Shown: positions 1-64,000 of the stretch, piece after piece | How positions within the stretch are numbered: the stretch's first letter is position 1 | Layout of the letters: the number at the start of each line of letters is the position of its first letter | Assembly (NCBI GenBank): GCA_963702475.1 | Contig: CAVPCT010000001.1 | Span: 64,001 to 128,000, forward strand | Length of the DNA: 64,000 bases | Direction: 5' to 3' | Origin: an uncultured Thermoleophilia bacterium | GTDB taxonomy: Bacteria > Actinomycetota > Thermoleophilia > UBA2241 | Translations under genes and position numbers: made by a program | Notes under the pieces: model-generated | The model's input: the letters and a program-made list of their open reading frames with translations, nothing else | What the model was told of the DNA's origin: nothing | Databases searched by the model: none

Positions 1-25
1 GCTCGACCCCGCCGACTGGGCCTCG

Positions 26-1447
26 ATGCGGGCGCTGGGCCATCGCATGCTGGACGACGCCCTGGACTACCTCGAGTCTCTCCCGCAGCGCCCGGCGTGG
101 GAGCACGCGCCGGCTGCGGTGAAGGCGCGCTTCTCCGGCGGCGTCCCGCGCGCCCCCCAGCCGGCGGAGGACATCTACCGCGAGTACGTCGACCTGGTGC
201 AGCCGTACCAGCTCGGCAACGCCCACCCGCGGTTCTGGGGGTGGGTGGTCGGCTGCGGGACGACCATGGGGGTCCTGGCCGAGATGCTGGCCGCGACCAC
301 CGACGCGGTGAGCGGCATCTACTCGTTCGTCAGCAACAACTACGTCGAGCTCCAGGTGCTGGATTGGTGCAAGGAGCTGCTGGGCTACCCGCGGAGCGCG
401 AGCGGCCTGCTGACGAGCGGGTGCTCCGCCTCCAACCTTATCGCCCTCGCCGTCGCACGCCACGCCAAGGCGGGCTTCGACGTACGCAAGGAGGGCCTGA
501 CGGCGGCCGGCGCCCGGATGACGGTGTACTGCTCCGAGGAGGCGCACTCGTCGCTCACCAAGGCCGTCGAGCTGCTGGGGCTGGGCCGGGACTCCCTGCG
601 CAGGGTCCCGGCCGACGAGACGCGCCGCATCGACGTGGCCGCGCTCCGTGAGGCCGTGGCGCGCGACCGGCGGGACGGCCTGCTCCCCATCTGCGTCGTC
701 GGGGTCGCCGGCACCACCGCCACCGGCGCCGTGGACGACCTGCACGCGTTGGCCGACCTCTGCGCCGAGGAGCGCCTGTGGTTCCACGTGGACGGCGCCT
801 TCGGCATCTGGGCGGCGATCGCTCCGCGCTCGGCCCACCTCGTCTCCGGCATCGAGCGCGCCGACTCCCTCGCGTTCGACCTCCACAAGTGGATGTACCT
901 CACCTACCCTGTGGGCTGCGTGCTGGTGAAGGATGCGGAGGAGCATCGCCGGACCTTCTCGCTCACGCCGCAATACCTGGCCCACGGGGAGGGCGACCGC
1001 GGCCTCACGGCCGTCGACGCACCCTGGCTCTCCGACTACGGCTTCGAGCTCTCCCGCGGCTTCCACGCGCTCAAGGCGTGGATGTCGCTCAAGGAGCACG
1101 GCGCCGACAAGTACGGCCGCCTGATCCAGCAGAACATCGACCAGGCCCGTTACCTGGCCGGCCTGGTCGAGGCGTCGACCGACCTCGAGTTGGCGCTCCC
1201 GGTGTCGCTCAACGTCGTCTGCTTCCGCTACGTGCGCGCGGGGCTGGGCGATGCCGCGCTCGACGAGCTCACCAAGGCCATCGAGGTCGAGCTGCAGGAG
1301 TGCGGCATAGCCGTGCCCTCGGTGGTGAGCCTGCGCGGCCGCACGTGGCTGCACGTCGCCGTGACCAACCACCGCAGCCGGCGCGAGGACTTCGACCTGC
1401 TGGCCCGCGAGGTCGTCCGGCTCGGGGCGGAGCTGGCCTCGCCCTGA
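26..1447 (+). CDS. PLP-dependent group II decarboxylase (aromatic-L-amino-acid decarboxylase family); probably 5'-truncated by the window edge
   Basis: HPRFWGWV, WFHVDGAFG and DSLAFDLHKW (PLP Lys) motifs. The frame is open back to position 2 (LDPADWASM), so the true start is likely upstream. Confidence 0.9.
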   Translation: MRALGHRMLDDALDYLESLPQRPAWEHAPAAVKARFSGGVPRAPQPAEDIYREYVDLVQPYQLGNAHPRFWGWVVGCGTTMGVLAEMLAATTDAVSGIYSFVSNNYVELQVLDWCKELLGYPRSASGLLTSGCSASNLIALAVARHAKAGFDVRKEGLTAAGARMTVYCSEEAHSSLTKAVELLGLGRDSLRRVPADETRRIDVAALREAVARDRRDGLLPICVVGVAGTTATGAVDDLHALADLCAEERLWFHVDGAFGIWAAIAPRSAHLVSGIERADSLAFDLHKWMYLTYPVGCVLVKDAEEHRRTFSLTPQYLAHGEGDRGLTAVDAPWLSDYGFELSRGFHALKAWMSLKEHGADKYGRLIQQNIDQARYLAGLVEASTDLELALPVSLNVVCFRYVRAGLGDAALDELTKAIEVELQECGIAVPSVVSLRGRTWLHVAVTNHRSRREDFDLLAREVVRLGAELASP

Positions 1448-1498
1448 GCCGGCCCAGCCGAGCGGGCCGGATCGCCGCCTCCTGCGCCCGCGGCGGTC

Positions 1499-2182
1499 TC
1501 AGACGCCCGCGAAGAAGGGCGCGTGCCGGCTCCGGCAGAACGCGCGCCAGTCGCCCAGGAACTCGAAGTCGGCGAAGTCGATGCGGTCCACGGCCCGGCG
1601 GTGCTTGACGAGCTGGGGGTTCGCCTCGTTGAGGCGGCGCACCAGTTCGGCCTCTTCGCCGCTGAGCGGGCTGACCACGGCGCCGAGGTGCACAGCCCAC
1701 AGCTCCGCGGCGCCGGCGTCGAACTCGGGCGGGACGAAGACGTTGTCGAACGTCACGGCGCCGCCCTCGTACCGGTGCTCGGCCCCGGCCACGCCGCCGG
1801 GACCCGCCGTCACCGTCGCCGGCAGGATCATGTGCGCGAGCAGGTAGCGGGAGATCGACGAGACCTGTCGCGACTTGTGCGGCAGCGTCTCGGCGGCGAG
1901 CCCCCAGTGATACCCCGACGCGTTGCAGCGCAGCACGTGGTGGCGCTCGATGGTCGGGTCCGACGGGTCCGGCGCCATCCACTCCGTGAACGCGGCCAGG
2001 CCGTGGAACGGCGTGTCGTCGGAGCTGAACGTGGCCAGCACCGGCGCGTAGTCGGCGATGTCGCCGCCCTCCAGGTCGCGGAGGTAGGCGAACACGGCCA
2101 CTTCTTCCTCGTGCGTCACTGCGCACGGACAGCTCAGCACGATCCTGAACGCCAATTCCAGGGCGCTGCCCCTGATCTTCAT
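1499..2182 (-). CDS. hypothetical protein (227 aa)
   Basis: RBS-like GGAGAGGG before ATG and typical GC3 bias; no family confidently recognised. Confidence 0.7.
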   Translation of the reverse strand: MKIRGSALELAFRIVLSCPCAVTHEEEVAVFAYLRDLEGGDIADYAPVLATFSSDDTPFHGLAAFTEWMAPDPSDPTIERHHVLRCNASGYHWGLAAETLPHKSRQVSSISRYLLAHMILPATVTAGPGGVAGAEHRYEGGAVTFDNVFVPPEFDAGAAELWAVHLGAVVSPLSGEEAELVRRLNEANPQLVKHRRAVDRIDFADFEFLGDWRAFCRSRHAPFFAGV

Positions 2183-2419
2183 CTCCGCCCCTCCTGGTGT
2201 GTGCCGGCCGCGCCCTGCGCGCCGCCTCTGGCGCGGTCCGGTGACGAGTGCCCTTGCGGGGCGCCCCCGTCGCTCAGCCCGCTGCGTAGCTCAGTCTACC
2301 GCTCCGTGCCGCTCCCGTGTCGCCTGCCCTCGCCGGCGAACGGTTCGCCGGCGCCTCCGGCCGGGCAGGCTGAGCACGTCGCCGCTGTCGGCGGTCACGC
2401 TATACAGGGAGGTGCCTCG

Positions 2420-3097
2420 GTGGAACAGTCGACGATCGACCTCGGCAGAGAGCAGCGGGCCACGAGGGAGCGGCCGCGCTACGAGTACTCCGCGGCCGCC
2501 CGCGGCTTCTTCGGCTCCATGGATGCCCTCGCCGGCGAGCGCACCACACTCCACAAGGTGAAGCTCATCGAGGCGCTGGCGCCCGTGCCTTACCGGGCCT
2601 GGGAGAATCGCCAGTACGGTCTCCTGACCCGGCACTACGACGACCAGTCGCGGGTCGCCGAGGCCCGCGCGCTCGTGGAGTGGTCGCGGGCGGCCCAGGA
2701 CAACGAGTACTGGCACCTGCTCGTCGTCAACGAGAAGCTCAGGGAAGAGGGTGAGCCCGAACCCAGGTACCTGACGGAGCCACTGCCTTCTCTCATGGTC
2801 GCGTCCTACGCCTCGCTCGCGTGGACGATGGCCCGCGTCGGCATCCGCAGGGCTTTTCTGCTGAACGCCGAGTTCGAGGACCACGCCGAGCACACCTACG
2901 CGGAACTGGTGGACGCGCACCCCGAATGGGAGGACCAGCCGGTGACGAGTCCCGTGGTGCAGCAGTACGGGTCGTTCGGCTGCTGGGCCGACGTGTTCCG
3001 TCGCATAGGCTTGGACGAGCGCGACCACATGAACGCCAGCTTCCGCTTCGCCGGCAGGCCCGAGCGTGTGGCCGGCTACGAGGGCATGCCCTCCTGA
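2420..3097 (+). CDS. alternative oxidase/PTOX-like ferritin-fold diiron protein
   Basis: GTG at 2420 after AGGGAGGT. Diiron motifs LIEALAPVPY, DNEYWH, EFEDHAEHTY and DERDH. Confidence 0.8.
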   Translation: MEQSTIDLGREQRATRERPRYEYSAAARGFFGSMDALAGERTTLHKVKLIEALAPVPYRAWENRQYGLLTRHYDDQSRVAEARALVEWSRAAQDNEYWHLLVVNEKLREEGEPEPRYLTEPLPSLMVASYASLAWTMARVGIRRAFLLNAEFEDHAEHTYAELVDAHPEWEDQPVTSPVVQQYGSFGCWADVFRRIGLDERDHMNASFRFAGRPERVAGYEGMPS

Positions 3098-3200
3098 GGG
3101 CCGGCCGCCGGCGCGCACGCGTGCCGGGTCGGCAGCGGGATGAGCCCGCGCGCGGGCAGGCGGTATCCTCTCGGTGCGGAGCCGCGACGGGGAGGGTGTG

Positions 3201-3671
3201 ATGACTGGGAGCCTGCGCGAGCGCCTCATCGGCGCCTGGGAGCTGATCGACGTTGTGGAGGAGCCGGTGGACGGGTCCCCGCTGCGCCACCCGCTCGGCG
3301 AGCATCCCTGCGGCCTCATCGTGTACACCGCCGACGGCCACATGTCGGTGCAGATCATGCAGGAGGGGCACGCCGGCCGGGCGGCGGACGACCCGTACGG
3401 CCGCACGGGCGACGACTACGCGCGCGAGGCCCGGACGTACTTCGCCTACGCCGGTACCTACAAGGTCGACGAGGTCCGCGGGGTGGTCACGCACGGCGTG
3501 CGACTGTCGCTGTTCCCGGGCTGGGTGGGCCAGGACCAGGAGCGCGTGGCGCAGCTGGATGGCGTCGTGCTGCAGCTGAGCGGCGTCGAGCCCTCGCTCT
3601 CGGCGGGGTTGCTGGTCCGGACGCGGCTCAGGTGGAGGCGCGCCGGCGGGCCTGCGGCCTCCGGCGCCTGA
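3201..3671 (+). CDS. lipocalin-like domain protein (Lipocalin_5 type)
   Basis: LIGAWEL...PLGEHPCGLIVYTADGHMSVQIM...YFAYAGTY pattern; RBS GGAGG. Confidence 0.8.
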   Translation: MTGSLRERLIGAWELIDVVEEPVDGSPLRHPLGEHPCGLIVYTADGHMSVQIMQEGHAGRAADDPYGRTGDDYAREARTYFAYAGTYKVDEVRGVVTHGVRLSLFPGWVGQDQERVAQLDGVVLQLSGVEPSLSAGLLVRTRLRWRRAGGPAASGA

Positions 3672-3741
3672 CGGGCGGGACGGGCGTTGCTGTGCCGGGC
3701 TCCGTGTCCGGCGCGTCCCGCCTTCGGCCGTTCTCCAGCCC

Positions 3742-5019
3742 TCACCAGAGCGTCAGAGACTCCGTGAAGAGGCGTCGCAGGTCCTCTGTGCTCGCCGGCC
3801 GCGGCGAGAGCTTGGTGACGGTGTGCTGGGGCAGAGTGCCGGCCACGAGGTCGTCGAGGTCTTCGGGGCCGTAGCCGACGGCGGAGAGGCCGTTGGGCGC
3901 GCCGATCCGGCGCATGAGGCCGACCAGGTGGCCGGCGAGCGCCCCGCCCACCTCGTCGTCCGGCACGCCGCTCATGTCGACGCCGACCAGCTCGGCCGCG
4001 TGGCGGTGCCGGACGGGATCGGCGGCGGCCGTGAAGCGGAACACGGCGGGCGCGTTGAGCGCCACCGACATGCCGTGCGGGACGAGAGGGTGGTCTTCCG
4101 GATAGCCCTCAACGCGATACTCGCGCACCATGCCGGACACGGGGTAGGACATGGCGTGGCAGAGGTGCGTGCCGGCGTTGGCGAAGCCGATCCCGGCGAA
4201 CGTGGCGGCCAGCATCATCTGGCCGCTCGCCGCTTCGTCGCCCGGGTCGGCGAGCACCTTCTCGAGGTTGGCCGAGCCGAGCTGCGCGGCGCGCGCCGCC
4301 CAGATGTCGCTGATGGGGTTGGAACCCTGGTAGGCCGGCCGGTGGTCGGGGTCCTCCGGGGCCGGCCGGCGGTGGTAGGGGAGAGCCGTGAGCGACTCAA
4401 GCGCATGGCAGAACACATCCAGGCCGCTGCACACGGCGACCATGGGCGGCATGGTCAGGGTGTTCAATGGGTCGACGATGGCCAGAGAAGGGCGCGCCGC
4501 GCGCTGCCGGATGGCCGTCTTGGCGCGCATCTCCTCCAGGTCGAACACGATGACGCCGGTGCACTCACTGCCCGTCCCCGCGGTGGTGGGGACGGCGATG
4601 AGCGGCGCCATCCGGCCCTGCACCGGCCTGCCCTCGCCGATGGGCGGGTTCACGTAGGCCATGAACCCGGCCGGGCAGGAGGCGTACAGGTCGGCGGCCT
4701 TGGCCGTGTCCATCACGGAGCCGCCGCCGACGGCCACGTAGCCGTCGAAGCCGCCGTCCTGCGCGAACCCTATGGCGTCGTGCAGGGAGACGTCCGTGGG
4801 CTCGACGCGGGCGCGATCGTACAGCACGGCCTCGATACCCGCTTGGCGGAGCGCCTCCAGGGTCACGGCGACGGGACGGCTCTCCGCCAGGCGCACGTCG
4901 GTGACGACCATCACCCGCGTGCCGCCGAAGCGGCGCATGTCCCACCCCAGCTCGCGGGTCACGCCGGCCCCGTACTTGATGCTCGAGGTGTCCATGGTGA
5001 AGGCGGTCTCGAAGGTCAT
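3742..5019 (-). CDS. hydroxyacid-oxoacid transhydrogenase (Fe-containing alcohol dehydrogenase family)
   Basis: [41 protein letters not shown] and PHG motifs; start re-chosen at ATG 5019 after AAGGAG. Confidence 0.88.
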
Positions 5020-5155
5020 CACGGCTCCTTTGTGGCTGCACGGCAGCCTATCACCCGCATCGCGGCGCGCCGGAACGCTGCCGGCGCGGACGGCCACAGC
5101 GGGCTCTGCGCCCTGTCGGGGTGCCGCACCGCGCCGCCCGTGGGAGGATGGGCGC

Positions 5156-5656
5156 ATGGACCTCGACGTCGTCGTCACCGTCATCGCGGGAATCCTCCTC
5201 GTCGTGGCCGCCGTCGGCACCGTCTATCCCGTGCTGCCCGGCAGCCCGGTCGCCATTGTCACCCTGATCGCCTGGGCGTGGATCCTGGGCTCGGCCATCA
5301 GCTGGACGGCCGGCATCGTCGGAGCGCTGCTCGCCGCGGTCGGCTGGTCCGCAAGCGCCGTGCTCACGGGACGCCAGCTCAAGCGGCACGAGGTCCCCGG
5401 ACGTTCCATCCTGGTGGCTGTCGTGGGCGCGCTCATCGGCATGTACTTCATCCCGGTGGTCGGCGTGTTCGTGGGGTTCGCCGTCGGACTGCTGGTGAGC
5501 GAGCTCGTCAGGCGGCGCGACCTGAAGGCCGCGCTCACGGCCAGCGCCGCGGCCCTCAAGGCGACGGGGATCGGCATCCTCGTGGAGTTCACGATGGTGT
5601 GTCTGGCCGGGTCGGTCTGGGCGCTGGGCGTGATCGCCCACTTCTGGCTCCGCTGA
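5156..5656 (+). CDS. DUF456 family membrane protein
   Basis: GTVYPVLPG and FIPVVGVFVGF motifs; hydrophobic; apparently leaderless (GAGGAT-N6-ATG). Confidence 0.8.
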   Translation: MDLDVVVTVIAGILLVVAAVGTVYPVLPGSPVAIVTLIAWAWILGSAISWTAGIVGALLAAVGWSASAVLTGRQLKRHEVPGRSILVAVVGALIGMYFIPVVGVFVGFAVGLLVSELVRRRDLKAALTASAAALKATGIGILVEFTMVCLAGSVWALGVIAHFWLR

Positions 5657-5729
5657 AACGGCACGGGGCGGCCCCGTTGCCGGCGTCCGTGCCGGCGTTC
5701 GATGGCCCGCCGGCGGTCTGACCGGCGGC

Positions 5730-6653
5730 CTACCCGCCGTGCTCCAGGCCATCCTTCCCGCCGGCCTCCGCGGCGTTCTCTCCCTCCCCGTCCTCCTTCG
5801 GCTTCATCGACGGGGCTGTGGCCAGCACGGAGCCGATGAGGATCAGCGGCGTGGCGATGGCGATGCCCAGTGTGATCGGCTCGCTCAGGATGACCACGCC
5901 GAGCAGCACGGCGACCAGCGGGTTCACGTAGGTGATGATGGCGCTCCGCGACGGCCCGACCTCCCGCAGGAGGGCCATATAGATGACCATGGCGAGCGCC
6001 GTGCACAGCACCGCGAGGATGACCACCGCGATGACGGTGTCGCGCGAGACCGACTCCGGCCAGCCGGCGGCGGCCAGCGGGGCGAACGCGATGGTGTTGA
6101 CCCACAGCGCCACCATGGCGACGCTCACACCGGAGAGGCCGCCGAGGCGCTTCACGACGACGATGGGCGCGATCGCCCAGCAGAGGTCGACGATGAGGAG
6201 CATGACGACGCCGACCAGATCCCCATTGCCCACGTTCACGCCGACGAGCGCCACGATGCCGGCGAGGCCGCAGGCGAGGCCGGCCACGTGGCGCGCATCG
6301 AAGTCGTACCTCTCGCCCATCACCCGGTAGAGGCCGACGCCGATGAGCGGCATCGCGCCGATGAGCAGTCCTGCGAGCGAGCTCGTGAGCCGCTGTTCCG
6401 CGGTGGCGATGAGCAGCCAGGGGAGCGACATCTCGAGGAACGTGAAGGCGAGCACCCACGGCCAGTGCGTGAGCAGGTCGCGGACGCCGCCGGCCCGCAG
6501 GACGAACGGGGTCAGCGTCACGGCCGCGAGCAGCGTGCGGAAGAAGACCAGGGTGGACGGCTCGAGCTCGCGCACGGCGATCCTGACCATCAGGTACGGC
6601 ATGCCCCAGATGAGGCACAGCGCGACGAACATGATCCACCCTTTGCGTGACAC
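5730..6653 (-). CDS. EamA/DMT family transporter
   Basis: LIWGMPY, about 10 TM segments, GPSRSAIITYVNPLVAVLLG; GTG start at 6653. Confidence 0.88.
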   Translation of the reverse strand: MSRKGWIMFVALCLIWGMPYLMVRIAVRELEPSTLVFFRTLLAAVTLTPFVLRAGGVRDLLTHWPWVLAFTFLEMSLPWLLIATAEQRLTSSLAGLLIGAMPLIGVGLYRVMGERYDFDARHVAGLACGLAGIVALVGVNVGNGDLVGVVMLLIVDLCWAIAPIVVVKRLGGLSGVSVAMVALWVNTIAFAPLAAAGWPESVSRDTVIAVVILAVLCTALAMVIYMALLREVGPSRSAIITYVNPLVAVLLGVVILSEPITLGIAIATPLILIGSVLATAPSMKPKEDGEGENAAEAGGKDGLEHGG

Positions 6654-6829
6654 CGGATCTGGACTCCCCCGTGAGCAGCGGCTGAAGGCCGCCACAGTGT
6701 ATGCGCCGCGTCGACCCCGGAGGAGTGCGCCTGTCGCCGAGTCCCAGAGTGTGGAAGGCGCCTGCGGCTTCGGGGCGGTCGCCTGAGGGTCGGTGGCCGG
6801 GCCCTGCTCGAGCCGGTAGGGTGCAAGGG

Positions 6830-8098
6830 ATGGCGGACCAGTCCACCCTGAGCGACCTCACACGCGGCCGGCGGACGGCGCTCGTCGCGACCCTCGGCGG
6901 CCTCTGGACCATCGGCCCGTTCTCCATCGACCTGTACCTGCCCGCCCTGCCGACCCTGGGCGGCGACCTGGGCGCCTCACAGCAGCAGGTAGCGGTCACC
7001 GTGACGGCCTTCTTCCTCGGCCTGGCGTTCGGCCAGGTGCAGGCCGGCGCCCTCAGCGACACGTACGGCCGCCGCCGGCCGCTGCTGGCCGGCCTGCTGC
7101 TCTACGCGCTCGCGAGCCTGGGCTGCGCGCTCGCGCCGACCATCCAGCTCCTGGTCGTCGCCAGGTTCCTGCAGGGCCTGGGCGGCGCGGCGGGCATGGC
7201 CATCTCCAACGCGGCCGTGACGGACTACGCCCGCGGCCGGGAGGCCGCGCGCCTGCTGTCGCGCCTCGCCATGATCGGCGGCGTGGCGCCCATCCTCGCC
7301 CCGCTGGCCGGCGCCCAGCTGCTGGGCGTCATGTCCTGGAGAGGTCTCTTCGTCGTGCTCGCGGTGGTCGGGATCGCGCTGTTCCTCGCTGTGCTCTTCG
7401 GGCTCCCGGAGAGCCTGCCGCGCGAGCGCCGTTCCTCCGCCGGCCTCGGCGCCCTGCTCGGGAGCGTGCTGGTCCTCTCCCACGACGTGCGCTTCGTCGG
7501 CCTCGCGCTCACCGGCGCGTTCAGCTTCGCGGGCTTCTTCGCCTATCTCGCCGGCTCGTCGTTCGTCTACCAGGAGGTCTACGGTGTGTCTCCCGCCGCG
7601 TTCAGCGCGCTCTTCGCGGTGAACGCCGTCGGCATGCTGGGGGCGAGCGAGCTGAGCCACCGGCTTCTCGCTCGCTTCACGCCGGCGCAGCTGCTGGCGG
7701 CGGCGCTCGTGATCGGTGCGCTCGCCGGCGTCGCCGTCCTGCTGGTGCTGCTCGCCGGCGATCTCGGCCTGTGGGCGCTGGCCGTGCCGCTGTTCGTGCT
7801 CGTCGCGAGCATCGGTCTCGTCATCCCCAACTCCACCGCGCTGGCCCTCTCCCTGCACCCGGACCTGGCCGGCAAGGCGTCCGCCTACTTCGGTACTCTG
7901 CGGATCGGGCTCGGCGCCCTGGCGACGCCCCTCGTCGGCCTGGGCGGCGGGCTGGACGGCGTGTCCATGGGCCTCGTCATCGCCGCCGCCGGCGTGCTGG
8001 CGCTGTCGACGTACGGCGTCGTCGCGTGGCTCGACCGGGGCCGTCGGCGCTCGTGCGAGTTGCGGGCCGGGACCTGCGCCGACATGCCGGTGTGCTGA
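6830..8098 (+). CDS. Bcr/CflA family multidrug MFS transporter
   Basis: FSIDLYLPALP, LSDTYGRRRPLL, RFLQGLGG and LPESL motifs; leaderless TAGGGT-N7-ATG. Confidence 0.9.
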   Translation: MADQSTLSDLTRGRRTALVATLGGLWTIGPFSIDLYLPALPTLGGDLGASQQQVAVTVTAFFLGLAFGQVQAGALSDTYGRRRPLLAGLLLYALASLGCALAPTIQLLVVARFLQGLGGAAGMAISNAAVTDYARGREAARLLSRLAMIGGVAPILAPLAGAQLLGVMSWRGLFVVLAVVGIALFLAVLFGLPESLPRERRSSAGLGALLGSVLVLSHDVRFVGLALTGAFSFAGFFAYLAGSSFVYQEVYGVSPAAFSALFAVNAVGMLGASELSHRLLARFTPAQLLAAALVIGALAGVAVLLVLLAGDLGLWALAVPLFVLVASIGLVIPNSTALALSLHPDLAGKASAYFGTLRIGLGALATPLVGLGGGLDGVSMGLVIAAAGVLALSTYGVVAWLDRGRRRSCELRAGTCADMPVC

Positions 8099-8176
8099 GG
8101 CGCCTGCGGTCCGCGCTCGACGCCCCGGTCGCGGGCCGCAACGTCTTGGCCCGGTGCCGCGTCGGATCCCCCGCTC

Positions 8177-8887
8177 TCACTCCTCCCAAGGCAGCGGCTC
8201 GGCCGCGCCGCCGACAGGGTCCTGCGTCCGGGCCTCGCCGGGCGGCGGGGTGATGGGGACGCGGTCGCGCTCGTCGAACGCCGCCGCGTGCGTGTGCCGG
8301 TGAAGGCGCGCGTAGAGCGGGGAGAGCAGACCGACGACGACGGCCCACGCGACGAAACACGCGAGGAGGAGCGCCTGGGCGGCGAGCGGCCCGGGGCTGG
8401 ACGCCCCGGCCTCCGCGCCGCCCCACACCAGCGTCTGCGCGATGAACGCCAGTACGAGTGAGGCGGCTGCGGCCACCGAGTAGTCGAGCGGCAGGCGCCA
8501 GCGCCAGCGCGAGTGCCACCACACCGCCCCCGGACGGAACCGGCGCCATCCGTAGGCCGGGTTCAGCAGGAACCAGAGGAAGTCCCACAGCGCGCTCCAC
8601 GCCACCCAGGCGGCCAGCACGGTGAGCTCGGCAACGGCCGTCCACGGCGTCCCGAAGGCGAAGGGCAGATGGAAGGCGACGAGTGTGGAGGCGAACATGA
8701 GCAGGTTGTAGCCCGTGAGCGGCTTGCCGCCCAGGACGGTGCCGAAGACCCGGGCCACGGGGCCGCTGACCCGGTACGGGGTGGGCAGCTTCTCGGCCCA
8801 GCCATAGGGCCCCTCGATCTCGATCTCCACCGCCGCGAGCAGGAAGGCGAAAACGCAGAGAAGCGGTGCGGCGACGGCGAGGGTCAT
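8177..8887 (-). CDS. uncharacterised membrane protein (EIEIEGxxGWA motif)
   Basis: Multiple TM segments; ATGA overlap with the upstream glycosyltransferase gene. Confidence 0.7.
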   Translation of the reverse strand: MTLAVAAPLLCVFAFLLAAVEIEIEGPYGWAEKLPTPYRVSGPVARVFGTVLGGKPLTGYNLLMFASTLVAFHLPFAFGTPWTAVAELTVLAAWVAWSALWDFLWFLLNPAYGWRRFRPGAVWWHSRWRWRLPLDYSVAAAASLVLAFIAQTLVWGGAEAGASSPGPLAAQALLLACFVAWAVVVGLLSPLYARLHRHTHAAAFDERDRVPITPPPGEARTQDPVGGAAEPLPWEE

Positions 8888-10122
8888 GCCGGCTCGCCGT
8901 CGCTGGGCTCCGCTGCTCCCGGCCTCTCACCCGACTCGACCGACTCGGGCGGGTCTGCCGCGGTGCCCGGCTCCGCGCCCGGCCCGGCCGCCTCCCGCGC
9001 CTCGACGGCGGCCGTGGCCGCGGCCGCCAGGGCGCGGCGGCCGCGCCGCGTGCCCGCGCGCTCGAGCGCCACCAGCGAAAGCTGTTCGCGCAGCGCCGCG
9101 AGCGCCTCGTTGTTACCGTCCTGCCGGTACCCCGCCAGGGCGCGCTCGTGGGCCGGGAGGTGCTGGAGGAACGCGCCGATCGCCTCCGGCGTCGGCGCCT
9201 CCGCGTACTCGCCGTACCCCAGCTCCTGCAGGTACCGCGCGTTCAGCACCTGCTCGAACTGCCCGGTCACGGGGATCGAGAGCACGGGTTTGTGCAGGTA
9301 CACGCACTCCGACAGCAGCGAGAAGCCGCCGCCGGCGATCACGGCCCGGGCCGTGCGCAGGTCGTCCAGGAACACGGTCTCGCTGAAGGGACGGTACACG
9401 AGCGCGCCATCGACGAGGTCCTCCGTCAGGTCGCGGCGCACGCCGTACAGGCGGCACGAAAGGCCGGTCGCGTGTAGAGCCGCCACCAGCGTCTCGCTCC
9501 CCTGCGCCGTCTGGTAGACGAGCAGGTGCTCGCCCTGCTCCGCCGCGGCGGCGAGCACCGCCTCCCGCAGCACCGGCGCCACGAGCGTGGTGTTCCTGCG
9601 TCGCAGAGGGGGCCGGAAGAAGGTCGGCACGATGGCCCAGTGCAGGCCGGGCGCCTTTGTGCGGGCGATCTGCCGGGCCAGCTCGAAGTCCAGGATATCG
9701 TCGCCGATGAGCTCCGCGTCGTGCACGCAGCGGTCGAGCATCATGATGTTGTCCACGCTGATGGCCGGCACCCGCCGCCGGCGCGCCACGGTGAGCACGA
9801 ACGACTCGAAGTCGCTGATCACCACGTCGGGCTCGAAGTCGCTGGCCACTTCGTAGAACGACCGCACCTGCGCGGGCCAGCGGCTCACGGCGCCGCGCAG
9901 GTTCTGAGCGACCGTCTCCCAGCGGCGGATGGCGTTGTCCCCGTAGGCGAGCGAGAAGCCGAGGATCTCGCGCACGTGGGGAAAGCGCTGCGCGAGATAG
10001 TCGTGGGCGCGCCCGGAGGCCACGATGAGCACGTCGTGCTCGCCGACCAGGTCCGCCAGGAACGCGTGAGAGCGGGTGGCGTGGCCCATGCCTTCGCCGG
10101 CAACGCCGTACAGGATGCGCAC
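8884..10122 (-). CDS. MJ1255/VC2487-family GT-B glycosyltransferase
   Basis: MRILYGVAGEGMGHATRS, VISDFE, GGFSLLSE and QFEQVLNA motifs. Confidence 0.88.
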   Translation of the reverse strand: MRILYGVAGEGMGHATRSHAFLADLVGEHDVLIVASGRAHDYLAQRFPHVREILGFSLAYGDNAIRRWETVAQNLRGAVSRWPAQVRSFYEVASDFEPDVVISDFESFVLTVARRRRVPAISVDNIMMLDRCVHDAELIGDDILDFELARQIARTKAPGLHWAIVPTFFRPPLRRRNTTLVAPVLREAVLAAAAEQGEHLLVYQTAQGSETLVAALHATGLSCRLYGVRRDLTEDLVDGALVYRPFSETVFLDDLRTARAVIAGGGFSLLSECVYLHKPVLSIPVTGQFEQVLNARYLQELGYGEYAEAPTPEAIGAFLQHLPAHERALAGYRQDGNNEALAALREQLSLVALERAGTRRGRRALAAAATAAVEAREAAGPGAEPGTAADPPESVESGERPGAAEPSDGEPA

Positions 10123-10273
10123 AGCCGAACCTCCTCACCCGGTCGCGGGACTCTTCTGCCCTGACTGTACTGCGCCGGCGCGCGCGCTTCACGCCCCGCC
10201 GGCGCGCCGCATCCTTGCCAGGCGTCGCGCGGCGCCTCCATCATGTCGCAGGACCGGCTGCAAAGGAGCGCGC

Positions 10274-10612
10274 ATGGACGTGGTCAAGACCTTCGCCATC
10301 TACATCGTCGCGGCGATCGGCGAGCTGGGAGGTACATACTGCTACTGGCGGTGGCTCAAGGGTCACGGCCCGTGGGGTCTGGCGATCCTCGGCATCGCCG
10401 CGCTGGTCGGCTACGCGGTGATCCAGACATACCAGCCCGAGGTCAAGTACGGGCGCGTGTACGCCGCCTACGCCGGCGTGTTCCTCGTGGGGGCCATGCT
10501 CTGGGGCTGGCTGCTCGACGGCGCCACGCCGGACCGCTTCGATGTGACAGGCGCGGTGGTCGCTATGGCGGGCATCGTCATCGTGCTGTACGGCCGGGTC
10601 ATCTTCGCCTGA
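10274..10612 (+). CDS. YnfA/UPF0060 family small membrane protein
   Basis: AAIGELGG, YGRVYAAYAGVF and PDRFD motifs; RBS AAGGAG. Confidence 0.88.
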   Translation: MDVVKTFAIYIVAAIGELGGTYCYWRWLKGHGPWGLAILGIAALVGYAVIQTYQPEVKYGRVYAAYAGVFLVGAMLWGWLLDGATPDRFDVTGAVVAMAGIVIVLYGRVIFA

Positions 10613-10680
10613 CGCCTCCGGGCGGGCGCCGGCCGCTCACGACCGGCAGGTGAGCGGCGCCCGAGGGTGAACTCTGACGG

Positions 10681-11493
10681 GTGGCCCAGAGCACCCCCGA
10701 CGCACCGCCCAGGCACAAGCAGCAGCCCCAGCTCAGCAACGCCTACGAGCTGTTCATCCTGTTGCTCACCTTCCTGTCGCTGGCGGACATGGTGCTGCTC
10801 GTCCTGCCCCGCATCTCGTCTGAGACCGAGCAGCTGCTGCAGACGTACGACCTCATCTTCTGCCTCGTGTTCCTGTGCGACTTCGGCCTGCGCCTGAAGC
10901 GTGCCCCGTCGCGCCGTCGCTACTTCCTCCGTCAGGGTGGCATCTTCGACCTGCTGGGGTCGGTGCCCAGTCTGGGGTTCTTCAGGTTCACCGCCCTGTT
11001 CCGCCTGGCCCGGATCAGCCGCGTCGTCCGGGCCATCCGCATGCTCAAGCAGCAGAAGAAGGAAGGGCTGTGGAAGGACGTGCTGGCCAACCGCGGGCGG
11101 TACGCCGGCTTCATCACCATCGTCCTGGCTGCCACCGTGCTCGGCGTGTCCAGCGTGCTCGTGCTCCAGAGCGAGAGCAGGGTGGCCGCGGCCAACATCA
11201 CCACCGGGGGCGACGCCGTGTGGTGGGCGATCGTCACGATCACCACCGTGGGCTACGGCGACCAGTACCCCGTGACCGCGATGGGGCGCGTCGTCGGCGT
11301 CTTCGTGATGTTCGCCGGCGTGGGCATCATCGGTGCGCTGGCCAGCATCCTGGCCAGCGTGCTCATCCCGCAGCCCAGCCGGGCGGTCGACCCCTCGTCG
11401 GAGCTGCGACAGGTCAAGGCCGAGCTGGCGGCGGTCCGCGGCGAGCTCGCCGCCCTCAACCGGAGGCTGGCGCCGGACGAGGTGCGCGAGTAG
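10681..11493 (+). CDS. 6-TM potassium channel (ion transporter)
   Basis: TTVGYGD selectivity filter; S4-like [13 protein letters not shown]; C-terminal coiled coil. Confidence 0.9.
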
Positions 11494-11505
11494 GGGCGCA
11501 CCGGT

Positions 11506-11549
11506 CCCGCCGGCGCCCGCGCACCAGCCCGCCGGCGCCCGCGCACCAG
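11506..11549. repeat. perfect 22-bp tandem duplication (CCCGCCGGCGCCCGCGCACCAG x2)
   Basis: Read directly: 11506-11527 equals 11528-11549. Confidence 0.9.
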
Positions 11550-11606
11550 CCAGCGGGAAACCGTATGCTTCGCGGGCCGGTGCTGTTCGGCGTCTCCTGG
11601 AGTCCC

Positions 11607-12995
11607 GTGTCCCGACGCGTCTCATACGCCTGGTGGGTGCTCGCCGCCTCCTTCACGATCCTGTTCCTGAACAGCGGCGCCCGCCTGATGATCGGCGTGA
11701 TGGTCAAGCCCATCATCGCCGACTTCGGGTGGAGCCGCGCCCAGGTCTCGGCCGCTGTGTTCGTCAACATGGTGGTGTTCTCCGTGTCGATCCTCGTCGC
11801 CGGCCGCCTCCTCGACCGCTACGGCCCGCGCTGGACCGTCCTCGTCTCCGGCGTGGTGTTCTCGGGGGGACTGCTCCTGATGACGGGCATGACCACGCTG
11901 TGGCAGTTCATCCTGTTCTACGGCGTGGTCTCCGCCGCCGGGCTGGGCGGGCTCACCAGCGCCCTGTTCGGCGCACTGCTGGCGAAGTGGTTCGAGCGGC
12001 GCCGGGGTACGGCGATCAGTCTGGCGATCGCCGGCAACTCCCTCGGGCAGTTCGCCCTGGTGCCGCTGTTCAGCAGCCTGCTGCTCGCCGACGGGTGGCG
12101 CGCCACGATGGTGGTCGTGGGCCTGCTGTGCCTCGTCGTCAACGTCCTGCTCGCCTGGTTCGTCCTGCGCGGCGACCCCGAGGCGCTCGGCAAGACGCCC
12201 TACGGGCACGTCGAGCCGGGCGCGGGACCCGTGGCCGCGGGATCCACAGGGACGGCGGCCACGGCAGACCACCGGACTGCGTCCGCCGCCTCGCCGCTTC
12301 GGCTCGAGCCGCGCTCGCTGAACCTCCGCGAGGCCATGCGCACGTGGTCGTTCTGGCTCTTCACGGGGGCCATGTTCGTGTGCGGCGCCGGCGACTTCCT
12401 GCTCACCACCCACCTCGTCGCCATGGCCACCGACCACGGCGTGCCGACGACCACGGCCGTGTCGATGCTGGCCTGGTTCGGCCTGCTCAGCCTGGGCGGC
12501 GTGCTGCTCGCCGGGCCCATGTCCGACGCTGTCGGCGACAAGATCCCCATCGCCGGCGCCTTCGCCCTGCGCGTCGTCCTCTTCCTGCTGGTGTTCTGGT
12601 CGCAGTCGGTGGTGTCGTTCTGGGCCCTGGCCCTGGGGTTCGGCTTCACCTTCCTCATCACGGCGCCGCTCACCACCACGCTCATGGGGAGGATGTACGG
12701 CTTCGCCAGCATCGGCGTGCTGAGCGGGTTCATCACCACCGTGCACCACATCGGCGGCGGCTTCTGGGCCTACATGGGCGGCGTGGTCTTCGACGCCACC
12801 GGCAGCTACACGGTCGCGATGCTGGTCTCGGCGATCGCCTCCGGCGGCGCCCTGGTCTGCGCGCTCCTCATCAGGGAGGTGCGGCACGTGGCGCCGGACG
12901 ACCCTGCGGGCGCCGGCGCCGAGACGCACCCCGACTGGCGCCTGGGCCGCGTCCTGCGGGACGGCCCTGCGGCGGTCCCACGGGCCGAGCCCTGA
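11607..12995 (+). CDS. MFS transporter (OFA-like)
   Basis: FGWSRAQVS, GRLLDRYGPR and KWFERRRGTA motifs; 12 TM segments; start uncertain (11565 or 11607). Confidence 0.85.
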   Translation: MSRRVSYAWWVLAASFTILFLNSGARLMIGVMVKPIIADFGWSRAQVSAAVFVNMVVFSVSILVAGRLLDRYGPRWTVLVSGVVFSGGLLLMTGMTTLWQFILFYGVVSAAGLGGLTSALFGALLAKWFERRRGTAISLAIAGNSLGQFALVPLFSSLLLADGWRATMVVVGLLCLVVNVLLAWFVLRGDPEALGKTPYGHVEPGAGPVAAGSTGTAATADHRTASAASPLRLEPRSLNLREAMRTWSFWLFTGAMFVCGAGDFLLTTHLVAMATDHGVPTTTAVSMLAWFGLLSLGGVLLAGPMSDAVGDKIPIAGAFALRVVLFLLVFWSQSVVSFWALALGFGFTFLITAPLTTTLMGRMYGFASIGVLSGFITTVHHIGGGFWAYMGGVVFDATGSYTVAMLVSAIASGGALVCALLIREVRHVAPDDPAGAGAETHPDWRLGRVLRDGPAAVPRAEP

Positions 12996-13212
12996 GTCCG
13001 GACCGGCCGCGGAGTCTACCGTGCCGGGGCGGGTGGCCGCCGGTGCGCCGCGGTCACGCTCGGAGCCTTCGGGCGAAGCTGCAGAAGCCATCGCCCGCTC
13101 ACCTCTGCGTGTCCATGTGACGATACTGGTACTGAACGTCCGGGGCGGTCACGGCCGGCGATGGCCGGAGGGTGGCGCTCCCGGGTATCCGGCCGACCGA
13201 GGAGACTTGGAC

Positions 13213-14376
13213 ATGCAGCAGCGCGTGAGACACCATACAGGAGCCGGGAGCGGTGCCGCGGCCGTCGCAGTCGTTCTCGCCGTAGTCGCGATGCTGCTGA
13301 CCGTCGCCGGCGCCGCGCTCGCGAGCGCCGGCGCGACGCAGTCGGTGCTGACGCTGCGCACGGACGGCGACCACGACGGGCTGTGGCTGCTGCCGCCGGG
13401 CGGCGGCGAGGCCACCGCGGCCGGCGTGCTGCCCGGCGTCGCCGGGCAGGTGGCCGTCTCCCCCGACGGGGCCACCGCCGCGTACCTGCCTGCCCTGGGC
13501 AAGCCGTTCGTGTGGATCGGCCACGGGCCTCTGGCCCCCAAGACGATCTCGCTGCAGGCGGCGGGCATCAAGACCGTCACGAGCATGACCTGGGTCTCCG
13601 ACGACGAGCTGCTGGTCTCGGGATCGAAGAAGGCGAACGACGGAGGCGGCTACAACGACCGTCTCTACACCGTGGACGTGAAGAGCGGCGCCGTCGCCCC
13701 CTTCCGCAACCTCGCCGGGACCCAGCCCAGCGCCGCCTCGGACACCGGCCAGATCGTCTACGTGCAGTTCAAGAAGCTCGACAACGGGAGCGTGAAGAAC
13801 GATCACACGCCGAGGTACCGCGAGAGCCTCAAGCTGACCGCGCTGACGGGGAGCGGCTCCGGGCGGACGCTCGGCTCCCGTGAGTACCGGCCGCTGGCCT
13901 ACTACCGCGCCTGGGCGGCGCCGCAGCTCGCCCCCGGTGGCAGGTGGATCATCGCCGGCGAGCTCGGCAGCGACGTGCGCGTCACCTACACCATCTCCTA
14001 CGTCGACCCGGACTACTGGACGCCGTGGCTGACGACGCTCCAGCCCACGCCCATGGCGATGGCGTGGTCTCCCGACGGCCAGAGGGTGGCGTTCGGCGGG
14101 GCGGTCACCGGCCTCGATTCGAGTACCACCTGCGTCTACGTCGCCGACGTCGCCGCAGGGATGTTGCTGCGCACCGGTCCGGAGCTCATCAACAAGGCAG
14201 CCGCCTTCTGGGCGATGGACATCGCCTGGTCCGACGGCGACCGGTTCGTGGTCGACGCGGTGGACCAGAGCGCGAGCACCGTCGACGACGAGCTCCGCGT
14301 GCTCGTGATCGACGCGAGCGACCTGGGCAAGCTCACAGATCTCGGCAGCGGGCACCTCTCCGTGTGGGTGCTGTGA
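13213..14376 (+). CDS. secreted TolB/WD40-like beta-propeller protein
   Basis: N-terminal signal peptide; VSPDG, WSPDG and WSDGD blade motifs. Confidence 0.65.
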   Translation: MQQRVRHHTGAGSGAAAVAVVLAVVAMLLTVAGAALASAGATQSVLTLRTDGDHDGLWLLPPGGGEATAAGVLPGVAGQVAVSPDGATAAYLPALGKPFVWIGHGPLAPKTISLQAAGIKTVTSMTWVSDDELLVSGSKKANDGGGYNDRLYTVDVKSGAVAPFRNLAGTQPSAASDTGQIVYVQFKKLDNGSVKNDHTPRYRESLKLTALTGSGSGRTLGSREYRPLAYYRAWAAPQLAPGGRWIIAGELGSDVRVTYTISYVDPDYWTPWLTTLQPTPMAMAWSPDGQRVAFGGAVTGLDSSTTCVYVADVAAGMLLRTGPELINKAAAFWAMDIAWSDGDRFVVDAVDQSASTVDDELRVLVIDASDLGKLTDLGSGHLSVWVL

Positions 14377-14385
14377 GCGGGCGGT

Positions 14386-15219
14386 CTACGCCGACAGCAG
14401 CACGATACCGGCGAACACGGCGAGGTAGCCCGCCCACTGGTGCGGGGCCAGCCGCTCGCCCAAAAGGGCGTGGGCGTACGCGGTGACCACGACCGGCGAC
14501 AGCGACCCCAGGATGGCGACCACGCTCAGGTAGCCGATGCCGGTGGCCAGCGTGAAGAGGATGTTGGCCACCGTGAGCAGCCCGCCGATCGCGACCATGG
14601 CGGGCAGGTTCTGCCCGCGCAACCGCACCCCACGCCGGGTGACGACGAGGAAGACGAGCACGACGCAGATCGACGTGAGGCGCACGTCGAACACGGCCCA
14701 GTACGGGTGGTCCTTGCCGCTCGTGCCCAGGGCCAGCAGCATGAACCCCCAGCAGCCGGTGGCGAGCACGGCCAGGAGGACGGCCGACCTGTGGGCGTGG
14801 TCCCTGGCGCTGCGCTTCGCCCAGGCCACGAGCACCACGCCGCCTATCGTGCAGACCATGCCGAGGTACGCGGTCAGGCCGGGCCGCTCACCGGTCAGCA
14901 GGCCGTACGTGACCGGCACCAGCACGTTGGCGGCGATGATCGGCGAGACCACGCTCATGGTGCCGATGGCCAGGGCACGGTAGAAGGCGACGATCCCCAC
15001 GGTGGTGGCCACGCCGGCGAGCAGCAGGATCAGCGTGTCGGCGAGGCCGGGAGGGCTCTGGCGGGCGATCAGCACGGCTGCACCGGCCACGATCGCCGCG
15101 AACAGCTGGCTCAGGGCCGTCACCTGCCACACCGAGCGGCGCCGGCTCTCGATGCCTGCAAGGTAGTTCGACGAGCCCCAGGTGAAGCTCGCGGCCAGGG
15201 CGAGAAGGGCGGCGAGCAC
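14386..15219 (-). CDS. EamA/DMT family transporter
   Basis: FYRALAIGTMSVVSPI and LLGERL motifs; about 10 TM segments. Confidence 0.85.
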   Translation of the reverse strand: MLAALLALAASFTWGSSNYLAGIESRRRSVWQVTALSQLFAAIVAGAAVLIARQSPPGLADTLILLLAGVATTVGIVAFYRALAIGTMSVVSPIIAANVLVPVTYGLLTGERPGLTAYLGMVCTIGGVVLVAWAKRSARDHAHRSAVLLAVLATGCWGFMLLALGTSGKDHPYWAVFDVRLTSICVVLVFLVVTRRGVRLRGQNLPAMVAIGGLLTVANILFTLATGIGYLSVVAILGSLSPVVVTAYAHALLGERLAPHQWAGYLAVFAGIVLLSA

Positions 15220-15332
15220 GGTCAGGGGCGGGGGTGGCGGGACATCGCGTCTGCAAGCCTACCGGAAGCACGGGCCACGCTGCGCCGGGGGATGTAGGCT
15301 ACGACAAACGTCCTGCGGGTGAGGGAGGAGCC

Positions 15333-15653
15333 ATGCCGAAGTTCCTGTTCGTCGCCACGTACAGCGCGGAGGGTATGAGAGGCCTGTTGCGGGAGGGCGG
15401 CAGCGAGCGGCGCAAGATGATCGCCGACATCGCCGGCAACCTCGGCGGCGAGCTCGAGTCCTTCTACTACGCGTTCGGCTCCGACGACGTGTACAGCATC
15501 GTCGACCTGCCCGACAACACGACCGCCGCGGCGATGGCCATGCACATCTCCGCCGGGGGCATGGTCAAGACCAGGGTGACGGTGCTGCTCACCCCGGAGG
15601 ACGTCGACCAGTCCGCGCGGACCAAGATGTACTTCCGGCCGCCGGGGGCCTGA
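15333..15653 (+). CDS. GYD domain protein
   Basis: MPKFLFVATYS...GGELESFYYAFGSDD; RBS GGAGGAG. Confidence 0.85.
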   Translation: MPKFLFVATYSAEGMRGLLREGGSERRKMIADIAGNLGGELESFYYAFGSDDVYSIVDLPDNTTAAAMAMHISAGGMVKTRVTVLLTPEDVDQSARTKMYFRPPGA

Positions 15654-15668
15654 CACGAGAGGAACGGC

Positions 15669-17079
<1,411 letters not shown>

Positions 17080-17102
<23 letters not shown>

Positions 17103-19578
17103 GATCCGGCACCTCCTGACGGGCGCCGGTCTCCCAGAAGCCCGTCCACGGGTCGGCGCGGCCGCGGGTCGCCCGCCGCGCCACGCGTTCCAGCGTCCAG
17201 ACGCCTCCGCCGGAGGTCCGCGTCAGCACGTTCCAGCCGATGGGCAGGGCGACCGGGGCGCCGGGCCGGGCGCGTAGCGAGTACGGCGCGGCAGACGTCG
17301 CCCCGCGCCCGTTGCGGAAGTGGTCGATGAACACCTTGCCGCCGCGCCCGGCCTTCGCCATGGTCGCGGTGTACCTGTCCGGCTCGCGCTCGACGAGTGC
17401 CTCGACCACCTCGCGCGTCCACGCGCCCACGCGCGGCCAGGACGGGCCGGGGCGGACCGGGACCACAACGTGCAGCCCCTTGCCGCCGGACGTCTTCAGG
17501 TAGCTCGTCAGGCCGCGACGCGCGAGCTCGTCGCGCAGGGTGCGCGCCGCCTCCCGCACCCGAAGCCACGGGACGTCCGGCCCGGGGTCCAGGTCGAAGA
17601 CCAGGACGTCGGGGCGCTCCAGCGTCTCCGTCCGCGAACCCCACACGTGGAACTCGATCACCCCGTTCTGCACCAGGGCGAGGAGCGCTTCGGGGGTGTC
17701 GACCACGGGGTAGACGATCAGTTTGCCGTCGGCGCCCCGCACGGTGACCCGCGACACGTTGCGTGGCACCGACGGGGTCACGTGTTTCTGGAAGAAGCAG
17801 CCCTCGGTCACGCCATCCGGGCAGCGGATCAGCGTGAGCGGGCGCCGGGCCAGGTAGGGCACCATGAGCTCGGCGACGGTGTCGTAATACCGCGCCACAT
17901 CGAGCTTCGTGAGTCCCGCGTCGGGGAAGACCGGGCGCTCCGGGTGCGTGATCCCGACGCCGCGGATCTCGGCATCGCCGCCGCGGCCTCCCGTTCGCGT
18001 GAGCCGGCCCCCCGCCCGTCGCCCGTCGCCGGCAGTCGCCGGCTCTTCCCTCACGACCTCGCTCGCCGCCTTGTCCTCGCGCAGCCCCCGGAACACCGGC
18101 TGCCTCAGCCGCCCGTCGGCGGTCCACTCCGTGAACGAGACCTCGGCGACGAGCTCCGGCTCCACCCAATGCACGCCGCGGGCGTCCGCGCCCCGGGGCG
18201 CATCGACGAAGGGCGGGTCGGCGCGCTCCAGAGCGGCCAGGCGCCCGGCCAGCCGCCGCAGCGTCGCGTCGTCGAAGCCCGACCCGACGCGACCCGCGAA
18301 GCGCAGCGCCCGGCCGTCGTACACGCCCAGCAGCAGCGCGCCGAAGCCGGCGCGTGACCCGGAAGGCTCGGTGAAGCCGCCGATCACGAGTTCCTGGCGG
18401 CGTCCGCACTTGATCTTCTGCCAGGAGGTGCTGCGCCGTCCGGCGTAGCGGTCGCCGGCGCGCTTGGAGACCACGCCCTCGAGGCCGCGACGGCAGGCCT
18501 CCTCGACCACCTCCGCGCCGCCGCCTTCGATGTGGTCGCCGAAGCGCACGACGCCTCCGGGCGGCCGTCGGCGACCGTCCAGCAGTCGCTGCAGACGCGC
18601 CTTGCGCTCGCGCAGCGGCAGCTCCCTGAGGTCATCGCCGTCTTCGAAGAGGAGGTCGAAGACGACGTAGGTGAGGCGCGATGAGGAGGCCGCAGAAGAC
18701 TGCTGCAGGGCGTGGAAGTCGCTGACGCCCCGCCCGTCGAAGACGACCACCTCGCCGTCCAGCCACGTCCCGCCGAGACCGAGCTCCGCTACGGCCTCGG
18801 CGACGGGCGCGAACCGCTCGGTCCAGTCCTTGCCGGTGCGTGACTGCAGGCGCACGTCGCCACCGTCCACGCGTGCCGCGATGCGGTAGCCGTCGTACTT
18901 GACCTCGTGGAGCCAGTCGTCGCCGTCCGGCGGCTCGCGGACGAGGGTCGCGGCGGCGAGCGCTACGGTGGCCGGCAGGGCGGTCGCGGCGCCGTCGGCT
19001 ATCTCCGCCATGGTCCGTCCGCTGGCCACGCTGCGGTCGTCAGGCCCCCAGGGATCCGCCGCGCCGGGACGCGCCTCGTCGTCGCGCTCCTTGATGAGCA
19101 GCCACTGGCGAGCCCGGTCCGGCTCGTCACCAGGGCGCCCGGTGCGCACCAGCACCCAGCCGCCGCGCAGCCGCTTACCGGAGAGGCGGACTTTCAGCTC
19201 GCCCTTCTCCAGCCCCTGGCGCGGCTCCCCCACCGGCTCCCAGGAGCCGGTGTCCCACAGCATGACGGTGCCGCCGCCGTACTCGCCTCGCGGGATCGTG
19301 CCTTCGAAGGTGCCGTACTCGAGCGGGTGGTCCTCGACCTCCACGGCCAGGCGGCGGACTCGGGGATCGTAGCTCGGGCCCTTGGGGACCGCCCAGCTCT
19401 TGAGCGCGCCGTCGAGCTCCAGTCTGAAGTCCCAGTGCACCTGCCGCGCGGCGTGCTTCTGCACGCAGAGCAGGCCGCCCTTCTCGGCGGCGCGCCGCCG
19501 CGACCCTGCGGCCCCTTGCGGTTCGTCCGTCTTCGTGAAGTCGCGCTTGCGGCGGTACTCGCGCAGGCCGGCCATCAC
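17080..19578 (-). CDS. ligD: NHEJ DNA ligase D (phosphoesterase-ligase-polymerase)
   Basis: YRRKRDF/QKHAA/WAVPKGPS phosphoesterase domain; EVKYDGYR ligase motif I; FFQKH, FDLDP and TSGGKGLH polymerase domain. Confidence 0.95.
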
Positions 19579-19640
19579 GTCACCTCCGCCTTCCGGAGGC
19601 CGCGACGCGGGCGGTGAAGCCTCGCGGCCCGGCTGGGCCG

Positions 19641-20462
19641 TCAGCTCGCCCTTCGTTTGCGGCCCTTCGCCTTGCGCTCCCGGGCCTGGCCCACGCTCTT
19701 CTTGAGCAGCTCCATCATGTCGATGACCTCGGCCTCCGCCCCGGCCGGCTCCGCCGCGCGCTCCGGGGAGCGGCCGGTGCGCGCCTTCTCCCCAATGAGG
19801 GCGAGCAGGTCGTCACGGTAGTCGTCGTGGAACTCCTCCGGCCGCCACGGCCCGTCCAGCGCGGCCACGAGCTGTTCCGCCAGCTCGAGCTCCTTGGACC
19901 TGATCTCGGGGGCCTCGAGCGCGGCGCCGGTCTCGAGCGCGTCGATCGTCTTGATCTCGTGGGCGAAGTGCAGCAGCTCCAGCAGGATGACGCGCTCGTC
20001 CGCGAGCAGGGCCGCCAGATGCTGCCTGCCGTGCATCACGATCGTCGCCACGGCGGCGCGTCCGGTGCGCTGCAGCACCTCGCGCAGGATGTGGTACGGC
20101 TTGACGCCGGTCTTCGTCGGCACCACGTACAGCGGTCTGTCGAAGTACTCGGGCGGGATGATCTCGCGCGGCACGGCCAGGGCGATGTCGATGGTCTCGC
20201 TGGCCTTGACGTTGGCGCGGGTGAAGTCGTCTGGCTCCAGGACGACGAAGGCCCCCTCCTCGTACTCGTAGCCCCTGACCACGTCCTCCCACGGGACCTC
20301 CCGTCCGCTCTTCTCGCTCACGCGCTTCTCGCGGACCACGGAGTTGTCGCGGCGGTCGAGCTGGCGGAAGCGGAGCTCGTCGCGGCGCGTGGCCGAGTAG
20401 AGCTGGACGGGGATCGTCACCAGTCCGAAGCTGATCGCGCCTTTCCAGAGTGGCCGGGCCAT
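19641..20462 (-). CDS. ku: NHEJ Ku protein
   Basis: MARPLWKGAISFGLVTIPV; immediately upstream of ligD. Confidence 0.95.
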   Translation of the reverse strand: MARPLWKGAISFGLVTIPVQLYSATRRDELRFRQLDRRDNSVVREKRVSEKSGREVPWEDVVRGYEYEEGAFVVLEPDDFTRANVKASETIDIALAVPREIIPPEYFDRPLYVVPTKTGVKPYHILREVLQRTGRAAVATIVMHGRQHLAALLADERVILLELLHFAHEIKTIDALETGAALEAPEIRSKELELAEQLVAALDGPWRPEEFHDDYRDDLLALIGEKARTGRSPERAAEPAGAEAEVIDMMELLKKSVGQARERKAKGRKRRAS

Positions 20463-20574
20463 GAGAGACAGGTGCCCGCGGCACGGCCGCTGCTAACACG
20501 GGTGTCGCGGGGCGGCCCTTCCGGTCGCCCCGCAGCACCTGCCGGGCAGTCGGTCCGCAGCCCCGCCCGGCGCG

Positions 20575-20772
20575 TCAGTACGTGCGCCGCAGGTTCTTGT
20601 CCGGGAGTACCAGCACGACGATCAGGGTGATGAAGAAGAAGAAGAACCCCAGGATCCCGAACAGGACTGGGCTGTAGCCCTTGCGCATGGCCAGCGTGGC
20701 GCACAGCCAGGCGCAGAGGATGTCGACGATGAGCCAGATGACGTAGTACCACCACGCGATCTCGACCGGCAT
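20575..20772 (-). CDS. small 2-TM membrane protein
   Basis: RBS GAGGAGG; TM-AxRKGYS-TM-LP pattern. Confidence 0.7.
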   Translation of the reverse strand: MPVEIAWWYYVIWLIVDILCAWLCATLAMRKGYSPVLFGILGFFFFFITLIVVLVLPDKNLRRTY

Positions 20773-20871
20773 GGCGCCTCCTCAGCAGTTGACGCCGACG
20801 ACCTTCTGCCCGCGGCTCCGGAGTCCTGCCCGCGTTGCCGGCGCCCTCGCCCCTTGGTCCGTCCCGTGCCC

Positions 20872-21408
20872 TCAGCCGGCGAGCAGCTCCAGCACCAGCT
20901 CGCGGAACCTGTCGAGGGAGGCCGGTACGATCTCGACCGGCGTCTGCGTGAAGTCGAAGAGCTCCAGCACGGCGATGTCGTCGATGGGCTCGAGGCCGAA
21001 ATCCAGCACCACGATGACATCGTACCTGCCGAAGTTGATACGCCCGTCGATCTCGTCCCAGCCGAGCGTGTCGACGTAGACCGCGCGCCAGTCGCGCAGG
21101 AGCGTGGGGGTGATGATGAAGGCGCGGTCGCCGAAGGCAGCCCGCTCCTCGGGCGAGAGGAAGGCCTCCACGCAGTTCCGCACGGACAGCCTGCGGCCGC
21201 CGTGCCGTGCCAGCAGCGCATCGATATCGGGAGAGCAGGCCCCGTACAGGCAGGCGGTGCCGGACTCTCCGTCCAGCGCCTCGGACAGGGCCTCGTCCAG
21301 CCCGCCGGGCACGACATCGAGCCGGCTCGGCAGCCACTCCACCTCGAGGGTGTCGTCGAGCACGTGCTCGAGCTCCGCGCGAAAGACGCTGCAGCCGATG
21401 ATCTTCAC
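20872..21408 (-). CDS. DUF1638 domain protein
   Basis: IIGCSVFRAEL, LYGACS and NCVEAFL motifs; GTG start after AAAGGAG. Confidence 0.75.
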   Translation of the reverse strand: MKIIGCSVFRAELEHVLDDTLEVEWLPSRLDVVPGGLDEALSEALDGESGTACLYGACSPDIDALLARHGGRRLSVRNCVEAFLSPEERAAFGDRAFIITPTLLRDWRAVYVDTLGWDEIDGRINFGRYDVIVVLDFGLEPIDDIAVLELFDFTQTPVEIVPASLDRFRELVLELLAG

Positions 21409-21465
21409 GGGCTCTCCTTTTTCTTGGCCGGCCCGACGGCGGCCGACGGTCACAGTCTGGCAGTG

Positions 21466-21479
21466 TACCCCATAGGGTA
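21466..21479. promoter_or_regulatory. CsoR/RcnR-type operator-like palindrome TACCC-N4-GGGTA
   Basis: TACCCCATAGGGTA in the divergent promoter region between the DUF1638 and acyl-CoA synthetase genes. Confidence 0.4.
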
Positions 21480-21570
21480 TGCATGTCGGCACCGCGGCGA
21501 GTGCCGCCCTCAGCGGCGCCGCGGCCGCATGCCGACGGTGGGACACTGCAGAGGGACCCGCGGCGGAGCG

Positions 21571-21598
21571 TTGACACGGCGCCCCCCCCGTGGACAAT
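21571..21598 (+). promoter_or_regulatory. sigma-70-type promoter candidate (TTGACA-N16-GACAAT)
   Basis: Perfect -35 and near-consensus -10 about 40 bp upstream of the acyl-CoA synthetase start. Confidence 0.5.
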
Positions 21599-21639
21599 GG
21601 CGCACACCGGCAGGGAGATGCGGACGAGGAGGGACGGAC

Positions 21640-23583
21640 GTGGGCGAAGCGACGATGGGCGGCGGCGCTCCCGCCGACGGCGTCACGACCCTGCCGCGGC
21701 TGTTCGCCGGGTGGGCGGCCGCCTACGCGGACGAGCCGGCGCTCAGCAGCAAGACCGGCGGTGTCTTCACGCCGATCACCTACCGTGAGCTCGACCGGCG
21801 CGCGCAAGCGCTGGCGCTCGCCTTCACAGAGGTCCTCGGCCTGCGCAAGGGCGAGCTCGCGGCCCTCATCTGCAACAACCGCCCCGAGTGGATGGTGTGC
21901 AGCCTCGCCATCCACCTGGCCGGGGCGGTGGACGTGCCGCGCGCCTCGGACACGCCGCCCGATATCCTCGACGCCATCCTTCGGCACGCGGAGCCGGCGG
22001 TGGCCATCCTCGAGAACCCCGCGCAGCTGGAGAAGGCACAGGGTGCCCTGCCCGCGCTGCGCGCGGCGGTCCTCATCGACGTCCCTCCGGGCGGCGTGGG
22101 GGACGTCGGCGCAGCCGGCGGGTCGTGCGCGCTGCACACCCTGGCCGGCCTGCTCGCCCGCGGCGAAGCGCTCCTGGGCGAGCGACCCGACGAGGTGGAG
22201 CGGTTGCGCGCGCAGCTCGGGCCGGACGACCTGGCGACCGTCATCTACACGTCCGGCACCACCGGCACGCCCAAGGGCGTCGCGCTCACGCACGCCAACT
22301 ACCTGCTCAACATCCGCGAGATCCCCAAGCTCACGCAGATCGAGCGTGAGCCTGTGCTCTCCATCCTGCAGCCCTGGCACGCCTACGAGCGTCAGGTCCA
22401 GCTCATGTGCCTCAGCCTCGGCTGCTGTCTGCACTACGGCGGCATCCTCTCGCTGCGCGGAGACCTCAAGGCCGTCCGTCCGGTCGCCCTGGCCACCGTC
22501 CCCGAGCTGTGGGTGAACGTGTACAAGGGCGTCTTGCAGAGGATCGACGCCGAGAAGGACTCGCGGCGCCGCCTGGCCCGCTGGCTCATCGCACGGTCGC
22601 TCAGCTCGGCGCGGGCGCGCCGCATCCTGTCCGGCCGCGAGCCGCGGCTGCGCGAGGTCGGCGCCGGCGGTCGCGCCGCGGAGACCGTCGCCGCTTTGGT
22701 CAAGGCCGCGGTGCTCTGGCCGGTCCACGCGCTCGCCGACCGGCTCGTCTTCCGCGAGGTCCGCGCCGGCTTCGGCGGCCGCCTGCGCTATCCCGTGGTC
22801 GGGGGCGGCCCGCTCCCGGACGCCGTGGACGAGTTCTTCGACGCCGCGCGCCTGCCTTTGCTCGAGGGGTACGGCATGACGGAGGCCATCGTCGTCATGG
22901 CCCTCCGCGAGCCACAGCACCGGGTGCTCAAGTCCACCGGGCGCATCATCCACGGCATGGAGCACCGCCTGGTCGGCGAAGGCGGGCGGCCTTGCCGGCC
23001 GGGCGAGACGGGACGCCTGTACGTGCGCGGCCCCAACATCATGCAGGGCTACTACAAGGATCCTGCCCTCACAGGCGAGGTCGTCGACGCCGACGGCTGG
23101 CTCGACACCGGCGACCTCGCGCGCGTGTACACCGACGGCGGCATCCGCGTGCTCGGCCGCCTCGACGACACGGTCGTGCTGTCGAACGGCAAGAACGTCA
23201 ACGCGCCGTACCTGGAGAACGAGTTGCGCGCCAGCGAGTGGGTGGAGCGGGCGGTCGTCGTGGGCGCCGGCCGGCCCTACGTGGCTGCCTTCGTGGCGCC
23301 CAGCCGCTCCCACCTGATGGAGCTCGGCCGCAAGCTGGGCCTGCCGGCGGCCGAGCCCGAAGAGCTGGTCGAGGACGAGCGCATCAAGGCGCACTACGCC
23401 GCGCTCGTCAACGGCATCAGCGCCGACGCGCGGCGCTTCGCGAGCTACGAGCGCGTGCAGCGCGTGCGGCTGTGGCTCGAGGAGTTCCGCATCGGCCGCG
23501 AGCTGTCGCAGACCCTCAAGCTGCGGCGGCAGGAGTTCTCGCGCCTGTACTCCGCCGAGATCGAAGCCCTCTTCGAGGGCTGA
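21640..23583 (+). CDS. long-chain fatty acyl-CoA synthetase (AMP-dependent)
   Basis: YTSGTTGTPKG, EGYGMTE, TGD and TLKLRR motifs; start at 21640 or 21655. Confidence 0.9.
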   Translation: MGEATMGGGAPADGVTTLPRLFAGWAAAYADEPALSSKTGGVFTPITYRELDRRAQALALAFTEVLGLRKGELAALICNNRPEWMVCSLAIHLAGAVDVPRASDTPPDILDAILRHAEPAVAILENPAQLEKAQGALPALRAAVLIDVPPGGVGDVGAAGGSCALHTLAGLLARGEALLGERPDEVERLRAQLGPDDLATVIYTSGTTGTPKGVALTHANYLLNIREIPKLTQIEREPVLSILQPWHAYERQVQLMCLSLGCCLHYGGILSLRGDLKAVRPVALATVPELWVNVYKGVLQRIDAEKDSRRRLARWLIARSLSSARARRILSGREPRLREVGAGGRAAETVAALVKAAVLWPVHALADRLVFREVRAGFGGRLRYPVVGGGPLPDAVDEFFDAARLPLLEGYGMTEAIVVMALREPQHRVLKSTGRIIHGMEHRLVGEGGRPCRPGETGRLYVRGPNIMQGYYKDPALTGEVVDADGWLDTGDLARVYTDGGIRVLGRLDDTVVLSNGKNVNAPYLENELRASEWVERAVVVGAGRPYVAAFVAPSRSHLMELGRKLGLPAAEPEELVEDERIKAHYAALVNGISADARRFASYERVQRVRLWLEEFRIGRELSQTLKLRRQEFSRLYSAEIEALFEG

Positions 23584-23661
23584 CGCCCGCAGACGGCTCA
23601 GTCGCCGCAGCGCTGCTGAGCCGCGCCTGGCCCGCAGGGCCCCGCAGGCGCGGGAGCAGCC

Positions 23662-23913
23662 TCAGGCCGGCGGGCCGGCCAGCCCGGCCTCGATCACGTC
23701 CACCGCGTCGCCGACGCGCTGGATGCCGAAGAGTGCCTCGTCCGAGATCGTCACCTTGAACGCCGTCTCGGCGCTTGTGACGATCGCCATGAGCTGGAGC
23801 GAGTCGGCGCCGATGTCCTCGATGAGACGCAGGTCGTCGGTCACGTCGCCGCGGTAGGCTGTCTCTTTCCCTATGATGCCCGCGAGCCTGTCGCGGATCT
23901 CGTCACGTGTCAT
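23662..23913 (-). CDS. acpP: acyl carrier protein
   Basis: GADSL phosphopantetheine site; 83 aa; acidic. Confidence 0.85.
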   Translation of the reverse strand: MTRDEIRDRLAGIIGKETAYRGDVTDDLRLIEDIGADSLQLMAIVTSAETAFKVTISDEALFGIQRVGDAVDVIEAGLAGPPA

Positions 23914-24034
23914 GGGCGCCCCGGACCTCCGTGTCGCTGAAGCCAGCAGACTACCACGGCCGGTGACCGGTGAGGCCGGTGACTCGCACGGGGGCCGTGA
24001 CTTGCAGGTGCAGCCCGGCCGGAGCGGCGGCGCC

Positions 24035-25543
24035 TCACAGCAGCCGCGAGAACAGCCGGTACACGGAGTTGCGGAACTTCTGGCCGCCGGTGAAGCTGTC
24101 GAGGTACTGCCAGGTGACCTCCTCGCAGTCCCCGATGTCCTTCTCGTACTGCGCCGCGTAGTCCCGCGCGATCTTCTTGTCGTAGAAGATCGACACGACC
24201 TCGTCGTGAAGGATGATGCTGCGGATGTCCCAGTTGCAGGTGCCCATGAGCGCGAACTCCTCGTCCACGGTCACCGTCTTGGCGTGCAGGAAGCCGGCCT
24301 TGTAGAGGTAGACCTTGACGCCGGCGCGCAGGAGCTGAGGGTAGTAGGCGTGGGCGGCGTAGAAGGGGATCTTCTTGTCGGGCACGCCGGTCATCATGAA
24401 GCGCACGTCGATGCCGGATGCGGCGGCCGCGCACATGGCCGTGATCAGCGGTTCGTCGGGGACGAAATAGGGCGACTGGATCCAGATGCGCTCGCGGGCG
24501 CCCAGCAGCGACGTGATGAACACGTCGCGGATGGCCTTGAACGTGGTGCCCACGCTGGAATGCAGCACCTGCACCGGCGTGCCCTCGCCGGGGGCGCACG
24601 AGTGCACCGGAGGCAAGTAGCCGCTGACGAGGTCCTCCGTGCCCCCGTTGAGGATCCAGACGGCGCCGTAGAGGAGCAGGTACGGGATCACCGCCGCCCC
24701 GCTCAGCCGGAACGAGGTGTCCCTCCACACCGCGAAGCGCGGCCCCCCGTCGATGTACTCCTGGCCCATGTTCATCCCGCCGGAGTACACGCTCTTGCCG
24801 TCGATGATCACCATCTTCATGTGGTTGCGGTAGTTGAACTGCGGCAGACGCTTGTAGCAGGGCACGACGGTGGCGCCGGCGGCGGCCAGCTTCTTGAGCT
24901 CGTCCTTCTTGTAGCTGATGCAGGAGAGCCAGTCGTAGATGATGTGCACCTCGACCCCGGCCCTCATGCGCTCGAGCAGCACCTCGGTGACCTTGGCCGT
25001 GAGCTCGTCCTGCTCCCAGATGAGGTACATGAGGTGGATGTACTTCTCGGCCGTGGCCATCTCGGCGAGCAGGGCGGGGAACTTCTGCGAGCCGGCGGTG
25101 TAGATGTCGACGGAGGCGGAGGGGAGGACGGCGGAGCCCTCCTCGCGCAGGGCGGTGGACTGCACGCGGTGCGCGGCGGTGCCGGTGGTGGCCGCGACCG
25201 CCGCCTCGGTGAAGGCCGCGTTGGCCTCCTCCACCGGGGTCAGCGAGACCGCCCGCAGCTGCTGCGTGCGGGCGAGCATGGCCCGGCGCTTCTTGGAGTC
25301 GCGCCGGTAGTTGCGCCCGATGAAGAAGTAGGCGACGAGGCCGAGCACGGGGAAGAGCAGGACGACGAACATCCACGCCAGCACCGTGCTGGGGTCCCTG
25401 TCGTCGGTGGCGAGCACGACGACCACACCGGCGATGGCCAGCAGCAGGAGGATGTCGATCACCCAGAAGCCGAGATTGAAGATGCTGCTGTTGAGGAGGG
25501 CGACGGTGCTCATCGCCTCCAGCGTGCTGCCGAGTGTCGTCAT
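24035..25543 (-). CDS. cls: cardiolipin synthase
   Basis: N-terminal PLDc_N TM pair; two HKD motifs (NHMKMVIID and LHAKTVTVD). Confidence 0.92.
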   Translation of the reverse strand: MTTLGSTLEAMSTVALLNSSIFNLGFWVIDILLLLAIAGVVVVLATDDRDPSTVLAWMFVVLLFPVLGLVAYFFIGRNYRRDSKKRRAMLARTQQLRAVSLTPVEEANAAFTEAAVAATTGTAAHRVQSTALREEGSAVLPSASVDIYTAGSQKFPALLAEMATAEKYIHLMYLIWEQDELTAKVTEVLLERMRAGVEVHIIYDWLSCISYKKDELKKLAAAGATVVPCYKRLPQFNYRNHMKMVIIDGKSVYSGGMNMGQEYIDGGPRFAVWRDTSFRLSGAAVIPYLLLYGAVWILNGGTEDLVSGYLPPVHSCAPGEGTPVQVLHSSVGTTFKAIRDVFITSLLGARERIWIQSPYFVPDEPLITAMCAAAASGIDVRFMMTGVPDKKIPFYAAHAYYPQLLRAGVKVYLYKAGFLHAKTVTVDEEFALMGTCNWDIRSIILHDEVVSIFYDKKIARDYAAQYEKDIGDCEEVTWQYLDSFTGGQKFRNSVYRLFSRLL

Positions 25544-25750
25544 CGAGTCTCCTTGCTTCGCCGAGCGCATACTCTCGCACGTCCGGCGGACGCGCGTCCA
25601 CTCGGCTCACCGAAAGGCGACCCAGCGAGGCGGCAGGGTCGCCCAGGCAGCGTACGGTCGAGGGAGGCGCGGGCGCGGCCGGCCGTCTCCTCGCTCCGCG
25701 GCGGCTCCGGCTGCCGCGTCCGGCGGCGTAGCCCCGGCCGGGGCGTCCGC

Positions 25751-26980
25751 TCAGCCCTTGAACACGAAGGTGGCGGCGCAGCGGTCGGCCAGACCCAGAC
25801 TGTCGGGCGCCGCGGACGGGACGGTGAAGTCGAGCGAGCAGGTGTACGGCGGCTGCATGAAGACGTACTGCACGATGTGGATGCCGCGAGGCCCGTGCGG
25901 GAAGCCGGCGCGCGTCTCGGCGACGATGCGCGACGCAGGCCTGCCGGCAAGTCGGCCGTAGGCGACCGACTCGATGAGCCCTGTCTCGCCCAGACGGCGC
26001 GCCAGGTCGTCGGTGCGCCCCTGCAGCGTGATCGCGCTGTGCGCCGCGTCGAGCTCCTGGCGGAGGAGCACCCCGTACGCCGCATCGTCGAGGGTGGCTG
26101 CTCCGGCATCCACGGCGAACAGGAGCGCGGCCAGCTGCCCGCGGCTGCTGGCGTACATGGTCGTCAGCGGTGCGAGCCACTCTCCGGCCCACGCCGCCCA
26201 GTCGGGGCCGCGTACCTGCAAGGCCGCCGCCGCAGCTGCGCCGGCGGTCTCGGGGGCGCCGCCCATCCAGCCCTGGGGTACCGCCATGGTCGCCCAGGGA
26301 GCGTCGACCGGATCCCATCCCGGGGGCGGCGGAGGGGCCGCGGCAGCTCCGTCTTCGAGCAGGGCGGCGTCGGGGCCGGTCCAGACGGTGTGGACCTGCC
26401 GGCCGTCGCGGCCGTAGAGCGTCAGGGCGCGGCGAGTCTGCTCGGACGAGGCAGCCGGGAAGTCCCAGCAGATGCAGCGCGCCGCGCGGGCGAGGGTGTC
26501 TGCGCCCGGGTCGCCCGCGGCGCCGAGCACGGCAAGCACCCGCGCATCGAAGTCCAGGTACCGGGCGCGCCACATGTCCTGGACCATGGTCGCCGCCGGC
26601 TCCGCCTCCTGCGCCATCGCCTCCTGCGCCACCGCGGCCGGGCCGGCTGTGAGGGAGCCGGCCTCCGCACCCGGCGGGCCCGCGGTGGCGGACGCCGCCG
26701 CGGGCGTCTGGGCTTCACCGGCCGCCACCGGCAGGGGAGTCGTCGCCTGCGGGGACGGCGCCTGCATCGTGACCGCGGGTGCAGCAGCGGGCGGCGGCGC
26801 CAGCGAGTACGCCCACTCCCGAAGACCGTCGTAGGCCCATGTCAGGTGGCCTTGCCGGTCGTACTCGAGCACGTCGTGGGCGGTCACGAGACCGTGGCCC
26901 TCGAGCGTGAAGCGCCCTTCGTAGTACGTGATGGTCCTGCCTGCCCACCCGGTCGTGGGCCCGAAGGTGGCGACGAGCAT
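25751..26980 (-). CDS. hypothetical multidomain protein (short N-terminal domain, Ala/Pro linkers, globular C-terminus)
   Basis: RBS GAGGAG; coding-like composition; no family recognised. Confidence 0.65.
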   Translation of the reverse strand: MLVATFGPTTGWAGRTITYYEGRFTLEGHGLVTAHDVLEYDRQGHLTWAYDGLREWAYSLAPPPAAAPAVTMQAPSPQATTPLPVAAGEAQTPAAASATAGPPGAEAGSLTAGPAAVAQEAMAQEAEPAATMVQDMWRARYLDFDARVLAVLGAAGDPGADTLARAARCICWDFPAASSEQTRRALTLYGRDGRQVHTVWTGPDAALLEDGAAAAPPPPPGWDPVDAPWATMAVPQGWMGGAPETAGAAAAAALQVRGPDWAAWAGEWLAPLTTMYASSRGQLAALLFAVDAGAATLDDAAYGVLLRQELDAAHSAITLQGRTDDLARRLGETGLIESVAYGRLAGRPASRIVAETRAGFPHGPRGIHIVQYVFMQPPYTCSLDFTVPSAAPDSLGLADRCAATFVFKG

Positions 26981-27112
26981 GGTCACTCCTCTCACGCGGC
27001 CGGCGGGACGCTGTCTCCGGGGGTCATCTTCGCCCCCAGGGCGTCGGCGGTCCAGAGCGCACCCTCGGCGGGTCGTTCGAGGCGGCAGGGCGAAGCCCCC
27101 GCCGGGCCGGGA

Positions 27113-27757
27113 TCAGTCCGCGGCCACCTGCCGGCGGCGCAGGTAGCGCACCGCCCACACGATCGCGCCGGGGGCGGCCGAGAGGCACACGGCCACGACC
27201 AGGGCGACCGCGAGGTAGTCCTGTACCCAGGGGACGTTGCCGAACAGGACGCCGGCGCCGAAGAAGATGGTCACCCATGAGGCGGCGGCGACCGCCGCGT
27301 ACAGCACCATCTTGTGCATCTCGAGACCGGCCACGCCCGCCACGAAGGGGGCCAGGGTTCGCACGATCGGCAGGTACCGCGCCAGCACGATGGCCAGCCC
27401 GCCGTGGCGCTCGTAGAACTCGTGGGCCCGCGCGATGTGCTCCGGCTTCAGATGCTTGCGCGGCTTGTTGAGGATCCGTCCGCCGATCCAGCGACCGATC
27501 AGGTAGTTGACCATGTCGCCGAGGAAGGCCGCGGCGAAGAGCAACGGCCCGAGGACGACCACGTCCAGCACCCCGGCGCCGGCGAGCGTGCCGCTGGCCA
27601 GCAGCAGGGACTCGCCGGGGAGGAACGGCGCCACCACGAGGCCGGTCTCGCAGAAGATGACGGCGGCGATGGACACGTACGACCACGGACCCAGCACGCC
27701 GATGAGCTGTGCCAGGTACTGGTCGAATTCGAGGATGTAGTGCAGGAGCTGGTCCAC
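27113..27757 (-). CDS. DedA/VTT family membrane protein
   Basis: FCETGLVVAPFLPGESLL, GDMVNY and ARYLPIVRT motifs. Confidence 0.9.
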   Translation of the reverse strand: MDQLLHYILEFDQYLAQLIGVLGPWSYVSIAAVIFCETGLVVAPFLPGESLLLASGTLAGAGVLDVVVLGPLLFAAAFLGDMVNYLIGRWIGGRILNKPRKHLKPEHIARAHEFYERHGGLAIVLARYLPIVRTLAPFVAGVAGLEMHKMVLYAAVAAASWVTIFFGAGVLFGNVPWVQDYLAVALVVAVCLSAAPGAIVWAVRYLRRRQVAAD

Positions 27758-27874
27758 TGTCAGGGTGACGTGCGCGCGGGCGTTGCAGTTCGGAGGGCGC
27801 GGGCTACTCTGCTGTCACCCGCGCCGGTCCTGCCGAGTATGACGCGGTCCGGCCGGGGCCGCGACCGCGTCGTG

Positions 27875-29083
27875 TCAGGCCGGGCCCGGCGAAGCCTGCG
27901 GCCCGGCCTGACCGGGCTCCGCCTCGGATGCGGCCTTCTGCTGCTCCGGGTGCTTGTGCAGCCGGCGTGCCTTGTACACCACGCGGTAGCGGTCGTACAG
28001 CACGATGATGAGCGTCAGCAGGTACGCGAAGAACAGCGTCTGCACGAACGGCGTGCGTGCGTCGCGGACGCCGAGCACGCGGTCCAGGAACTCCAGCACG
28101 AGCATGATGCCGAGGTTCACCACGAGCATCGTCACGAGCTCGCCGGCCGTACGCCTCCAGCTGCGGCCGCGCGTGGCCATCCAGTGACTCACGGCGGCGT
28201 TGACCACGGTGAACACCGCGACGCCGATGGTGATGCGCACCGGGTGCGCGGAGCCGCCGCTGAGCATGCTGGCGAAGATGATGCTGAGGATCGCCGTGAG
28301 GGCGATCTTCTCCCAGAGCGCCCAGTCGAGAAGGCGCGAGCCGGCTTTGACCAGGCGGAACGGCTCGGCGCCGTGCAGCTCGGGGGGCAACGCATCGGCC
28401 GCGAGGTGGGGGCCGTGGTCGAACTTCGGCGCCTTGCGCGTGACGATCCAGTAGGCGATGAAGCCGAGGGCCGCGAAGAAGGCGATCATCGCCACGAGCA
28501 CCCACGGCCGGTTGGCGATGGCCTCGCCCCAGCTCGAGTCGGCGGTCACGCCGAACAAGGTCTCCTTCATGAAGTCGGTCACGTCGAGCTGGGCGATGTG
28601 GATCCACCACTCCTGCGGGAGCTTGATGAAGATCCAGATGCCGGCGGCGGCCAGGATCACCGTCCACTTGCCCATGTGGCTCCAGTTCCAGCCCAGGCGC
28701 ACGGCCTCCACGAACAGCCAGAAGTACTCGAACGTGTTGGGGAAGATGAACAGGATCGGGCGCCACTGCGTGAGCTCGAACGAGACCACGCCGACCATGC
28801 GGTAGTAGAAGAGGAACTGGGCCGTGCGGAAGGCGATCTGGTTGGTCCAGTTGCGCAGCGTCGAGAGGTAGGCGACGGACAGGTAGTAGACGTCCAGCGC
28901 TTTGTCGTATGACTGGTACCCCTCCAGCGGGATGGCCGGGAACTTCTGGAAGATGCTCTGGTCCGCGGAGTCGAGGACCATACAGGCGACCAGGGCGGGC
29001 ACCGGGTAGTACGGGATCAGGAGGGGCAGGAGCAGGCGTGCGCCGATCACCAGCACCACGACGGTCCACTCCACCGTTCCCAC
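27875..29083 (-). CDS. hypothetical polytopic membrane protein
   Basis: LDSADQ...YQSYDKALD...FPNTFEYF...KLPQEWWIH conserved-looking motifs; start at 29083 or 29074. Confidence 0.7.
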   Translation of the reverse strand: MGTVEWTVVVLVIGARLLLPLLIPYYPVPALVACMVLDSADQSIFQKFPAIPLEGYQSYDKALDVYYLSVAYLSTLRNWTNQIAFRTAQFLFYYRMVGVVSFELTQWRPILFIFPNTFEYFWLFVEAVRLGWNWSHMGKWTVILAAAGIWIFIKLPQEWWIHIAQLDVTDFMKETLFGVTADSSWGEAIANRPWVLVAMIAFFAALGFIAYWIVTRKAPKFDHGPHLAADALPPELHGAEPFRLVKAGSRLLDWALWEKIALTAILSIIFASMLSGGSAHPVRITIGVAVFTVVNAAVSHWMATRGRSWRRTAGELVTMLVVNLGIMLVLEFLDRVLGVRDARTPFVQTLFFAYLLTLIIVLYDRYRVVYKARRLHKHPEQQKAASEAEPGQAGPQASPGPA

Positions 29084-29254
29084 ACACGCCTCCTCTACCG
29101 GGCCCCCCCGGGATGCTATCATCCTGACCGCCCGGCAAGGGCGGCAGCCGTCGTCGACGCCATCATCGTGTGGGGTCAGGCGGCGAGGTGCGTGTGCGCA
29201 GCGCGGGCGTAGTAGAGTCCGCCCACAGGCAGTCGACAGAATCGGAGAGTGCGT

Positions 29255-29779
29255 ATGAGCGAGATGATGGTCCTGGGCTTCGAGAACGAGCTGGAGGCCG
29301 ACCGCTTCGGCCTCAAGCTCGCGGAGCTGCAGCAGCAGATGATCGTGCAGCTCGGCGACGCCGCCGAGGTGATCCGCGACCCCGACGGCAAGCCGCACGT
29401 CAAGCACGGCGACCACATCGTCGGGGCCGGGGCCATGGGCGGCGCCTTCTGGGGCATGCTCTTCGGCCTGCTCTTCTTCATGCCCTTCCTCGGTCTCGCC
29501 ATCGGCGCCGGCATGGGCGCCCTCTTCGGCAAGATGGGCAAGACCGGCATCGACAAGCAGATCCTCGAGCAGATGGGCGACGCCATCCCCCCCGGCAAGG
29601 CCGGCTGGTTCCTCATCATCGACCAGATGACCGAGGACAAGTTCCTCGCCGCCGTCGAGGGCACCAACGCCAAGCTGGTGCGCTCCAACCTCACGGCCGA
29701 GCAGGAGGAGCAGCTCAAGCACGCCTTCGGCGCCAAGCACCACAAGAAGGACAAGGCGGCTCCGGCGGAGACCGCCTGA
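29255..29779 (+). CDS. DUF1269 family membrane protein
   Basis: GAMGGAFWGMLFGLLFFMPFLGLAIGAGMGAL...GID motif. Confidence 0.88.
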   Translation: MSEMMVLGFENELEADRFGLKLAELQQQMIVQLGDAAEVIRDPDGKPHVKHGDHIVGAGAMGGAFWGMLFGLLFFMPFLGLAIGAGMGALFGKMGKTGIDKQILEQMGDAIPPGKAGWFLIIDQMTEDKFLAAVEGTNAKLVRSNLTAEQEEQLKHAFGAKHHKKDKAAPAETA

Positions 29780-29867
29780 GCTTCGGCGGCTGAGCTTCAC
29801 CACATGGACGCGGCGGGGCGGCCCTCCCCGGCCTCCCCGCCGCGTCTCTCCATCCGGAGGGTCACCA

Positions 29868-30509
29868 GTGAGTCCGCGCCGCCACAGGAAGGAGCACAAG
29901 AAGGGACGCCTGGAGGCGTTCAGCGACGGCGTGTTCGCCATCGCCATCACGCTCCTCGTGCTCGAGATCACCGTGCCACACGTCACCGGCGACAAGCTGC
30001 TCGGCGAGCTGTGGCACGAGCGCCAGATGATCCTCGCCTACTTCGTCGCGTTCATGACCATCGGCGCCGTGTGGATCGAGCACAGCGCCCTGGTGGACGG
30101 GCTGGAGAAGGTGGACAGCGTCTTCATGCGCCTCAACCTTCTCCTTCTGCTCTTCTGCGCGCTGCTCCCGTTCCCCACCAGGCTCATGGGTGAGTACGCC
30201 GGCGACAAGCCGGGCGAGCGCGTGGCGGTCGTCTTCTTCGGCATCGTCCTGCTCATGCAGACCGTGATGCTGTACGTCCTCGCGCGCCACGCGGAGAAAG
30301 AGGGGCTCTACGGCTCGGACCTGGCGGACGAGGAGAATGAGGAGTCGCGGCTCAGGTACCAGCTGGCGCCGAGCCTCATCTTCTACGCCGTGGCCCTCGG
30401 TCTCGGCTTCATCTTCCCCTATCTCAGCCTCGTCCTGTACCTGCTGGTGGCCGTGTATCTCGCGGTCCCCGTCAGCACCGTGCGCAGGCTCTTCCGGCGT
30501 TCCGCCTGA
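29868..30509 (+). CDS. TMEM175 family potassium channel
   Basis: RLEAFSDGVFAIAITLLVL signature; LLPFPT. Confidence 0.9.
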   Translation: MSPRRHRKEHKKGRLEAFSDGVFAIAITLLVLEITVPHVTGDKLLGELWHERQMILAYFVAFMTIGAVWIEHSALVDGLEKVDSVFMRLNLLLLLFCALLPFPTRLMGEYAGDKPGERVAVVFFGIVLLMQTVMLYVLARHAEKEGLYGSDLADEENEESRLRYQLAPSLIFYAVALGLGFIFPYLSLVLYLLVAVYLAVPVSTVRRLFRRSA

Positions 30510-30679
30510 GTCCGGTCGTCCGGGAACCGGCGGCGCGGCGCCGGCGCCGGCCTCGTCCGGTGCCCCTGTGGTAAGTAAGCCCCCACTCCTGCTATAAGGA
30601 TGCGATCAACGAGGGGGCCGCTTCGCAACACCCCTCGTTGAGCCCGCTACGTCGCTTGATGGTCATCGGGGAGGTCGGC

Positions 30680-31978
30680 ATGTCGCGCAGGGGCTGGATC
30701 GTCGTCATCATCGTTCTGGCGGTCGTCGCGGCGGCCCTCGTGGGGGTCCTGCTCGCCACCGCCGGTGGCGGGGCGGCCGTCCCGGACGTGACCGGCCAGA
30801 CGCAGGAAGAGGCGGCCGCGGCGCTCGAGGCGGCCGGTTTCGTGGTCGGCGACGTCACGGAGGCCGCCGACGACGCCGTCCCGGCGGGCTCGGTCGTGAG
30901 CCAGGACCCGGCGGGCGGCGTGACGGCCGACGAGGGCGCCGCCGTCGCGCTCACCGTGTCCGCGGGGGCCGAGACCGTCGAGGTGCCCAATGTCATGGGC
31001 CTTGGCGTCGTCGAGGCGGAGGAGATGCTCGCCGACGCCGGCCTCGCCTCCGAGACCGCCTACGAGTACGACCTCAGGGCTCCTGCCGACCAGGTCCTGG
31101 GGCAGCTGCCCGCGCCGGGCGCGCAGGCCGCACCAGGGTCGAGCATCGGCCTGCTCGTGTCCAAGGGAGTGCCCACCGAGACCACCGTGCCCGAGGTCAC
31201 CGGTCTGAGCGAGGCGCAGGCCACGCGCAAGCTCGCCGAGGCCGGGCTGAGAGCAGTGCCGGCCGAGGCCTACAGCGACACCGTCGCCGAAGGCGTCGTC
31301 GCCCATCAGGACCCGGCCGCCGGGGAGGTCGTTTCCCCGCTTTCAGACGTGCTTATCGAGGTGTCGCTCGGAGAGGGCACCGCGACCGTCACGGTGCCCG
31401 ATCTCGTGGGCCTCACCAGGTCGGACGCCGCCGACGAGCTCGAGGCGCTCGGCCTGTCCGCCGAGATCGCCCAGGCGTACAGCCCGGACGCGAAGAAGGA
31501 CGTGGTGATGGGTCAGGAGCCGCGCGCGGGCGTGGAGGTCGAGCCGGGGTCGAGCGTCGGGCTGCTCGTCTCGCTCGGCCCGTCGCCGAGCCCGAGCCCG
31601 TCGCCGTCGAAGACCCCTTCGGCCTCGCCCACTCCGACGCCGGAGCCTACGAAGACGGCGACACCGACCTCCTCGGCCACGCCTTCACCCAAGCCCACCG
31701 CTTGGCCGCCCGAGATCGAGCCGCCGCCCGACGTGGGGGTCGACTACGTCAAGGTGCCCGACCTCACCGGCATGACGGTGAAGGATGCCGAGGAGGAGCT
31801 GGAGGAGCTGGGGCTGGAGTCTTACGTGGTCCGGCAGCCGAGCGAGGAGTATGCCGAGGACCTCGTGATGGACCAGCTGCCGGAGGCGGGCAGGCGGCTC
31901 CCGCAGACGTACGCGGTCTTCCTGCTTGTCTCCACCGGGCCCGAGTACGAGGTCTCACTGACGCTCGCGGACGAGTGA
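30680..31978 (+). CDS. membrane-anchored PASTA-repeat protein (five PASTA domains, no kinase)
   Basis: N-terminal TM; VPDVTG, VPNVMG, VPEVTG, VPDLVG and VPDLTG repeats; Pro/Ser/Thr linker. Confidence 0.88.
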   Translation: MSRRGWIVVIIVLAVVAAALVGVLLATAGGGAAVPDVTGQTQEEAAAALEAAGFVVGDVTEAADDAVPAGSVVSQDPAGGVTADEGAAVALTVSAGAETVEVPNVMGLGVVEAEEMLADAGLASETAYEYDLRAPADQVLGQLPAPGAQAAPGSSIGLLVSKGVPTETTVPEVTGLSEAQATRKLAEAGLRAVPAEAYSDTVAEGVVAHQDPAAGEVVSPLSDVLIEVSLGEGTATVTVPDLVGLTRSDAADELEALGLSAEIAQAYSPDAKKDVVMGQEPRAGVEVEPGSSVGLLVSLGPSPSPSPSPSKTPSASPTPTPEPTKTATPTSSATPSPKPTAWPPEIEPPPDVGVDYVKVPDLTGMTVKDAEEELEELGLESYVVRQPSEEYAEDLVMDQLPEAGRRLPQTYAVFLLVSTGPEYEVSLTLADE

Positions 31979-31985
31979 CGCGGTG

Positions 31986-32022
31986 ACGCGGCGGCGCCGG
32001 CGGATGGCCGGCGCCGCCGCGT
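31986..32022. terminator. 16-bp-stem hairpin between the convergent PASTA and prk genes
   Basis: ACGCGGCGGCGCCGGC-GGATG-GCCGGCGCCGCCGCGT. Confidence 0.7.
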
Positions 32023-32023
32023 T

Positions 32024-32917
32024 CTAATACTGCCGGTCGGCGCGCACCGCGCTCTTGCGCTGCTCCACGATGGTGTGGAGCATCGGCGTGACCACCAGTC
32101 GTATGGCCATCTCCATCTTGCCGCCCGGCACCACGATGCAGTTGGGCCGCGACATGAACGAGTCGTGGATCATGGTGAGCAGGTAGGGGAAGTCCACGCC
32201 TTTCGGGTCACGGAAGCGGATGATGACGAGCGACTCGTCCAGGGTGGGGATGTCCCTCGCCATGAAGGGGTTGGACGTGTCCACCACCGGCACGCGCTGG
32301 AAGTTCACGTGGGTGTAGGCGAACTGCGGCGTGATGTAGTGCACGTAGTCGTGCATGCGCCGCAGGATGGTGTCGGTGACGGCCTCGATGGAGTAGCTGC
32401 GGAGGCGCGTGTCGCGGTGGATCTTCTGGATCCACTCGAGGTTGACGATGGGCACGACGCCGATGAGCAGGTCCACCCAGCGCGCCACGTTCACGTCGCC
32501 GTGCTGCACGCCGCCGTGCAGGCCCTCATAGAACAGCAGGTCGCTGTCCTCGGGCAGGTCCTCCCACGGCGTGAACGTGCCGCTCTCGTAGCCCAGGGCG
32601 GCCGACTCCTCCGTGTTGTGGACGTAGAAGCGGCGCTTGCCCGTCCCCGAGTCGCCGTAGGCCCTGAACAGCTTCTCGAGTTCCTCGAAGAGGTTGCCCT
32701 CCGGGCCGAAGTGGCTGGGCGGGCGGTCCCCCCTGGCGTCCGCCTCCTCGATCGCCAGGCGCATGCCCTCGCGGTCGTACCGGTGGAAGCTGTCACCCTC
32801 GACCACCACGGGACGGATGCTCTCGCGATGGAAGATGTGCTCGAACGAGCGTTTGACGGTGGTGGTGCCGGCGCCGCTCGATCCGGTGACGGCGATGACG
32901 GGGTGTTTGGCGGACAT
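32024..32917 (-). CDS. cbbP: phosphoribulokinase, proteobacterial (class I) type
   Basis: MSAKHPVIAVTGSSGAGTT, EGDSFH, FYEGLHG, NLEWIQK and NFQRVPVVDTSNPF motifs. Confidence 0.95.
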   Translation of the reverse strand: MSAKHPVIAVTGSSGAGTTTVKRSFEHIFHRESIRPVVVEGDSFHRYDREGMRLAIEEADARGDRPPSHFGPEGNLFEELEKLFRAYGDSGTGKRRFYVHNTEESAALGYESGTFTPWEDLPEDSDLLFYEGLHGGVQHGDVNVARWVDLLIGVVPIVNLEWIQKIHRDTRLRSYSIEAVTDTILRRMHDYVHYITPQFAYTHVNFQRVPVVDTSNPFMARDIPTLDESLVIIRFRDPKGVDFPYLLTMIHDSFMSRPNCIVVPGGKMEMAIRLVVTPMLHTIVEQRKSAVRADRQY

Positions 32918-32941
32918 CGTCGTTGTCTCCTCTCGCGCGGC

Positions 32942-34318
32942 TCAGGCGACGCCGAGGGCCTCGCGCCACCCGGGGTAGAAGGCGTCGGCGTCGGCAGGGA
33001 AGGACTCGAAGGCGCGGGCGAGCTCGCGGTGCGCGCGGGCGGCGGTGACGAGGTCGACCCCGGCCGTCCACGCCTCCACCGACTGCCGCAGGCTGAGGGC
33101 GCCGGCGACCGGGCCGTCGAGGTGCCCGAAGGCGCCGCCTCCGGACGTCTGCACCACGTTGGCGTGACCGAGGTTGTCGAAGAAGCCCGGCAGGCGCAGG
33201 GCGTTCATGCCGCCGGAGATCATCGGCGTCGTGGCCTTCATGCCGTACCACTCCTGGTGGTAGTACGGGCCGTCGGCCGAGTCCTGCTCGATCATGTAGG
33301 CGATGGCCCGGTCGGACTTGTCGCCCTCCATCTTGCCGAAGCCCATGGTGCCGGTGTGGATGCCGGAGGCTCCCTGCAGGCGCGCCATCTTGGAGAGCAC
33401 GAAGGCCGTGTAGCCGCGCTGGGACTGGGGCGACGTGACGGCGCCGTGCCCGGCGCGGTGGTAGTGCAGGAAGGTGTCAGGGAAGCGGCGGCGCGCCGCC
33501 GTGACCGCCGCCGGCCCGCCGACATACCCGTCCACGAGGAACGCGACGTGGTCCTCGAGCCCGGCGAACGCCTCCAGCACGGCCTCGCCGCGCGCCACCA
33601 TCTCCCACGGGTCGTCGGCGGTGATGTTGGCTGAGAAGAGCTTGGCGCCGCCGGTCTCGTTCTGCGCGCGGCGCATGGCGTCGGCCACCAGGCGCATGGT
33701 CTCGGCGTACGGCGCGAACGGCTGGTTGCCCTGGGGCTCGTCGTTCTTGACGAAGTCGCCGCCGAGCCAGAAGTCGTAGCAGGCCTTGGCGAAGAGCTCC
33801 GGCCGGAGGCCCAGCTTGGGCTTGATGATGGTGCCCACGATCATGCCCCCGTCGGCTTCCGGCCGTCCCAGCACGCGCCAGAAGTCGGCGATGTTGCGCC
33901 GCGGGCCGTCGAACATCTCCAGGTACGCGGGCGGCACGTAGAAGTCGTGCATCTTGGCATACTCCACGTCGCCCATGCCCTGGTTGTTGCCGATCGTCAG
34001 CGTGAGGAACGACACGATCATCGCCTTGCCATCGGTGATGTTGCGGTCGAACAGGTCGAGGGGGTACGCGATCTTCATCAGTCCGCCGGCCTCGTCGGCT
34101 TCGTAGACGATGGCATCCACCGAGCGCGTGAAGTCGTCGGTGGTGGAGACCTCCACGTTGGTGCCGGTGGACGACTCGGCGGCGAAGTGCGCGGCCGTGG
34201 CGAGGAAGCCGTTGCCGGCCTTGGGCTTGAACGTGTAGGCGCACAGGACGTGGCGGCCCTGGGCGATGAGGTCGGCCTCGTCGAGGCTCAGGTCGGCGTA
34301 TCTGCTGGACTGGTCCAC
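32942..34318 (-). CDS. cbbM: ribulose-1,5-bisphosphate carboxylase, form II
   Basis: Starts (M)DQSSRYADL after [46 protein letters not shown] (carbamylated Lys-x-Asp-Glu), [13 protein letters not shown] and SGGMNALR all match Rhodospirillum-type form II. Confidence 0.97.
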
Positions 34319-34432
34319 GTATCCTCCTCCGCTCGCCGGCGCGGGGGCTCCTCGTCGCCGGCCCGTCGAGTGTGTGCGAGCAAGTGTGCCCATCCGCGCC
34401 TGATTCCGCACGCGTTGACGTCGCCCGCGCCC

Positions 34433-34450
34433 CCTTGACCCTGGTCAAGG
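34433..34450. promoter_or_regulatory. FNR/Crp-family-like palindrome CCTTGACC-CT-GGTCAAGG (TTGAC-N4-GTCAA)
   Basis: Perfect 8-bp inverted repeat about 115-130 bp upstream of the cbbM start. Confidence 0.55.
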
Positions 34451-34673
34451 CGGACGGAGGCGCGCCTCGCCGGGTTGCGGGAGCGCGTGAGGAGCGAGCC
34501 GGCGTAGCCCTCCCCCGGTGTCGACCTCGGGGACTGCCGGTCGTGTCACGCGTCGCACTCCGACCGCGACAGCCGTCAGCCGGCGTGTCTCTGCGCCCGC
34601 CGCACGTTTCCCGATGCCGGGGCCGGGAACGTCCCCCGTGTATGTCCCCGGCACGCAAGGGAGGCTGACGGTC

Positions 34674-35237
34674 ATGACGGATGTGCTCGCAGGGCGCAGG
34701 ATCGCGATCCTCGCCACCGACGGGGTCGAGGAGCTTGAGCTCACGGAGCCCAGGCGCGTGCTTGAGGAGGCCGGTGCCACGGTGGAGCTGCTGGCGCCGA
34801 GGGCCGGCTCGATCCTCGCCATGGACCACCTGGACAAGAGCCGGAGCTACGTGGTGGACCGGCCGGTCGGCGAAGCGGCGCCGGCCGACTACGACGGCCT
34901 GGTGCTGCCGGGCGGCGTCGTGAACGCCGACAAGCTGCGCATCGACGCCGGCGCTGTGACCTTCACGGGCGGCGTGCTGAGCTTCGGTACCCCGGTCGGC
35001 GCGATCTGCCACGGGCTGTGGGTCCTCATCGAGACCGGCATGCTCAAAGGCCGCACCGTGACCTCGTATCCCACGCTGCGCACCGACCTCGAGAACGCCG
35101 GCGCCCGCTGGGTCGACGAGGAGGTCCACAACGACGGCGGCCTGGTGACCAGCAGGCGCGTCGCCGACCTCCCGGCCTTCACCGCGAAGCTCGTGGAGGA
35201 GTTCGCCGAAGGCCTGCACCAGCGGCGTCTGGCCTGA
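34674..35237 (+). CDS. PfpI/DJ-1 family protein (type 1 glutamine amidotransferase fold)
   Basis: ATDGVEELEL, LPGGVVNADKLR and AICHG motifs. Confidence 0.92.
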   Translation: MTDVLAGRRIAILATDGVEELELTEPRRVLEEAGATVELLAPRAGSILAMDHLDKSRSYVVDRPVGEAAPADYDGLVLPGGVVNADKLRIDAGAVTFTGGVLSFGTPVGAICHGLWVLIETGMLKGRTVTSYPTLRTDLENAGARWVDEEVHNDGGLVTSRRVADLPAFTAKLVEEFAEGLHQRRLA

Positions 35238-35452
35238 CCGGCCCGGGGCCTGCGGCCGGGCGTGCCCCGTCACTCGGCCGCGACTCTCCGTTTCGTCCCG
35301 GGCCGCACGCAAGACGCTCCTTGCGGGCCCTGACGCAGCTGTTCACAGCGCCACTACCGTCTTGGTAGAGTCGGGCGAAGTCCGACGGCGGTGCGAGTGG
35401 CCCGGTCGCCTGCTCGCCTCAAGGGTGCCGTCGCCACGTGTGGAGGTCGCTC

Positions 35453-37519
35453 ATGAGACGGTCCCTGTTCACGCTCGCCTGTGCTCTCACCCTGCTCGGG
35501 CTGTGGCCCGCCGCGGCCCAGGCACTCACGTTCAACGAGGCGGTCGACCAGCTCTTCGAGGAGGGCTACCCGCAGCGCCTCGAGCAGACGATCATCGGCT
35601 TCACGGCGGTCCCGTTGGGCTTCCGCTGGACCGGCTCCGACGCAGACACGCAAGCTGCTCAGTTCATCGCCGCCGAGATGGAGGCCATCGGCCTCACCGA
35701 CGTCAAGCTCGAGGCTGTCCCCGTGGACGCCTGGACCCTCAAGGACGCGCACGTCACGGTCGGAGACAAGGTGATGCCCGCCTCGAGCTACCCGGGCGTC
35801 CCCGCCACGGGTCCCGAAGGCGTCACGGGCCAGGTCGTCCGCATCCCCGGTGCCGCCTCCAAGGCCGACTTCGACAAAGTCGGCGACCTCACCGGCAAGA
35901 TCGCCCTGATCAACTTCGCCTCGGACTACTGGTGGATGAACTTTCCCTGCGCCGAGGCGGGTCTGCGCGGCGCCAAGGCCGTCATCCTCATCTACGATAA
36001 GGAGTACCCCGGTTACGCCGGCGCCCCCGGCGCCTTCAACTCCAACGACCCCGGCTACACGTACACGTCGCCCCCGCTGGTGTGGCTGCCCAGCACCTCG
36101 GCCGCCTGGCTCAAGAAGCAGCTGGCCAAGGGACCGACCACTGCCACCGTCACCCTGATCTCCGAGCACACTCTCGCCGAGGACGGCGGGGTGGGCTACA
36201 ACGTGGTCGGCTCTCTGCCGGGCAGCAGCGACGACGGCACGCGTATCGTGTTCGGCGGTCACCACGACGCCCACTTCAGCGGCGCCCTGGACAACGCCAC
36301 GTCCTGCGTCGCCGAGCTCGTCATCGCCAAGGCCATGAAGATGTGCGGCTACCAGCCCGCGAGCACCGTCGTCTTCTTCAACACCACCGCCGAGGAGTGG
36401 GGCTACACCGACTGCAACTACGACTGGCTGGTCGGCTCCACGTACTCCATCCAGCACACGCACCAGGACTGGCCGGGCACCGTCAAGGCCATGCTCAACC
36501 TTGAGATCATGGGCTACAAGGGCGGCTCCCTGTGGTTCACCGCGACCCGCGACCTCAAGCCGTGGGTCGAGGCAGAGATGAAGGCGCACCCCAAGCTGGT
36601 CGGCAAGGCAGGCAAGGTGTACGCACCCGAGGGGTCGTTGTGGTTCAGCTACAACGACCAGTGGCCGCTCACCGCGTCCGGCATCCCGTCCACCTGCATG
36701 TGGACGCCCGACGAGCGCTACTCGGCGGACTACTACCACACGCAGTACGACGAGGTCGCCAAGCTCGACTGGGACTTCTTCAGGAAGAACATCAAGTTCC
36801 ACCTGGAGCTGGCGCGGAGCATCGACGACGGGCTCCTGCCGTACCGTCTGTCGGGCGGCGCCGCCGCGCTGGCGTCGGCGTCCAAGTCGGCGGCATTCGC
36901 CGACGCCGGCATCGACTCCGCCGTGGCGACGGCCTATCTGGCGGCCACCAGGTCCTATGCGGCGGCCGCCAAGACGTTCGACGCTCGCCGTGCCAAGGTG
37001 GCGGCCGGCGACGTGGCCGTCATCAACGCCGGCCTCCTGGCGGTGCAGAAGTCCGTGCACTCCAATCTCACGGCGCTCGACGTGTGGGACGACACCGTGT
37101 ACCCGTTCGTGCAGCCGATGACCGATCTCACGGGCATGCAGACCACGGTCGCGCTCCTGCAGAAGTCCCCGGTGCAGTACAAGAAGGCGCTGCAGGCGCT
37201 GGCCGGCGTCAACCTGGCCTATTACGGCATCAACTTCAGCTACGACGTCTACCACACCAACCTGCTGCAGCGGGTGCCGGGCTACGTGCACGCCAACATG
37301 GCCGACCTGGGCCACATGGCCATGACGCTCGACGTGATGCCCGACTACGACATGATCGTCGCGGCGCAGGCGGCCAAGGCGACACCGACGGCAGCCATCG
37401 CCTCACTGCGCACGAAGATCGCCGCGGAGCAGCAGGACATCGAGACTCGCCTGACCGCGCTCACCGGCGTGCTGCAGGCCGTGACGGGTCAGATCGAGGA
37501 CATCACGCCGGAGAAGTAG
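35453..37519 (+). CDS. secreted M28 family metallopeptidase with PA domain
   Basis: Signal peptide (AQA); GGHHD, GALDN, AEEWG, NLE and YHT motifs. Confidence 0.85.
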   Translation: MRRSLFTLACALTLLGLWPAAAQALTFNEAVDQLFEEGYPQRLEQTIIGFTAVPLGFRWTGSDADTQAAQFIAAEMEAIGLTDVKLEAVPVDAWTLKDAHVTVGDKVMPASSYPGVPATGPEGVTGQVVRIPGAASKADFDKVGDLTGKIALINFASDYWWMNFPCAEAGLRGAKAVILIYDKEYPGYAGAPGAFNSNDPGYTYTSPPLVWLPSTSAAWLKKQLAKGPTTATVTLISEHTLAEDGGVGYNVVGSLPGSSDDGTRIVFGGHHDAHFSGALDNATSCVAELVIAKAMKMCGYQPASTVVFFNTTAEEWGYTDCNYDWLVGSTYSIQHTHQDWPGTVKAMLNLEIMGYKGGSLWFTATRDLKPWVEAEMKAHPKLVGKAGKVYAPEGSLWFSYNDQWPLTASGIPSTCMWTPDERYSADYYHTQYDEVAKLDWDFFRKNIKFHLELARSIDDGLLPYRLSGGAAALASASKSAAFADAGIDSAVATAYLAATRSYAAAAKTFDARRAKVAAGDVAVINAGLLAVQKSVHSNLTALDVWDDTVYPFVQPMTDLTGMQTTVALLQKSPVQYKKALQALAGVNLAYYGINFSYDVYHTNLLQRVPGYVHANMADLGHMAMTLDVMPDYDMIVAAQAAKATPTAAIASLRTKIAAEQQDIETRLTALTGVLQAVTGQIEDITPEK

Positions 37520-37543
37520 GACCGCTCAGCGAAAGGAGGGCCC

Positions 37544-37642
37544 GTGGCGCCCACGCTCAGACGCGGCCAGGAGCCGGACGACTCCGCGTACCGGCACGCC
37601 CTGCACCCGCCGGCGCTGGCGCGGCTGCACGGCACGGACTGA
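37544..37642 (+). CDS. possible 32-aa small ORF
   Basis: Strong SD AAAGGAGG just before GTG; encodes (M)APTLRRGQEPDDSAYRHALHPPALARLHGTD. Confidence 0.3.
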   Translation: MAPTLRRGQEPDDSAYRHALHPPALARLHGTD

Positions 37643-37647
37643 AGACT

Positions 37648-37689
37648 GCCGGCCGGCGCGGCGGGCTGCAGCCCGCCGCGCCGGCCGGC
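37648..37689. terminator. perfect 42-bp palindrome (no loop) between convergent genes
   Basis: GCCGGCCGGCGCGGCGGGCTG|CAGCCCGCCGCGCCGGCCGGC. Confidence 0.75.
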
Positions 37690-37726
37690 TCTCAGTCTGG
37701 GTACCCTGAGGGCGGGCCCGGCCCCG

Positions 37727-38119
37727 TCAGAGCCGGTTGTAGAAGCCGGGTTCGCGGACCGCGGCGGCCTCGTCGCCGGACACGTCGACGTAGCCGGGGG
37801 CGACGAGCAGCACGCCGTCGGCGACGAGCTGGAGCCCGCCGTCCACGGCGTAGGCCAGGCCGCTGCAGAAGTCGGTGAGGCGGGCGGCCAGGGTGGGGCT
37901 GCACTCGCGCAGGTCGACGAGCACGAGCTCGTCGCGGCGGATGCGGTCGGCGATGGTCTGGGCGTCCCCGAACTCGTGCGGGGTCAAGAGCTCGACGCGC
38001 ACGTCGGGGGTGCGCACCAGGTCAAGGCGGACGGGACTCGCCGGCGTCGTCCCGCCAGGTCCCGGCATTGTCGTACCAGTCGTCGTAGGCGTGGTCTTTC
38101 CTGCCCATGCTGCCTCCAT
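37727..38119 (-). CDS. sepF: cell division protein SepF family
   Basis: PHEFGDAQTIAD...VLVDL...RLTDFCSGLAYAVDGGLQLVADGVLLVAP; start uncertain. Confidence 0.8.
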   Translation of the reverse strand: MEAAWAGKTTPTTTGTTMPGPGGTTPASPVRLDLVRTPDVRVELLTPHEFGDAQTIADRIRRDELVLVDLRECSPTLAARLTDFCSGLAYAVDGGLQLVADGVLLVAPGYVDVSGDEAAAVREPGFYNRL

Positions 38120-38219
38120 CGAAAGCGGTCCCTTCTGATTCGGCGCCGGCTTCGCGTCGCCTTCCCGCCGAAGCTCCGGCGACGAGACAAGCGGGGGCCG
38201 TGTGCAGTAGGGTGCCGCC

Positions 38220-39425
38220 ATGGACGACGATGTCGAGCGGGAGGAGCCGCGGACGGCGGGAGACGCGGCGGCGACGTGTGACGAGGGGCGGCCGGAGCCG
38301 CAGGCTCCGCCGGCCGCCACGCCGCTCTCGACCGTCCTCGGCCAGTTCTCTCCCATCCAGCGGCTCCTCATCACCACCGCCGCCATCGCCGTCACCCTGC
38401 TCTTCATGCGCATCACGGCCGGCATCATCGTGCCGGTGTTGCTGGCGCTGGTCGTGACGATGGCGGTCTCACCGTTTCTGGATTGGCTGATGCGCCACCA
38501 CATCCCGCCCATCGTGGCGTGGCTCATCACCGTGGTCCTCACCACCGCCGCCGTGGTGTTCGTGTTCGTGCTGGGCGGCATAGGCATCGCCCGGCTGATC
38601 GGTGAGCTGAACGGCTACCTCACCGAGCTCACCGTCCAGCTGAGTGACGCGACGGGGTTCCTGGGCAACATCGGGATCCACCTGGAGGGCCTGTTCGAGC
38701 GTGACGGCCTGTTGCCGCCACATCGCATCATCTCGTTCAGCGTCCGGATCCTGCAGCTGCTGCAGAAGCTCTTCGGCGCGGTCAGCCTCACACTGCTCAT
38801 CGTCTTCTTCATGCTGGCTGAGTCCATCACGCTGCGGCTCAAGGTCCTGCGGACCCCCCCGCGCGTGAGCCCGCTCATCCAGCGTCTCGAACTGTTCACC
38901 CGTGACATGCGTGCCTTCGTCCAGGCAACGGCCATCATCGGCATCGTCAACGGCGTGGCCGTCGGCGTCTTCCTCTATCTGCTGGGCATCGAGCTCGCGC
39001 TCATGTGGGGCCTGTTCGCCTTCTTGATGACGTTCATCCCCACGCTGGGCTTCTTCCTCGCCGTGCTGCCCCCGTGCTTCTTCGCCCTGCTCGATCAGGG
39101 GTGGCGGACGGCGCTGCTCGTGTTCATCGGGTTCCTCGTCATCTGGGCCGTCACCGGTACTCTGCGCAGCGGGCGCTTCGTAGGCAGGCGCCTGAACCTC
39201 GCGCCGATCGTGATCCTGCTCTCCATCATCCTGTGGGGCTGGGTGCTGGGGATCATGGGCGGCCTGCTGGCGGTGCCCATGACGCTGCTCGTGCGGCGCG
39301 TGCTGCTCGAGGCCTACGACGAATCGCGCTGGATCACCGACCTGCTCGGGCGCCCCACCTGGACCCCCGCCGCGGACGAGGCGCAGCCGTCGGCGGGCGC
39401 CGGCGGGGACGAAGCCAAGGCCTGA
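38220..39425 (+). CDS. AI-2E family transporter
   Basis: FIPTLG and WGWVLGIMGGLLAVPMT motifs; leaderless TAGGGT-N6-ATG. Confidence 0.88.
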   Translation: MDDDVEREEPRTAGDAAATCDEGRPEPQAPPAATPLSTVLGQFSPIQRLLITTAAIAVTLLFMRITAGIIVPVLLALVVTMAVSPFLDWLMRHHIPPIVAWLITVVLTTAAVVFVFVLGGIGIARLIGELNGYLTELTVQLSDATGFLGNIGIHLEGLFERDGLLPPHRIISFSVRILQLLQKLFGAVSLTLLIVFFMLAESITLRLKVLRTPPRVSPLIQRLELFTRDMRAFVQATAIIGIVNGVAVGVFLYLLGIELALMWGLFAFLMTFIPTLGFFLAVLPPCFFALLDQGWRTALLVFIGFLVIWAVTGTLRSGRFVGRRLNLAPIVILLSIILWGWVLGIMGGLLAVPMTLLVRRVLLEAYDESRWITDLLGRPTWTPAADEAQPSAGAGGDEAKA

Positions 39426-39507
39426 GCCCGCCCGCCGACCGGTGCGGCGCCGTCGTGCGACGGTGAGCGAGGCCGCCGGCGACGGCCGCGGGTCCGGCGT
39501 CCCCGGG

Positions 39508-39981
39508 CTACCAGATGAACGGCAGAAAGCGCCTGCGCACGTCGCGGCTGTACGCCTCGTACTCCGCGTGCGCCTCGCGCAGCCAGGCCTCTTCGCGGCG
39601 GCGCTTCAGTTCGAAGAGGGGCAGCGTGAGCGCAGCCGGCAGCAAGGCGCGCGGTGAGGTCAGGAGCGCCCACGCGAAGCTGATCAGGAAGACACCGCCG
39701 TAGAGAGGGTGCCTGACCAGGCCGTAGACGCCGCCGCGCCGTAGTTCGCCGCCGGTGACGGGGCGCGGGAACGGCGTCAGCAGGCGCCCGAGGCGCACGG
39801 AGCCGCCGGCGAAGAGCGCCAGGCCGGCGGCCAGCAGCAAGCCTCCTGCCAGCAGTCGCGGTGGCGTCCCGGACCGCGGCCACCGCGGGCCGCGCAGGCC
39901 ACAGGCGGCCTCGGCGAGGAACAGCACTGTCTGGAGGGCGACCCAGCCTTCGCCGTGCGGCCCGAGCGCGGGTACGCGCAT
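39508..39981 (-). CDS. isoprenylcysteine carboxylmethyltransferase family membrane protein
   Basis: GVYGLVRHPLYGG, KRRREE and RFLPFIW motifs. Confidence 0.85.
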   Translation of the reverse strand: MRVPALGPHGEGWVALQTVLFLAEAACGLRGPRWPRSGTPPRLLAGGLLLAAGLALFAGGSVRLGRLLTPFPRPVTGGELRRGGVYGLVRHPLYGGVFLISFAWALLTSPRALLPAALTLPLFELKRRREEAWLREAHAEYEAYSRDVRRRFLPFIW

Positions 39982-40062
39982 CCGTGCGCCCCGCGTGCCG
40001 GCGCCCGTTACCGGGTCCTGTCGCCCTGCACCCACGTCCCTCATGTGCCCGTCTCCGCGCGC

Positions 40063-40758
40063 TCACCGCGTGAAGTACTCGACGAGGGCCTGCTCCTCCG
40101 CCTCGGCGAGCTGGGCGCCGCGCTGCTTCATCGAGTCGATGAGCGCCTGGGCCTCGGCGGCGTCGCCGGCGCGGAATGCGAGCGCCTGGTCGGCGGAGTG
40201 ACAGCGGCTGCAGCGCTGGTCGATGACTGTGACCGCGTCGCTCGCGGCGGAGGACGTCGGCGACGGGCTGGGCGTGGACCCGGACGGCGCGTTCTGGTCG
40301 CCGGCGAGCGAGGCGCCGAACCCGTCGGCCAGCGTCTGCCTCTCCGCGTCGTTGAGCTTGGCGCCGGGGTGGATGAGCGTGTACTGCAGCGGTGGCATCT
40401 CGCCGTCGACGGCGTCGCGGACCTGCTCCGCCGTCACCGACCCGTTCCACTCGGAGAAGTTCAGCCGGCTGCGGCCCTCGCTGACATCCCGCCACACCAG
40501 CCACGAGGCCGGGGCGATGCTGGTGGCCCACCACCACTTGGTCTCGTTGCTGTGACAGTCGTAGCAGGACTCCCGGGCCACGGCCTCGGCGGCGGGGTCG
40601 GCCCAAACGAAGGCGGCTGTGACCGGCGGATTGTCGTGGTCCTTCCCGTAGGGGATGAACTGGATCACGATGAAGACCGCCACGAGGGTTCCGATCACCC
40701 ACAGGGCGGTCCTGAGCCAGGACCGCTTCGGTCGTCCGGACGTGCGTGCCGTGCTCAC
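40063..40758 (-). CDS. membrane-anchored diheme c-type cytochrome (Haem-binding domain plus second cytochrome c domain)
   Basis: IQFIP, SCYDCHSNETKW, LNFSEW and MPPLQY motifs; second CSRCH after a Ser/Pro linker. Confidence 0.85.
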   Translation of the reverse strand: MSTARTSGRPKRSWLRTALWVIGTLVAVFIVIQFIPYGKDHDNPPVTAAFVWADPAAEAVARESCYDCHSNETKWWWATSIAPASWLVWRDVSEGRSRLNFSEWNGSVTAEQVRDAVDGEMPPLQYTLIHPGAKLNDAERQTLADGFGASLAGDQNAPSGSTPSPSPTSSAASDAVTVIDQRCSRCHSADQALAFRAGDAAEAQALIDSMKQRGAQLAEAEEQALVEYFTR

Positions 40759-40950
40759 CTGGGTCCTCCTCCGATCTCACAGCGACATGATATCGGAGCA
40801 TACTACTCCGGTATGAGGGTCGCCAACCGGCGCACGAGGTCGGGCCCGGAGCCGGCGGGTGCTCGCACGAAGAGAGGCCGCGGCAGGACGGTGCCGCCGC
40901 GGCCTCTCGGGCTGCTCTTCCCGGGCGTCCCGGACGGTGCCGAGTACCAG

Positions 40951-41211
40951 TCAGAACCGGACGGCAACGAGCGAGAGGCCGAGGGCCTCCTCGGTCTCGC
41001 GGATACGGGCGAGCTGCGCGTCGTCGGGTATGGCCGGCTCCGCCTCGAGCACGGGTCCGAACTGCTCCATGATGGCGCGCAGCTTCGCTTCACGCTCGGC
41101 CCCCATCTCGCGGCAGGAGAAGGCCACGACGGTCAGGCCGACCTCGTCCTCAAGGGTGGCGATCTGCGCCAACTGGTCGTCGTCGAGCTGTCTCGCGATC
41201 TCACAGAACAT
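40951..41211 (-). CDS. small protein with a two-fold internal repeat
   Basis: LDDDQLAQIATLEDEVGLTVVAF / PDDAQLARIRETEEALGLSLVAV; RBS GGGAGG. Confidence 0.75.
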   Translation of the reverse strand: MFCEIARQLDDDQLAQIATLEDEVGLTVVAFSCREMGAEREAKLRAIMEQFGPVLEAEPAIPDDAQLARIRETEEALGLSLVAVRF

Positions 41212-41410
41212 CGGTGCGCCTCCCCGCGTCGCCCGCCGCGCCGGGCCCCGACCGGGCGGCGCGTCTCACCGAGGCAGGGGTTCGGGCGCGACCGGCCCGT
41301 CCCTTCCTCCGCGCCCGCAGTTCTCCTCCGCCGGCCAGGGCGGCCTCTCGCGGCGCGGGTGCAAGCTCGTGCCGTCCGGCCGGACGGTGTCACTCGGAAG
41401 GGGTGGGCAC

Positions 41411-41461
41411 ATGAGTGAGCGCGGCATGATCGTCGTGGGGGCCGGCATCACTGGCCTCACG
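41411..41461 (+). pseudogene. 5' remnant of an FAD/NAD(P)-dependent oxidoreductase
   Basis: RBS plus MSERGMIVVGAGITGLT (GxGxxG Rossmann start), followed immediately by non-coding-like sequence. Confidence 0.55.
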
Positions 41462-41522
41462 CGGTCCCGGTCGCCGCGCGGCCCGGTGGCGGTGCCGCTC
41501 AGACGGTCGCGTCGGCGCTGTG

Positions 41523-42392
41523 TCAGGGGTACTGCACGGAGCGCTTGGAGAGGCCCAGGAAGTAGCCGTCCACCGGCGTGACCGGCGCCGCTCCGGGCTC
41601 GCCGGCCCCGACGGTCACGAACAGGGGCGCGAAGTGCTCGGCGCGCGGGTGGGCGTAGCGTGCCGATGGGACCGAGCAGAACGAGGCGAGCGCCTCGGCG
41701 TCACCGCTCGCGAGCGTCTCCGCCGCCCAGGCGTCGAACTCCGCCGACCACGCCGGCGGCGGTGCGTCGCTGCGCCAGTCGGCGAGGAACGGCAGGCCGT
41801 GCGTCAGGAAGCCGCTGCCCACGATCAGCACCTCCTCATCGCGGAGCGGCCGCAGATGGGCGCCGAGCGCCAGCAGCCGATGCGGCTCGAGCGAGGGCAA
41901 CGAGAGCTGAAGGACGGGTACGTCGGCGTCCGGATACATCACGAGGAGCGGTACGTACGCGCCGTGGTCCAGCCCCCGCACCGGGTCGGCGGCGACCGGC
42001 TCGGCCGCCTCGAGCACCTCCCGTACCCGGGCGGCCAGCCACGGCGCCCCCGGCGCCGCGTACGCCGCCCGGTAGTAGCGCGCCGGGAACCCGTAGAAGT
42101 CGTAGACGAGCGTGGCCTCACCGCTTGTGGCGCCGGCCGTGACGCCGGCGGTCTCCCAGTGCGCGGAGACCATCAGGACGGCCCGCGGCCGCGGCAGCGC
42201 GTCCGCCCAGGCCCTGAGCTGCGTGACCCACAGGGCGTCGTCCACGAGAGGCGGCGCTCCGTGGCCGAGGTAGACGGCCGGCATGCGGCCGGCGGCAAGG
42301 CCCTGCGCGGCGGTCGCCGCCACGTCCGTTGCGGCGCGCTCGAGCTCATCAGGGGCGGGCTGTCGGGACGGAGCCCACGGCGATGTGTCCAC
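41523..42392 (-). CDS. DODA/LigB-type extradiol dioxygenase
   Basis: YLGHGAP, VSAHWE, YDFYGFP, RGLDHG, GSGFLTHGL and HPRAEHFAPL motifs. Confidence 0.9.
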   Translation of the reverse strand: MDTSPWAPSRQPAPDELERAATDVAATAAQGLAAGRMPAVYLGHGAPPLVDDALWVTQLRAWADALPRPRAVLMVSAHWETAGVTAGATSGEATLVYDFYGFPARYYRAAYAAPGAPWLAARVREVLEAAEPVAADPVRGLDHGAYVPLLVMYPDADVPVLQLSLPSLEPHRLLALGAHLRPLRDEEVLIVGSGFLTHGLPFLADWRSDAPPPAWSAEFDAWAAETLASGDAEALASFCSVPSARYAHPRAEHFAPLFVTVGAGEPGAAPVTPVDGYFLGLSKRSVQYP

Positions 42393-42495
42393 GGCATCTC
42401 CTTCAGTGCCGGCCTCCGGAGGTCCCGGCGACTCAGACCCTGTGTTCCCCGGCCGCTCGGGCGGTGAACGGGCGCCCCCTGCTATCATCGCCGCC

Positions 42496-43851
42496 GTGGA
42501 CGCGCGCGCGGGAGTGGATGCCGGACGGGTCGCCGGATTGTGGCGGCGCGAGCTCGCGCGCTACGAGAGTGACCACCCGCGCTGTCTGGCCCTGCGCGAG
42601 CAGGCCCGGGGCAGCATGCCGCACGGCGTGCCCATGAGCTGGATGGTGAGCTATTTCGCGCACCCGCCGGTCTGGGTCACGGAGGGGCACGGCGCCCACT
42701 TCCACTGCGCCGACGGGCGCCGCTTCCTCGACACCAACGTCGGCGACAAGAGCACCTTCTGCGGCATCGACCCTGCGCCGGTCGTGCGCGCCGTGCAACG
42801 GCGCGTGGCCGCCGGCTCCCAGTTCATGCTGCCCACCGAGGACGCCCTCGCTGTGGCGGAGGAGCTGGCCCGGCGCTGGCGCCTGCCCGGCTGGCAGTTC
42901 ACGCTGTCGGCGTCGCAGGCCAGCACGGAGGCCCTGCGCCTGGCCCGACACGCCACGGGCCGGCGCAAGGTGCTCAGCTTCGTCGGCAACTACGGCGGAC
43001 ACGGCGACGAGCTTCTCGTGGCCTGGTCCAGCCGCCGCGACATGACGTACCTGGGGCTGCCTCCTGGGGCCGAGCGCGACGTGGACGTGGTGGAGTTCAA
43101 CGACCTCGAGGCGCTGGGAGACGCGCTCGGCTCGGAGCGGTACGCCTGCGTGTTCACCGAGCCGGCGCTGACCAACTGCGGGGTCGTGCTGCCCGAGCCC
43201 GGCTTCCACGAGGGCCTGCGGCGTCTCACTCGCGAGACGGGCACGCTGCTCATGCTCGACGAGACGCACACGCTCATCTGCGGGCCGGGCGGTCTGGCCG
43301 GTCGCTGGCGCCTCGAGCCCGATCTCGTGGTGGTCGGAAAGGGCATCGGCGGAGGGCTGCCGTTCGGCGCCTACGGCATGAGCGCCGCGCTCATGACGGC
43401 GTTCGAGCGCGGCGAGAGCCTCGCCGGTGACCGCGGCGAGCTGGCCACCGGCGGCACCCTGTTCGGCAACGCCCTCTCGATGGCCGCGGCTCGCGCCTCT
43501 CTGGAAGAGGTGCTGACGGCCGAGGCGTACGACCGGGCGGCCCGGCTCGGCGGCCTCCTGGCCGACGGCCTGGAGGCCGCCGTGGCTGCCGCGAGCCTGC
43601 CCTGGAAGGTGCAGCGCCTGTACCCGCGCTCGGGGCTCTCCCTGAGCGGCCGGTTCGCGCGCAACGCCTCCGAGGCGGATGCGGACGAGCAGCCCGAGCT
43701 CAACGCGCTCATCCGGCTCGGCCTCGCCTACCGCGGCGTGTGGGAGGCCATCAGTACGGCCGGCCCCGCCATGTCGGTGGCGGCGACGGAGGCCGACGTG
43801 GCCACCTACCTGGCCGCCTTCCAGGAGATCCTCTCTGCGCTGACCGGCTGA
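42496..43851 (+). CDS. class III aminotransferase (glutamate-1-semialdehyde aminomutase-like)
   Basis: PHGVPMSWM, TEPALTN, LDETHT, VVGKGIGGG and GGTLFGN motifs; leaderless TATCAT-N7-GTG. Confidence 0.88.
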   Translation: MDARAGVDAGRVAGLWRRELARYESDHPRCLALREQARGSMPHGVPMSWMVSYFAHPPVWVTEGHGAHFHCADGRRFLDTNVGDKSTFCGIDPAPVVRAVQRRVAAGSQFMLPTEDALAVAEELARRWRLPGWQFTLSASQASTEALRLARHATGRRKVLSFVGNYGGHGDELLVAWSSRRDMTYLGLPPGAERDVDVVEFNDLEALGDALGSERYACVFTEPALTNCGVVLPEPGFHEGLRRLTRETGTLLMLDETHTLICGPGGLAGRWRLEPDLVVVGKGIGGGLPFGAYGMSAALMTAFERGESLAGDRGELATGGTLFGNALSMAAARASLEEVLTAEAYDRAARLGGLLADGLEAAVAAASLPWKVQRLYPRSGLSLSGRFARNASEADADEQPELNALIRLGLAYRGVWEAISTAGPAMSVAATEADVATYLAAFQEILSALTG

Positions 43852-44005
43852 AGCCGGACTGCCGGCGTGCCGCTTGTTCCACCACGCGGAGGCATGTGGC
43901 CTCGGGCCGCGAACATTTGGGCGGCACCCGGAGAGGCGCCTGCGACGACACGGCCTGTCTGTTCCGGACATGCCGGCGTCTGCGCGGACGCATGGAGATG
44001 AGGGC

Positions 44006-44404
44006 ATGGGATCCAGCATTCTCGTCGCCGAAGACGATGAGGACCTGCGCAGCCTGTTGCAGCACGCGCTCGAATCGGACGGACATACCGTGGTGACGGC
44101 CGCGAACGGGAGGGATGCGCTCGAGATCTACCGGCTCGCCGCGCCGGACCTGCTGGTGCTCGACGTGATGATGCCGCGCCTGAGCGGCTTTGAGGTGCTG
44201 CGGGAACTGCGCGAGTCCGGCCAGCTGCGCGCGGAGTCGCCGGTGCTCGTGCTGACGGCGAGGTCGTCCGAGGGCGACGTGCTCGCCGGGTTCGATCTGG
44301 GAGCGGCCGACTACATGACCAAGCCGTTCATCCTCAGCGAGCTCCGTGCCCGCGTGAAGCTCCTGCTGGCGCGCGCCTCGAGCGGTAGCGCGCCGCTCGG
44401 CTGA
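44006..44404 (+). CDS. single-domain response regulator
   Basis: ILVAEDD, LDVMMP, LTA and KPF motifs; no output domain. Confidence 0.88.
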   Translation: MGSSILVAEDDEDLRSLLQHALESDGHTVVTAANGRDALEIYRLAAPDLLVLDVMMPRLSGFEVLRELRESGQLRAESPVLVLTARSSEGDVLAGFDLGAADYMTKPFILSELRARVKLLLARASSGSAPLG

Positions 44405-44474
44405 GACTGCCGGCGAGGCTCGAGCGAGGCCTGGCGCGCCCGGCCGAGACGCCCACGCCGTACGGCCGGGAGGG

Positions 44475-45902
44475 TCAGTCCGCGCCCATCTTCGTGCCGC
44501 TGTCCGCTACGTGGAAGCCGGTGCGCCGCATCTCGCCCCAGCCACCCTTCTTGCGCAGGAAGTCGACCGAGGCCTGCACGCGCCAGAACGCCTGGAGCTG
44601 CCGGTACCCCAGGTTCTCGACGATCGCCGCAGCCAGAAGGGCGAGAATGTCGCGGCGCCGTGACGGGTCGGCCGCCTGCAGGTCGTCCAGCAGGAGCGAG
44701 GCCACCGAGAGCAGCATGCCGTACCCGACGGCGAGCAGGAAGAAGAGGGCGAAGTACCACCCGTTCACGCCTCCCGTCGCCACGGCGACCACGAGCGCCA
44801 CGTAGCCGGAGACCTCGATCAAGGGGCCGGCGACCTCGATGAGGAGGTTGTACGGCAGACCGAGCATCCCGATCGGGCCGCATCTGGGCCTGAAGAGCAT
44901 ACCGCGGTTGTACGCGAGGCACTCCAGCAGTCCGCGATGCCAGCGGTTCCGCTGGCGTCGCAGGACGCGGAGGCTCTCAGGGACCTCCGTCCACACCACA
45001 GGGTCGGGGATGAAGACGATACGGTAGCGCTCCCCTCGCTCGCGGGCCTGGCGGTGCAGCCGGAGGACGAGGTCCATGTCTTCGCCGACGGTGTCGGTAC
45101 GGTAGCCGCCCGCGTCGAGGACCGCCTGCTTCTTGAACACGCCGAACGCGCCGGAGATCACGAAGAGCGAGTGCAGCCGGCTCCAGGCGGTGCGTGTGCC
45201 GAGAAAGGCGCGGAGGTACTCCACGACCTGCAGCCGCGCCAGACGGTTGGACGGCAGGTGCACGCGGACCACGCGGCCATCCAGGATCTCGCACCCGTTG
45301 GCCACGCGCACGATGCCGCTCGAGGCGAGTGTCTCGCGCGGGCGCTCCATGAACGGCTTCACCACGCGCAGCAGGGCGTCGCGTGCCAGCAGGGCGTCCG
45401 CGTCAATGGCGCAGAACAGCGGGTACCTGGCCGCGTTGAGCCCGGCGTTGAGTGCGTCGGCCTTGCCGCCGTTCGCTTTGGACAGCACGGTGAGGTTGGG
45501 CGCCTGCCTGGACACGTAGATGCCTCGTACCTGGTTGCACGGGACGGTGAGTCGCAGCGGCCGCTCGATCTGCTCCAGGGCGAACGCGTCCCGGAGCCGC
45601 TGCAGCGTGCCGTCGGTCGAGCCGTCGTCGATGACCACGATCTCGTACTCCCCGTACTCGAGCAGCCGCAGCGAGTTGACCGCCTCGACGATGGTCTCCT
45701 CTTCGTTGTACGCGGGCATGAGGACGCTGATGGGCAGCGTGAGAGGTGAGCGCAGGATGGCGTCGTACCCACCGAACGAGAGCCGGCGGGTGTGCCTGCC
45801 GGCCTCGGGGAAGGCGATCACAAGCAGCACCGTGTACACGGTGTTGACCAAGAGGAAGAAGGCCAGCACGGCGTAGTTGAAGACGAGCAGTGCGTGGCTC
45901 AC
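44475..45902 (-). CDS. processive GT2 glycosyltransferase (PgaC/IcaA-like)
   Basis: PAYNEE, DDGSTD, GKADALN, IDAD, TVGED and QRNRW motifs; TM helices; GTG at 45902 overlaps the HEAT gene stop. Confidence 0.9.
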   Translation of the reverse strand: MSHALLVFNYAVLAFFLLVNTVYTVLLVIAFPEAGRHTRRLSFGGYDAILRSPLTLPISVLMPAYNEEETIVEAVNSLRLLEYGEYEIVVIDDGSTDGTLQRLRDAFALEQIERPLRLTVPCNQVRGIYVSRQAPNLTVLSKANGGKADALNAGLNAARYPLFCAIDADALLARDALLRVVKPFMERPRETLASSGIVRVANGCEILDGRVVRVHLPSNRLARLQVVEYLRAFLGTRTAWSRLHSLFVISGAFGVFKKQAVLDAGGYRTDTVGEDMDLVLRLHRQARERGERYRIVFIPDPVVWTEVPESLRVLRRQRNRWHRGLLECLAYNRGMLFRPRCGPIGMLGLPYNLLIEVAGPLIEVSGYVALVVAVATGGVNGWYFALFFLLAVGYGMLLSVASLLLDDLQAADPSRRRDILALLAAAIVENLGYRQLQAFWRVQASVDFLRKKGGWGEMRRTGFHVADSGTKMGAD

Positions 45903-46942
45903 GGCGTCACCGACTGCAGCGACCAGGTGGTCAGGACGGCGGCGGCGCGCTCGCTCACGTAGCGGTCGGGGTGATCGCGGAGCTTCTCGAGCTGGCGGCG
46001 GCCGTCCGCGCCCAGCCGGGCCAGCGCCTCCGCGCAGTTGAGGCGTACCCACCAGTTGACGTCCGGCATGGCTTCCGCGAGCAGGGGCGCCACCTCGGGG
46101 CGCCCGAGGCGCCCCAGGGCCTTGGCGGCCTGGGCGCGCACCTGCCAGGCGTCGTCCGCGAGGGCGTGTTCCAGCGCCCGTTCGGCCTTGGGGCCGCCGA
46201 GCTTGCCGAGGGCGGCGGCGGCCTGGGCGCGCAGGTCAAGGTCGTTGTCGCCGCTGACCACCGCCACCAGCGGGTCGATGGCGAGCGGATCACGGATCTC
46301 GCCGAGGATCTGCACCACGGCCACGCGCACGTTGTGGTCAGGCGCTCCGAGCAGGAAGATGAGCGGCGGCACGGCCCTGGGCCCCATGCGCATCAGGTTC
46401 TCGGCGATGAGAGAGACGGTCCAGCGCGACGGATCCGCCAGGGCGCCGGCCAGAGCCGGCACGGCGGCCGGATCGCCGATCATCGCCAGCGAGCGCGCGG
46501 CGACTGTACGCACGTCCTCGCTCTCGTCCTTGAGGGCGGCGATCAGCGCGGGCACCGCGCTTCGCACTGCGAGCCGGCCCAGCAGGTCCGCGGCCCGGGC
46601 GCGGCGCCACTCGTCCCTTCCCCTCAGATCGTCGAGCATCCGCGCGGCCAGCCCGGTGGTCTCGACGCAGCGCGTGATACGCCGGGCCTCGGCGCCGCGC
46701 ATCGACGCGGCGTAGCGCACGGCGAGGTCGAGCAACGCGGCCTTGCTGCGCTCGTCGAGCCTGCGCATCTGCGTTCCGTTGAGGATCCATGCCTCGAACG
46801 GCCCACGCAGTGATTCCACGAGCGCCGCGTGCGCGCGTGCGCGTCGCACGACGAGCGCGCGCCGCGCGAGCATGCCGATCAGCAGGGCCGCCGTCACTCC
46901 GTACAGCGTCAGCGCGGCCAGCGTGAGGAGGTGCAGATCCAC
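45899..46942 (-). CDS. membrane-anchored HEAT-repeat protein
   Basis: N-terminal TM; repeated D..WxVR..AA.ALG.L units. Confidence 0.88.
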   Translation of the reverse strand: MDLHLLTLAALTLYGVTAALLIGMLARRALVVRRARAHAALVESLRGPFEAWILNGTQMRRLDERSKAALLDLAVRYAASMRGAEARRITRCVETTGLAARMLDDLRGRDEWRRARAADLLGRLAVRSAVPALIAALKDESEDVRTVAARSLAMIGDPAAVPALAGALADPSRWTVSLIAENLMRMGPRAVPPLIFLLGAPDHNVRVAVVQILGEIRDPLAIDPLVAVVSGDNDLDLRAQAAAALGKLGGPKAERALEHALADDAWQVRAQAAKALGRLGRPEVAPLLAEAMPDVNWWVRLNCAEALARLGADGRRQLEKLRDHPDRYVSERAAAVLTTWSLQSVTP

Positions 46943-47050
46943 CGCGTCACGGGATTCGGCGCGCCCGAGAGAAAGCCTTGCGCCGAAAGGTTCGTTGTCT
47001 GCTAATCGTTAGCCTGCTACCATTCTCCGACGACCCGCCTGAGGAGCTCG

Positions 47051-47638
47051 GTGATCCCACCCGTACGACACCTCGAGGCAGACGGCCCTGTCGGCGCCGA
47101 CGAGACGTCTGCCGACGCCTTTCGCGCGTTCCATCGCGCGTTGCGGCTGCATCGCCGCGCGCTGATGCAGGCGTTCGCGGCGCGCGGCATCCACCACGGG
47201 CAGGCCATGTGCCTGCGGCTGCTCGCCGGCGGCGGCGAGATCACCCAGCGTGACCTCGCCGGCGAGTTGCACGTGTCCTCGCCGACGGTGACGAAGATGG
47301 TCACGTCCATGGAGCGCACCGGCCTCGTGCGGCGGTACCCGGACCAGGCCGACGCGCGGCTCGTGCGCGTCGAGCTCACCGACGCGGGCCGCGCCCAGGA
47401 AGAGGAGATGCGGGTCGCCGCCGGCGAGTACGTCGAGCGGACCTTCGCGGCGCTCGCCGTGGGCGAGCGCCGCGAGCTCGCCCGCCTGTTGGACAAGCTG
47501 GCCGATCGCATCGCCGAGGTCGCCCCGGTGAAGGACGCCGCGGACCTCGACGCCTGCCCCGCGGGTGCGGCGCACCCGCGTGTGCCGGCCGCCGACGCCG
47601 GTGTGGGGCACAGCTCCGGCCCGGAGGACGGTCGGTGA
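47051..47638 (+). CDS. MarR family transcriptional regulator
   Basis: TQRDLA...SPTVTKMV..ME..GLV.R.PD..DAR winged HTH; GTGA overlap with the ABC gene. Confidence 0.9.
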   Translation: MIPPVRHLEADGPVGADETSADAFRAFHRALRLHRRALMQAFAARGIHHGQAMCLRLLAGGGEITQRDLAGELHVSSPTVTKMVTSMERTGLVRRYPDQADARLVRVELTDAGRAQEEEMRVAAGEYVERTFAALAVGERRELARLLDKLADRIAEVAPVKDAADLDACPAGAAHPRVPAADAGVGHSSGPEDGR

Positions 47639-49365
47639 TCGCCCTGTTGCGCTCGGGTCTGCGCCCGTACTGGAGGCAGATCGTCGTCGTGCTGGCGCTG
47701 CTGCTCGTGCAGGCCCTCGCCAACCTGTATCTGCCCACGCTCAACGCCGACATCATCAACGAGGGAGTGGTCAAGGGCGACACCGCCTACATCCTGCGTA
47801 TCGGCGGCCTCATGCTCCTCGTGACTCTGGCCTACGTGGTCGCCTCCATCATCGCCGTGTACTGGGGCTCCAAGGTGTCGATGGGCTTCGGACGCGACGT
47901 GCGCGGAGCCTTGTTCCGCCGCGTGCAGAGCTTCTCCCAGGCCGAGGTGAACCGCTTCGGTACCCCGTCTCTCATCACGCGCACGACCAACGACGTGCAA
48001 CAGGTGCAGATGGTCGTGCTCATGATGCTCAACGTGGTCATCTCCGCGCCGATGATGGCCATCGGCGGCATCATCATGGCGCTGCGGCTGAACGTGCCGC
48101 TCAGCGCCGTCATCCTCGTCGCCATCCCCGTCATGGGCGTCTTCATCGGCCTCGTCATGACGCGGGCCATCCCGCTGTTCACGTCCATGCAGAAGAAGAT
48201 CGACCGCATCAACCAGCTCACGCGCGAGGTCCTGAGCGGCGTGCGCGTCATCCGCGCCTTCGACCGTGTGCGTTACGAGGAGCAGCGCTTCGACGTGGCG
48301 AACGCCGACCTCACCGACACCGGGCTCAGGGTGGGCCGGCTGTTCGCCCTCATGATGCCGATGCTCATGGTGATCCTGAACCTCGCCACCGTGGCCATCA
48401 TGTGGTTCGGCGGGCAGTTGGTCGCCGACGGCAGCATGCCCATCGGCGACCTCACCGCCTTTCTCACCTACATCATCCAGATCCTCATCGCGGTGCTCAT
48501 GGCCACCTTCATGTTCGTGATGGTGCCGCGTGCCGCGGTGTCGGCGAAGCGCATCCAGGAGGTGCTGGACACGCAGCCCAGCATCGTCGACCCGCCGGAG
48601 CCGGCCGCCGCCGCCGAGGCGGCCGGCCTGGTCGAGTTCCGTGACGTCGAGTTCCGCTACCCCGGTGCCGAGGAGCCGGTGCTCAGCGGCATCAGCTTCA
48701 CGGCTCGGCCGGGCGAGACCACCGCCATCGTCGGCGGCACCGGTAGCGGCAAGACCACGCTCATCAGCCTCATCCCGCGCTTCTACGACGTCACCGCAGG
48801 CTCGGTGCTTGTCGACGGTGTGGACGTGCGCGACATGACGCAGCAGGACGTGTGGAGCCGCATCGGCCTGGTGCCGCAGAAATCGTTCCTCTTCAGCGGC
48901 ACGGTGGCCGAGAACCTGCGCCACGGAGACGACCAAGCCGCGGATGAGCGCCTCTGGCACTTCCTCGAGGTCGCCCAGGGGCGCGAGTTCGTGGAGGAGA
49001 TGCCCGAACGCCTGGACGAACACATCGCCCAGGGTGGCGCCAACGTGTCGGGCGGCCAGCGGCAGCGCCTCGCCATCGCCCGGGCGCTGGCCAAGCAGGC
49101 GCCTATCCAGGTCTACGACGACAGCTTCTCGGCGCTCGACTTCACCACCGACGCGAAGCTCCGCGCCGCGCTGCGCAAACATACGGGCGAGGCGACGGTG
49201 ATCATCGTCGCGCAGCGGGTCGGCACCATCATGCACGCCGACCAGATCGTCGTGCTCGAGGACGGCACCGTCGCCGGCATCGGCACCCACGACGAGCTGC
49301 TGCAGAGCAGCGAGACGTACCGCGAGATCGTCGCCTCGCAGCTCGGCGAGGAGAGCGTGGCATGA
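47635..49365 (+). CDS. heterodimeric ABC exporter, degenerate-site subunit (TM287-like)
   Basis: TM domain, GGTGSGKT, SGGQRQR, Walker B YDDS and VAQR. Confidence 0.92.
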   Translation: MIALLRSGLRPYWRQIVVVLALLLVQALANLYLPTLNADIINEGVVKGDTAYILRIGGLMLLVTLAYVVASIIAVYWGSKVSMGFGRDVRGALFRRVQSFSQAEVNRFGTPSLITRTTNDVQQVQMVVLMMLNVVISAPMMAIGGIIMALRLNVPLSAVILVAIPVMGVFIGLVMTRAIPLFTSMQKKIDRINQLTREVLSGVRVIRAFDRVRYEEQRFDVANADLTDTGLRVGRLFALMMPMLMVILNLATVAIMWFGGQLVADGSMPIGDLTAFLTYIIQILIAVLMATFMFVMVPRAAVSAKRIQEVLDTQPSIVDPPEPAAAAEAAGLVEFRDVEFRYPGAEEPVLSGISFTARPGETTAIVGGTGSGKTTLISLIPRFYDVTAGSVLVDGVDVRDMTQQDVWSRIGLVPQKSFLFSGTVAENLRHGDDQAADERLWHFLEVAQGREFVEEMPERLDEHIAQGGANVSGGQRQRLAIARALAKQAPIQVYDDSFSALDFTTDAKLRAALRKHTGEATVIIVAQRVGTIMHADQIVVLEDGTVAGIGTHDELLQSSETYREIVASQLGEESVA

Positions 49366-51353
49366 GTGCGCGGCCGCAAGGCTCCGGCGGCCCGGCAGGG
49401 CCGCGTCGCGGCCCGGGCGGGCCGCCCGGCGGCGGCCCCGGCGGCGGTCCACACGGGTTGTCCATACCCGTGAGCAAGGCCGAGGACTTCAAGGGCACCA
49501 TGCGCCGGCTCGGCGGCTTGATGCGGCGCGAGCGCCTCCTGCTCGCCCTCGTCGTCGCGCTGGCGGTGGTCAGCGTGGCGTTCGGCGTCGTCGGGCCGAA
49601 GATCCTCGGCAACGCCACCAACATCCTGTTCGAGGGCATCGTCAGCAAGCAGATCCCCGCCGGCGTGACGCAGGCCCAGGCCGTCGCCGGCCTGCGCGCG
49701 GATGGCCAGGACAGCCTCGCCGACATGCTTTCGGCGATGACCCTGAACCCCGGGCAGGGAGTCGATCTCTCCGCGTTCGGGCGCGCACTCCTGCTGCTCG
49801 TGCTCGTGTACCTGCTGAGCGCCGTGTTCGCCTGGCTGCAGGGCTACATCGTCGCGGGCGTCACGCAGCGCACCATGTACAAGCTGCGGCGCGACGTGGA
49901 CGAGAAGCTCGCGCGCCTGCCGCTCAAGTACTTCGACGACCACCCCCGTGGCGACGTGCTCAGCCGCGTGACCAACGACATCGACAACATCTCGCAGTCG
50001 TTGCAGCAGACCATGACGCAGCTCATCACTGCCGCGCTCACCATCGTCGGCGTGCTCATCATGATGTTCACCATCAGCTGGCTGCTCGCGCTCATCTCGG
50101 TGCTGGTGGTGCCGCTCTCAGTGGTCATCACCGTGCTCATCGCCAAGCGCTCGCAGAAGCAGTTCGCCCTGCAGTGGGAGAAGACAGGCGACCTCAACGG
50201 CCACGTGGAGGAGATGTTCACCGGCCACAACGTGGTCAAGGTGTTCGGCCGCCAGCAGGCCGCCATCGAGACGTTCGACCAGCAGAACGACGAGCTCTAC
50301 CAGGCGAGCTTCAAGGCCCAGTTCATCTCGGGGATCATCATGCCGGTCATGAACTTCGTCACCAACCTCAACTACGTGGCGGTCGCCGTGGTCGGCGGCC
50401 TCATGGTCGCCACCGGCCGCATCTCTCTCGGCGACGTGCAGGCTTTCATCCAGTACTCGCGCCAGTTCACGATGCCCATCGGGCAGGTGGCCGGCATCAT
50501 GAACGTGTTGCAGAGCACGGCCGCCTCGGCCGAGCGCGTCTTCGAGCTCCTCGACGAGGCCGAGGAATCCCCGGACGCGCAGGAGTGCGTGATGCTGGAG
50601 CACGCGCGCGGCCACATCGAGCTGCAGGACGTCTCGTTCCGGTACGTGCCGGACACCCCCCTGATCGAAGACCTCACGCTCAACGTGCGGCAGGGCGAGA
50701 CGGTGGCCATCGTCGGCCCCACCGGCGCCGGCAAGACCACACTCGTCAACCTGCTGCTGCGCTTCTACGAGATCGCCGCCGGGCGCATCCTCGTCGACGG
50801 CACGGACACGCGCTGCATGACGCGCAGCGACCTGCGGCGGCTGTTCGGCATGGTGCTCCAGGACACCTGGCTGTTCAGCGGCACCATCCGCGACAACATC
50901 GCTTACGGGCGCGAGGGGGCGAGCGAGGACGACGTCCGCGCCGCCGCGCGCGCCGCCCGCGTCGACCACTTCGTGCGCGCCCTGCCCGACGGCTACGACA
51001 CGCTGCTGGACGACGACGCCACCAACGTGTCGCAGGGGGAGAAGCAGCTGCTCACCATCGCCCGAGCCTTCCTGGCCGACCCCGATATCCTCATCCTTGA
51101 CGAGGCAACGAGCTCGGTGGACACGCGGACCGAGGTGCTCATCCAGCAGGCCATGAGCGAGCTCATGAAGGACAGGACGAGCTTCGTCATCGCCCACCGC
51201 CTGAGCACCATCCGCGGGGCCGACACGATCCTGGTGATGGACAAGGGCCGCATCATCGAGCAGGGCACGCACGCCGAGCTCATGGCCGCCGACGGCTTCT
51301 ACCATGACCTCTACGCAAGCCAGTTCGAGGAGGCGCTCGAGGAGGCGTCGTGA
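49362..51353 (+). CDS. heterodimeric ABC exporter, consensus-site subunit (TM288-like)
   Basis: GPTGAGKT, SQGEKQ, LDEATS and IAHR motifs. Confidence 0.92.
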   Translation: MSARPQGSGGPAGPRRGPGGPPGGGPGGGPHGLSIPVSKAEDFKGTMRRLGGLMRRERLLLALVVALAVVSVAFGVVGPKILGNATNILFEGIVSKQIPAGVTQAQAVAGLRADGQDSLADMLSAMTLNPGQGVDLSAFGRALLLLVLVYLLSAVFAWLQGYIVAGVTQRTMYKLRRDVDEKLARLPLKYFDDHPRGDVLSRVTNDIDNISQSLQQTMTQLITAALTIVGVLIMMFTISWLLALISVLVVPLSVVITVLIAKRSQKQFALQWEKTGDLNGHVEEMFTGHNVVKVFGRQQAAIETFDQQNDELYQASFKAQFISGIIMPVMNFVTNLNYVAVAVVGGLMVATGRISLGDVQAFIQYSRQFTMPIGQVAGIMNVLQSTAASAERVFELLDEAEESPDAQECVMLEHARGHIELQDVSFRYVPDTPLIEDLTLNVRQGETVAIVGPTGAGKTTLVNLLLRFYEIAAGRILVDGTDTRCMTRSDLRRLFGMVLQDTWLFSGTIRDNIAYGREGASEDDVRAAARAARVDHFVRALPDGYDTLLDDDATNVSQGEKQLLTIARAFLADPDILILDEATSSVDTRTEVLIQQAMSELMKDRTSFVIAHRLSTIRGADTILVMDKGRIIEQGTHAELMAADGFYHDLYASQFEEALEEAS

Positions 51354-51479
51354 ACACCGCGTGACCCGGCGCGCTTTGAGCGTGCGGTAGTTTCGGGGGC
51401 GGGTCTTCACGGGCAGGTGGACGGCCCATGGACATGGAGCGCGCCCGGCTGAGCCGCTCCGCGCAGTATCATCGGCGCC

Positions 51480-52514
51480 ATGAGCGGTCTCCTCGCGTCA
51501 GGTCGGGTGCGCACCGTGCAGGGCGACGTCGACCCGGCTGCGCTGGGACTGACCCTGCCGCACGAGCACCTGGTGAGTTCGCTCGTGAGCAAGCTGGCTT
51601 CGCCGGAGGACGACCCGTCGTGGCCGCTGTGCGACCAGCCGGTCACGGCGGAGCTGGTCGCCGCCGTGCGGGCGGCGCCGTTCTCCAGCCGAGACAACCT
51701 GACGATGGACGAGGCGCTCGCGGCGCGAGAGCTCGCGGCGTTCGTGGCTGAGGGCGGCGCCGCAGTGGTCGACCAGACGGCGCCGGACCTGGGGCGCGAC
51801 CTTTCTGCGCTCAGACGCATCGCATCGGCGACAGGCCTCAGTGTGGTCGCCGCCTGCGGCGTCTACCAGCCGTTGCTCGCAGAAGGGCTGGAGGGGGGCG
51901 ACCCGGACTCCCTGGCGGCCGCATGGGTGGAGCAGCTGACCGCCGACCTCGCCGCGGGCGGCGTCCCCTGCGGGGTGATCGGCGAGATCGCCGTGTCGGC
52001 GCGGCCGGGGCCGGCGGAGCGCGTCGCTCTGCTGGCGGCCGCACGCGCCCACGGCGCGAGCGGGGCGCCCGTCTCACTGCACGCCGTGCTGCCCGAGACG
52101 GCGTTCGCGGCACTCGACCTTCTCGCCGCGGAGGGCGTTCCACCGGGGCGCGTGGCCGTGAGCCACGCCGACTCGCTCGTCGATCGCGGCTACGAACGCG
52201 AGCTCGCCGCACGCGGCGTGTTCGTGGAGTTCGACTACTTCGGCTGGCACCGCGTCGCCGGTCCAGACGTCAACGGCGAGGGTGACCGCGAGCGGGTGGC
52301 CGCCGCCGCCGCACTCATCCGCAGCGGCGCGGCCGGGCAGGTGCTCCTGTCGCAGGACGTGGTCACCCGTATCCAGTGCACGAGCTTCGGCGGCGGGGGG
52401 TACGTGCACCTGCTTCGGGGCCTGGCGCCATGGTTCGAGGAGGACGGCGTGAGCCGGGACGAGCTGCGTCGCGTCATGACCGAGAACCCCGCCGCCTGGC
52501 TCGCCTGGTCCTGA
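51480..52514 (+). CDS. phosphotriesterase-homology (PHP-type) amidohydrolase
   Basis: HEH, IGEI, SLH, SHAD, SQD and NPA metal-site motifs; leaderless TATCAT-N7-ATG. Confidence 0.88.
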   Translation: MSGLLASGRVRTVQGDVDPAALGLTLPHEHLVSSLVSKLASPEDDPSWPLCDQPVTAELVAAVRAAPFSSRDNLTMDEALAARELAAFVAEGGAAVVDQTAPDLGRDLSALRRIASATGLSVVAACGVYQPLLAEGLEGGDPDSLAAAWVEQLTADLAAGGVPCGVIGEIAVSARPGPAERVALLAAARAHGASGAPVSLHAVLPETAFAALDLLAAEGVPPGRVAVSHADSLVDRGYERELAARGVFVEFDYFGWHRVAGPDVNGEGDRERVAAAAALIRSGAAGQVLLSQDVVTRIQCTSFGGGGYVHLLRGLAPWFEEDGVSRDELRRVMTENPAAWLAWS

Positions 52515-52536
52515 GTGCCCCGGCCTCCGTACGCGC

Positions 52537-52623
52537 GGCGGGCGGGGAAGGCCGAAGGAGCCTTCCCCGCCCGCCTGGTGCCCCGGCCGCCCCGCCTGGG
52601 GGGTGGGGCGGGGCGGCCGGGGC
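52537..52623. terminator. two consecutive GC-rich hairpins between convergent genes
   Basis: GGCGGGCGGGGAAGGC-N7-GCCTTCCCCGCCCGCC, followed by GCCCCGGCCGCCCCGCC...GGCGGGGCGGCCGGGGC. Confidence 0.65.
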
Positions 52624-52639
52624 GGTCTCGTTCTGATCG

Positions 52640-53233
52640 TCAGCTGCGCTCCACCTCGGCGGCGCGGCCGGCGGCGACGTAGTAGGCCGCCACGATGAGC
52701 GCCACGAGGAACGGGGTGGCCAGCAGCATGAGCGCGCCGTTCGCCAGAGAGCCGATGACCACGCCGATGATCACCAGGGCGACGTGCTCCCAGAAGGCGC
52801 CCTTCACGACGCGGTAGCTCTCGCCCATGGCGTCGCCGAAGCCCATCTTGCGGTCGACCATGACCGGGAACACGTAGAGCCAGATCGCCGCGAGCAGGAT
52901 CCCGCCGACGATGGTCAGCGAAGCCAGGCCGATCAGGATGGCCAGCACCCAGAAGGCTCCGAAGAAGGACCAGAACCGGTTGAACTGGCCGAACACATCG
53001 CCGACGTGCGGCGTGCGCCCGTCGCGGACGCGCCCCACGACCATGCCGTAGAGGCCGCCGATCAGGGGCCCGGCGAGGATGCCGATGGTCAGTATGCTCA
53101 GGACTGTCGCGACGATGGTGCCGATGATCAGGACCCCGAGGTCCTTCACGAACAGGCGCCAGCCCTGCTTGAAGGCGACGCCGAAGTCGAAACTCGGTCT
53201 TCCTGCATCTGTGGTGGTGACGACGGTGCTCAT
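52640..53233 (-). CDS. hypothetical membrane protein
   Basis: FKQGWRLF...4-5 TM...DAMGESYR pattern; RBS AGGAGG. Confidence 0.75.
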   Translation of the reverse strand: MSTVVTTTDAGRPSFDFGVAFKQGWRLFVKDLGVLIIGTIVATVLSILTIGILAGPLIGGLYGMVVGRVRDGRTPHVGDVFGQFNRFWSFFGAFWVLAILIGLASLTIVGGILLAAIWLYVFPVMVDRKMGFGDAMGESYRVVKGAFWEHVALVIIGVVIGSLANGALMLLATPFLVALIVAAYYVAAGRAAEVERS

Positions 53234-53431
53234 GATGTCCTCCTGTCGGTCGTCTATCTGGTGTGAGCCTAGAGGAGGGGCCGGCGGGCGTCGTCACACC
53301 GGCGGAGGAACCCGTGTCGGCCGCAGGGGGCATCTTGCGGCGGCCGTTCTGACCCCCGCGGGGGTACGCGTCGTCCCCGCGGGGGACGGCCGGCCCGGGC
53401 GCCGTGACGACGGCCCGGGCCGGCCGCCGAC

Positions 53432-54268
53432 TCAGAACGCCATGCGGTAGGTGTTGGGCCACTGGCCCGGGCCCATGCCCTTGCTCAGCGCCAGCGCGGT
53501 GGCGCGGATCTGCGCCCAGCCGTCGTAGATGCTCTCGTGCCGCCACGGGTTCCAGTGGCGTGCCCACTCGCTGTGCGTGTACTGGAAGAGGCCGTTGTAG
53601 ATGCCGCCCACGACTCGGGGGTTCCCGCCGGATTCCAGCATCATCATGCGATACAAGCCGCCGGGGTCCACGCCGTACTTCTCGCCGGCGATACGGATGA
53701 GCGGGCGCCAGGTGTGGGTCCTCGCCCAGCGCGCGATCTGCTCGCGACGGTGGATGCGGTCCGTCAGGCGCTCGAGCTTGTCCGTCCAGCGTTGCACCTG
53801 ACGTCTGGTCGTCGCGACACGCGTCTGCAGGGCGGACAGTTCGTCGGATGTGACCACGCCGTCGGCGAGCAGGCGCTCGGCGAGCGCCGGATCCATGCCC
53901 GCCGGCACCACGCCGGCCGGCGCTGCGGGTGCACCTGCGGACGGAGTGGGCGTGGCTGACGGAGCAGGTGGGGTAGCGGAAGGCGTCGGCGTGGCGGCCG
54001 GCGCTGAGGGTGCGGCGCTCGCCTCGGGCGAAGAGCCGGCGCCTTGACGGGCCGCGATCTCGCGGGCGGCGGCGAGGTCGGCAGCCGCGTCGCGGGCGCG
54101 TTCTCGCGCCTGGGAGAGGTGGCTGCGGACGCTGGCCCGCTCCTGTCGGAGCTGTGCGGTGGTGGGGGCGGTGACGGTGGCGGCGGAGGCCGCTGGGGCG
54201 AGGGTGGCGGCGGCCGTCAAGGCGACGACGGCCAGGGCGGTGAGGGTGAGAGCTGTCCTGCGATACAC
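53432..54268 (-). CDS. secreted lytic-transglycosylase/Rpf-like muralytic protein
   Basis: Signal peptide (ASA), coiled coil, Pro/Thr linker, and C-terminal ESGGN...GLFQY...W motif. Confidence 0.75.
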
Positions 54269-54621
54269 GGTGTCCCTTCGACGGGGTTCCCCAGCGGGCA
54301 GCGGCTCGGCCTGTACCCGGCGGGCTGGCGCGACACGCGGGCGCGCCTCGCCCGTACGGCGTGACCGTCACACACAAGAAGGGGGACGAATCTGCGGGGG
54401 GAGGGACGCGCGGGGCGTCGCGATCTCTGAGATCCGTGGCCCAGTCAACCGTGTTCGCGTCCGCACTGCAACCCGGCTGGTGCGTACGGCTTCGGTCGAA
54501 CGGGCAGCCAGATGGGGATCGCCACAGTGGGAAGCGGCGCTCGACGGCGCCGAACGGGGACGCGCTCCTGGCCTGTAGACTTGACCTCAGCATCAGCCCC
54601 CCGACAGGAGAGGAGCCGACC

Positions 54622-55197
54622 ATGCCGAGCTTGAAGGGCAGCGAGACCGAGAAGAACCTGCTGAAGGCGTTCGCCGGCGAGAGCCAGGCGCGCAACCGGT
54701 ATACATTCTTCGCCAAGGCGGCCGTCAAGGAGGGGTACGAGCAGATCGGCGCCCTCTTCCTCGAGACGGCCGAGAACGAGGCCCAGCACGCCAAGGTGTT
54801 CTTCAAGCACCTCGAGGGCGGGCCGGTGGAGATCACCGCCACCTATCCGGCCGGGGTCATCGGGGCGACGACGGAGAACCTGGCGGCCGCGGCCGACGGG
54901 GAGAACGAGGAGTGGACGCAGCTGTACCCGGCGTTCGCCGACGTGGCCGAGGCCGAAGGCTTCACGGCCGTCGCGACCTCGTTCCGGCAGATCGCCAAGG
55001 TCGAGGCCAAGCACGAGCAGCGCTACCGCAAGCTGCTGGCCAACATCGAGCGCGGCCACGTGTTTGAGAAGGCCGACCCGGTCAGCTGGGTCTGCCGCAA
55101 GTGCGGTTACGTGCACCAGGGAACGAAGGCGCCCAAGGTGTGCCCCGCCTGCCAGCACCCGCAGGCCTACTTCGAGGTGTACGCCGAGAACTACTGA
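54622..55197 (+). CDS. rbr: rubrerythrin
   Basis: [22 protein letters not shown] and VEAKHE motifs; rubredoxin-like CRKCG...CPACQHP. Confidence 0.95.
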
Positions 55198-55583
55198 GCC
55201 GGCAACGGCACGCCCGTGTGCGGCGGGCCCGCCGGCGAAAGGGTTGACGCTGCAGGCGCCGAGAACCGTCGCCATGAGCACGAGCGCGCAGAGCGCCCCC
55301 AGCGCCGCGCTCCCGCGCGACCGGATCGGCGCCCTCCCTGCCGTTCCGCGTGTGACGTCCCTCCAGCCGCCCACGGCGCGCCTCCCCGACGGTCCCCGTG
55401 CCGCGTTACCTCGGGGTTCCCCGCGTGGCCCCCGCGGCACCGTTCGGGCGCCACGGCGGGACGGTGGAGGCGGCGGGGGGGTGGAAGCGGCGGTGGGACG
55501 GCAGGGCCTGACTCGGCCGTCGGCAGGACAACGTGAGTACGCATGCGTCGAGCGCGGCAGGCGGCGTGCCCATTGAACGAGGC

Positions 55584-55613
55584 GGCGAGCCCCCGGAGGT
55601 CCTGAGGGCTCGC
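55584..55613. terminator. hairpin downstream of the isc-like operon
   Basis: GGCGAGCCC...GGGCTCGCC inverted repeat. Confidence 0.45.
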
Positions 55614-55680
55614 CACGTTCCAGCCGAGCGGCTCGGTCGGCGCGCCGGCCGCCGGCCGGGCGGCGCGCCTCGGCGGTAGG

Positions 55681-56487
55681 CTACTCGAGCACCACGAGGG
55701 CGTCGGCCGTGAGCTCGTACTCCTCGTCCTCGTTGAGGTCGTGCACACGGATGCGCTCGAGCTCGCCCTCGCCCTTGAGCTCGAGCGGCTGCGCCTCCGT
55801 GAGCAGCTTCACGTCGGAGAGACGCAGGGCCGAGCGCACGGCGCTGCTCACGCTCGGCTCCTTGCCGGTGGTCATGAGCACCACGCGGCCGGTGTGGTCG
55901 GTGAGGTCGATGGCGACCTGCGCAGACGCGTCGCCGGTGTCCAGCACCACCACGCGTTGGCCGGCCAGCTCGGAGAGGTCGGCCAGCTTCGTGTACACGC
56001 CCTTGCCCTCGTAGTCGGCGAGATTGCTGATCTCGACCTCGACGACCGCGGCGGGCCTGGGGTGGCAGCTCTTCTCGACGGGCGTCGTGGTGGCGTCCTC
56101 GGGCTTGACGCCCTCGCGCCAGTTCTTGATGGCCTCGTGCAGGGCGTCGGCTGCCAGGTTGCTGCAGTGCATCTTGATGGGCGGCAGGCCGTCGAGCGCG
56201 TCGGCCACGTCGCCGCGCGACACCTTGAGCGCTTCGTCGAGCTTCATGCCCACCACGAGCTCGGTGACCATGCTCGAGGTCGCGACCGCAGACCCGCAGC
56301 CGAAGGTCTGGAACTTGATGTCCTCGATGCGGTCGTCGGGGGTGACCTTGATGTAGATGTCCATCATGTCGCCGCACACGGGGTTGCCGACGCGGCCGAC
56401 GGCGACGTTCTCGCCCTCCAGCGTGCCGACGTTGCGCGGGTTGCGGAAGTGCTCGAGTGTCTTCTCGCTGTACTGGGTCGATTTCAT
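55681..56487 (-). CDS. iscU: IscU/NifU Fe-S scaffold fused to a degenerate thioredoxin-reductase NADPH-binding domain
   Basis: EHFRNPRNVG, GNPVCGD, FQTFGC and LPPIKMHC motifs; C-terminal YEGKGV...QRVVVLDTGDASAQVAIDL...ELTADALVV. Confidence 0.9.
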   Translation of the reverse strand: MKSTQYSEKTLEHFRNPRNVGTLEGENVAVGRVGNPVCGDMMDIYIKVTPDDRIEDIKFQTFGCGSAVATSSMVTELVVGMKLDEALKVSRGDVADALDGLPPIKMHCSNLAADALHEAIKNWREGVKPEDATTTPVEKSCHPRPAAVVEVEISNLADYEGKGVYTKLADLSELAGQRVVVLDTGDASAQVAIDLTDHTGRVVLMTTGKEPSVSSAVRSALRLSDVKLLTEAQPLELKGEGELERIRVHDLNEDEEYELTADALVVLE

Positions 56488-56527
56488 CAGTCGTGCCTCT
56501 CGCCGGATACGGTGGGGACGCCGCCGG

Positions 56528-57715
56528 TCACACCGGGGACGTCGTGTGGTACAGGGGGCTCAGGGCGCGCAGCCGCTGGATGACCGGCGGGAGCGCCTCC
56601 ATGATGCGCTCCACGTCCGCGTCGGTGCTGAAGCGCCCGAAGGTGAACTCCAGGGAGCCGTGCGCCTCCTCGTGCAGCAAGCCGCAGGAGATGAGGGTGT
56701 GCGACGGCTCCAGGGTCTTGGAGCTGCAGGCCGAGCCGGTCGCCGCCGCGACGCCGAGGTCGCGCAGCGACAGCACCATGGCCTCGCCCTCCACGCCCTC
56801 GAAGCGGAAGTGGGCGTTGTTGGGCAGGCGCCCGTCCGGCGGGTCGAGGGGGGCGCCGTTGAGGTGCGAGTCAGGTATCTCGGCGAGCACGCGCTGCACG
56901 AGGCGGTCGCGGATGGCGCGGATGCGCTCGACCTCGGCCGGCTGCTCCGCCGTCATGATGTCCGCGGCGGCGGCGAAGCCTGCGATGGACGCCAGGTCCT
57001 CAGTGCCCGAGCGCAGGCCGCGCTCCTGGCCTCCGCCGAGCAGCACGGGGGCGACTTGCACGCCCGAGCGCACGTACAGGGCGCCGACGCCGCGCGGGCC
57101 GTAGAGCTCGTTGGCCGACAGGCTCATCAAACTGACGGGCACGGCCCGCATGTCGATGGGCACGAGACCCTCCGCGGCGACCGCGTCGGTGTGCAGCGCC
57201 ACGCCGGTGCCGTCGAGCATCTCGGCGATCTCGCGGATGGGCTGCACGGTGCCGATCTCGTTGCTCGCCCAGCCGACGCTGACGAGGATGGTCTCGTCGG
57301 TGATGCGCGCGCGCAGCTTCTTGCACGACACGCGCCCGTACAGGTCGATGGGCGCGCGGGTGACCTTGAAGCCGCTCTTCTCGAGGTACTTGGCGATGTT
57401 CAGCACCGAGATGTGCTCGGCCTCGGTGATGATCACGTGATCGCCCTTGCGGCGGTTGCGCTGGGCGTAGCCGATCAGCGCGATGTTGGTCGCCTCCGTG
57501 GCCCCGGACGTGAAGACGATCTCGCGCGGCTCCGCGCCGAAGTACGCGGCGACGCGGCCGCGCGCGTCCTCCAGCGCGGACGTGGCCTCGTCGCCGACGG
57601 CGTGCAGCGAGGCGGCGTTGCCGAACGCCGAGCCGCCGAAGTACGGCAGCATGGCGTCCACGACGCGCGGGTCGACCGGACGCGACGACTGGTAGTCGGC
57701 GTACGCGACGTCCAT
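56528..57715 (-). CDS. iscS: IscS-family protein lacking the PLP Schiff-base lysine (Archaeoglobus-type)
   Basis: FTSGATE, NEIGT, GGGQERGLRSGT and GSACSS are present, but SLSANELYGP replaces SxHKxYGP; TGATG overlap with dsrE. Confidence 0.9.
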   Translation of the reverse strand: MDVAYADYQSSRPVDPRVVDAMLPYFGGSAFGNAASLHAVGDEATSALEDARGRVAAYFGAEPREIVFTSGATEATNIALIGYAQRNRRKGDHVIITEAEHISVLNIAKYLEKSGFKVTRAPIDLYGRVSCKKLRARITDETILVSVGWASNEIGTVQPIREIAEMLDGTGVALHTDAVAAEGLVPIDMRAVPVSLMSLSANELYGPRGVGALYVRSGVQVAPVLLGGGQERGLRSGTEDLASIAGFAAAADIMTAEQPAEVERIRAIRDRLVQRVLAEIPDSHLNGAPLDPPDGRLPNNAHFRFEGVEGEAMVLSLRDLGVAAATGSACSSKTLEPSHTLISCGLLHEEAHGSLEFTFGRFSTDADVERIMEALPPVIQRLRALSPLYHTTSPV

Positions 57716-58077
57716 CAGAAGTACATGGTCGCGCCGGCGTCGAGCACCAGGTCGTTGAGCGTTGCCGCTCCGACGATCTTGACGCCGTCGATGAGCTCGA
57801 CGGCCTCCCACCCGAGCATCTGCTTGGAGGCCTCGCACACGTAGATGGTGACGCCCATCTCGATGGTCTTCTGGAGCATCTCGGCGACGCTCGGGAAGCT
57901 GCCCAGCTGCATCTCCTCGGCGGCGCCCGGCTTGAGCACCGTGAGGCCCATCCCGAGGTAGTACACCGCGGCGTCCAGGCCCATGGCCCTGGCGCTCTGC
58001 GCGAGGACGAGCGGGGAGTACTGCCGTTCGGGGGCGTTGCTCGTCTGCACGTAGAGGATCATGTTCTCGTTCTTCAT
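57715..58077 (-). CDS. DsrE family sulfur-relay protein
   Basis: DsrE pattern (PLVLA...A.AM...YY.G.G...GV.IYVC..S...VGAA); single conserved Cys. Confidence 0.8.
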   Translation of the reverse strand: MKNENMILYVQTSNAPERQYSPLVLAQSARAMGLDAAVYYLGMGLTVLKPGAAEEMQLGSFPSVAEMLQKTIEMGVTIYVCEASKQMLGWEAVELIDGVKIVGAATLNDLVLDAGATMYF

Positions 58078-58098
58078 GGTCGGCTCCCTTTCACGTGG

Positions 58099-58338
58099 TC
58101 ACTTGAGTCTGCGGATGAGGATGCGGAGCTGATCGCCCTCGTGCTCGACGCCCACGACCTCGTGCCCGGCGCGTTTGGCGAACCGCGTGAGGTCCTCCTC
58201 GGCGGCGGGGTCGTCGGCGAACACCTCGAGGACCTCCCCGATCGCGACTGAGTCCACTGCCTCCCTCGTCTGGAACAGCGGCTCGGGGCAGTACAGCCCG
58301 AGGCAGTCGAGGGTCTGTACGGGCGTCTGATCGCTCAT
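58099..58338 (-). CDS. tusA: TusA family sulfurtransferase
   Basis: LDCLGLYCPEP and DDPAA motifs; RBS AAGGAG. Confidence 0.9.
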   Translation of the reverse strand: MSDQTPVQTLDCLGLYCPEPLFQTREAVDSVAIGEVLEVFADDPAAEEDLTRFAKRAGHEVVGVEHEGDQLRILIRRLK

Positions 58339-58361
58339 GCCGTGCTCCTTCGGGGATGTAG

Positions 58362-58409
58362 ATACCCAACCACCGGAGTCGGTATTCCCACCGGACCCCC
58401 AGTCGATAC
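58362..58409. promoter_or_regulatory. possible tandem Rrf2/IscR-type operator sites upstream of tusA
   Basis: ATACCCAACCACCGGAGTCGGTATT partially matches IscR type-1 ATASYYGACT-N5-AGTCRRSTAT; a second, more degenerate copy follows. Confidence 0.35.
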
Positions 58410-58630
58410 CTGTGCCGGGGCGCGGTGCGCCGGCTGAGGGCGGCCGCCGCGCCGCGTGGGACGTCCGGACGGCTGAACCAGGAACCGGCGCGCCCCCCGC
58501 GGCGGGCCTGGCTCCGGCGCGGGCAGGGTTCGCGGGCCGCGGCGCGAAGCCGTAGCGGCCCGTCGTCGCGGCGGGTGCGCCGCCGCGGGCACGCTCAGGC
58601 ATCGCGGCGGCCCGTCGATACACTTCGGGG

Positions 58631-59692
58631 ATGGATGTGCGCGGACACAAGCTGCAGACCCTTACGACGTTCGTCGTGCTCGCTTGCCTGGCCGGGGGCG
58701 TGCTGGCCCTCGGGCGCGCCGCGCCGGCGGGGGCGGCCCTGCGGGCCGCCGGCTCCGGCGTCGGCGTCCGCGTGGACGCCGTCCCGTCGCTGCAGAAGCT
58801 GCAGAACGAGGCCAAGGCCACGCGCGCCCAGATGCAGCGGCTGGGCGCCGAGCAGGAGGCCATCATCCAGAGGTGCAACGAGGCGCAGCAGCGTCTCGAC
58901 GAGGTGAGCGCCGAGCTCGTGACGGCGCGCCGCGACCTGGCGCGCAAGCGCAAGGAGCTGGACGAGCAGCGCACGTTGGTGGCCGGCCGCATGAAGACGA
59001 TGTACAAGGCCGGCCAGTACACCTGGCTGGACATCGCGACCTCGGCGTCCAGCCTCGCCGAGGCCGAGACGGTGATGGACTTCCTGCGCAGGATCTCCCT
59101 CCTGGACAGGCACGAGGAGACCGAGCTGCAGAGGCTCACCGGCCAGGCGCGCAAGCTCGAGCACGACGTGGAGGCCGACCGCAAGAAGGCGGTCACGGCC
59201 CAGGTGGACCTCGACGACCAGCGCGCCCAGCTGGAGGCCAAGATCGCCCAGCGCGCCACCGTCCTCAAGGACCTGGTGACGCGCATCAAGAAGATCCTGT
59301 CCGCGCCGCTGCTTCTCATGAAGGCCGGCGGCAAGGTGACCCAGGTCACCTGGGCCCAGGCCGTGCTCAAGAGCCTGGGCATGCCCATCACGGCCGACAA
59401 CGTGGCCGCCGTGGTGGCCTGGGAGATGGCCGAGGGCGGGCACTGGTACAACACCGCGTACTACAACCCGCTGAACACCACCCAGTCCATGCCGGGGGCG
59501 ACCATCTTCAACTCGGTCGGCGTCAAGGCGTACACCAGCTGGGAGCAGGGCCTCAAGGCCACCGTGATCACGCTGCACAACGGCTACTACGGCGGCATCC
59601 TCGAGGCGCTCAGCCGTGGCAACGACGCCCAGGCAGTGGCCGATGCGGTGGCGGCCTCGCCCTGGGGCACCGGCTCGTTCGACCCACGGTGA
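58631..59692 (+). CDS. secreted coiled-coil (PcsB/CwlO-like) protein with a C-terminal lysozyme-like domain
   Basis: Signal peptide, long coiled coil with MYKAG, and C-terminal WEMAEGG..YNPLNTT..NSVGVKAY. Confidence 0.7.
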   Translation: MDVRGHKLQTLTTFVVLACLAGGVLALGRAAPAGAALRAAGSGVGVRVDAVPSLQKLQNEAKATRAQMQRLGAEQEAIIQRCNEAQQRLDEVSAELVTARRDLARKRKELDEQRTLVAGRMKTMYKAGQYTWLDIATSASSLAEAETVMDFLRRISLLDRHEETELQRLTGQARKLEHDVEADRKKAVTAQVDLDDQRAQLEAKIAQRATVLKDLVTRIKKILSAPLLLMKAGGKVTQVTWAQAVLKSLGMPITADNVAAVVAWEMAEGGHWYNTAYYNPLNTTQSMPGATIFNSVGVKAYTSWEQGLKATVITLHNGYYGGILEALSRGNDAQAVADAVAASPWGTGSFDPR

Positions 59693-59705
59693 CGGGTCGC
59701 GCCCG

Positions 59706-60590
59706 GTGAGTGTCCCCGCAGCCGGCGCGCGCGGCGCCTCGGGACGCGCCGTTCTCATCGTCGTCGTCATCGCCCTGTCGTTCCAGCTGGGCTCGGCGCT
59801 GGCGGTCAAGGTCATCGAGTCGGTCGGCGCCGTGGAGGCTCTGTGGCTGCGCACAGCCATCGCCGCCGCGATCCTCGCCTGCATCCGCCCGCGGACGCTG
59901 CGCCTGCCTCCGCGCGGCCGGCGCCTGCGGCTGGTCGCGCTCACCCTGGCGCTGCTGGGCATGAACGGCAGCTTCTACCTGGCCATCAGTCACGCGCCCG
60001 TGGGCCTCGTGGTCGCCATCGAGTTCACGGGGCCGCTGGTCGTGGCCGTGCTCGGCAGCCGGCGCAGGCTCGACTACCTGTGGATCGCGCTGGCCGGCGC
60101 CGGCGTGGTGGTGCTGGCCGGTCCCACGAGCTCCGTCAGCGCGCTCGGCCTCGGCCTCTCCCTGCTGGCCGCGTTCTTCTGGGGCCTCTACCTCGTGCTG
60201 GCGAAACGCGCCGTCAGCGACATGGACCCGCTCTCGGTGACCACGCTCATGCTCATCGGTTCGGCGGTCCTCATCACGCCGCTGCTGCTCCTGACGGGGC
60301 CGGTCGTCAGCGGGCACGGCACCGCCATCCTCCTCGGCGCCTGTGTCGCCGTCCTCTCCTCGGCCTTCCCCTACGTGCTCGAACTCGTGGGGCTGCGCCT
60401 GGTGAAGGCGTCGACGTGGGGTGTGCTGCTGAGCGTGGAGCCGGCGGTCGCGGGTCTCACCGGCTTCCTGATCCTGGGGCAGACCCTGGCCTGGCTGGAG
60501 ATCGGCGCGATGCTCGCCGTGATGGTCGCGGCCGCCGGCGCCAGCTGGACGAGCGGCGCCGGCGAGGAACTTGAGGTCCCGACCGGCTGA
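59706..60590 (+). CDS. EamA family transporter (RhtA-like)
   Basis: QLGSALA, MNGSFYLAI, IEFTGPL, PYVLEL and SVEPA motifs. Confidence 0.88.
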   Translation: MSVPAAGARGASGRAVLIVVVIALSFQLGSALAVKVIESVGAVEALWLRTAIAAAILACIRPRTLRLPPRGRRLRLVALTLALLGMNGSFYLAISHAPVGLVVAIEFTGPLVVAVLGSRRRLDYLWIALAGAGVVVLAGPTSSVSALGLGLSLLAAFFWGLYLVLAKRAVSDMDPLSVTTLMLIGSAVLITPLLLLTGPVVSGHGTAILLGACVAVLSSAFPYVLELVGLRLVKASTWGVLLSVEPAVAGLTGFLILGQTLAWLEIGAMLAVMVAAAGASWTSGAGEELEVPTG

Positions 60591-60688
60591 GGACGGCGCG
60601 GCGCGGACATGCACCGGCGGTCCTTGGGGATCATCGCAGCGCGCCGCGGCCGGCGGGCGCCCTCATCGTCCTGGATGAGGCTTCGGCG

Positions 60689-60982
60689 TCACGGAAGCCG
60701 GGCGAGCAGCGCGCCCATCTCCTCCATGCCGAAGCCTTTGAGGGTCGTGGTGGTCATGTAGCCGTTCGCCGTCACTCCTGCAGCCCACGTGACGGCGATC
60801 TCATCGCTGGGCGCCTCGCCCACGGTGACCATGTCGTACTCTCCCATGGTGGCGACGACGGCGATGGTCGTGCCGCCCATCGCCTCCCACGCCGCCTTGG
60901 CTTCGTCGACTCGCTTGGGCCAGCCTTTCATGTCGGCCGCCCCTTTGGCCGTGAACTTCAACAGCCCCACGTACAGTGGCAT
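60689..60982 (-). CDS. GYD domain protein
   Basis: MPLYVGLLKFTAKG...TMGEYD...EAPSDE. Confidence 0.88.
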   Translation of the reverse strand: MPLYVGLLKFTAKGAADMKGWPKRVDEAKAAWEAMGGTTIAVVATMGEYDMVTVGEAPSDEIAVTWAAGVTANGYMTTTTLKGFGMEEMGALLARLP

Positions 60983-61121
60983 GGTGTCCCCCTTCGTTTT
61001 CGAGCGCGCCTCTCAACCGCCGGCCGCGGTATAGCTGAGTGTGTACCCGCGGCAACGGCGGTATGCACAGGGCTGTACCTACCGGCCGCGCGTTCCGTCC
61101 GCCGGCGTCAGGCAGTCCCCC

Positions 61122-61170
61122 GACGACGAGAGGCCCGGCCCCTCGTCCGGGGGCCGGGCCTCTCGTCGTC
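61122..61170. terminator. 21-bp-stem hairpin
   Basis: GACGACGAGAGGCCCGGCCCC-N7-GGGGCCGGGCCTCTCGTCGTC at the 3' end of the 61169-61627 gene. Confidence 0.7.
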
Positions 61171-61627
61171 AGCCGCGCGCCGCCTCGATCGCCGCCAGCA
61201 GCGCCTCGGGCTCGTTCGTCCCGATGGTGAATTGCTTGCCGGAGGCGAACCGCAGGCGCACGGCCTTGCGGCCCGAGGCGTTGTAGACCCAGCCGGACGG
61301 CGTGAGCCGGATGCCCCAGCCGGTGAGCCACGACGTCTTCGTGAGGCTCGCCTTCTCGACGGTGCGCAGGTCGAAACGGCGGCGCGCCGCGCCGCACGCG
61401 AAGCCGACGCTGAGCGTGGGCCCTGCGATGCTCACGGTGAGCCGCGAGAACGCCAGCATGAGCGCGGTGAAGGCCAGCATGCCGGGCGCGTACAGCCACA
61501 GCCGCGGCTTTCTCGCGCGCCGGTCGCGCAGAAGGGCGCCTCCCTGTGCCCAGAGACCGAAGGCGAGGCCCACGTACATGGGGTAGCCCAGCTGCGTGTG
61601 CCGGTACGTCTCGACGTCGCTGTTCAT
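61169..61627 (-). CDS. hypothetical 2-TM protein with a PH-like C-terminus
   Basis: YRHTQ.G...GWGIR...WVYNASG...IGTNEP pattern; RBS GGAGG. Confidence 0.75.
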   Translation of the reverse strand: MNSDVETYRHTQLGYPMYVGLAFGLWAQGGALLRDRRARKPRLWLYAPGMLAFTALMLAFSRLTVSIAGPTLSVGFACGAARRRFDLRTVEKASLTKTSWLTGWGIRLTPSGWVYNASGRKAVRLRFASGKQFTIGTNEPEALLAAIEAARG

Positions 61628-62130
61628 CTGCCCGCCTCCGATTTCGTCCGCCCGTCCCTTCGCTTGTGCCCGCGTGAGTCGCCTCGGGGTCGCGGTGCGG
61701 CCGGCCGTTCGTCGATCGGCGCCCAGAACACACCGAGACTCTCCACCGCCTCGATGGACTCCTGGAAGGCGACCGGCTTGACCACGTGCGCGTGCACACC
61801 GAGATCGTAGCTCGTGAGGATGTCCTGCTCCACGCGCGACGACGTGAGGATGACCACCGGGGCCCGTTTCGGGCCGGGGTCGCTGCGGATCTCCCGCAGC
61901 ACCTCGAGGCCGTCCTCGCGCGGCATCTTGATGTCGAGGACCACCACTGCCGGGGCGCGCGAGATGCGAGCGGCGAAGGCCCACTCGCGGCGCAGGTACT
62001 CCATGGCCTCCACGCCGTCCCCGACCGCGGTCACCCGGTCGGCGAGGTCGTGCTGGCTCAGGGCCTCAAGGGTCAGCTCGACGTCGTTGGGGTCGTCCTC
62101 GGCGAGCAGGATGTCGGGGTAGGTTTCCAT
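61624..62130 (-). CDS. Rcp1-like single-domain response regulator, possibly decaying
   Basis: ILLAEDDPND, LDIKMP, LTSS and VVKP motifs; several non-consensus residues and an extended tail. Confidence 0.7.
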   Translation of the reverse strand: METYPDILLAEDDPNDVELTLEALSQHDLADRVTAVGDGVEAMEYLRREWAFAARISRAPAVVVLDIKMPREDGLEVLREIRSDPGPKRAPVVILTSSRVEQDILTSYDLGVHAHVVKPVAFQESIEAVESLGVFWAPIDERPAAPRPRGDSRGHKRRDGRTKSEAGR

Positions 62131-62372
62131 CACGCGTGCGTCCCCTTTCTTCGAGGGAGAGAGAAGAAGAAGGTCGCTCCCTCTCCGGTGGCTCCCACGG
62201 CCCAAGCACGGCCTCCGAGCCTTGTGACGATGCGCTGCACGTTGGCGAGCCCGATGCCGGTACCCTCCAACTCCCTGCCGCTCTGCAGGCGCTGGAACAC
62301 GCCGAACAGCTTGTGCGCGCACTGCATGTCGAACCCTACTCCATTGCCGCGCACGGAGAACACGTCGGTCTG
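62130..62372 (-). pseudogene. C-terminal fragment of a sensor histidine kinase (HATPase_c G1/F/G2 boxes)
   Basis: VRGNGVGFD...LFGVFQRL...GTGIGLA...GATFFFSLP; no H-box or N-box upstream; G1 Asp replaced by Gly. Confidence 0.8.
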
Positions 62373-62559
62373 ACGTCCGGGAGCAGGTCGTGGACGCGGA
62401 GCTCGCGCGGCCGCCGGGGAAATCTGCCTGATGCCATGGGCGGATCGTCCCGGGGCAACGGCGGCCGGCGGCGGTCCTGCTGGGAATAACCCGGGTGTGG
62501 ACGAGGCTGCGCGGAGGTCGGACGTTCGCCGGGCCGCGCGGCGCAGGGGGGGGCGGGTC

Positions 62560-63390
62560 ATGTACACGATCGCCGACCGGCAGCAGCTCACCAAGCGCGA
62601 CACCGTGAGCCTCACCATCGAGGCCCCCCAGATCGCACGCAGGATCCGGCCCGGGCAGTTCGTGGTCGTCCGGGTGAACGAGACCGGCGAGCGCGTGCCC
62701 CTCACGGTGGCGCAGAAGGACCCGGCCGCCGGCACCATCACGCTCATCATCCAGGTCGTCGGCAAGAGCACCGCGCTGCTCGCTTCGCTGCGCGCCGGCG
62801 ACGCCGTCAAGGACCTGTGCGGGCCTCTGGGGAAGCCGGCGCCCATCGAGAAGGTCGGCACGGTGGTCGGCATCGGCGGCGGGTCGGGCATCGCCGTGCT
62901 GCACCACCTGCTCGGGGGGCACCGCGAGGCCGGCAACCGCATCGTCGGCGTCATCGGGGCGCGTGACAAGGACCTCCTGATCATGGAGGAGGACATGCGC
63001 TCCCTGTGCGACGAGATGCTCGTGACCACCGACGACGGCAGCTACGGCATGCACGGCAAGGTGACCGAGGCGCTGAAGGCGCTCGTGGAGCGGCAGCAGC
63101 GCATCGATCGGGTGATCGCCATCGGGCCGCTCGTCATGATGCGCGCGGTCGCCGAGATGACGCGCGTGTACGGGTTGCCGACCGAGGTGAGCCTCAACCC
63201 GATCATGGTGGACGGCAGCGGCATGTGCGGGGGCTGCCGCTGCACGGTGGACGGCAAGACGCGCTTCGCCTGCGTGGACGGCCCGCACTTCGACGCCTTC
63301 GGGGTGGACTTCGACGAGCTGATCCAGCGAGGTCGGATGTACGAGCGCGACGAGCGCACCGCCTTGCTGACCTCGGTGCGGGCGGCGTAG
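62560..63390 (+). CDS. nfnA: NfnA/SudB-type FAD/[2Fe-2S] subunit of electron-bifurcating transhydrogenase
   Basis: PGQFV, ERVPLT, GPLG, GGGSG, DDGSYG and [17 protein letters not shown]...CVDGP motifs. Confidence 0.88.
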
Positions 63391-63398
63391 GAGGGGCC

Positions 63399-64000
63399 GT
63401 GGGCGCCGACGCGGAGCTGTCGGTGCTGGAGCACGAGGGCGACCTCGCGAGCTTCTGCCCGCGCTGCAGGGCCGGGTTGGACGTCTACGACGGCGCCACC
63501 CGGCGGGTCTGGATCCGCCTGCTGGTGCGCAAGGACGGTCGGGATCACGAGCTGCTGCTGAACCCCCGTCTCGAGGTGTGCGAGCGGGTCTGCTCCGTGG
63601 TCGTGCAGGACGGCGACGTGGCCGAGGACGTGTCGTGCCCGCATTGTGGCTCGTCACTGTTCGAGCCCGGGCGCGTCTGCGATGCCTGCGCCGCGCCGGT
63701 CTTCGGCTTCGAGGTGTCGGTGCGGTCCCGCGTCGCACCGCTGTGGGTCTGCGCCCGCGCGGGCTGCCGGTGGCACGGCGTGTCCACGCAGGCCGCGGCC
63801 AAGATCAGGTCGGTGGCGGCGCGCCAGAGGCTGCCCGAGCAGGACCCGGTGCTGCGCGTGCGCAACTTCTCCGAGGTGAGCTACGGGTTCGACGGCGACC
63901 AGGCCGTGGCCGAGGCCGAGCGCTGCAGGCAGTGCAAGAAGCCTGCCTGCGTCGCCGGCTGCCCGGTCGATGTGGACATTCCCGGCTTCGTCGCGCTCAT
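63399..64000 (+). CDS. nfnB: NfnB/SudA (GltD-like) subunit with an extra Cys-rich N-terminal domain; runs off the window
   Basis: Manual translation from GTG 63399: ...EQDPVLRVRNFSEV...EAERCRQCKKPACVAGCPVDVDIPGF; not in the supplied ORF track because no stop lies within the window. Confidence 0.85.
   Translation, partial: MGADAELSVLEHEGDLASFCPRCRAGLDVYDGATRRVWIRLLVRKDGRDHELLLNPRLEVCERVCSVVVQDGDVAEDVSCPHCGSSLFEPGRVCDACAAPVFGFEVSVRSRVAPLWVCARAGCRWHGVSTQAAAKIRSVAARQRLPEQDPVLRVRNFSEVSYGFDGDQAVAEAERCRQCKKPACVAGCPVDVDIPGFVAL

What the first reader, a model, noticed from the sequence alone, without database searches (positions are those of the whole stretch)
55681..58338. Candidate desulfurase-independent Fe-S assembly operon: tusA-dsrE-iscS(K->E)-iscU fusion
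Seen in sequence: four co-oriented, tightly packed genes, with the dsrE stop overlapping the iscS ATG as TGATG. The IscS keeps the mobile-loop Cys (GSACSS, about Cys330, codon 56726-56728). The PLP-binding S-x-H-K-x-Y-G-P motif reads S-A-N-E-L-Y-G-P (Asn202/Glu203, codons 57107-57112), and the HxDAxQ motif reads HTDAVA. Established (from recall): the Schiff-base Lys is required for cysteine desulfurase activity. Archaeoglobus fulgidus IscS has Asp at this position (SSNDIYGP), lacks desulfurase activity, and lends its loop Cys as a [2Fe-2S] ligand in the IscS-IscU complex. This protein also shares other signatures I recall for that subfamily (IGYAxRNxRKG, GSACSSKTLxPSH, CGLxHEEAHG). Inference: this is a bacterial version in which IscS cannot extract sulfur from cysteine, and two persulfide carriers (TusA with CPxP, DsrE with one Cys) are encoded in the same operon. 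Sulfur could flow from DsrE/TusA to the pseudo-IscS Cys and then to IscU, the reverse of the canonical IscS-to-TusA direction, possibly using sulfide or sulfane sulfur. I am not aware of this four-gene system being described.
Basis: partly seen in the sequence, partly recalled or inferred. Interest (0 to 1): 0.9.

Follow-up and report, generated by a model that had tools for sequence, protein, structure and literature searches.

The report
Sulfur-carrier genes joined to lysine-less IscS-IscU
An actinobacterial four-gene operon joins two small sulfur-carrier proteins (TusA, DsrE) to an iron-sulfur scaffold (IscU) and to a cysteine-desulfurase look-alike that has lost its catalytic lysine, and the same link recurs in anaerobic bacteria and archaea, which suggests a testable source of sulfur for such "dead-enzyme" pairs.

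Summary
Four co-oriented minus-strand genes are present: tusA, dsrE, iscS and iscU. IscS has Asn-Glu where the His-Lys of the PLP site should be, and Ala in place of the HxDAxQ Gln. It keeps the loop Cys. IscU is fused to a thioredoxin-reductase-type nucleotide-binding domain.

IscS is a close relative of the crystallised, inactive A. fulgidus IscS (433 bits). All 120 closest homologs carry N-D or N-E, so this is a conserved clade and not a sequencing error or a pseudogene.

The predicted linkage holds in two samples.
- Genomes: 13 of 13 evaluable Lys-less loci have tusA next door, against 0 of 66 Lys-containing loci.
- Metagenomes: 15 of 16 Lys-less loci, against 0 of 31 Lys-containing loci.

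"Desulfurase-independent" is only partly supported. This genome, and 10 of the 11 genomes checked in all, also encode a normal Lys-containing IscS. The direction of sulfur flow is inferred, not shown.

Lys-less IscS is already known from A. fulgidus and M. acetivorans IscS1. The M. acetivorans paper mentions four neighbouring genes "of unknown function". The new elements are the carrier linkage, the bacterial members and the IscU fusion.

This scan has noted the same module before on other DNA: 27 notes from at least 25 genomes.

The parts
58099..58338 (-). tusA (79 aa). The sulfur-carrier Cys17 sits in C-P-E-P (codon 58290-58288). There is an extra Cys12.
   Evidence: Pfam TusA scores 85.7 bits. 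The best PDB hit is E. coli TusA 1dcj/3lvj_C at 54 bits, with its Cys aligned. D11, G14, C17, P18 and P20 are invariant in 11 linked TusAs. It is below the NCBIfam TusA equivalog cut-off (57.2 against 78).
57715..58077 (-). dsrE-family gene (120 aa) with a single invariant Cys81 in V-C-E-x-S (codon 57837-57835). Its stop overlaps the iscS start.
   Evidence: Pfam DsrE scores 57.2 bits. The closest solved structure is 3mc3, with the Cys aligned. Identity to archaeal copies is 47-88% and Cys81 is invariant. It is far below the NCBIfam DsrE2 cut-off (35.8 against 210).
56528..57715 (-). Lys-less IscS (395 aa). Asn202-Glu203 replace His-Lys (57112-57107), HTDAVA replaces HxDAxQ, and the loop Cys330 is kept (56728-56726).
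   Evidence: The match to A. fulgidus IscS 4eb5_A is 433.5 bits. It is below the NifS and IscS equivalog cut-offs.
56113..56487 (-). IscU scaffold domain (residues 1-125) with Cys38, Asp40, Cys64, His107, Cys108 and LPPIK.
   Evidence: Pfam NifU_N scores 156.9 bits. PDB hits are 7c8m at 172.5 bits and 4eb5_C at 155.3 bits. The ligands are invariant in 19 sequences. Foldseek target-normalised TM-scores to IscU structures are 0.8-0.9.
56041..56112 (-). Linker (residues about 126-149), modelled with low confidence. It holds the invariant Cys141 (codon 56067-56065).
   Evidence: Cys141 is invariant in 19 of 19 fusion proteins. pLDDT is below 50 for residues 136-148.
55681..56040 (-). C-terminal domain of the IscU fusion (residues about 150-268 plus stop). 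It has the fold of the NAD(P)H-binding domain of TrxR-type reductases, without an FAD domain, without CxxC, and with a degenerate Gly-rich loop (VLDTGDAS).
   Evidence: phmmer hits to 3lzw, 5nii and 2zbw. NCBIfam TRX_reduct matches at 31 bits against a cut-off of 343. The AF2 model has mean pLDDT 82. Foldseek gives 3lzw at E 1.8e-11, rmsd 1.8 over 118 columns. H249, D250, E253, Y257 and E258 are invariant.
58362..58388 (-). Upstream motif GGAATACC-N13-GGGTAT, 24 nt before the tusA ATG. It may be an operator.
   Evidence: It aligns with similar motifs upstream of tusA in L010 and, less well, L130. L011 has a GTATTCCCAC...GTGGGAATAC palindrome at the same place. It is the only exact match in the genome. 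The evidence is weak.
54625..55197 (+). Rubrerythrin gene, convergent with the operon. It is a recurrent neighbour and may not belong to the system.
   Evidence: Pfam Rubrerythrin scores 106 bits and RUBY_RBDX is also matched. A homolog is present in 6 of the 15 Lys-less loci compared: the window, L010, L013, L015, L016 and L017.

Best explanation
This is an auxiliary MIS-type (IscS-IscU) iron-sulfur assembly module. Its IscS no longer makes persulfide from cysteine, because the PLP Schiff-base Lys is absent, as in the inactive A. fulgidus IscS. IscS instead serves as the dimeric platform and mobile-loop Cys donor or ligand for IscU. Sulfur is proposed to arrive as a protein persulfide on the co-encoded carriers, in the order DsrE Cys81, TusA Cys17, IscS Cys330, IscU.

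What is shown: the anatomy, the conserved loss of Lys, retention of all carrier and scaffold cysteines, and near-exclusive gene linkage between Lys-less iscS and tusA/dsrE.

What is inferred: inactivity (by homology to A. fulgidus), physical contacts, the direction of transfer and the ultimate sulfur source. The source could be the canonical Lys-containing IscS encoded elsewhere in the same genome. It could also be sulfane sulfur handled by rhodanese/CoADR-type enzymes.

The TrxR-like tail of IscU and its invariant Cys141 are of unknown role. They may act as a docking module or an extra thiol.
For: Similarity to the inactive A. fulgidus protein:
- 433.5 bits to A. fulgidus IscS (4eb5_A), against 312 for human NFS1 and 304.5 for E. 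coli IscS. The same N-D/E substitution is present.
- PMC8918507 (passages): Af IscS has Asp199 and PMP and shows no desulfurase activity. Its Cys ligates the [2Fe-2S] cluster on IscU. How assembly proceeds is stated there as an open question.

Conservation:
- 120 of 120 closest homologs carry N-[DE].
- the IscU ligands, TusA Cys17 and DsrE Cys81 are invariant.

Linkage, genome sample, 80 loci:
- Of 14 Lys-less loci, 13 have tusA within 3 kb. The 14th, L015, is cut by a contig end. Nine of the 14 have dsrE.
- Of 66 Lys-containing loci, 0 have tusA and 0 have dsrE.

Linkage, metagenome sample, 80 loci:
- Lys-less: 20 of 25 have tusA and 18 of 25 have dsrE. With at least 1.5 kb on both sides the counts are 15 of 16 and 13 of 16.
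- Lys-containing: 0 of 55 have either.

Reciprocal test: a DsrE of this type was found in 10 of 401 genomes of the phylum, G000 included. Of the other 9, 5 sit beside a Lys-less iscS-iscU. Three of these are N-D and two are Q-Q with a different gene order.

Complementarity argument (inference): the carriers accompany only the IscS forms that cannot mobilise sulfur themselves.
Against: No biochemical data exist for any member with its carriers.

Cysteine independence is not required. G000 and 9 of the 10 other genomes checked encode a Lys-containing IscS elsewhere.

One Lys-less locus with full flanks, L197 (S-T at the site), has neither carrier within 3 kb. Five of the 14 Lys-less genome loci lack dsrE.

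The linkage may descend from a single ancient event. The best trees need 3 changes of Lys state, but an AU test does not reject one clade of all Lys-less proteins (p = 0.27). The loci are therefore not independent trials.

In E. coli sulfur flows from IscS to TusA (PMC2854127, listing and abstract only). The reverse direction has no precedent that I could cite.
Confidence: 0.5

Rival explanations
1. IscS-IscU builds clusters directly from free sulfide, which is the published hypothesis for A. fulgidus. TusA and DsrE are then not the sulfur entry. They would be regulators, competitors for the IscS surface, or a buffer for excess sulfane sulfur.
For: PMC8918507 reports the sulfide hypothesis of Pagnier et al. 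SMS systems use sulfide (PMC12192291; PMC13066941). G000 looks anaerobic: it has rubrerythrin and an SmsCB-like pair as its only SUFBD match. Five of the 14 Lys-less genome loci lack dsrE.
Against: This does not explain why tusA is kept beside Lys-less iscS in 28 of 29 loci with adequate flanks and beside none of the 97 Lys-containing loci with comparable flanks. It also does not explain why the carrier cysteines are invariant.
Confidence: 0.15
2. The module is a sulfur-trafficking or thiolation pathway (tRNA, molybdopterin, thiamine) or handles sulfane-sulfur stress. It would not be a general Fe-S assembly line. IscU would carry a cluster that senses or donates sulfur.
For: TusA with DsrE-family (TusBCD) proteins forms the tRNA thiolation relay in E. 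coli (recalled; PMC13066941 passage names TusA as an IscS acceptor). Archaeal loci carry a 795-aa CoADR-rhodanese-TusA-rhodanese gene downstream (5 of 15 loci). Rubrerythrin is a neighbour in 6 of 15 loci. The genomes already have a canonical IscS, with or without IscU, for housekeeping.
Against: No thiolation enzyme (MnmA, ThiI, MoaD/MoeB, TtuA) was seen among the conserved neighbours (this compared ORFs between loci only and did not search families). IscU keeps all assembly ligands and LPPIK. The A. fulgidus pair was crystallised carrying a [2Fe-2S] cluster.
Confidence: 0.15
3. IscS still mobilises sulfur, but by Lys-independent chemistry on bound PMP. For example, it could form a ketimine directly with a thio-keto acid such as 3-mercaptopyruvate. 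TusA and DsrE would then be acceptors, as in E. coli.
For: Af IscS binds PMP. The replacement is always acidic in this clade (94 Asp and 26 Glu of 120). The stacking His102 and Asp178 remain invariant. The pocket is therefore maintained rather than decaying. The chemistry is my own inference from the general PLP/PMP mechanism.
Against: No experimental hint was found in the literature read. Other Lys-less lineages carry non-acidic pairs (H-T, Q-Q, N-Q, S-T) yet keep the carriers. This reading does not explain why the carriers avoid active IscS.
Confidence: 0.1
4. The Lys loss is an isolated pseudogenisation or an assembly error.
For: None was found. G000 is a MAG with 6.5% contamination.
Against: 120 of 120 homologs share the change. 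Independent contigs agree. The frame is intact and highly conserved (92-82% identity to the ten close relatives in alignment A1, 48% and 44% to the two distant ones). The N-[DE] group is one side of a branch with SH-aLRT 99.
Confidence: 0.01

Closest known systems
Archaeoglobus fulgidus IscS2-IscU complex (PDB 4EB5, 4EB7, 4HVK; D199K variant 4R5F)
   Same: It is the closest solved relative of both proteins: IscS at 433.5 bits and IscU at 155.3 bits. It has N-D/E in place of H-K, the same GSACSSKTLxPSH loop and the same CGLxHEEAHG motif. IscU has three Cys, an Asp and a His.
   Different: The window's protein is bacterial and has Glu rather than Asp. Its IscU carries a TrxR-like C-terminal domain. 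The operon includes tusA and dsrE. The published work that I read does not mention carriers.
Methanosarcina acetivorans isc1 cluster (IscS1 MA0808, IscU1 MA0807)
   Same: IscS1 lacks the catalytic Lys. [quoted passage not shown] IscU1 is enlarged (24.2 kDa).
   Different: The IscS1 loop reads STGSACFS. This matches the H-T lineage seen here in L023 and L139-L151 (IscU fused to FeS_assembly_P/DUF59, DrsE_2-type carrier), not the N-[DE] lineage of the window. Fig. S1 of that paper, which draws the cluster, is a supplement that I could not open.
MIS (minimal iron-sulfur) system, MisS-MisU (Garcia et al. 2022, as described in PMC13066941 and PMC12192291)
   Same: It is a two-component IscS-like plus IscU-like core without chaperones, A-type carriers or ferredoxin.
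   Different: MIS is described as having a cysteine desulfurase. Here the desulfurase lysine is missing and two sulfur carriers are added. The original paper is not held, so its phylogenetic definition was not applied.
E. coli IscS-TusA-TusBCD relay (PDB 3LVJ) and DsrE3A/TusA of Metallosphaera cuprina (PMC4175335, listing and abstract only)
   Same: TusA is the closest solved relative of the window's TusA (54 bits, Cys aligned). TusA and DsrE-family proteins pass sulfur between their cysteines.
   Different: In E. coli an active IscS loads TusA. Here IscS cannot do so, and the opposite direction is proposed. The DsrE here is a distinct subfamily of about 120 aa, well below the DsrE2 equivalog cut-off.

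Membership tests
Type I cysteine desulfurase (IscS/NifS, EC 2.8.1.7) | Class-V aminotransferase fold | tested here: met
   Pfam Aminotran_5 scores 215.8 bits over positions 2-370 of 371.
Type I cysteine desulfurase (IscS/NifS, EC 2.8.1.7) | PLP Schiff-base Lys in S-x-H-K-x-x-G-P | tested here: not met
   The motif reads S-A-N-E-L-Y-G-P. The aligned Lys is present in 133 of 150 representatives and in the genome's own paralog.
Type I cysteine desulfurase (IscS/NifS, EC 2.8.1.7) | Gln of HxDAxQ, which contacts the PLP O3' (role recalled) | tested here: not met
   The motif reads HTDAVA. In the genome sample, all 66 Lys-containing loci have Q at this position and none of the 14 Lys-less loci does (A, S, P, H or D). 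In the metagenome sample all 55 Lys-containing loci have Q and the 25 Lys-less loci have H, A or D.
Type I cysteine desulfurase (IscS/NifS, EC 2.8.1.7) | Mobile-loop catalytic Cys | tested here: met
   The loop reads GSACSS with Cys330.
Type I cysteine desulfurase (IscS/NifS, EC 2.8.1.7) | Score above the curated NCBIfam equivalog cut-offs | tested here: not met
   NifS 433 against 530.75. IscS 352.8 against 643.2 and 369.4 against 548.
Type I cysteine desulfurase (IscS/NifS, EC 2.8.1.7) | Cysteine desulfurase activity | not testable with these tools
   Inactivity is inferred from A. fulgidus IscS.
A. fulgidus-type Lys-less IscS paired with IscU | Acidic residue in place of Lys, Asn in place of His, loop Cys kept, and close sequence similarity | tested here: met
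   Match to 4eb5_A at E 6.6e-129. Motifs confirmed.
A. fulgidus-type Lys-less IscS paired with IscU | Adjacent IscU with the full ligand set | tested here: met
A. fulgidus-type Lys-less IscS paired with IscU | One clade with other N-[DE] proteins | tested here: met
   Eleven N-[DE] rows lie on one side of a branch with SH-aLRT 99. The A. fulgidus sequence itself was not in the tree.
A. fulgidus-type Lys-less IscS paired with IscU | PMP bound, no activity, and the Cys as a [2Fe-2S] ligand | not testable with these tools
   These are structural and biochemical properties.
TusA family | Pfam TusA domain with the Cys of C-P-x-P | tested here: met
   85.7 bits against a cut-off of 28.6. Cys17 aligns with the E. 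coli TusA Cys.
TusA family | NCBIfam TusA equivalog | tested here: not met
   57.2 against 78.
DsrE/TusD family | Pfam DsrE domain with a conserved Cys | tested here: met
   57.2 bits against a cut-off of 22.7. Cys81 is invariant and aligns to the Cys of 3mc3.
DsrE/TusD family | DsrE2 equivalog | tested here: not met
   35.8 against 210.
IscU/NifU_N scaffold | NifU_N domain, three Cys, Asp, His and LPPxK | tested here: met
   The NifU_clost equivalog is narrowly missed (179.3 against 187.9).
Thioredoxin reductase / TrxR-type FNR | FAD domain, GxGxxG/A nucleotide loop and redox CxxC | tested here: not met
   Only the NAD(P)H-domain fold is present. The loop reads D-T-G-D-A-S and there is no CxxC. 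TRX_reduct scores 31.4 against 343.
MIS system | IscS-like plus IscU-like pair without chaperone, carrier or ferredoxin genes | tested here: met
   Pfam scans of the flanking genes found no Hsc, IscA or Fdx gene within about 4 kb on either side.
MIS system | Phylogenetic placement as defined by Garcia et al. | not tested
   The paper is not held.

The most novel reading that the evidence does not exclude
The four proteins form a self-contained, cysteine-independent Fe-S assembly line for anoxic, sulfur-rich settings. Sulfane sulfur from polysulfide, thiosulfate or low-molecular-weight persulfides would be captured on DsrE and TusA and handed to the loop Cys of the dead IscS. It would then be reduced and built into clusters on IscU. 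The TrxR-like tail and Cys141 would supply the missing electron or thiol step. If so, this is a sixth way of feeding sulfur into Fe-S biogenesis. It would be shared by Asgard and other archaea and passed between domains.
Probability: 0.2. Interest if true: 0.85.

Novelty: new variant of a known kind. Interest (0 to 1): 0.65.

Why it matters
A 2022 review states as an open question how the lysine-less A. fulgidus IscS-IscU pair obtains sulfur (PMC8918507). A 2026 review says that the electron donors and the self-sufficiency of MIS systems are unknown (PMC13066941).

The near-exclusive linkage of TusA and DsrE with lysine-less IscS names concrete candidate sulfur donors. They can be tested with four small soluble proteins. 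The linkage spans Actinomycetota, Nitrospinota, Bacillota, Asgard archaea, Bathyarchaeia and Thermoplasmata.

The actinobacterial IscS is sister to the Asgard ones and shares the IscU fusion with them. This points to transfer of the whole module between domains.

Tried and rejected
- Complex prediction: IscS dimer with TusA as the partner. The verdict was 'no answer' (scores 0.29 and 0.00, mark 0.32; controls not folded). This is no evidence either way.
- Independent-pairs test of Lys loss against tusA adjacency: only 1 to 3 independent pairs, all in the same direction. That is too few for a sign test.
- Independent origins of Lys loss: FastTree and IQ-TREE need 3 changes among rows with known context. 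The AU test does not reject a single clade (p = 0.27). I therefore do not claim convergent loss.
- Promoter and terminator scan of 55300-58800: nothing found. The scan targets sigma-70 consensus and is not informative at 70% G+C.
- Upstream motif as a regulon marker: one exact match in the genome, plus two 2-mismatch matches against 0 in the control. No regulon is shown.
- Garcia et al. 2022 could not be read.
- RNA evidence: one metatranscriptome contig of run X16 lies on 56526-56767 with 5 differences. It comes from a relative and DNA carry-over is possible, so it does not show expression.
- Run labels as habitat: no run holds half of the words. I make no habitat claim beyond noting that contigs at least 99% alike over parts of the stretch were laid from runs labelled sediment (X1) and wastewater (X4).
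- Paper searches (TusA, DsrE, IscS/IscU or NifS/NifU, archaea, Lokiarchaeota, gene neighbourhood) found no paper on this gene cluster in the held library. Subscription papers, such as the TusA review by Tanabe et al., are not covered.


Full report
**Observation**

The window has about 70% G+C. It carries four co-oriented minus-strand genes.
- tusA, 58099-58338, 79 aa
- dsrE, 57715-58077, 120 aa
- iscS, 56528-57715, 395 aa
- an iscU fusion, 55681-56487, 268 aa

The dsrE stop and the iscS ATG overlap as TGATG. The other gaps are 21 and 40 nt, and each start has a purine-rich ribosome-binding stretch.

Pfam confirms the four families. None of the four proteins reaches the cut-off of any NCBIfam equivalog.

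The IscS motif reads S-A-N-E-L-Y-G-P (AAC GAG at 57112-57107). The HxDAxQ motif reads HTDAVA. The loop is GSACSS, with Cys330 at 56728-56726.

**The lysine loss is real and conserved**

The best solved relative is A. fulgidus IscS (4eb5_A, 433.5 bits). Human NFS1 scores 312 bits and E. coli IscS 304.5.

Of the 120 best database homologs (80-100% identity, the window's own protein included), 120 carry N-D (94) or N-E (26), and 120 keep the loop Cys.

Among the 150 best representatives of clusters at 50% identity, 133 have the Lys and 17 do not. Two of the 17 are fragments.

A contig from an independent sequencing run covers 57078-57232 with two differences, neither in the two codons.

The stacking His102 and Asp178 stay invariant in the clade. 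The pocket is therefore altered rather than decaying.

**Linkage test: does tusA/dsrE go with lysine-less iscS?**

A scan of one genome per species returned 80 loci around IscS relatives. I scored each locus for the residue at the Lys column and for TusA, DsrE and IscU homologs within 3 kb.

Fourteen loci are Lys-less. They come from Actinomycetota, Promethearchaeota, Nitrospinota, Bathyarchaeia, Thermoplasmata, Halanaerobiales and one unnamed bacterium.
- 13 of the 14 have tusA directly upstream. The 14th, L015, starts 67 nt before iscS.
- 9 of the 14 have dsrE.
- 13 of the 14 have iscU. The exception, L018, is cut by a contig end.

Sixty-six loci have H-K. None of the 66 has tusA and none has dsrE; 60 of the 66 have iscU.

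A second sample came from metagenome contigs, seeded with other Lys-less types. It gave 55 Lys-containing loci, of which none has either carrier. It gave 25 Lys-less loci, of which 20 have tusA and 18 have dsrE. Counting only loci with at least 1.5 kb on both sides:
- Lys-less: 15 of 16 have tusA and 13 of 16 have dsrE.
- Lys-containing: 0 of 31 have either.

The one clear exception is L197, which has S-T at the site.

The reciprocal test searched 401 genomes of the phylum for this DsrE. Ten have it, G000 included. The neighbourhoods of the other nine were as follows.
- Three hold the full tusA-dsrE-iscS(N-D)-iscU-fusion operon.
- Two hold a Q-Q Lys-less iscS with iscU, tusA and dsrE in a different order.
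- Four have no iscS within about 5 kb.

**Phylogeny**

In an IQ-TREE (LG+C20) tree of 47 rows, the 11 N-[DE] proteins lie on one side of a branch with SH-aLRT 99. Within them, four Actinomycetota rows are sister to two Promethearchaeota rows with support 100. The FastTree trees agree.

These two groups alone share the IscU C-terminal fusion: 8 of the 14 Lys-less genome loci, and none of the 80 metagenome loci. This points to transfer of the whole module between domains.

The H-T and Q-x Lys-less types fall elsewhere in the best trees, which need three changes of state. The backbone is weak, however. An AU test does not reject a single clade of all 18 Lys-less rows (p = 0.27). The linkage counts may therefore reflect one old event faithfully kept, not repeated convergence.

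**The IscU fusion**

Residues 1-125 form a complete IscU, with Cys38, Asp40, Cys64, His107, Cys108 and LPPIK.

Residues about 150-268 match the NAD(P)H-binding domain of TrxR-type ferredoxin-NADP reductases, thioredoxin reductases and AhpF.
- By sequence: 3lzw at E 1.9e-7.
- By fold: the AF2 model has mean pLDDT 82, and Foldseek gives 3lzw at E 1.8e-11 with rmsd 1.8 Å over 118 columns.

There is no FAD domain and no CxxC. The glycine-rich loop reads D-T-G-D, so nucleotide binding is doubtful (my inference).

In the 19 fusion proteins aligned, Cys141 in the linker and H249, D250, E253, Y257 and E258 are invariant. The role of this domain is open.

**Fe-S inventory of the genome**

G000 is a 4.3-Mb MAG (93.8% complete, 6.5% contamination). 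It also encodes the following.
- A canonical Rrf2-IscS(SGHKLYGP, HTDAVQ)-IscU(143 aa) locus on C5.
- An SufC-like ATPase with a short SufBD-core protein on C3. This is the only SUFBD match in the genome and looks SMS-like.
- A SufS-like gene on C6 that reads in two frames.
- A CoADR-rhodanese homolog on C3, and two further TusA genes on C4.

Ten other genomes with the module were checked. Nine have a Lys-containing IscS elsewhere: G001-G005 and G006, G007, G008 and G010. G009 has none at E <= 1e-40. G001-G005 also have further iscU genes.

Cysteine may therefore still be the ultimate sulfur source for the module.

**Other neighbours**

A rubrerythrin gene accompanies the module in 6 of the 15 loci compared. 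A 795-aa CoADR-rhodanese-TusA-rhodanese protein accompanies it in 5 of 15, all archaeal.

The Halanaerobiales locus L023 pairs an H-T IscS with TusA, a DrsE_2-type carrier and an IscU-FeS_assembly_P fusion. The M. acetivorans IscS1 loop motif STGSACFS matches this lineage.

**Literature**

I read passages, not whole papers.
- PMC8918507: Af IscS has Asp199, binds PMP and is inactive. It may only supply a Cys ligand. The source of sulfur is called an open question, with sulfide as a hypothesis.
[quoted passage not shown] Fig. S1 is a supplement that I could not see.
- PMC13066941 and PMC12192291: these describe MIS and SMS and do not link TusA or DsrE to MIS.

Four searches found no paper on the cluster.

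**Earlier notes of this scan**

One search returned 27 notes from at least 25 genomes describing the same module on other DNA, mostly Asgard archaea and one Aminicenantes bacterium. Their readings are similar to mine. I treated them as leads only. I took the M. acetivorans lead from them and checked the paper's main text.

**Interpretation**

The carriers accompany only IscS forms that cannot make persulfide. The carrier cysteines, the IscS loop Cys and the IscU ligands are all kept.

The simplest reading is that DsrE and TusA bring persulfide sulfur to the dead IscS, and that IscS passes it to IscU or holds it for IscU. The direction of flow, the contacts and the sulfur source are inferred. 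I put this reading at about 0.5.

The rivals are:
- direct use of sulfide, with the carriers in an accessory role;
- a thiolation or sulfane-stress pathway;
- PMP-based chemistry on a non-cysteine substrate.

Pseudogenisation is excluded.

**Verdict**

This is a new variant of a known kind: the A. fulgidus-type lysine-less IscS-IscU. The new features are a conserved sulfur-carrier linkage, bacterial members and an unexplained IscU-TrxR-like fusion.

Noticed in passing
window 54625-55197 (+); L010, L013, L015, L016, L017: A rubrerythrin gene lies next to the module in 6 of the 15 Lys-less loci compared, in both Actinomycetota and Promethearchaeota. This may mean co-transfer or a link to peroxide stress.
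   Followed up: partly
L013 9254-11638; also L015, L016, L017, L019: A 795-aa protein lies downstream of iscU in the archaeal loci. It combines a CoADR-type flavoprotein with rhodanese, TusA and rhodanese domains. G000 has an unlinked homolog covering residues 4-548 at 46% identity (C3:349727-351397).
   Followed up: partly
window 58362-58388 (-): The motif GGAATACC-N13-GGGTAT lies just upstream of tusA. Similar motifs occur upstream of tusA in L010 and L130, and a palindrome occurs there in L011. It is the only exact copy in the genome.
   Followed up: partly
G000 C6:93483-94636 (L003, L006): A SufS-like class-V aminotransferase (SAYKFFGP) reads in two frames. This is a frameshift, an assembly error or a broken gene.
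   Followed up: no
G000 C3: about 784430-786153 (L009 440-2163): An SufC-like ABC ATPase (246 aa) is followed by a short SufBD-core protein (343 aa). This is the only SUFBD match in the genome and looks like the minimal SMS system.
   Followed up: partly
L014 (= L120): The dsrE gene and the IscU C-terminal domain are each split over two frames in this MAG. This may be a long-read assembly error. Its genome, G009, showed no other IscS-like gene at E <= 1e-40.
   Followed up: no
L197 (metagenome contig): This Lys-less IscS (A-G-S-T-F-Y-G-P, HTDAVD) sits with iscU but has no tusA or dsrE within 3 kb, despite flanks of about 5 kb and 3.3 kb. It is the one clear exception to the linkage.
   Followed up: no
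window 58303-58305 (TusA Cys12): TusA has a second Cys five residues before the C-P-E-P Cys. It is shared by eight of the eleven linked TusAs aligned. It is replaced by Thr in the Promethearchaeota copy (L017) and by Ala in the Nitrospinota copy (L018).
   Followed up: no
L133, L135 (family f21 of the phylum): A Q-Q variant of Lys-less IscS occurs with the same four gene families but in other orders: iscS-iscU-tusA-dsrE and dsrE-iscS-iscU-tusA.
   Followed up: partly
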